In this document: positions 1 through 32,000 of the stretch, piece after piece
Position numbering within the stretch: position 1 is the stretch's first letter
Layout of the letters: every line of letters starts with the position of its first letter
DNA from: Candidatus Saccharimonadota bacterium
GTDB taxonomy: Bacteria; Patescibacteriota; Gracilibacteria; BD1-5; UBA6164
Direction: 5' to 3'
Assembly (NCBI GenBank): GCA_004563595.2
Contig: CP042461.1
Coordinates: 960,001-992,000 of the forward strand
Length of the DNA: 32,000 nt
Position numbers and translations under genes: made by a program
The notes under the pieces: model-generated
What the model was told of the DNA's origin: nothing
The model's database searches: none
The model's input: only the letters and a program-made list of their open reading frames with translations

Positions 1-1110
1 ATGAGTGGATCAGAATAATTCCTCATACTCAGAATCATGATAATAAGAACTAATTCATAGCTTAGGAGAAACTGGCCATGAAAATATATTTTTTCATACT
101 ACTCAAAATCATTTCAATTTTGATTCAGCGTAAATAACTTTATTTAATTCAAGACATTTTCATTTTAAACTTGCTCATTCCAAAGTGTCTTTTCATAAAT
201 CTACAAATCTACATCCATACTTCTCTAATAGTTTTTGTTTTACATTATTAAATTTTATTTTCTCCTTAAATGTCCTTAATTTTACTGCTTTTTCTACTTT
301 TAGCTTGTCATAAATATATCTTTCATATAACGCTTGTCTTCACTTTGAAACTTTTATAATCCTCTCTTTGAAGTCTTTTTTATCATTTAAAATTTTTCTA
401 TCAATAATTCCAAACTTCCTTACTTGCTTTAACTTCATTTCTTGTTTTTCTAGATCAATCTTCTTGATATATAATTCTGAGACGAATTTTCTATGTTTAT
501 CAATCAGTTTTTTCCCAGTCACTTCAATGATTCATTTAAAATATAAATCATTTAAGATATCAGAAATATTTTCCTCATTTAAAAGAATAGTTTTTAGGTT
601 ATCTACTTCTGTTTCACCATAAACATTATTTCATTTCTTATATATATAAACTAAATACTTCAAAAGAACTTTTCTATTCTCATATATTTTTTTTCTTAAC
701 AACTCTATTGTTTTCTTACTCCCTCAAACCTCTTTTTTAATACTGATAATTTTTGCATTCACCTTATTTACTTTGTCAGTAGCCTCTTGAATATCGTCAT
801 CTAGCAACTGTATTGATTCTTCTAGTGATAGTATTCTCGCTGCAACATTTTCTTTTTTATTTTCAAGCTTTTCTCTTTCTGTAGATATTTTATCTTTAAT
901 ATTTCAAAAAATATTAATTTTTTTTGAAATATTAAAGATGCTAGCATCTTCTTTATCTATTTCTGATGTTTGAGTTTCAAATAATAACTCATACTGAGAT
1001 TTTTTAAAATTCTCTAAAATAGCTCCCTTTTGTTTTACTGAAAGGGCTCTCACTCAAGAAGAAAATAGAAAAAATATTAATAACAAAGAAATGATCTTTT
1101 TTTTATGCAT
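1..1110 (-). CDS. M23-family peptidoglycan metallopeptidase with signal peptide and long coiled coil (EnvC-like). The 3' end runs off the window start.
   Basis: With TGA read as Gly, the minus frame is open from the ATG at 1110-1108 (in-frame TAG just upstream at 1116-1114) to position 1. The N-terminus MHKKKIISLLLIFFLFSS looks like a signal peptide. About 300 aa of K/E-rich coiled-coil-like sequence follows. Near the window edge, FSWPVLPKLGISSYYHDSEYEELFGSTH matches the WPV..G.I(S/T)..F...H entry into the M23 catalytic domain. Confidence 0.65.
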
Positions 1111-1141
1111 GACCTATAATAAAAATTAAGCGACTGAAGTA

Positions 1142-1516
1142 CTAACTATCTATATTTTTAATAAATAACTCTGTAAAAATTAACAATAATAACAATGCAA
1201 ATCCCGCAATGAATATTGAAGCTCCGATAACCTTAAAAAATATTAAGGATAACAGAAAACTTGCAATAAAAAATCATTGCCTAAAGCTGGTTAATACATG
1301 GTGAATATAAATTTTTCACCTAAAGTATACTTTTTTTATAAAGTATAAAAAAAACGAAAAAAATGCTGATGCTCAGAGTAAAAAAGTAAACACAAGAGAC
1401 ATAAGTCAAATCATTTTATGACTATAGGGGTCTAAATAGTATATTATTAAGAAGAAAGTCATGAGACTTAGAAGGAATATAGCAAGGATTATTAACAGGA
1501 GGAATCTTTTTTTCAT
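1142..1516 (-). CDS. Small integral membrane protein (124 aa), hypothetical
   Basis: ATG at 1516-1514 and TAG at 1144-1142; 375 nt in frame. Translation MKKRFLLLIILAIFLLSLMTFFLIIYYLDPYSHKMIGLMSLVFTFLLGASAFF... shows about 4 hydrophobic helices. Four in-frame TGA codons read as Gly. No family recognised. Confidence 0.5.
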
Positions 1517-1593
1517 ATTTTTTTAAAAATTGATTGTAACAAGTATTAATATAAGGGAAAAACAATAAAAAACAACATTTACTTCTTATCTGT

Positions 1594-2400
1594 TTACAAT
1601 TTTGATCTTATTCTAATTTTCTCAATTGTTTCACATTTTCAATGATCTCAAATCTCTACACATACCCCATTCACAACATAATCATTTCATAAATTTTGTT
1701 CTATTTTTCATCCTAATCATGTGAGAAATCTCTTTTTTACACTTTCAAAGTCTGCTCATATCACAGAATACAATGGCCCATTCATTCATACATCTGATAT
1801 AAGTCATGTTCATTGAGGAAGAATAAGCTCATCATTCGTTTGAATATGCGTATGGGTTCCAAATACAAAACTTGCTTTCCCATCAAGTAAGTAAGCCATC
1901 CCATATCATTCTGATGTTGTTTCTTTATGAAAATCTATAAAAATTCCATCAAATTTTTCATTTTCTAGACTTTTTAATATTTCTTGAACTTTCAAAAAAG
2001 GATTATATACATCAAACTTCATAAAAGTATTTGCTATCAAATGAATAACAAGAAGTTTTTTTCAATTTTTTTCAACTATCTTATATCACTTTCCTGGTAT
2101 TTTATAATAACTCTGTTCGTAAAAATTAGCTGGTCTTATTAATTTTGAATCTGTTTTTTCTAGATAATCATATATACTCTGAAGGTTATCTAAAAAATGA
2201 TCTCATCCAGTCATAACATCCACTCCCAAATCCTCAATTTCTAATACATGTTTTTCTATAGGCCCTCTTCCAGAAGTAATATTCTCTATATTTGCAATTA
2301 TAAAGTCTGGTTTATGTTTCTTTATTAAACCTGGGAGTTCTTTTTTTATTCCTCCTCTTCCTACTCTTCAATATACATCTCAAAAAACTAAAACTTTCAT
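1594..2400 (-). CDS. ymdB: YmdB-like metallophosphoesterase (TIGR00282 family, 2',3'-cyclic-nucleotide phosphodiesterase)
   Basis: ATG 2400-2398, TAA 1596-1594, 268 aa. MKVLVFGDVYGRVGRGGIKKELPGLIKKHKPDFIIANIENITSGRGP...MTGGDHFLD...[35 protein letters not shown]...GMNGP reproduces the YmdB signature blocks. The conserved Gly residues in GDVYG, TGGDH and VGMNGP are TGA codons. Confidence 0.85.
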
Positions 2401-2423
2401 GATTTTAAATGATTAATTATTAA

Positions 2424-3587
2424 CTATTTTATTAACTCTCTTCTATAAAACGATACCAATACCATTTCAATTACTTTATATATAACAAAGAAATACAGCA
2501 ACTGTAATATAACAATACATATATAGTAACTCATTAGGCTCCTATTCAATGTCTCATTATCAACATTTTCAAATTCAAGTATAAGGCTTCTATAATCATA
2601 TTGATCTTCTTTTAACAGTTGTTGCCTCCCTTCTTGAGAAGCATTTCTATATTCAACATAATTCAGAGTATTTGATTGTTTTGCTTCAAAATAACTACTT
2701 GTAATTTCAAAAATGGGAAATAATATTATTGAAAAAACTATAATTATCGGTACAAGCTTGATTATCTTTTTAAATCCTTTTGTTAATTTAATTGATTCTT
2801 TCACATAAAATAGCGCTTTTTTATCATTAGAATAATTTTTATGGTCAGCAAAAATTATATAACTAAAATAAATTCTTACTGAAATACAAATAAACAAAAT
2901 AGCTGCAAACACAAACAGAGCAAAACTAATAATTGTAAAATAATTCATTGGCTGATCAGAAAGCATGATACTCAGTTTCTCAAAATCTCAGATACTTGAT
3001 ACTAACAAAAAGAAAGGTATCAAAAATACAAAAATAGGAATCAATAGATACAATATATTCCAGCCTGTAATTTGAAAGAATTTCAATACATTTTTTTCAT
3101 GTTCTCAAAACATCTTTCTCAAGAAAAAATACAGTCAAAATACAGGAACAAATAGAATAAATATTATCCATAAGACTATCTTTTTTGATGTAAAAGAATA
3201 GTCTTTGAAAAATTTCAGTTTTTTTCAGTTTTGATATTTTAAATACAATTTACTAAATAATACCTTTGAATAGAGTAATGTGATATAAAATACTGATGCT
3301 TGTAAAAATAAAAAAACAAACAGTACGAGATATAAAAATGGCCTCTCAGTGATCATAGTAATTAAATCTAATCATAACACTCAAGCAGAAAATTGTTCTC
3401 AAAGTAAAACCCAATCTATAGATCAAAAATATATAATTCATAGAGTAACAATTGCAAATGGGAGTTGAAAAATGATAGCTGTTAAAAATGTATAGACAAT
3501 TATAAATACTTTTGATATATTCCAGTGAAAAAAGTTTTTATATAGAAGTGAAACATCCAGGAAAATATGTTTAAATAATTTTATCAT
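2424..3587 (-). CDS. Multi-pass membrane protein (387 aa), hypothetical
   Basis: ATG 3587-3585 (in-frame TAA at 3593-3591), TAG 2426-2424; 1164 nt in frame. It extends track ORF 2424..2966 upstream through TGA codons. The sequence is highly hydrophobic (e.g. FIIVYTFLTAIIFQLPFAIVTLGIIYFGSIDWVLLG). No family recognised. Confidence 0.55.
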
Positions 3588-3751
3588 ACTTTATTTCATT
3601 AAGTATTAAATATTTCCAAATAGTTTAATTTGTTTTTATGTTTTGTAAAGTTTTTTAATGAATACAAAATTTGCTTTTTCTTGGGAAAAAGGTATAAAAA
3701 TATACATAAAATACCAAGCATTAAATAGCACAATATATATAAATAAATAGT

Positions 3752-5230
3752 ATGAAAAAATATGAAATAATATTCTGAGCTATAAAAGTCCCTCTGGATT
3801 TTATCATAATCTTTTTTGCATTTTTTATATCGCGTCAAATAAGACTCATTCATGATTTTGTTCCAGGCCTGAACCTCCCCGTACAAACTATAGATACTCA
3901 AAGCTTATCTCTCTTTGCATTCTTTTGAGCAACTCTCTATATTACAGTACTCGCGCTACATGGAATGTACTTAATAAAAATATTTAATTCTAAAATAAAA
4001 GAATTTTTAGAAATACTCAGGTATTCTTTCTATTTTTTTATATTCTTTTCTGTTGCTATATATCTCTGAAAATGAATTATTTATGAAACTGAGATACCGA
4101 GACTTATAATATTATTTACATTTATTATTTGAACAACTTTTATTATTCTGGAAAGGATTTTCTTGAATAATATGCTGTACCTTTTTTTGAAAAAATGAAT
4201 TATCTCAAAAAGAAAACTGATTATTGTCTGTAATAAGAAATCATCTGAAATTATAGATATTATAAATGATATCAAAGAATCTAACATTTATAATATTCTT
4301 TGATATATTAATAAAAAAGAAGTTGAAGCAAACAACCTAGAATATTTATGAAAGATTAAAGATATTCATAAAATATTTGAAGCAAAAAAGTGTGATGAGA
4401 TACTCTATATTGATAGTGATTTTGATAAAAAGGACCTCGTGAAGCTTTGGGAGTTATCAAGAATATACGCTGTAAGATATAGATATATCACAAATTCGTT
4501 TGATATTACAAAGACAAACACTACCCTCTCCCTCATAAATAAAATCCCTGTTATTGAAATCAAAAATACTTCTCTTGATAATTGGTGAAAGATACTCAAA
4601 AGATTATTTGATATATCTAGTGGTGTTCTATGAATAGTTATATTCTCTCCTCTTATGCTTATTACAGCAATACTTATCAAAATTGAAGATCCTTCATGAC
4701 CCGTTTTATATAAAAATAGGAGATTATGAGAAAAATGAAATCAATTTAATCTTTATAAGTTTAGGTATATTAAATGGGAGTTTTGCATCAAAGATGCCTA
4801 TTGAGTACATGAAGATAAAGATAAAGCTCTTAAATATGAACAAGAACTTATAGAAAAGCATAGTAGTAGAAAAGGCCCTCTCTATAAAATAAAAAATGAC
4901 CCCAGAAAAACAAAAATATGAACTTTTATAGAGAAGTACTCTATTGATGAAATTCCTCAATTTTTTAATATCCTTATATGAAATATGAGTCTTGTATGAC
5001 CAAGACCACATCAAAAAAGAGAGGTAGAAAAATATTCCATTGAACAGAAAAGACTCCTCACAATAAAACCTTGAATCACATGAATGGCTCAAGTAAATGG
5101 AAGAGAAGAAAATGACTTCAAAAAAGAAGCTGAACTTGATATCTTTTATATAGAGAACTGGAGCTTCCTCCTCGACCTCAAAATAATTTTAAAAACTTTT
5201 TCTGTTATAGCAGGAAGAATAAAAAAATAG
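3752..5230 (+). CDS. Polyprenyl glycosylphosphotransferase (bacterial sugar transferase, WbaP/EpsL-like, Bac_transf domain)
   Basis: ATG 3752 (in-frame TAA at 3740-3742), TAG 5228-5230, 492 aa. The N-terminal half is hydrophobic. The C-terminal catalytic domain reads RLFDISSGVLGIVIFSPLMLITAILIKIEDPSGPVLYKNRRLGEKGNQFNLYKFR...DEIPQFFNILIGNMSLVGPRPH...KPGITGMAQVNGR...DIFYIENWSFLLDLKIILKT. The antisense track ORFs at 3599..5092 overlap this frame and are spurious. Confidence 0.85.
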
Positions 5231-5254
5231 ACTTTAAAAGTCTCTTTTTTTATT

Positions 5255-5479
5255 CTATTTATTATTATTCCATTCGTCTATTCTTATATTTGCTTGTTTT
5301 AAAATTCTTGATAATAATCATACTCCGATATCTTTATTAGAATGAGTATTTGGAATAGTGAGGTCTAAATCTCACTTTGACATAAAAAGGTGCTTTCATC
5401 ATGAAAAAGGTCAATCAAATCACAGTTTTCTTAATTTTTTTACAAAATTAGTATGACTTATTGGGTTTATTTTTCACAT
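5255..5479 (-). CDS. hicA: HicA-family mRNA interferase toxin (74 aa)
   Basis: ATG 5479-5477, TAG 5257-5255. MGKINPISHTNFVKKLRKLGFDGPFSGGKHLFMSKGDLDLTIPNTHSNKDIGVGLLSRILKQANIRIDEW matches the YcfA/HicA pattern L..LGF...GGKH.FM.KG....IPN.H...DI...LL..IL.QA.I...EW. The start overlaps the hicB stop (ATGTGAAAAATAA). Confidence 0.8.
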
Positions 5480-5685
5480 ATTAAATCGTTGATATCATAA
5501 GATTCTACTTTTGGTATAAAAGTATGTTTTCTGACTTTAATAAGAATCCATTCTTCTAATACTTCTTTTAATTCTGATCTACATCCTTCCAATGTATCAG
5601 ATTCAGCCCAAACTCATGAAAATCATTCTATTTCTCAGTAAAATCCTTCTCCTCATTCCAGAATCTCATATTTTGATTTTTTCAT
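5467..5685 (-). CDS. hicB: HicB-like antitoxin (72 aa)
   Basis: ATG 5685-5683, TAA 5469-5467. MKKSKYEILEGGEGFYGEIEGFSGVWAESDTLEGCRSELKEVLEEWILIKVRKHTFIP fits the UPF0150/HicB N-terminal fold pattern (fyGeI..f.GvwA.g.TLEeCr.EL.evLEeWI). It is translationally coupled to hicA by a 13-nt overlap. Confidence 0.65.
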
Positions 5686-5783
5686 TGCACCCTCTATAAA
5701 TTCTGTTAGCATAAATCTACACTTAAAAAATTATTTTATATAGAAATTATATCTTGATCGATTGAAAAAGCAAATTAACAACT

Positions 5784-6182
5784 CTATTTGTTTTTTATTA
5801 CCTCTAATTCCCTTTCATCTTCAATATCTGTCTTTTTTAAAATAATTTCTATATCTGGAGTATAATACTTTTCAAGTAATTCTGGCCATTCTATCAAAAT
5901 GACTCATTCATTATTATCTAATATGTCTTCTCATCAAATAGCAAAAAATTCATCATAATTCTGAAGTCTGTACAAGTCAAAATGATATACATCCATATAT
6001 TTATTATAATACGTGTAGGTTGGGGATATTACATCGCCTGTTATTCATAATAGATCATTGATAATATATTTTGAAAGTGTTGTTTTTCATGCTCATAAAT
6101 CTCCTTTTAAAAAGATAATACATGGTTTATTAATAGGGAGTTCAATATCTCTTAAATTATCTAAAGAATACTTCTGTATCAT
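5784..6182 (-). CDS. tsaE: tRNA threonylcarbamoyladenosine (t6A) biosynthesis ATPase TsaE
   Basis: ATG 6182-6180, TAG 5786-5784, 132 aa. IIFLKGDLGAGKTTLSKYII...VISPTYTYYNKY...VYHFDLYRL...GVILIEWPE contains the TsaE/YjeE P-loop, SPT, HFDLYRL and IEWPE blocks. The P-loop Gly residues are TGA, while the Trp in IEWPE is TGG. Confidence 0.85.
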
Positions 6183-6271
6183 TTCAAATGAAATTAGTCG
6201 GCTAAAATTTGCTTTAATTTTTATAATACTATATAATTAATATATGTGATTTACAAACTAATAATAACTTT

Positions 6272-6622
6272 ATGGAAACTCTGATAGAAGTAAATAAAAA
6301 AGAAGAAAATTCTACCATTATTTTTGAATTTACTGGAGAACTAGACGAAACAAATGCCGATAAAACATTTAAAACAATTTATGATGATATCTGAGATTTT
6401 AAAGAAAAAGATATTATATTAAATTTAAAAGGATTAAAATACCTTAATTCAAAATCAATTTGATATATTGCCGATGTTTTCTCAAATGTAGAGGACTCTG
6501 ATAGAAAAATGTATATTACTAATTGTAATGAGTGAGTAAAAGATATTTTAGAACTTGTTTGAATAACAACTATTATTCCGACTCTTACTGACGAAAAAGA
6601 AGCCTTAGCGGAACTAAATTAA
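6272..6622 (+). CDS. STAS-domain protein (anti-sigma-factor antagonist, SpoIIAA-like)
   Basis: ATG 6272, TAA 6620-6622, 116 aa. METLIEVNKKEENSTIIFEFTGELDETNADKTFKTIYDDI...DIILNLKGLKYLNSKSIGYIADVFSNVEDSDRKMYITNCNEGVKDILELVGITTIIP follows the STAS layout (L.G.LD..., ...L.YI.S.G...L, ...V...L...G). No anti-sigma kinase gene lies adjacent. Confidence 0.7.
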
Positions 6623-6649
6623 GCCTTAGCCCTCCTCTCTTTAATAATA

Positions 6650-6686
6650 AAGATATAGATTAAAATCTATATCTTTTTATTTTTTT
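6650..6686. terminator. Bidirectional hairpin terminator between the convergent STAS and GT4 genes
   Basis: Stem AAGATATAGAT (6650-6660) pairs with ATCTATATCTT (6665-6675) across a 4-nt loop. It is flanked by an A-run upstream and a T-run downstream. Confidence 0.6.
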
Positions 6687-7774
6687 CACAATACTCCCTT
6701 CAATTTCTTTTCAAAGTTTTCTAGACTAAAGTTATTTGCTCTTTCCTCACAATCAGATCTCATTTCTAAACACCTCTCTGGACTCATTTCATTCACTGCT
6801 TTTATTATATCAGCAATATTTGCTTCTTTTTCAATTAATATTCAAGTTTTTTTATGAATGATCGATTCTTTCAATCATCAATCATTTACTCAGATTACCG
6901 GTTTTCATGCAGACATTGACTCTACTGGACTCATTCAAAAGTCTTCATCAATTGGTATGTATATCGTAGCAATAGCATTTCCAACATAATCAGGAAATCA
7001 GACATTTCATGGAAGCGTTACAAATTCAATATTGTTTACTCACGCTGAAATTTCAAAAATTTTATTTTTTTGTGGATCATTTTCTCAGTAAATTACAACG
7101 AGTTTTTTCTCTGGTAATTGCTTAAATGCTTTGACGATCTTATCCACTCTTTTTGCATCAGACAACCTTGCAAAACTGAGGTAATATTCTTTTTGTTCCA
7201 AGAACTTAAATTCAGCTCAATTTACAGGTGGGTATAACACAAATGAATCTAGTCATAAAAAATCCTTGATTCTTGCTTTTGTATTTTCTGAATTTGTAAG
7301 AATAATGTCCATTTTTTTGATATCTGATTCGTACATTCTTTTAAAAACATATGATACTATATTAAATATTGGTCTGATATAAAAAGGAATCTTACTTAAA
7401 TATATATTACGTAAATCATAGAGGTATCTTGGTGGAGTATGACAATAATATACTTTTTTAGTATTTTCACCACAGTTCCTGACTGCACTAATACAATCTC
7501 AAGAAAAAATGACCGTTTCATAATCACTCAGAAACTTTGTTTTAAACAAAAATGCTCCCTTCAGTTTAATATGTCTAAATCACTTTGCAAAGATCTCACT
7601 TGAAACTGAAATCATTTTTCAAGTAAAACCTTCTTTTCTTAAATCAAAGCTCCCTTTACTAAAAAAACCTGTTGCAATATCAGCTCCTAGAGCCTTTCAC
7701 ATCATTAAAATAAGCCTTTCCCCCCCTCATTTATAGAGAAAAGTATCATGAAGTATTATTGTTTTATTTTTCAT
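6677..7774 (-). CDS. Glycosyltransferase family 4 (GT-B, glycosyl transferases group 1)
   Basis: ATG 7774-7772, TAA 6679-6677, 365 aa. N-terminus MKNKTIILHDTFLYKGGGERL. The C-terminal domain ...[46 protein letters not shown] carries the E-x7-E glycosyltransferase-1 motif. Confidence 0.8.
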
Positions 7775-7802
7775 ACTTTACAAGGTTAGGTTATTTTTAA
7801 AT

Positions 7803-7873
7803 ATCAAGTCTTCCCTTAATCTAAGGGAAGTGTCTGGAACGAAGTGGAAGACGATGGCTTTTTATTTATCTTC
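7803..7873 (+). repeat. Hairpin repeat copy A (long form, diverged core)
   Basis: ATCAAGTCTTCCCTTAATCTAAGGGAAGT...TTTTTATTTATCTTC. The first 29 nt and last 15 nt are identical to copy C (8332-8398). The roughly 25-nt core has diverged with indels. It contains the hairpin CTTCCC-TTAATCTAA-GGGAAG. Confidence 0.8.
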
Positions 7874-7895
7874 CTTATTAATAGGGACAACATTT

Positions 7896-7943
7896 TAAAA
7901 ACCCATCCCCCTTCGGGTACTTCCCTTAAATTAAGGGAAGACT
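7896..7943 (-). repeat. Hairpin repeat copy B (short form, inverted relative to A, C and E)
   Basis: The plus strand reads TAAAAACCCATCCCCCTTCGGGTACTTCCCTTAAATTAAGGGAAGACT, which is the reverse complement of the A/C/E form. Its outer end overlaps the DUF559 stop codon (7942-7944). Confidence 0.85.
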
Positions 7944-8313
7944 ATACATGAGTTTGTATTCTTTGTAAAACTTTGTTTATATCATTAAAAATCTCTTTAT
8001 TTTGAAATCTTATCACTCTGAGTCATTTGTGCTTTAATAATTCTTCTTTTTCTTTATCTAATAATAAAACTTCCATTATATCATGAATACTTCCATCTAG
8101 CTCTATTATTAAATTTTTACCTGAACAATAAAAATCAGCAATCACAAATCTATTATGACCATTATCCTCAGTATATACAAAAATTGGTTTTTGCCTCATG
8201 AACCTTACTCATATTTGTTTATCCTTAATATGACTCCATAACTCTATTTCTGCTTTAGTCATATTTTTTCTCAAGTTTCTCGCAGCTCACTGTATTATAT
8301 CAGGTATAATCAT
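7942..8313 (-). CDS. DUF559 endonuclease-domain protein (Vsr-like, PD-(D/E)xK fold), 123 aa
   Basis: ATG 8313-8311, TAG 7944-7942. MIIPDIIQGAARNLRKNMTKAEIELWSHIKDKQIGVRFMRQKPIFV...FVIADFYCSGKNLIIELDGSIHD...LLDKEKEELLKHKGLRVIRFQNKEIFNDINKVLQRIQ matches the DUF559 consensus AR.LRKN.T.AE..LW..L.......FRRQ.PI..YI.DF.C...KLIIELDG..H.......D..R...L...G..V.RF.N.EV. Confidence 0.85.
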
Positions 8314-8331
8314 TCTCAAAAGTTAATTTTA

Positions 8332-8398
8332 ATCAAGTCTTCCCTTAATCTAAGGGAAGTACCCGAGGAACGAGGGGGATGGGTTTTTATTTATCTTC
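8332..8398 (+). repeat. Hairpin repeat copy C (long form)
   Basis: ATCAAGTCTTCCCTTAATCTAAGGGAAGTACCCGAGGAACGAGGGGGATGGGTTTTTATTTATCTTC. It forms an inverted pair with copy B across the DUF559 gene. Its right end overlaps the last codons and stop of the truncated mutS (stop 8391-8393). Confidence 0.85.
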
Positions 8399-9803
8399 TA
8401 TCCACCATCTTCCCTTTCAAATTACTCAACAAGTTCAAAGCTTCAACTGGAGTTAAATTATTCACATCAATGTTTTCTAATTCTTCTTCCACTTCAGATT
8501 TTTTTTCTATGTATTGTATTTCAGGTTCTGAAACTCTATTTCACATAGATCATAAACTCATTTGAGATGCCTTAGAATGCTCTTGTTCTAATTGTCTCAG
8601 CATATTTTTCGCTTCAGAAATCACTCATTTTGAAATTCATGCTATACGAGCAACCTCAAGTCAGAATGATTTTTTTATTCCTCAGGGAATAATTTTTCTG
8701 AGAAAAACTAAATTTTCTTCACTTTCTCAGACTGCTACAGAAAAACTTTTCACTCATTTTAATTTTTTTGATTCATCTATCAATTCATGATAATGAGTAG
8801 CAAATAATGTACGAGCCTTGATTTTATCATGATTTTCTTTAAGAATTGCCCAGGCAAGGCTCATCCCATCATACGTTGAGGTTCCCCTTCCAACTTCATC
8901 AATGATAACAAAACTCTTCGAAGTAGAGTTATGCAAAATATTTGCAACCTCTTGCATCTCTACCATAAAAGTGGATTGTCATAAAAAGAGATTATCACTC
9001 GCTCAGACTCTTGAAAAGATCCTATCTGTAAGTGGTATTTTAGCTTTCTCAGCAGGAACAAAGCTTCATATATGTGCGAGTAAAACAATAAGAGCATTTT
9101 GCCTGAGAAAAGTAGATTTTCATCACATGTTTGGTCAGGTAATAATATGAACAAAGTCTTTAGACGTTAAGTTCAGGTCATTACTTATAAAATCTTTCTC
9201 CATCTGCTCAACAACAATATGCCTTCATCAAATTATTTCTAAGTTATCTCACGATATAAGTTCTGGTTTTATATAACTATTTTCATAGGCAACATATGCA
9301 AGATTTGATACAAAATCTATATTGGAAATATTATTTCAAGCTTGTTTAACAGTCTTAAAGTCATTTAATATTTCAGCTCTTAATTCTAAGAATAACTCAT
9401 ATTCTCTCTGAGCTAATGAGCTTTCTGATTCTAGTAATTTATATTCAAACTCTTTCAACTCTTGAGTTACAAAACGAGAAGCATTTACAAGGGATTGTTT
9501 ATGAGTGAAAATATCCGGTACTTTTGAAAGCTGGCTCTTTGGGATTTCAATAAAATACCCTGATGCTCATGTAAACTTTATTTTTAACGTTGAAAGACTG
9601 TACTGTTTAACCAGATCTGCTTGATATCAAGCAAGCCATTGGTTTGAAGTTGCTATTATTTTTCTGTACTGATCAACTTGAGTATCAAATCCATCTGCAA
9701 TAATATTTCCTCACGTTATTGTATTATCCGCATCTTCTTTGAGCGTTTTATCAATCAGATGAATTATATTTTCTATTTGATCCACAAATCTACTGGTTAT
9801 CAT
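8391..9803 (-). CDS. mutS: MutS C-terminal portion only (part of core domain III, clamp IV, ATPase V, HTH), 470 aa. The mismatch-binding and connector domains are absent.
   Basis: ATG 9803-9801 immediately follows an in-frame TAA (9806-9804); TAA stop at 8393-8391; 1413 nt in frame. ...[19 protein letters not shown]...[19 protein letters not shown]...[11 protein letters not shown]...IIGGRHIVVEQ...[73 protein letters not shown]...[23 protein letters not shown]...LFATHYHEL. The alignment to E. coli MutS starts at roughly residue 355, from memory of that sequence. The Walker A codons at 9143-9111 contain three TGA at the invariant Gly positions. Confidence 0.85.
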
Positions 9804-9920
9804 TTATAATATATACAAAATTATTTTATTGACTGTTAGCTATTTGTAAAGAAAAATTTTGATTATTTTCATAAAAGTTATATCCTTGATGCAATAAATA
9901 AATTATTATAAATAATCTGC

Positions 9921-11534
9921 ATGATAAAAATAAATAAATCTGATTCTATTATAGATATAATCATAAAAATAAACCATCTAAAAGATGAAAAAGTGGTTCT
10001 TGATTTTCCATTTTGACATCCAATTCTTCATAACTATACATCTCTGAGGATATTAAAGAATAACTGTAAAAAAAGAGAATTAATCATAATCACTAGTGAT
10101 ATTACAGCAAAAAAGATATGAAAAAAAGTATGAATTACCTATTCACTTGTTCAAAAAAAAGATTTACTAGAGTATAATTATACTTTTTCTGAATACCTGA
10201 AATACCTCACTCAAAACTATCTTAATGATGGAAAAAACTTTATCTTAAACAATAGATATAACAAAGATATTCTTTCATATAGAAAAAAAATAAAAAATAA
10301 AAAATCTAGGATTTGATATTTTTTATTCTGACTCATCATCTCAATACTTCTTCTTATATTTATTTTTTACTTTGCAGTTAATAAAACTTATGTATATATA
10401 ACTCCCGAGATTACCATAAAAACAAGAGCAAAAAACTTAACATTTAAAGAGCTAAAAGAAGGATCTACAGTAATAAATTGAGATATAATAAAACTAAATA
10501 AAATTTCAAAATTAATATATCTTACAAACACTTTTTGAACATCTGGGGTAAATGAAGATGAAATTTCTCGTAGTTCATGAGAGGTTATTTTTACAAATGA
10601 ATTATTTGAAAAAATAAGATTAATTGCTCATACAAGAGTTCAAACACAAGAGTGACTCATATATACTATAGGGAGCTCAATTGATATCCCTCCTGCAATC
10701 AAAAACTCTTCTTGATCTCTTATTCCAGGAACGAAAAAAGCAACGATAACAGCCCAAATTTATGATACTCAGGGGAAGATTATTTGAAAAAGATGAAATA
10801 TAAAAAAAGGAGTGAACCTTGATTTGCCATGATTAAAAGTAAATAGCGATAAGATTTATGCAAAGACCATTCATCAAATAACCTGATGAAATAATAACTT
10901 TGAAAAGATAGTATCTAAAGATGACCTAATAAACGCTAAAAATATACTAGAATCTCAATTAAAAAGCTCAGCTTTAGAGCAACTAAAAAATGAAGTTTCT
11001 CTCAAAAATAAGAATAATAATATTACTTACTCGATACTATGAATCGATAATATTATAACATATGATCAATTAAATATTTCTGGATCCGAGGAAATAAAAC
11101 CTGGAGATAAAATTGATAATTTCAAGCTGAGTGGTACTATTAGAGTTACCAGTTATACCTATAACAACCAACTTGTACTCACAAAGCTTAAAAATACTAT
11201 TAAAGATAACCTTCTTGATGAAATTGAAAAAATACTATTTGTAGATAATAGTTCTCTTAGAATTGCTGATGTATTGAACAGTTCTCAGTTTCCATTCACA
11301 GTAAAAGCAAGCGCTGAAGTTGAAGTATTTTTTATCCATAATTTTCTCAGTGAAACCAATAACTATGTCGATAAATTAAAACATACTATCGCTTGAATGG
11401 ATAAAGATGAAGCCGTTAATATTCTTCTCAATAATTCAAAAATAAGTAATGTTCGTATAGAAACGAGACCATTTTTTATTAAAAAAATATCTAATATTCC
11501 TAATAATATTATTTTCAAAGTAGTTGAAAAATAA
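9921..11534 (+). CDS. Large membrane-anchored hypothetical protein (537 aa): about 135-aa cytoplasmic N-domain, one TM helix, and a beta-rich extracytoplasmic region
   Basis: ATG 9921, TAA 11532-11534. I walked every codon and found no TAA or TAG in frame, and 20+ TGA. The TM segment is IGYFLFGLIISILLLIFIFYFAV, followed by NKTYVYITPEITIKTRAKNLTF... The layout resembles the single-pass surface proteins of CPR genomes that are sometimes annotated baseplate-J-like, but I cannot confirm a family. Confidence 0.6.
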
Positions 11535-11535
11535 A

Positions 11536-11591
11536 GAAGACTTTAAAAACCCATCCCCCTACGGGTACTTCCCTTCTTCGAATGGAAGACT
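11536..11591 (-). repeat. Hairpin repeat copy D (short form, inverted)
   Basis: GAAGACTTTAAAAACCCATCCCCCTACGGGTACTTCCCTTCTTCGAATGGAAGACT. It starts 2 nt after the stop of the 9921..11534 gene. The hairpin loop differs from the other copies (CTTCC-cttcttcgaat-GGAAG). Confidence 0.85.
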
Positions 11592-11598
11592 AGGCAAT

Positions 11599-11631
11599 AA
11601 AAAGCATATATTTAAAAATATATGCTTTTTT
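11599..11631. terminator. Bidirectional intrinsic terminator in the centre of the D/E repeat pair
   Basis: Perfect palindrome AAAAAGCATATATTT-AAA-AATATATGCTTTTT, with an A-run and a T-run on either side. It lies between two convergent genes. Confidence 0.7.
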
Positions 11632-11651
11632 AGTATTTCATTTTCAACCTC

Positions 11652-11713
11652 AGTCTTCCCTTAATTTAAGGGAAGTACCAGAGGTACGAGGGGGATGGGT
11701 TTTTAAAGTCTTC
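11652..11713 (+). repeat. Hairpin repeat copy E (long form)
   Basis: AGTCTTCCCTTAATTTAAGGGAAGTACCAGAGGTACGAGGGGGATGGGTTTTTAAAGTCTTC. It forms an inverted pair with copy D. It ends 12 nt before the deaD stop codon (11726-11728). Confidence 0.85.
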
Positions 11714-11725
11714 CATAGCTTTTTA

Positions 11726-13447
11726 TTATCTACTTCCACCTCTTGAACCTCATTTATATCATCCACCTGAACTTGAACCTCATCTTGATCATCCTTTATA
11801 TCCTCATCTTGATCATCCTTTATATCCTCATCTTGATCATCCACCATCTCTTTGTTTTGCTTCTACAACAAGTGGTTTTCTTGGGTTTTCTCATTTAAAG
11901 AAAGTAAGAATCTTCTCAGCATCAGCTTCTACTACATTGATAAATGAAAATTCTCTCATGATATCAATACTTCAAATATTCCCAAGCTTTGTATCTACTT
12001 CTCTTTCTAAGAATTGTATAAGTGATCCTGGAGTTAAGTTATCTAGTTTTCACTTTGCAACGAATAATCTTCTTTCTCCATTACTTGATACTCTTGAGCT
12101 TGATACTCATGATTCTTCTTTGATCATATTATAATGAGTTTCACAAAATTCATTATTATATGCTTCTTTAAGAATTGCAGCAAGTACATCAGATGCATCT
12201 CATAATTCTAAGAGTTGAGTTGCAAGCTCTTGATATTGTTCTCATGATTTTGCCTCCATGAACTCTTTTGTATTATCTACCAGTCTTTTTTTCTTAAATT
12301 CAATTACATGTTTCACATCTGGCATTTTCCCAATTTCTAATTTTTGTTTAATAAGTCTTTCGATAAATCCAAGCATTCTTGTATCTTTTCTACTTACAAA
12401 ACTTAAAGCTTCTCATTTATTCCCTGCTCTTCATGTTCTTCAAATTCTATGAGTATATGTTTCTGCGTTATCTGGGAGTGAGTAATTTACTACATGAGTA
12501 AGATTATTTACATCAATTCACCTTGCAGCTACATCAGTTGCAACTAAAATTGAAATTGATTTATTTTTAAATCTTCTGAGTGTCTTTTCTCTTCATGCTT
12601 GTTCAATATCACCATGAATACCTTCAACTTTATATCCCCTACTCATTAATTTTGAAGCTGTATCATCTACGTCAGCTTTTGTTCTACAAAAAATGATTCC
12701 ATAAAAATCAAATTCTACTTCGATTACCCTACATAGAGCTTCAAATTTATCTCTTTCATTTACTTTATAAGCAATTTGTTTTATATTTTTATTTGTTTTT
12801 TCTTCTCTTTTAATAGTAACTGTATCATGATCACTAATATATTTATGAACAATATCTTGAATAGATTTTGGCATAGTTGCAGAAAACAGAAGTACTTTCT
12901 TTTGTTTTGGAGTATGTTGAATAATTTCTTCTATTTCTTCTTTGAAACCAATATTTAACATTTCATCCGCTTCATCTAAGATGAAATAATTTATATGATC
13001 TAAGTCTAAAGTTCTTCTTTTAATAAGATGATCTTTCACTCTCCCTGGAGTTCATACTACTATTTGTGGTCCTCTTTTTAGAGCAGATAATTCTGTTCTA
13101 ATATTTTGTCCTCCATAGAGTAATTGTATTTTTACATCTCTATCAGCAAATGATTGAAGTTCCTCTGCTACTTGAATAGCAAGTTCTCTTGTTGGAGCCA
13201 GAATGATTGCTTGGATATTTTTATTATTCGTATCAAGTCTTTCAAGAACAGGGATTCAAAAAGCAGCTGTTTTCCCAGTACCTGTTTGAGCTTGTCCAAT
13301 AATATCTTTATCTCCATTTAAAAGAAGTGGGATAACTCCTGCTTGAACTGGACTTGGGAATTCATATCATTTTTTCTCAATGATTTTTAACATTTTATCT
13401 GATAGCCCTAAGTCACTAAATTTTACTTTATTTTCCATGTTTTCCAT
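11726..13447 (-). CDS. deaD: DEAD-box ATP-dependent RNA helicase (DeaD/CsdA-like) with a DbpA-type RNA-binding domain and a C-terminal RGG/GYK glycine-rich tail
   Basis: ATG 13447-13445 (alternative ATG at 13438), TAA 11728-11726, 573 aa. Motifs: [52 protein letters not shown]. The DbpA-like domain reads [46 protein letters not shown]. The tail reads RDGGGSRGGYKGGSRGGYKGGSRGGSSSGGGYKGGSRGGSR. Confidence 0.9.
11778..11842 (-). repeat. 24-nt tandem repeat (about 2.7 copies) encoding the GGSRGGYK units of the deaD tail
   Basis: The plus-strand unit CCTCATCTTGATCATCCTTTATAT occurs at 11778-11801, 11802-11825 and 11826-11842 (partial). On the minus strand the sense reading is GGA TGA TCA AGA TGA GGA TAT AAA. 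Confidence 0.85.
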
Positions 13448-13481
13448 TTTTTATATGTGGATTAATTATAAATGAATAAAA

Positions 13482-13513
13482 AAGAAGAACAAAGCAAGTA
13501 AGTTCTTCTTTTT
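13482..13513. promoter_or_regulatory. Stable hairpin in the putative deaD 5' leader
   Basis: AAGAAGAAC (13482-13490) pairs with GTTCTTCTT (13502-13510) across an 11-nt loop, flanked by A- and T-runs. It lies 35-65 nt upstream of the deaD start, inside a 320-bp gene-free interval. Confidence 0.4.
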
Positions 13514-13766
13514 ATGAAGAGAACTTCCAAAATATTATACAATTTATAGTAATATGTCTCGCTTAGTGTTCACTAAACTCAAGAATTATTATACGCTTGT
13601 ATGAGTTTTTGGAACTTCTTATTTTTTATCACCGGGATTATATAAACTTTATCAAAAATAGCAAATCTTTTTTGGATTATTTTTGATTTATAAGTAAAAA
13701 TAGTATTTTTGATTGACAAAAAAAAAATTATATTTATCTTTTATCTAATTCAATAACTAAAAAAAC

Positions 13767-14180
13767 ATGGCAGCAAATACAAATTTCGCTTTATCAATAG
13801 TTTCGATGACTGTCTTATCAAAATTGGAATGAAATGTGAGCTCAGACTTGATTGCAAAAGGAATAGGTACCAATCCTGTAATTGTAAGAAAAATTATATC
13901 TAAACTCGTAAAAGCATGACTCGTAAAGTCATATTCATGAAAAAATTGAGGTTTTAGACTTAATAAACCTGCTCAAGATATTAATTTATTAGATATATTA
14001 AATGCCTTAGAAGAAAAAAAATTCTTTTCAGGCTGCGATAAACAAGTTCAAACATCTTGTCCTATAATGCTTGGAATGAGAACAATTATACCTGAACTGT
14101 TTGAAAATATCAAACAAACAGTAGACAAAGAATTAAAAGATACAACTCTTGCCGATATATCAAAAAAAGTTTCTGATTAG
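13767..14180 (+). CDS. Rrf2-family transcriptional regulator (137 aa)
   Basis: ATG 13767, TAG 14178-14180. ...VSSDLIAKGIGTNPVIVRKIISKLVKAGLVKSYSGKNGGFRLNKPAQDINLLDILNALE is the Rrf2 winged-HTH block (S...LA......P..V.KI...L...GL.....G..GG..L......I...D). A possible promoter is TTGACA 13713-13718 and TATCTT 13736-13741. Confidence 0.8.
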
Positions 14181-14196
14181 TACGAAATAAAAAAAG

Positions 14197-14231
14197 ACAG
14201 TATACATCATAAGTTATACTGTTTTTTTTTC
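14197..14231 (+). terminator. Intrinsic terminator after the Rrf2 gene
   Basis: ACAGTATA (14197-14204) pairs with TATACTGT (14215-14222), followed by T9. Confidence 0.7.
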
Positions 14232-14363
14232 TTGTAATATTTATTATGATCCAACAAAAATTTAAGAGTTTAAAGTAGTACTTTCCTGACGAAAGACTAT
14301 CAAAAAAATTGATGTAATTAGGAATCTCTACAAAAAAGATTTGACTTTACATTAACTGTAACT

Positions 14364-14404
14364 ATATTCATTACTGTAATATTAATTATTACAGTAATGA
14401 ATAT
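14364..14404. promoter_or_regulatory. 41-bp palindromic operator between a promoter-like element and the GST start
   Basis: ATATTCATTACTGTAAT-attaatt-ATTACAGTAATGAATAT has perfect 17-bp arms. A TTGACT box lies at 14341-14346, and a related half-site ATTAACTGTAAC at 14351-14362. It ends 29 nt before the GST ATG. Confidence 0.6.
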
Positions 14405-14432
14405 TATATTATACCTTTATAATTTATAAAAA

Positions 14433-15047
14433 ATGATAAAAATATACTGAATGCAATCCCCATATGTTTATAAGGTGAGAGCTGCATTGGAACAAAAATG
14501 ATTAACATATGAACATGTAAGTGTCAATTTAATGGAAAAAAGTAAGAAATTCTTAGATGTTGCGCCTATAGGGAAAATACCAGTAATGGAAGACTCTGAT
14601 GGGACTATAATATGGGATAGTTTAAATATTATTGATTACTTAGATCATAAATATCCTGATACTTACAAAATGATTTCATCGTATCCTATAAACAGAGCAA
14701 AAGAGCTTAACGTAGTTGCGTTTACAGATAACATGTATCCAGATGGAGTAAAATTATTTTTGGATATGCGTTGAGTTAAAAAGATAAGTGATAAAGAGAA
14801 AGCTCAAGCTCATAAAAATCTCAGCACTAAAATGAACACCCTCAAAGATATACTTTGAAATAATCCATTTTATACTGATAGATTCACAATCGCTGATGCT
14901 TCTGTATTAACTCTTACTGTAATGTTGAACAGACTTAATGTTGAGTATAATCAAGAAATTAAATCTTGGTCAGAAAATTTATTACAAGATGAGAAAATTG
15001 GAAAAATGATTACCTCAAAATGAGAAAAATCAATAGAAGAAATATAA
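14433..15047 (+). CDS. Glutathione S-transferase family protein (204 aa)
   Basis: ATG 14433, TAA 15045-15047. MIKIYGMQSPYVYKVRAALEQKGLTYEHVSVNL...FLDVAPIGKIPVMEDSDGTIIWDSLNIIDYLDHKYP is the thioredoxin-like GST N-domain (GK.PVL.D.....I.DS..I..YL....P). A helical C-domain follows (FTIADASVLT). Confidence 0.75.
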
Positions 15048-15073
15048 AAGCATATAAATTTTATAATTAGAGC

Positions 15074-15115
15074 CTACAAAAAAGACACATAAATTTTAAT
15101 GTGTCTTTTTTGTAG
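15074..15115. terminator. Strong hairpin terminator after the GST gene
   Basis: CTACAAAAAAGACACAT (15074-15090) pairs with ATGTGTCTTTTTTGTAG (15099-15115); perfect 17-bp arms. Confidence 0.75.
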
Positions 15116-15187
15116 AGTGCTTAGATTTTTGCTATTTTAGTACTTATTATGATACAATAATACCAATAAATTAAAAAACAAACACAC

Positions 15188-17011
15188 ATGGCAAAAACTG
15201 ATACTTCTGAAAATAAATACCTAAAATTTTTCCCTTTTTTACAATGGATAGGCAAATTGAAAAATCCTAAAACATTAAAAAAGGATATTGTTGCATGAAT
15301 GACGGTTGCCCTTGTCTTAATTCCTCAATCTATGGCATATGCAGGACTAGCATGACTCCCTCTTGAGGTTTGATTATATACTGCATTTATCCCCATTATG
15401 ATAGCTGCTCTCTTTGGTTCTTCGCCTCAAATGTCAACATGACCCGTGACAATTATTTCACTTATGACAGCAACAGCTCTTGCTCCAATTGCAGCCAGTT
15501 GAACAGAGTGATATATAGCATATGCTTCCCTCCTTGCATTTTTCATATGAGTTTTTTATTTACTGCTTTGAACTCTCAAGCTCTGAGTTATTGTAGATTT
15601 TTTATCTCATCCTGTAATAATTTGATTTACAAATGCCGTAGCGGTTATAACTATAACATCTCAGCTTTCAAAAATAATCTGAGCCTCTGTAGAAAAATGA
15701 TCAAATTACCTTGCATCTCTTTCAAATATCTTTGATGCTGCAATAAATAATACTCATCTGGTTACATTCATGTTTGGTGTGTTTTCTATATTTTTACTCT
15801 TATTCCTAGCCAGGTTTGCATCTAAATTACCGAGAGTATTAATATTACTCATTGTATCAATTAGTATTTCGTACTTCATATGATATAATGAAAATTTTTG
15901 AGGGAAAATCATAATGGATATTCCAAACGACCTCCCTTCTTTTTCACTCCCCATCTTTAATGAACATACAAACCTTTTATCATTTTCTCAAATTTTGAAT
16001 TTAGCAATTTTTTGAATTATTATCTGACTTATTGGATTTACAGAATCAATATCAGTAGCAAAAATGGTCTGATACCAAACAAAGCAAAGAGTATCAGCTA
16101 ATCGTGAACTGATATGACAATGACTGGCAAATCTTTCATCAAGTATTTTTGGTGGTTACTGAGTAGCAGGATCATTTTCCAAAACAGCAGTAAATCTGAG
16201 AAGTGGAGCAAAAACATGATTTTCATCTGTTATAAGTTGAATTTTTGTATGAATTACTCTCCTTTATTTAACTCCATTTTTATATCACCTCCCAGTTGCT
16301 ACCCTTGCAGCTATTATTATCGTTGCGGTTTTTAACCTTATAAAAATAGAACCTATTATAAAGGCTTGGAAAGTAGAAAAACATGATGCTATTGTAGCTA
16401 TTGTAACTTTTTTCCTTACCGTTGCATTTACACCAAACCTAGAAAAATGAATTGTAGTGTGAGTTGCATTATCTCTTGCACTTTACATATACAGAACCAT
16501 GAGACCAAGAATAAGTGAAGTTTCAATGTATAAAGATGGGGTTCTCAGAGATATTGAATTATTTGGACTCAAAACAAGTAAATATATCAGCGTTCTCAGA
16601 CTTGATTGAGATCTTTATTTTGCGAATGCGAGTTATTTTGAATCAGAGATTCTTGAAATAATTACAGAAAAAGAAAAACTTAAATTTCTTATTCTTGATT
16701 TAGAATGGATGAATAATATTGATTCTTCATGACAGGAAGTACTAGAAAACCTTCTTGATAGGCTTGAAAAAATGGATATAAAAGTATTTCTCACAAGCGT
16801 GAGAGTAAATATAACTGAAAAATTCACAAGGATATGATTCTTCAAAAAATTCTCTGAAAAAAATATATTTGCAAAAGTAGATGATGTTTTAGATTATATA
16901 CAAAAAAAACATTGAAAAAAAATCAAAACGGAACCTCTCCAAGAATATTCTCCGGATAAAAAGAAAGACCCTGATTTAGATAAAAAGATATTAAAAAAAT
17001 TTGATAAATAA
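15188..17011 (+). CDS. SulP-family inorganic anion (sulfate/bicarbonate) transporter with C-terminal STAS domain (607 aa)
   Basis: ATG 15188, TAA 17009-17011. ...KKDIVAGMTVALVLIPQSMAYAGLAGLPLEVGLYTAFIPIMIAALFGSSPQMSTGPVTIISLM...SHPVIIGFTNAVAVITITSQL...NRELIGQGLANLSSSIFGGYGVAGSFSKTAVNLRSGAKTG... has the typical SulP blocks. The STAS part reads VLRLDGDLYFANASYFE...LILDLEWMNNIDSSG. The track ORFs in this interval are out-of-frame fragments. Confidence 0.9.
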
Positions 17012-17016
17012 ATCTC

Positions 17017-17892
17017 CTATAAACCTAAAATTATAGAATATCATATTTCATATAACTTGTCGACATTTGTTGGCGCAACTTCTAATATATCATTTATGGC
17101 AGACACATTTTGGAATAAACTTCCAGAGTATGTATTTTGTATATTTATCATAAAAGATTGAATTGCTCCAGTACTCGTGGATAACTCAGATCATGAATAT
17201 AATATGATACTTGATGCTGGGGAATAATTAAATCCTCATAAAATTTTTAATTTTGTTCATTTATATGTTTCTGGAATATTATAATATCAGTTATAAACAA
17301 GTGTTTTATTATTTATAATATTTACCAGATCTTTTTCTGATGTATCTGCATTTATAATGGATGGTATTGCTAACAAGTACGTTACTCATGAAGCGACTAC
17401 TTTTGCAGCTATTCCGTTATAATTTCCTCATACATATGCTGTTGCCAACTGTTGTCATTCAGCGTATACAGATGTTCATAATTGTCATGATATATTATCC
17501 CTTTCATGTGCCGTAGCTACTTGATACTCATTTTTTGTATTCAACCTAGAATAAACGTATTCTAGCTCAGTTAATGGATCAACTGGTATTTCATTAAACT
17601 CCGATAACTGGGATATAATTGAATCTCATAGAGTTCATTGTTGCCATACTTCTGATCAGCTATAAGTAATAGCTATAGGATTTGATGGTTGTGGGTATTT
17701 GGCTTCAGTAGTCATATATACATCTAGTGAAGTCTCAATATTCTTTATATTTGATACTCTGGCTGCATCCCTTACTCATTTTAAGTATGATTGAAATGAA
17801 ACAAATGAAATTAAGCTTAAAATAACTAAAATAATCATAACTATAATTAATTCTACAAATGTGAATCATGAATGTTTTTGATTATATTTCAT
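17017..17892 (-). CDS. Type IV pilin-like protein (prepilin-type N-terminal cleavage/methylation domain), 291 aa
   Basis: ATG 17892-17890, TAG 17019-17017. MKYNQKHSG|FTFVELIIVMIILVILSLISFVSFQSY is the class III signal peptide (G|FT.VEL...). The invariant Gly at -1 is a TGA codon. A large variable C-terminal domain follows. Confidence 0.75.
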
Positions 17893-18005
17893 ATAGGCAA
17901 AGTTAAAATTTATTTTTATATATTATGACTGTAAAACTACTTTTTTCAAAAAAAATTAGTTTTAAAATAGTTAAAGTAACGTTTTATGGTGTAATATGGA
18001 GCTTA

Positions 18006-19250
18006 TTAATTCTTCCCATAATGTCTCTTTTTCTTTGATCTTGGTGCATTTTTTGCGTTAATTTTTTTTGTTTTTTCTGTTTGACCTTTTGGAACTATTT
18101 CATTTTTATATGAATCGTCATTTGTTACATCTATTTTTTGTCAGATGAGTCACTCTATAGATTTTATTTTATCCTCATCAAATGATGTACAAAAAGAAAT
18201 AGCAAGTCATTTTTTTCAGGCTCTTCCTGTTCTTCAAATACGGTGAACATATGTTTCAGGTTCTCCTGGTATATCGTAATTGATCACACAAGATAGATTA
18301 CATACATCCAGTCATCTTGATGCTATATCAGTAGCAACAAGTACTTTTATTTCTCAATCTTTTAATGCGTTGAGAGCTTTTTGTCTCTGATTTTGTGTTT
18401 TATTTTTATTTATGTAATCTGATCTGATTCCAGCTGACTTTACAAACTCAAAAACTCTTTCACTTTCATCTTTTGTGTTTACAAAAACAATGATAGAATC
18501 TAAATCTGATCTCTTAATTGTTTGTTGAAGGAGTTGTCTTTTATAGTTTCTTGTTACCAAATGTACTTTTTGTTTAATCGTATCTGTTGTGGAAGATACA
18601 GTATGCACTGTTACATTTTCTGGACAATGAAGCATTTCAGATGCGAGTTCTTTTATTTGCTTTGGCATGGTTGCCGAGAAAAACAATGTTTGTTTTTGCT
18701 TTGGGATTCTTTTAAGAATTTTCTTAATATCTCACAAAGCTCCCATCTCAAGCATTCTATCTGCTTCATCAAGAGTCAGTATTTCTACATATGATAACTT
18801 TATAATTCCTTGACTAATTAGGTCTTCTAACCTCCCAGGCGTTGCAATAAGTATATCAACTCATTTTTCAATAGCTTTTACTTGGTGAAACTGGTTTACT
18901 CCTCAATAAATAACAGTATGTTTCATATTAACATTCGTAGAATATGGTGCAAATGCTTCTCAGATTTGAATCGCAAGCTCTCTAGTTGGTGCAAGAATAA
19001 GTGCTTGGATTTTCCTTTTAATTTTCCCTTCCACGAGTCACTTTTCTAATCTTTTATTATAAAGATTCTGTAAAATAGGCAAAGCAAATCAAAGTGTTTT
19101 CCCACTTCCTGTTTGAGCGCATCATAAAATATCTTTTCACTTAATAGCAAAAGGAATAACCCCTTCTTGTATTTCAGTGGGAGTATCAAAGCCCTCTCTT
19201 ACAATTGCTTTTAATAACGGTGGGATAACTTTTAATTCTTCGAAATTCAT
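18006..19250 (-). CDS. rhlE: DEAD-box ATP-dependent RNA helicase (RhlE-like), 414 aa, with a basic C-terminal tail
   Basis: ATG 19250-19248, TAA 18008-18006. Motifs: [53 protein letters not shown]. The tail reads [20 protein letters not shown]. Confidence 0.9.
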
Positions 19251-19421
19251 TGCCTATAGTGTTATTTATTATGATAGTGGGATTATATGATTTTTGTATG
19301 GAAATGCTAATTAATAGTCTGAATAATATATTATTTCGTCAATTTTATAAAAAAATTGACTTTTAATTTAATTGATTTATGATAAGTTGCTATAATATTA
19401 TTTTGTTATTAATATATTCTC

Positions 19422-20021
19422 ATGAAAAACACTATAAAAGCGGCTATTTTATCAGCAGGAGTTAGTCTAAGTAATTCTTGAGTATATGCAGAACCAGTAC
19501 AAAACATATCTTCAAATACTATAAATTCTGTTAACAATATATGTCTCGACGATGAAAAAATCGCAAATAAACACGAAACATTATATTTTACGCAATCTTA
19601 CCAAAGAATCATAGAGGCTGTTAAAAATACAGAGAATAAAGATATACGTGTAACGGAAACTTATTCTGAATTACCTACTCCTATTGGATGATGAACTTAC
19701 CAATTTGTAATTATCCCATTAAAATCTCCGATAAAGGCTGGAGGGAAAGAATACACAAGTATTGAACTCTATTACTGATGATCTATCTGAGTTACGTTCC
19801 GTTCAGAATTTGCTAACAATGGAAGTTTTCCTGTAATAAAATTTCTACATAATAATAGTCTTTCATATCAAACTCAACTCTGTTTAAGACAACGTTATTA
19901 TGATGATGTAAGAGGAGTTGACTTAAAAACAAATATGTCTTCTTGAGAAAAACAAGATTTTAACCAAAATGACTTTTCTTTACTCATAGAAACCGCATTA
20001 AAAGAATTATCTAAAAAATAA
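19422..20021 (+). CDS. Secreted hypothetical protein (199 aa)
   Basis: ATG 19422, TAA 20019-20021; open with 8 TGA read as Gly. The N-terminus MKNTIKAAILSAGVSLSNSGVYA looks like a signal peptide. No family recognised. TATAAT lies at about 19391 upstream. Confidence 0.5.
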
Positions 20022-20101
20022 TATATTATCCCCCGAAAGTAAAAATCGAAGCATTGTTCAGATACCTAATTATTAAAAATAAGTCTTATTTTTAATAATT
20101 A

Positions 20102-21190
20102 TTATTCAGCATACAGGAATTTGTTTGCCCATTTTCTTTTGAAAAAAGGTACAACTGAAATTATTTTTAAAGCAGATAACATCAACAAACGCTGAGTAGG
20201 ACTAGATGAAGTAAGTAATTTACGCATATCTTCAGTTCCCTTAATAATATGAGTATCTTCTTCATAACGTTTTTGACTATACTCTGACAAAGGTGCTTCT
20301 CCAGCAATTCTTCGAGCGAGATCATCTGCATTTGCTATACCCAAATTCATTCATCTCCCTCCCACGGGTGAATGAGTATGTGCTGAGTCCCCTGCTAAGA
20401 ATACTCTTCCTTTAGAATATTCTTTAGCTTGGCTCAAAGAAATTTTAAATTGTCACTCTCTATGAATTTTCAAAAGTTTAAACTTTAATGGAAGAGCTGA
20501 TAAGGTCTCTTTCGTATTAGAAACCACTCTAAATCGTGTTGCCCCTAGAGGTAATATACCTGCTATTTTTCCCTTTTTTAATAAACATATAGTAGTTGAG
20601 GTTATATGCGACCAGCCTTCGACTTCTACGTCAGCTATCGACCATACACCAGGTAATTTCACACTATCTAATTCAATACCCACACAGCTACGCACTTTAC
20701 TTGAAACCCCATCCGCACCAATTAAGTAATCAGAGTGAAATTCTTCCCCGTTTGTGGCTTTTGCAATTACTCAATCTTCAGTTTGGCTAATTTCAGATAA
20801 TTCAGTATCAAAATGAATAACCCCACCCAGACGAATGAATGTCTCTCGAAGAATGGCTTCAGTGTCATTTTGAGGTAAACCAAGCATTATATTAAAACCA
20901 TATTTCATATTAGCTATAGTAAATGGTAACTTTACCCAAGATTTATCCCCATTATATAAAGTCAATGAATCATATTTAATTCATTTTTCTAAAAGTTTCT
21001 CTGTGACGCCTGATGGTTTTAATATATCTAAACTTCGAGGATTTATACCAATTGCACGTGATAACTTAGATCCACCATCTAATTGATCTATAATTTTTGT
21101 TTGAATACCACGTCTTGCGAGTTCGACCCCAGCAGTAAGGCCAGTAGGTCAAGCACCAACAATAACAACTGTTGTATTTTTTTTATTCAT
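20102..21190 (-). CDS. FAD-dependent aromatic-ring monooxygenase (PHBH/UbiH-like), 362 aa
   Basis: ATG 21190-21188, TAA 20104-20102. VVIVGAGPTGLTAGVELARRG (GxGxxG dinucleotide fold), YLIGADGVSSKVR (DG motif), and [32 protein letters not shown] (GD motif). It joins four standard-code track ORFs through 5 TGA codons. Confidence 0.85.
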
Positions 21191-21191
21191 A

Positions 21192-21220
21192 ACTAATTAT
21201 CATTACTAATGACAATTAGT
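21192..21220. promoter_or_regulatory. Near-perfect palindrome immediately upstream of the monooxygenase start (operator-like)
   Basis: ACTAATTATCATTA-c-TAATGACAATTAGT has 14-bp arms with one mismatch. It starts 2 nt from the ATG. Confidence 0.45.
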
Positions 21221-21296
21221 ATAGTCCTTTTTTAATTATAATCAATAAAAGAACTCTCGCTTATAGAAACAATGAACAGTTCTTTCCTAATAACTA

Positions 21297-21328
21297 AAAA
21301 AGCTCCTCAATAAAAGAAGAGCTTTTTA
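21297..21328. terminator. Hairpin terminator after the SSF transporter gene
   Basis: AAAAGCTCCTC-aataaaa-GAAGAGCTTTT has one mismatch in the stem and lies 17 nt downstream of the stop at 21345-21347. Confidence 0.55.
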
Positions 21329-21344
21329 TTGATAAAAATTTATT

Positions 21345-22691
21345 TTATCCCTTTTTTATTTTTGATACAAGTGGGAAAACAAATAATCATACAAAACTAA
21401 AAACTAATGGAAAGAAAAAGATAACAGGAGTTAATCAAAAAGATAATATTCCTACTATCAACCCAATAAGTCAAAATAAGAGGGATAATAAAAATACTTC
21501 TGATTTTTTTTCTGATTTATGAAAGTTTTTTCACCAAAATAGGTACAGCATCGGAATAGATATAATAAGAGAAAACCCTGCCATAAAAATAGTAATCCCT
21601 ATAACATCTCTAAAGAAGTATGCAATCAATAGTACAATAAGGACTATCAACACTGTATTTATTCTAATATTTTTTACTTTGTCTTTTATCTTAAAAAGAT
21701 TCGTATGAGAAGCTATTCAATATACATAAGAATCAATAGACGACATAATAGCTGCAAAAAACATCACAATAGCAAATGGTACTAATACTTCAGGGAGATA
21801 TAATTCAATAGCTTTCAAAAATACTAGTGAAGGATTCAAGTCAACTACCTCATTTCTGACAAAGTATCAAATCATTAATAATGCAATTACTGAGATGAGC
21901 ATCAATGGCATAACAAATAAAAATCATTTTTTAATATTTTTTTCATTTTTTCAGCTGAATAATATTTGGTACCTATCTATAAAAGAAAAAACTCAGAATA
22001 TTCAATATACTAAAAATCAAAGCATTGTTCAAATACCTAATTTTTCAAATTCAACATTTGATAATACTGTGAGATCACTTTTATCAAATAAGTAATAACT
22101 AATAACCATCAATATAAGAAATATTATGCACGACTGTAATATATCCGTAGTTATTACTCATTTAAACCCTATAAATGAGACATACACTGTTACAATTGTT
22201 AATATCAGTACTAATGAAAATTCATATGATAAAACATCAAAATAAGCAATTATATTTGCTCATCAAACTATTGTGAGTAATAAAAACATAAATGTGATCA
22301 AGCTCGAAACAATATTGGCTGTATTTTTGGAAAATTTACTTTTCGTTTTAAAAAATACTATATCTCATATACTAATAAAATTTTCTTTTTTTGATATACT
22401 ATGAAGCTTTGGTCCCATATAATAACCAAGAATAAACATAGAGATAACAAATCAAAATACCAATGAAAAAACTCAAAATCAAAATTTGTATATATAAGCT
22501 GTATAGGTTATGAAAAATGCAGCTCAAACGCTTGATGCATATTTACTCAATCATATAGAAAACCAATTTCTTGCCCTTGAGGACATTAAGAAGTCTTCTT
22601 CACTTTGGTTTTTCGATATAAAAATTGAATAAATAATAATAGCCGTAAAGTAGATACATAAGTAAATTGCTATTTGTGTAACGAGGTCCAT
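21345..22691 (-). CDS. Sodium:solute symporter family (SSF)-like transporter, 448 aa
   Basis: ATG 22691-22689, TAA 21347-21345; 1347 nt in frame, with about 12 hydrophobic segments. The N-terminal block FLMSSRARNWFSIGLSKYASSVGAAFFITYTAYIYKFGFG resembles the SSF signature (F..G.R....W..G.S..A...SA..F.G..G..Y..G). Confidence 0.6.
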
Positions 22692-22755
22692 TTTTTATTT
22701 TTAGAAAATAACAGCACAATTATAAAAAATAATCATAAAATTTCAATGATGAATC

Positions 22756-22785
22756 AAAAAAACCACTGTTAACAGTGGTTTTTTT
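22756..22785. terminator. Intrinsic terminator after the TetR gene
   Basis: AAAAAAACCACTG-TTAA-CAGTGGTTTTTTT lies immediately downstream of the TetR stop (22788-22790) on the minus strand. Confidence 0.75.
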
Positions 22786-22787
22786 GA

Positions 22788-23363
22788 TTAGGAGCCAAGC
22801 ATATCTCATAATATTTTTACAAATACATCAAAATTTTTATCATTTTTCTCTTTATTCTTAAATACTTTCGAAGATAAGATAAGTCATTCAAGTGAGCAGA
22901 TTATATAGTTTGCAATCTCCTCAGGAGTATTTTTGGTTTTCCCTGGTATTTTCTTTATGGAATCAATTAATACCTCTTCCCAATCGCTAAAAATCATAAT
23001 TAATTTTTCTCTGTACAGCTCATCATTATCAGCTAACTCTAAAGTCATATTTCACAATAGACATCCTCATTTGAATTTATTTGACCCAATTCATTTTGAT
23101 ATACCTCTATAAAATGAAATGATATGTTCTTTTTTAAGGCTTTCAGCTTTGAGCGTTTTATCAAGAAGTTTTTTTATTTGAGAGTCATAATAATTATCAA
23201 TTATAAATCCAAATAATTCTTGTTTATCTTTGAAATGATAAAAGAAAACTCATTTAGAAACTCCGATTGTTTCTACAATACTATTAATAGACGTATTTTT
23301 ATATCAATTGAGAAAAAATAGCTTTGTAGCTTCATCTATTATCTTTTCTTTCGCAGAAGCCAT
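22788..23363 (-). CDS. TetR/AcrR-family transcriptional regulator (191 aa)
   Basis: ATG 23363-23361, TAA 22790-22788. MASAKEKIIDEATKLFFLNGYKNTSINSIVETIGVSKGVFFYHFKDKQELF is the canonical TetR N-terminal HTH (I...A..LF...G...TS...I....GVSKG..Y.HF..K..L). Confidence 0.85.
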
Positions 23364-23436
23364 ATTATTCTCTTAAATCTTAAAATTTTATGTATTTTAT
23401 ATTATCCCATTTCCTTATAAATTCAACTCAAATGTA

Positions 23437-24402
23437 TTATTTCACTTTTCTTTGTAAGAAGTCTTGGATACGTTCAGATATTTCAGCTCATCTTTCTTCG
23501 AGTGCAAAATGTCCTGTATCAAGTAAATGAAGTTCTAAATCTTTCAGGTCTCTTTTATATGGATGTGCTCATTCAGATGGGAATATTTCATCTTTATCAC
23601 CCCATACTATGAGTGTTGCAGGTTGGTGATTTCTAAAATATTCTTGCCACGCTGGGTAGAGAGATGGATTTGATCCATAATCATGAAACATTTTCAATTG
23701 TATTTCTTGATTTCATTTTCTATCAAGTAACATTTGATCTGTATTCCAGGTATCTGGACTGATCTTACTCACATCTTTCACTCAGTTTGTATATTGCCAT
23801 TTTGTTGCTCCTTGCGTAAGAAGAAATTTTAGTGCATCTTCGTTAGCCATATTTGGACTGTTATATGCATTTTTTACATTTATCCACCAAGCATTATCAA
23901 GTCCTTTATTCACAGCACTTGTATCCTTCCAATACTCTTTTATTGGTTCCCAAAAGTTATTATCAAGTCCTTCATCATAAGCATTCCCATTTTGTATGAT
24001 AAGAGATTCTATTTTTTCTGGTGCGTTTGAAGCAACTCTAAACCCTACAGGTGCCCCATAATCCATCACATAGAGAGAATACTTTTTGATTTCTAGTTTT
24101 GCAATAAGTTTTTCTACTATTGCTGCCATATTATCAAATGTATAATCAAATTCGTCCACAGATGGCATAGAAGAATTCCCATACCCAGGATAATCTGGAG
24201 CGATCACATGGTAATTTTTTGCTAAGTCTGGAATGAGATTCCTAAACATATGAGAAGATGTTGGAAAACCATGTAATAATAATACTGTTGGCTTTGTCTT
24301 ATCCCCTGCTTCACGGTAAAAAATATCTAATTCATCTATTACCTGAGTATGATACGAAACTTCTGATTGAACATTGTAGTTCCCTTGGTTATTATTTTTC
24401 AT
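23437..24402 (-). CDS. Alpha/beta-fold hydrolase (epoxide hydrolase / haloalkane dehalogenase-like), 321 aa
   Basis: ATG 24402-24400, TAA 23439-23437. ...[53 protein letters not shown]...[14 protein letters not shown] (HGFP oxyanion block and a nucleophile elbow with Asp)...[12 protein letters not shown]...[11 protein letters not shown] (catalytic His). The first 206 codons form one uninterrupted standard-code ORF in the track. Confidence 0.85.
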
Positions 24403-24413
24403 AATATTTTTAT

Positions 24414-24469
24414 TAATTAATAGTATATATTTATACCGACTGGTCAGTATAAATATATACTATTAATTA
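24414..24469. promoter_or_regulatory. 56-bp near-perfect palindrome upstream of the hydrolase-tetR operon (probable TetR operator overlapping the promoter)
   Basis: TAATTAATAGTATATATTTATAC (24414-24436), a 10-nt centre cgactggtca, then GTATAAATATATACTATTAATTA (24447-24469). The 23-bp arms are perfect, and the centre continues the symmetry with one mismatch (TACcGAC/GTCaGTA). It ends 12 nt from the hydrolase ATG. Confidence 0.65.
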
Positions 24470-24521
24470 TAGTGATTATGTCAAAAGTTTTTTTATATAT
24501 AAGACTTAATGCCGGCAAAAA

Positions 24522-24548
24522 AGCATTACTATAGCTAACAGTAATGCT
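24522..24548 (-). terminator. Hairpin terminator after the aldose epimerase gene
   Basis: AGCATTACT (24522-24530) pairs with AGTAATGCT (24540-24548). An A-run on the plus strand gives a U-run on the minus-strand transcript. Confidence 0.6.
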
Positions 24549-24592
24549 ATAAAAATATATTTATAATAGTTGGGTCTGATAAGAGATAAATT

Positions 24593-25489
24593 TTATTCTT
24601 CAAAATTATTTAAACGGATATTCATGAAATTTAAATTCTTTTCTCCTGATTTTAGCATTATTGGATTATCAGCAAGTCATCAAACATCATTCATTACTGG
24701 TTCAATACATACAAAATCTTTTCCTGGCAATGACCAAACCCAAAATTTCTTATATTCTAGAGATACTTCTAAAATTAACTCCCCTAATCCAGGAATCAGT
24801 ATAGTGAGTGGATATCATGGATTATTAAAAGAAACAGTTCAATCATTCGCCCAAATATCTACTTGTGAAGATATAATATCTCATCATTCAAATTTCCATT
24901 CAATTTTGTCTTTTTTTCCTTCTGGAACCCTAAAATATGGATGAAGTCATGTAGAAAGAGGAATATCTTTCTCTCCATTATTAGAGATTTCATGATTTAT
25001 TTTTACTGATCATTGTCCTGATTTAATACTATTTCTTACTTCTCAAATATATGGAAACCTCTCATCATCTTTGAAGCGAAACATTTGGATAAATTCTTTA
25101 GATCAACTTCAATTTAGTTTTTCCCAAGCACTTATTCTTCAAATTCAATGCTGAGGGAGCGTACATCATAACTTGTTTATTTGTGCATCATTCAATGGTC
25201 ATGCGTTAGGAAACATATATGGTATTCCTCATTTAACGCTTTTTGAGAAATCAAATAATGTATCACTATACATGTCTTGGTACAAAAGCTCTATTCCATC
25301 AATTTTTATAGACAATATATGACCTCCCCTTTCTGGAAAAACAGTAATACTTGTATTTCAACATTCCAGAGTTTCTCATGCATCTAGCATAATCTCGTCA
25401 ATTTTTCCCTTAATAGTTCATCCCTCCTCCACTTTTGTCGGATCCACATTCTCTTTTGCTTCTTCCACTGTATTATGTATATTATTCAT
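24593..25489 (-). CDS. Aldose 1-epimerase family protein (galactose mutarotase-like fold), 298 aa
   Basis: ATG 25489-25487, TAA 24595-24593. ...ITVFPERGGHILSIKIDGIELLYQD...KGGIPYMFPNAGPL...LPQHGIGRISAWE...STGLHPYFRV...FVCIEPV carries the GIP.LFP, HG..R...W and HPYF blocks of this family. The antisense track ORF 24570..24944 is spurious. Confidence 0.75.
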
Positions 25490-25660
25490 GATGATAAAGG
25501 TGTTAATTATATAGCTTATTATATTCAGCTTATTTAAAGGTCAAGCGTATTTTATTGTAATAACTAACATATCTTAAGGTTATTTTAATCTTAGTTATTA
25601 GTGTTATATTTTAAGCTTAGGCTCACTTTAATCCTTTTCGATATTAATAAAAAAACAACC

Positions 25661-26323
25661 ATGAAAAAACTACTTCTTATTTTTCTTATTGTAATGTCAA
25701 TCAGTGCATGTTCTGTCCTGAAAGACGATGAGGAAACTAAAACAAACCTAGCAGCACCATCAGAAAAAATTATACTTGCAATATGAGATAGTATAACCGC
25801 ATGATATAACCTGAAACTAGAAGACTCATATCCAAAACAATTAGAAAAAAAACTAGCTGAAAATAACTATAATTATAAGGTAATAAATGCGTGAGTCAGT
25901 TGAGATACATCAGAAAATCTATTAGAGAGAATCGACCTCTATTTATCGGAAGATGATCTCCCTGAAATTGCTCTTATAGTTATATGATGAAATGACTGAC
26001 TGAGATGAATGTCACTCGATGAACTGGAATGAAATATAAAAGAAATTGTAACAAAGCTCAAAAAAAAGAATATAAAAGTTGTAATAGGATGAATGAAAAT
26101 ACCTGCGAACTTATGATTCAATTATTCTCGTAATTTTTCAAAATTATTTAAAAAAATTGCAAAAGATGAGTGAGTTTTTCTTATTGATTTTTTCTTAGAA
26201 TGAGTCGCATCAATACGAGAATTAAATCTCTCAGATAGAATTCATCCAAATGAGAAATGATATAAAATAATTTCAGATAATGTATATGAATACTTAATTG
26301 ATAATGATATTATAAATGATTAA
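25661..26323 (+). CDS. tesA: SGNH/GDSL hydrolase, TesA-like arylesterase/lysophospholipase, predicted lipoprotein (220 aa)
   Basis: ATG 25661, TAA 26321-26323. The lipobox is MKKLLLIFLIVMSISAC. Block I ILAIGDSITAGY, block II NAGVSGDTS, block III IGGNDGLRG, block V DRIHPNEKGY (Asp-x-x-His). Confidence 0.85.
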
Positions 26324-26978
26324 AATTGAAAATTTAAATAAATACTTTTTGACTCCTGACAATAGTAAAAATTCAATATACAAGGATCTTAATCTTGAAA
26401 TTCAAGAGTGAGATATTATATCAATTCTGTGAAAAAGTTGAACATGAAAAACAACTCTTTTAAATATGTTTTCTGGTTTAGAAGATTTTCAATCTTGAAA
26501 ATTAACAATAAACAACACTCCAATTGAAAACCTTACAAATAATGAAAAAACTCACTTCAGAGCTCAGAATATATCTTTCATATTTCAAAATTTCAACCTA
26601 ATTGATAACCTTACTGTGAGTGAAAATATTGATCTCATAGTAGAACTCAATAAATGAGAAAGACGATTCTCAACAATCGAAATATTAAAAAAAGTATGAC
26701 TCGAGGATAAAAAAGACTCCTACCCGTTTAATCTCAGCTGATGAGAACAACAGAGAATTGCTGTAGCAAGAGCATTTATTGCAAAGACTCCTATTCTTCT
26801 CGCTGATGAACCAACATGAAATCTCGATAAAAATAATAGTGATAATATTATAAAAATAATTTTAGACCTCCATAGAGAAAGTAAAAATACTATTATCTTA
26901 ATAACTCATGATTTAGAAATAGCACAAATTGCTGATAAAATATATAGTGTCGAAAATTATTCATTAAAAAAACAATAA
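26316..26978 (+). CDS. ybbA: ABC transporter ATP-binding protein (YbbA/LolD/MacB-type), 220 aa
   Basis: ATG 26316 overlaps the tesA stop (ATGATTAA); TAA 26976-26978. Walker A GKSGTGKTT, Q-loop FIFQNFNL, signature LSGGEQQRIAVARAF, Walker B ILLADEPTGNLD, H-loop ITHD. Several of these Gly residues are TGA. Confidence 0.9.
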
Positions 26979-29395
26979 TGTATCTCAAATTATTAAAAGC
27001 TTTTGTATTAAAAAGAACCTCTTTATTTCTACTCATCATATTTTCAATTAGTATATCACTTGCGTGATATATCGTGAATAATAACCTAATTGGAAATATA
27101 CAACAGTTAATATGAGAAGAGTCAAAACCAGTACTCGGAGGAGATATTGTGATAGATTTTCATGAAAACATCAACAAAGAAGCAAATCAATTTCTTGAAT
27201 GACTTTCAACCAACTGAGAGATCATATTGTCAAATAAGACAAGTACTCTTACCAGTATCGAGGATAATATATGAAAAATCTGACTCCTATCACTCACTTT
27301 TGTAGATAATCATTTTCCTCTGTATTGAAACTTTGAATATGATGAAATAAATAATCAATGAAATACTTATATTAGTGAGGACATCCAAAATAAATACGTA
27401 AAGAATTGAAAAATAGAGCTCTATGGCAAAGAATTTGTAATAAAATGAATTATTACAGATGCCCCCTGAGCGAGTTTAGACTTTTTTACGAGAGGAAATA
27501 AGGTTTATATTGAAAATTATAATCTACAAGACCTTTGACTTGATTTAGATTCAAGCCTCTTTGAAAACCAGAGCTCCATCAAAATCCTTGATGAAAATAA
27601 CTTTGAGACAATCCTTTCAAGTATAAAAACAAACCCTTTATTTTCTGAATATAGAATAACTGACTATAAAAAATGATGAAATAACTTCGAACAATTATTT
27701 TGAGAACTCGGAACATTTATTAGTTATATAGTCATTATTTCCTTTATTCTTACAATTCTTATTACCTTTATATCTGTTGAATCATTTTTTCTAGAAAATA
27801 AAAAGAATTTCTCAGTTTTAAAAATTATATGACTTAAGAATAGAGAGCTTATCAGCTTAAACTTTTTATTATTCTCTGTTATCCTCATAATGAGTATTTT
27901 CATCTCATATTGAATTTCAGAGTCAGCATTTTATTTTATAAGGCAATTTGAGCTTTCCAAAAACTTTGTTATATCAGGTCAATCTGTCCTAAAAGCATGA
28001 ATTTTATGATCAATTATTCTCCTTGTATCTATATTACTCCCTATTATTAAGTTTATTCTTCATTCACCTTTGCAATGACTTAAAAGTAATTTTTTACAAG
28101 TATACCACAGATATGAAATTCTTTTAGAATGATGATTCATAACCCTGTGAATCACATTGATATCATATATAACATTCTGAAATATAATAAAAGCTCTTTT
28201 ATATTCTCTATGAATTATTCTGTTCATTGTTCTTTTCTACTTCCTCATAAGATTTATTCTTAAAGGGATATATAAAAAATCTACTTTCATAAAAAGTAGA
28301 AATTTTTGCCTGTATGATGCTATTAGAAATACTATAAAACCATGAAACCTAAGTATACTGATTGTTTTTTCATTCTTTATAACCTTTACGAGTTTTTTAT
28401 TTATTAGCATTGTTTCACTCAATTTTTTCGATAGATTAAATATAGATTTAAAAAATGACAATAATATATTTGCTATAAATATAACGACAAAGGACTTAAA
28501 AAATATAGATGAAACATATAAAAAAGAATTATACTCCATCTTAAAATGAAGAATTTTAGATATAAATGGGGTAAATATATCAGATCATGTACAAAAGGAT
28601 TGATGAGAATCTGGGAGATGATGAGAGAGAAGATTTACAAGAGAATTCAACATGACAGATAACTCTCTTGAAAAACTAGATATATTACAGTGAGATAAGC
28701 TATTATCTGGTCAAGTATCAGTTGATGAAGATTTTTCAAAAGACTTATGAATATCAATTTGAGATACAATAAACTTTCTCATTCTCTGACTCGAAAAAGA
28801 GTTAACAGTTGCAAATATAAGAGAGAGTCAAAATAACTCTATAGCTCCATTTTTCTACTTCCAATTGTATAAGAAAGACTTTGAGGCTTATCCAAAGACA
28901 TATTTCCTTTCTACTTATATTGAACAGAATAAAATAAACCAGTTTAAAAAAGATCTCTTAAAAGGTGGCTGAAATAATATCTATTTCATAGAAGTCGATA
29001 AAATTCTTGCTGAACTAAGGTCTATCTCTTCAAAAATCTTTTTAGTAATTCAAATTTTATTTATTTATATACTCACTTTTTGTGTTATCAGTATTCTTAT
29101 CTCGATTAACTTCTTTAAACTTTTTAATACAAAAAAGATGAAGTTGTATCATATACTCTGATCGAGTAAAGACTATATATACAAAAATAACTTTTATGAA
29201 TATACCTATCTCCAGACAATCTGATTTTTACTTTCTATAATTTTTGCTTCACTCTGATCATATTATGTTATCAACTTATCAGGTTTCATTGAGTTTGATA
29301 TTGTAAATTTTTTCTATAGTCTGAGTGGGATTTCTGTGTTATTTATTGTAATTATGCTATTTTTAGCATGAGTATATAAAAGAAGTGCTGATTAA
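26978..29395 (+). CDS. ybbP: ABC transporter permease with duplicated FtsX-like domains (YbbP-like), 805 aa
   Basis: ATG 26978 overlaps the ybbA stop (TAATG); TAA 29393-29395; 2415 nt in frame. It contains two 4-TM FtsX-type modules (around 27.7-28.3 kb and 29.0-29.4 kb), each preceded by a large soluble domain. The antisense track ORF 28237..28539 is spurious. Confidence 0.8.
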
Positions 29396-29560
29396 ATCAT
29401 TCAATAATTACTTCTTATAAATTATAATTTTTGACAAAACTATAATAAGTTCTATAATCCTGTGTCTAATAGTGAATATATCTGTTTTTTCATATAGAAG
29501 TGGCAGTGAATGATTATTAGTATATATCACTTTTTCAGAAAATTTTAAAAGGAGTTTAAG

Positions 29561-29866
29561 ATGAAACAAAATGATATAAAAGAGCTTCTCCATGAAGCTG
29601 CAAGTAGTGATTGTACAAGTAAACGTCGCGGAGAGATTTTAGCTGATCTTGTTAATGCGTCAAGCTGGGCAAATGATAATGCTACTGTAATAAGAGACGG
29701 TAGACTAACTGGTATGAAAGTATTACTTGAAGAATCTTACAAGAAGATTATTAATACAAACCCGGCATCTTTGCCTAACTTACTTGTGCCCTACACTATG
29801 ATATGTGGAGATAAACCCAAAGATGGTAAAATCACATCTGAAGTTGACTTTGCGCTCATATGATAG
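29561..29866 (+). CDS. Hypothetical protein with foreign sequence signature (100 aa to the TGA, 101 aa to the TAG)
   Basis: ATG 29561 is preceded by AAGGAG 8 nt upstream, and this is the only clear Shine-Dalgarno sequence I saw in the window. MKQNDIKELLHEAASSDCTSKRRGEILADLVNASSWANDNATVIRDGRLTGMK... There is no internal TGA, and all 5 Gly codons are GGN. It ends ...ATA TGA TAG. It is visibly more GC-rich than its neighbours. No family recognised. Confidence 0.5.
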
Positions 29867-29950
29867 TATTTAAAAAAGGAAGATCAAAAAAAGGATATTA
29901 ACTGTAATTGTTAATATTCCTTTTTTAATTTCCTTTTTTAAATACTATCA
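29861..29950. repeat. Nested inverted repeat / long hairpin covering both convergent 3' ends
   Basis: The outer perfect 21-bp arms are TGATAGTATTTAAAAAAGGAA (29861-29881) and TTCCTTTTTTAAATACTATCA (29930-29950). The inner imperfect hairpin is GGATATTAAC/GTTAATATTCC (29893-29920). The arms contain the TGA-TAG end of ORF 29561 and the ...DSI-TAA end of the dehalogenase remnant. Confidence 0.8.
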
Positions 29951-30246
29951 TACCATCTCGCTAATTCCTCTCCAGTCATGTGTGGGTTATCTTCTTGAAC
30001 GAAATGAAGTCCTTCTCAAATATCTACCATTGTAGTATTTGGAAAATTCTTCTCAATCCAAGAGGCTTCGCTTCTTTTCATAATCATTCATGGATCTGCA
30101 TAAAAACAAATCTTTGGGATTTGAGTTTCTTTTAACCAATTATGATAGTTTTCAACAACATCAAAGATTTCTTAATGTATCCTACTTCCCTTTACTTCTA
30201 AGTACTTTGACTCAAAAGGAAATTTTGATGAAATTTCTTTTGTCAT
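29938..30246 (-). pseudogene. Haloalkane dehalogenase-like alpha/beta hydrolase remnant: N-terminal 24 codons joined in frame, via a TAA, to the C-terminal 77 codons
   Basis: ATG 30246-30244. MTKEISSKFPFESKYLEVKGSRIH, then TAA at 30174-30172, then in the same frame EIFDVVENYHNWLKETQIPKICFYADPGMIMKRSEASWIEKNFPNTTMVDIGEGLHFVQEDNPHMTGEELARWYDSI, then TAA 29940-29938. The ends match dehalogenase termini (PF..KY.EV.G.R.HY ... PKL...A.PG.I.......PN...V.IG.G.HF.QED.P). About 190 central residues, including the nucleophile, are missing. Confidence 0.7.
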
Positions 30247-30257
30247 ATTGTAATTGA

Positions 30258-30845
30258 TTATTTTGTAAGCATACCGTGTAAAAATAAGTCTATATTCCCT
30301 TGTAACCACCTCTGTTTATATTCAGCATTTGTAATAATATTAAAACCCATTCCTTTTTTCAGCCAATCTGAGTGCAGAACTTGGTTTCCTAAACGATCTA
30401 TAATAAGCCCTGTTAACATTTCTGCATCGAGTTCTTCACGTACAAATCACTTTTTTTTAGATGCTGATATAAATGCAATAAATCAATCTGTATATTCGAG
30501 AAAAGCTTCAGGTATTACATGTTCTCTAGATACTACTATGTATGATGTCTTTTGTCGTATCAAAGCTTCCAAAGTTTCTTCAACAAAAAGTCAAAAACGA
30601 GAAACAAATTCTTGGTAAGTATCTGGTTCTTTCTTAATAATTCTTAAGGTATTGGTAAAGACTTCTGCTGAGAATTTCTCTAGTATACTTTCATATAAGC
30701 CTTGCTTGTTACCAAAATAATGATGAATCATATTTATTCCCGTATTAGCTTCTTTACATATTTCTCTAATCGAGGCTCCTTTAAATCACTTTTCTGAAAA
30801 GAGAAGAGAGCCTGATTCAATTAATCTTTCTTTTGGGTCTTTCAT
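30258..30845 (-). CDS. TetR/AcrR-family transcriptional regulator (195 aa)
   Basis: ATG 30845-30843, TAA 30260-30258. MKDPKERLIESGSLLFSEKGFKGASIREICKEANTGINMIHHYFGNKQGLYESIL is the canonical TetR HTH region. Confidence 0.85.
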
Positions 30846-30848
30846 ATT

Positions 30849-31358
30849 TTATGAGTTAATTTTTTTTAGTTTTCTTGGATGTGGTTTTCCTGTTTCTACA
30901 AAGTATTTTAACTCTTCTAGTATATCTCAAAACCCTTTTTTAAAACCAAGTATTAAAAGAGGGTATAAGACATAACCATGAGGCTTCAACTGAGGATTTG
31001 CTGTCCAAATGACTTCAGTTTGATCGTCTCCTACGCTTATCGCTGAGATGTCGAGAGTATTCTTCACTATGGGTAAGAGACCTGGTCCATTTTTCGGTAC
31101 AATCTCTACAGTCATTAAATGCTTATCTCAGTCATAAAATGTGATTTTTTCATTCGCCAATAATCCTTGAGCTCATTTACTCGTAAATTCACATATTCTT
31201 CCTACCATTGGAGATCAAGAAGCAGACTTCCCTTCTTGTATTTTATGAGATTTTGGAACTGGAGACATCCAATCTCCTGCTTTATCAAAATCGTCAGCTA
31301 ATACTTTCCATACATCACCTATTGGTGAATTAATAAGTACTTTTATTGATACTTTCAT
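30849..31358 (-). CDS. SRPBCC-superfamily protein (START/polyketide cyclase-like ligand-binding fold), 169 aa
   Basis: ATG 31358-31356, TAA 30851-30849. MKVSIKVLINSPIGDVWKVLADDFDKAGDWMSPV...GRICEF... is the typical SRPBCC opening (I.API..VW..L.DF.....W.P). It ends 3 nt before the TetR start, suggesting an operon. Confidence 0.7.
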
Positions 31359-31400
31359 AGTTTAAAAATGAGTTAATATTTATTATAACAACTTAAAAAA

Positions 31401-31439
31401 ATATAACAGTTGTTACAATTAGTATAACAACTGTTATAT
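31401..31439. promoter_or_regulatory. Palindromic operator upstream of the SRPBCC-tetR operon
   Basis: ATATAACAGTTGTTA (31401-31415) and TAACAACTGTTATAT (31425-31439) are perfect 15-bp arms. A third half-site TATAACAACT lies at 31383-31392. The operator sits 43 nt upstream of the SRPBCC ATG. Confidence 0.65.
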
Positions 31440-31566
31440 TTAAATCAAGTTTATTTTATAAATATTCATCTTTTGGGCATTCATTATTGTTTAAAAATTA
31501 TTTCATATATTATATTTGATTCATTTAAAATTCAAAAAATTTAGTGAGTATTTTCAAATAAAAAAT

Positions 31567-31600
31567 AAAAAGACCTACTTAATATTAAGTAGGTCTTTTT
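31567..31600. terminator. Strong bidirectional intrinsic terminator
   Basis: AAAAAGACCTACTTA (31567-31581) pairs with TAAGTAGGTCTTTTT (31586-31600). It lies downstream of the minus-strand gene that ends at 31723. Confidence 0.75.
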
Positions 31601-31722
31601 ATTAAATTAAATAATGGCAGGTCTGAAAAGTAAGTAATGAGGAACTTTTGGAGCTATTATATGAGGTAGGTAAATTATAATAATTTTTCTATTAGTTTTT
31701 ATATCAATCATTTTTATGCTTC

Positions 31723-32000
31723 CTAAACCAGAGCATTGACCAAACAAAATACATTTAATGCACCTAAAACAAATTCGGAAATTACCCCTTGAATTATCAA
31801 TTTGTTTGGTTTTCCATCTAAAACAATACTAAGTGATCTCCCAAATGCATATCCAAGAAAAAGCAAGATCGCAACAGCAAATGAAATAATAGTCATTTTT
31901 GGGATAAAAATACCCGATACAATAATAATTCCACCAAACATCATAACAGAACTCATTCCTCTAGCCTCACTTAATAGGTTTACTTCGTTTTCAAGTTTAA
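31723..32000 (-). CDS. Small hydrophobic membrane protein; the 5' end lies beyond the window
   Basis: TAG 31725-31723. The frame stays open to position 32000 (...KLENEVNLLSEARGMSSVMMFGGIIIVSGIFIPKMTIISFAVAILLFLGYAFGRSLSIVLDGKPNKLIIQGVISEFVLGALNVFCLVNALV). No family assigned with confidence. Confidence 0.45.
   Translation of the reverse strand, partial: KLENEVNLLSEARGMSSVMMFGGIIIVSGIFIPKMTIISFAVAILLFLGYAFGRSLSIVLDGKPNKLIIQGVISEFVLGALNVFCLVNALV

Follow-up and report, generated by a model that had tools for sequence, protein, structure and literature searches.

RAYT genes are flanked by REPs, and BoxC/PIT/TM, another group of dispersed repeats, is said to have been treated by Bergler in 1992 and by Hoyne and Maher in 2000, among others. 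DUF559 is, to our knowledge, a very large nuclease family, and we know of no role assigned to YcjD of E. coli. The BoxC/PIT/TM repeats are class II purine-motif intrastrand triplex repeats (PMC4666352, Holder et al. 2015). In E. coli, BoxC/PIT repeats were already described in the 1990s; they abound in hundreds of genomes and are linked to genomic instability. No function is described for them, and no mobility gene has ever been found with them (PMC4666352). On the nuclease side, VSR and DUF559 have been grouped with 3r3p in one clade (PMC3424549). In the open-access literature of PMC and bioRxiv we found no prior description of a partnership between DUF559 and triplex repeats. At the locus reported here the two occur together, and by analogy with REP/RAYT we give about an even chance that they would form one system.

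In the window (the whole 32-kb stretch of DNA analysed here), a DUF559 gene lies between inverted copies of a structured repeat, and five copies, all intergenic, were found in total. The features are as follows.

6677-7774, - strand: group-1 glycosyltransferase, the downstream neighbour of the DUF559 gene
7807-7874, + strand: copy A, predicted triplex unit (finder core 7810-7860), with stem A CTTCCCTT, stem B AAGGGAAG, 22-nt loop 2 TGTCTGGAACGAAGTGGAAGAC and third strand GATGGCTT
7889-7943, - strand: copy B, predicted short-loop triplex unit (finder core 7899-7940), composed of CTTCCCTTA / TAAGGGAAG / 12-nt loop 2 TACCCGAAGGGG / GATGGGTTT
7942-8313, - strand: DUF559 gene, 123-aa ORF in code 25
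8336-8398, + strand: copy C, predicted long-loop triplex unit (core 8339-8386), with 18-nt loop 2 TACCCGAGGAACGAGGGG
8391-9803, - strand: MutS-like protein of 470 aa, limited to part of domain III and to domains IV and V, the upstream neighbour
11535-11591, - strand: copy D, short-loop unit (core 11547-11588), with one arm of hairpin 1 degenerate
11599-11631, no strand: AT-rich palindrome AAAAAGCATATATTTAAAAATATATGCTTTTTT, read from the sequence, in the 60 nt that separate D from E
11652-11714, + strand: copy E, long-loop unit (core 11655-11702)

The units are about 55-63 nt long. By chance, 0.02 occurrences of the hairpin pattern and 0.10 of the tail motif would be expected in the window; 5 and 4 were counted, respectively. 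Copies B and C are inverted (42-nt arms with 86% complementarity and a 17-nt arm with 100%), while A and C are direct repeats (29 nt with 100% and 21 nt with 95% identity) around a diverged core. Copy B is directly downstream of DUF559, whose stop TAG (7944-7942) shares 2 nt with the head of B, and the ATG is 18 nt from the boundary of C as first drawn and 22 nt from the unit head AGTC. The sequence-only reading had described this layout, the overlap of B with the stop and the closeness of C to the start, all of which we confirmed. The distal end of C overlaps the mutS stop codon (8391-8393), a position repeated in L027, L032, L040 and L122. Copy D begins 1 nt past the stop of a 537-aa ORF, and D and E (11535-11714) make a gene-less inverted doublet with the order and subtypes of B and C (short-loop on the - strand, then long-loop on the + strand). 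Neither the D/E doublet nor a third segment of the hairpin appears in the sequence-only reading.

The window is recoded, with 48 ORFs of at least 100 aa under table 25 vs 10 under table 11, and its GC content is 28%; the DUF559 ORF contains three in-frame UGA codons. In the Pfam profile search, the 123-aa ORF matched DUF559 (PF04480, E=2.2e-25) over residues 10-122 and scored 89.1 bits, where the curated cut-off is 20.6. Comparison with 19 relatives showed that D60, E71, D73 and H77, which are of catalytic type, are invariant. The closest solved structures are 3HRL and the homing endonuclease 3R3P, the latter with a weak direct sequence match (E=0.004). The protein is, as predicted from its sequence, a Vsr-like PD-(D/E)xK nuclease related to the homing endonuclease 3R3P; the PF04480 match and the relationship to the Vsr-like 3R3P bear out the nuclease class that had first been proposed. 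It shares the nuclease clade and a selfish-element biology with the I-Bth0305I type (Vsr-like, EDxHD, PDB 3R3P), but those enzymes are found in group I introns of phage genes and have extra DNA-binding domains, whereas the window gene stands alone on the chromosome between repeats and encodes about 120 aa. Vsr, a nicking enzyme for a distorted or mismatched site, has the same fold and superfamily but belongs to PF03852 rather than PF04480. No DNA cytosine-5 methyltransferase was found beside DUF559 in the window or its relatives, and the methyltransferase that neighbours the gene in relatives is Methyltransf_33, not of the Dcm type. The MutS-like neighbour is conserved in relatives (461-472 aa). 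A functional linkage between DUF559 and MutS was rejected, as their adjacency is limited to the close clade of the window.

As judged from its segments, the repeat unit is a BoxC/PIT/TM-type intrastrand triplex motif, a known class, with an unusually long loop 2. A pyrimidine arm and a purine arm are followed by a G/A/T tail according to the antiparallel third-strand rule, and because of this third segment (GATGGGTT) the unit is taken as a predicted triplex motif rather than a plain hairpin; the label "hairpin repeat", which missed both the third segment of each unit and the BoxC/PIT/TM class, has been corrected. Stems A and B pair as a Watson-Crick hairpin, which reads CTTCCCTTA / TAAGGGAAG in copies B, C and E and spans 8-9 bp in copies A and D. 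Loop 1 measures 3-5 nt, and loop 2 is 12 nt in B and D, 18 nt in C and E, and 22 nt in A. The third segment (GATGGGTT(T) in copies B-E, GATGGCTT in copy A) runs antiparallel to stem B and places G against G and A or T against A. Both the B/C and the D/E pair consist of a short-loop and a long-loop unit, and the layout fits the definition in PMC4666352, including the inverted pairs from two subtypes.

The triplex finder returned exactly the five units on the 32 kb, and on 77 loci it gave 275 matches vs 4 in block-shuffled sequence. Among 503 pyrimidine-purine hairpins tested, the third strand fits its own stem in 35%, compared with 4% for the 5' side, 5% for the tail of another hairpin and 10% for parallel polarity. 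This own-stem specificity test superseded a wrong-polarity control of the finder (215 vs 275 matches), which is uninformative given the mirror symmetry of many stems and a loop 2 that was free to flex. With the Rfam covariance models, neither the window nor any of 18 related loci reached a gathering score; MIR161, which appeared below threshold at a permissive E-value (7700-8500), was rejected as reflecting the long A/B inverted repeat only.

The window units resemble the described BoxC/PIT/TM repeats in the order of pyrimidine arm, loop, purine arm, loop and G/A/T third strand antiparallel to the purine arm, in being intergenic, dispersed and multi-copy, in their close inverted pairs of two subtypes (type A and type B), and in their association with local rearrangement. 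They differ in loop 2, which is 12-22 nt with its own mini-hairpin and a conserved GGAACGA core, whereas the loops are described as 1-6 nt (ITxF) or 0-10 nt (Hoyne et al.), so that loop 2 of the window units is longer than given for the class II triplex motif; its length could alter triplex stability. The related X-type units of other Gracilibacteria have a loop 2 of 3-5 nt. The host is also different, being an AT-rich, UGA-recoded Gracilibacteria genome, and no associated gene is reported for the published repeats, whereas the window units are tied to DUF559.

To see how general this association is, we summarized the location relationship between units and DUF559 genes. A unit lies within 150 nt of DUF559 in 59 of 66 loci, including 25 of 25 recoded and 34 of 41 standard-code loci (the remaining 7 of 41 have no unit nearby), and in 44 of 66 loci units are found on both sides. 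Units are contained in most of the DUF559-adjacent intergenic regions (78%; 90 of 116) vs 14% (17 of 125) of the other intergenic regions (odds ratio 22, p 9e-25), where the controls all lie within 4-6 kb of DUF559 and so represent the local background. This comparison was used instead of a 26-fold enrichment estimate, which was discarded; it is inflated because its background is mostly coding DNA. The units are located at -24 to -49 in recoded loci; those of standard-code loci are at -38 or -28 on the upstream side and at +3 to +6 on the downstream side. Their orientation relative to the gene is opposite between the two groups; it was read from the third strand, which is asymmetric, since the hairpin complements itself and the score of upstream against reverse-complemented downstream units is therefore partly trivial. 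Stems and tail vary among DUF559 lineages while the architecture is constant, and the association is seen in unrelated genomic contexts and phyla. The bracket of inverted units around DUF559 is a conserved property of the gene family, a point on which the sequence-only reading had proposed that other DUF559 genes be checked. In agreement with this, an independent survey found a 14-fold enrichment of DUF559 in the set of genes that inverted repeats touch (PMC9881135).

For E. coli ycjD the pairing is partial, with a full unit downstream, part of a hairpin at the stop and no unit on the upstream side; a search for REP annotation around the gene gave no repeat features, and the BoxC units there were identified by reading the sequence. 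Of 5,426 complete E. coli genomes, every one carries BoxC units, at a median of 18 places, and 62% carry ycjD (median 1 copy), so the repeats persist without the gene. The gene is polymorphic for presence or absence at one site in E. coli, where it alternates with the eef operon (PMC12817139).

The units are also dispersed. Besides the five copies in the window, one MAG has copies on 7 of its contigs and other MAGs contain copies too, and in related genomes dispersed units stand beside unrelated genes, away from DUF559. They are always intergenic, frequently just after a stop codon, and the + form finishes in a T run; an AT-rich, terminator-like palindrome lies between D and E, where it looks like a bidirectional terminator of two convergent genes. 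All of this would suit ordinary terminator or REP-like punctuation, in which the units are terminators or attenuators at gene ends and their association with DUF559 is by chance or trivial. We regard this reading as very unlikely. Chance is ruled out by the association statistics, the third-strand covariation is not of Watson-Crick type and is not accounted for by an RNA hairpin, and the fold z-scores of the units are modest. The terminator consensus scan, which needs 3 G-C pairs, marks one hairpin only and none at D/E, leaving the palindrome unflagged, and BoxC/PIT repeats are given as having no promoter or terminator activity in the earlier experiments, as far as these are cited in PMC4666352. 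It had been stated beforehand that repeats lying genome-wide behind unrelated genes, with a repeat-free DUF559 locus in close relatives, would mark them as ordinary elements; dispersed they are, but the DUF559 locus of the relatives is not repeat-free.

For the inheritance of the gene, we compared the syntenic loci. Within the window clade the DUF559 gene is syntenic and diverges like its neighbours, which points to vertical descent. Genomic contexts differ among homologs of 46-60% identity. DUF559 shows vertical descent within the window clade and relocation at deeper levels. In L053 and L054 the cassette is homologous from -113 to +49 within unrelated flanks, and in L087/L114 and L083/L105 the homology is likewise bounded by the units. 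Such unit-to-unit homology supports, on sequence comparison, what would be expected of a discrete movable module.

The unit-DUF559-unit cassette could then be autonomous and selfish, as a tiny transposon or a free-standing homing-endonuclease gene, where DUF559 would cut a target (perhaps an empty doublet), the gene would be copied in and the units would serve as ends or homology arms. The homology that stops at the units, the changing contexts of the homologs, the ycjD polymorphism at one site (PMC12817139), the sequence relationship to I-Bth0305I (3R3P) and the gene-less D/E doublet with identical geometry all agree with this reading, which we nevertheless consider unlikely. In E. coli the gene is typically single-copy despite many possible doublets (a median of 1 ycjD vs 18 BoxC places), the window-clade gene is syntenic and diverges like its neighbours, and no empty allele of the mutS-GT1 site was found, as 4 of 4 syntenic relatives are occupied. 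Nor is the A/C repeat a target-site duplication. The syntenic relative L040 has the DUF559 gene and two flanking units but lacks copy A, and the distal end of A duplicates the last mutS codons and the stop; for these two reasons A is regarded as a secondary, lineage-specific duplication. The A/C direct repeat reported at first therefore stands, and its origin as an insertion-generated duplication does not. In L040 the flanking units are of different subtypes, so the two ends may differ and are not strict terminal inverted repeats as had been claimed. The mobile cassette proposed with them is retained as far as the conserved bracket and the unit-bounded homology go, and is not supported by the dispersed repeats or by vertical descent in the window clade. 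No transposase (DDE, serine, tyrosine or HUH) was found in the cassette, whose sole ORF is the 123-aa DUF559. MITEs (Correia/NEMIS, ERIC/IRU, RUP) are similarly short, structured and intergenic with inverted symmetry, and the D/E doublet, at about 180 bp, is in the size range of MITEs; typical MITEs, however, come from IS elements with DDE transposases and have target-site duplications, and neither a parent element of this kind nor a duplication is seen in the window.

Around the repeat cluster, the MutS-GT1 gap is a hotspot of indels, in which MT33 and NUDIX genes come and go even next to an identical DUF559 protein. This variability agrees with another reading, namely that triplex repeats are intrinsically recombinogenic and arise and spread independently of DUF559, which would be either a structure-specific repair nuclease that processes the repeats, with its own flanking units as structure-sensing regulators, or a small gene apt to be captured and kept in unstable gaps. 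Triplex motifs are tied to instability of the genome, and in vitro they block DNA polymerase (PMC4666352); the persistence of repeats without ycjD points the same way. For the repair role, DUF559 belongs to the Vsr repair-nuclease clade, a Caulobacter DUF559 protein acts in a Vsr-like process, and the window gene adjoins a MutS paralog. We think this reading improbable, since passive capture leaves the stereotyped two-sided distances and orientations across phyla unexplained, and neither the unit-bounded cassette homology nor the odds ratio of 22 for one gene family is explained.

We return to the reading of DUF559 and the triplex repeats as one system. Similar to REP/REPIN-RAYT, a nuclease gene lies between inverted copies of a short, structured, dispersed intergenic repeat, gene-less inverted doublets exist, the repeat sequence is lineage-specific, and the gene is probably single-copy as a rule and mostly vertical, as RAYT genes are described to be. 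It differs in that the enzyme is a PD-(D/E)xK Vsr-like one (PF04480) and not an HUH Y1 (IS200/IS605-like) transposase, that the repeat is a three-segment triplex motif and not a simple REP hairpin, and that the DUF559-triplex pair has no known mobilisation activity. In such a system, DUF559 would be a usually single-copy, mostly vertically inherited nuclease, and its substrate would be the folded repeat, extruded as a hairpin or triplex where DNA is single-stranded or supercoiled. Nicks made in folded units would lead to recombination or gene conversion, by which units would be copied, homogenised and rearranged and the whole unit-gene-unit cassette occasionally moved; gene-less inverted doublets such as D/E would be the non-autonomous counterparts of the gene-bearing B-DUF559-C doublet. 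We infer that DUF559 binds or cuts the repeats and drives their spread, position being the only link between them. A nicking-type PD-(D/E)xK enzyme of about 120 aa cannot perform strand transfer alone, which counts against the partnership. The repeats without ycjD, the mixed flanking subtypes, the opposite orientations and the unit-free loci (7 of 41) also speak against it. In its wider form, in which small stand-alone DUF559 proteins including YcjD would be the cognate nucleases of BoxC/PIT triplex repeats from CPR Gracilibacteria to Enterobacteria, as a second partnership like REP-RAYT but unrelated to it in mechanism, with a PD-(D/E)xK nuclease recognising a folded DNA element of three segments, the idea is possible but falls somewhat short of probable.

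If the partnership is true, it would explain how BoxC/PIT repeats arise, stay homogeneous and destabilise their surroundings, and two long-unexplained features, the BoxC/PIT repeats and DUF559/YcjD, would explain each other. The REP/RAYT concept of vertically inherited nuclease-repeat pairs would then reach another enzyme fold and another DNA structure, and reduced, recoded CPR genomes would be shown to carry such nuclease-repeat systems. The coupling of DUF559 and repeats also provides a hypothesis, open to testing in E. coli, on where the repeats come from and what the protein does.

In the MAG CAZFWS01, a dispersed unit (L017) has its stem and tail in common with the units around DUF559 (L121), and the layout of L121 is the same as in the window (- unit, gene, + unit, - unit). 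The loop-2 type of copy A is found again in L043 and L121.

The three repeat copies described in the sequence-only reading, A (7807-7874, +), B (7889-7943, -) and C (8336-8398, +), are real. B and C are inverted, with 42-nt arms that are 86% complementary and a further 17-nt arm at 100%, while A and C are direct repeats sharing 29 identical nt and another 21 nt at 95% identity around a diverged core. Two extra copies, D and E, were also found; the window has the hairpin pattern 5 times where 0.02 is expected, and the tail motif 4 times where 0.10 is expected.

Features of the window
6677-7774, - strand: group-1 glycosyltransferase (GT1) gene, downstream neighbour of DUF559
7942-8313, - strand: DUF559 gene, 123 aa under table 25, full-length PF04480 (E=2.2e-25)
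8391-9803, - strand: MutS-like gene, 470 aa, upstream neighbour of DUF559
11535-11591, - strand: copy D, extra copy between two convergent genes
11652-11714, + strand: copy E, extra copy between the same two genes

The window, which is identical to ENA ERZ510998 NODE_17, has 28% GC and uses UGA as a sense codon (table 25 yields 48 ORFs of 100 aa or more, table 11 yields 10). D and E form an inverted pair like B and C; the 60-nt spacer between them is gene-free, its one feature being an AT-rich palindrome. All five copies can be aligned as a single unit of about 55-63 nt, and each pair joins a short-loop with a long-loop unit, paralleling the type A and type B pairs of E. coli BoxC.

Judged by its sequence, this unit is more than a hairpin, namely a purine-motif intrastrand triplex motif. 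It runs in the order CTTCCCTTA, a 3-nt loop, TAAGGGAAG, a second loop and GATGGGTT, and GATGGGTT is antiparallel to the purine arm with G opposite G and A or T opposite A, as the rule for such triplexes demands. The lead to this class came from ycjD, the DUF559 gene of E. coli, whose stop codon lies inside a C-rich/G-rich hairpin; about 170 nt downstream is CCCTCGCCCC-TCT-GGGGAGAGGG-TTA-GGGTGAGGGG, a BoxC repeat. BoxC, which has also been called PIT elements and the TM triplex motif, has 23 copies in E. coli K-12, all intergenic, with five inverted pairs that always join a type A and a type B unit. Its triplex is stable in vitro, and the motif is linked to genomic rearrangement; it has no known promoter, terminator or other function, no associated mobility gene is reported, and the authors "never found" transposase or integrase remnants nearby (PMC4666352).

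The sole departure from the published definition is loop 2, which is 1-6 nt in the published motif. In the window it measures 12 nt in B and D, 18 nt in C and E, and 22 nt in A, and includes a mini-hairpin as well as a conserved GGAACGA core. The window repeat is a new long-loop variant of the known BoxC/PIT/TM class, in a new lineage. Long-loop units of the window (C, E) and of six loci from other genomes (L008, L014, L021, L052, L043, L121) have this core in common (GAGGAACGAGG; A-type TGGAACGAAGTGG). Because GGAACGA is kept across genomes though it lies outside the three triplex stems, it is possibly a protein-recognition site.

We wrote a triplex finder that takes stems of 8-12 nt, a loop 1 of 3-7 nt and a loop 2 of 1-30 nt and tolerates one mismatch per pairing. 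Run on the 32-kb window, it returned the five units and nothing more; in 77 non-identical DUF559 loci it gave 275 motifs, vs 4 in block-shuffled sequence. A non-circular test took 503 unique pyrimidine-purine hairpins and looked for a third strand matching at 88% or more within each hairpin's own 3' 40 nt; 35% had one, compared with 4% on the 5' side, 5% in another hairpin's 3' region and 10% in parallel polarity. The expected covariation is therefore present, the tail following its own stem with the right polarity (e.g. AAAGGAAG with GATGGATT, AAAGGGAG with GAGGGATT, AAAAGGGGAGA with AGAGGGGAATT, AAAGGGGGG with GGGGGGATT). The units had no match among Rfam families. Their terminator-like features are weak, and that they are ordinary terminators is very improbable.

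The DUF559-unit association is NEVERTHELESS conserved. In relatives with DUF559 at 63-67% identity, units still flank the gene, and the head of the upstream unit stops 22-25 nt short of the ATG, the spacing also seen in the window. Homologs at 53-61% identity lie in other neighbourhoods (pilus genes, tRNA-synthetase region, thymidylate kinase), again bracketed by units with different stems and the same architecture. A metagenome scan gave 80 further DUF559 loci, about 30 recoded and about 47 from standard-code bacteria at 33-63% GC. Of the 66 loci that extend 150 nt or more to either side of the gene, 59 have a unit within 150 nt and 44 have units on both sides.

Units around DUF559 genes (loci with at least 150 nt on both sides)
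Recoded loci, n=25: unit within 150 nt, 25; both sides, 21; nearest upstream, 18 minus and 4 plus; nearest downstream, 17 plus and 7 minus
Standard-code loci, n=41: unit within 150 nt, 34; both sides, 23; nearest upstream, 28 plus and 1 minus; nearest downstream, 27 minus and 1 plus

These counts reveal a strong orientation bias, which is reversed between recoded and standard-code loci. Of the 41 standard-code loci, 12 have an upstream unit ending at -38 or -28, and downstream units in this group commonly begin at +3 to +6. A first enrichment figure (7.7 vs 0.29 units per kb) was discarded as inflated, its background being mostly coding DNA. With the fair comparison, intergenic against intergenic within the same loci, units occur in 90 of 116 DUF559-adjacent regions vs 17 of 125 others (odds ratio 22, p ~9e-25). 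The association is independently supported by a survey of gene-altering inverted repeats, in which "DUF559 domain-containing protein" was 14-fold enriched (PMC9881135). We found no description of a BoxC-class repeat coupled to DUF559 in the open-access PMC/bioRxiv literature; an earlier one may exist elsewhere. Some DUF559 genes also have tandem unit arrays before or after them, such as three copies of about 77 nt upstream in L034 (5700-5950), or four upstream and six downstream in L060.

The sequence-only reading had likened the A/C direct repeat to a duplication created on insertion or to a recombination scar; the first of these was not borne out. L040, a syntenic locus, reads mutS, unit, DUF559, unit and, 20 nt on, the GT1 start codon; it has the gene and both flanking units and lacks A, so a target-site duplication is ruled out and the duplication is lineage-specific and secondary. 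The distal end of A, GAAGATAAATAAAAA, corresponds in C to the last mutS codons, stop codon and A-run, so A is a copy of the mutS-proximal unit. Its 22-nt loop 2 is a conserved subtype also present in L043 and L121, which points to recombination between unit subtypes rather than simple decay.

Within the window's clade DUF559 behaves as a resident gene, given that the MutS-DUF559-GT1 neighbourhood is kept in four further genomes and DUF559 diverges (65-67% identity) like its neighbours (53-76%). The MutS-GT1 gap itself is unstable: in L027 and L032, from genomes about 93% identical, a Methyltransf_33 gene (~990 bp) lies on opposite sides of the intact block of two units and DUF559, with breakpoints at the unit-cluster edges, and an identical DUF559 protein occurs with and without this gene upstream (L122 vs L124). 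A NUDIX gene is also variable at the locus; the window has neither. The MutS-like protein, 461-472 aa in all syntenic relatives (window; L026-L032, L122), has only domains III (partial), IV and V and lacks the mismatch-binding N-terminal domains.

At deeper levels the gene relocates. L041 (DUF559 60% identical) and all more distant homologs have other contexts, several locus pairs combine similar DUF559 genes with unrelated flanks, and the homology of L053/L054 is confined to the stretch between -113 and +49, which spans unit, gene and unit. The mobile-cassette claim is not supported within the clade and is better supported beyond it. An autonomous homing or transposing unit-DUF559-unit cassette seems unlikely.

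When one genome per species was scanned, homologous units turned up on seven contigs of a single Patescibacteria MAG, as well as in two Gracilibacteria MAGs and one Peribacteria-labelled MAG. All are intergenic and beside unrelated genes, with a DUF559 ORF in 0 of 10 loci. Such dispersal is the first half of what the sequence-only reading had named as refuting it; the other half, a repeat-free DUF559 locus in relatives, does not hold, the gene there being still unit-flanked. In MAG CAZFWS01 the same stem and tail occur in three units around DUF559 (L121; minus unit, gene, plus unit, minus unit, as in the window) and in a dispersed unit on another contig (L017). This MAG also holds a classical short-loop family, TCCCCCTTTAAnAAAGGGGGTTnGGGGGATT, like that flanking standard-code DUF559, so two triplex-repeat families coexist in one genome. 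A UPF0102 (YraN family) gene directly follows the L121 cassette (1577-1933); this family is listed in the PD-(D/E)xK superfamily (PMC1189080). Besides, a second subtype, CCTCCCTT-nnn-AAGGGAGG-TGGCTGAAAGCCG-GAGGGTTTTTT, lies head-to-head with a U-type unit between genes (L008, L011, L014, L019, L021; MAGs JAVHPF01, JAQVPN01), and these mixed doublets resemble the E. coli type A and type B pairs.

Residues D60, E71, D73 and H77, invariant across 19 relatives, the nearest solved structures (3HRL, a Neisseria DUF559 protein, and weakly 3R3P, a Vsr-like homing endonuclease) and a VSR/DUF559 clade holding both repair and homing enzymes (PMC3424549) are in support of an active DUF559 enzyme. The best reading, by analogy, would be a REP/RAYT-like partnership of DUF559 with triplex repeats, and we infer that the nuclease acts on them. 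DUF559 would be a usually single-copy, mostly vertically inherited nuclease with the folded repeat as substrate, and gene-less doublets such as D/E its non-autonomous counterparts; nicking at folded units might let recombination spread, homogenise and rearrange them and occasionally move a unit-gene-unit cassette. Against such action, 38% of E. coli genomes lack ycjD and still retain BoxC, a small nicking enzyme cannot transpose DNA alone, the two flanking units can differ in subtype, and unit orientation differs between recoded and standard-code loci. That DUF559 is instead a guardian or passenger of intrinsically unstable repeats has, in our estimate, a small chance.

Of 5,426 complete E. 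coli genomes, 3,378 carry ycjD, which is single-copy, and all 5,426 have BoxC-like units (median 18 places). The gap between sapF and fabI is occupied by ycjD only in the absence of the eef operon (PMC12817139). Between ycjD and fabI of K-12 (L120, 5240-5420), a degenerate duplicate of the ycjD 3' end, GAGACGGTGCTGGAGAATATTCGGCAAGGTCTGAACCG, lies between a partial BoxC hairpin at the stop codon and a full BoxC unit, another local duplication at a DUF559/triplex-repeat locus.

Elsewhere in the window, ORF 17017-17892 (-) has a type IV pilin-like N terminus (GFTFVELIIVMIILVIL), and the L034 cassette likewise lies among pilus and T2SS genes. A 24-nt tandem repeat, CCTCATCTTGATCATCCTTTATAT, with 2 exact and 2 degenerate copies (11778-11859), is in the 3' part of a DEAD-box helicase ORF (11726-13447, -). 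An intergenic near-perfect palindrome (24414-24469; 27-nt arms 96% complementary, 2-nt spacer) lies upstream of gene 23437-24402 (-), and an inverted repeat (29859-29952; 32-nt arms 91% complementary, 30-nt spacer) directly past an ORF ending at 29866.
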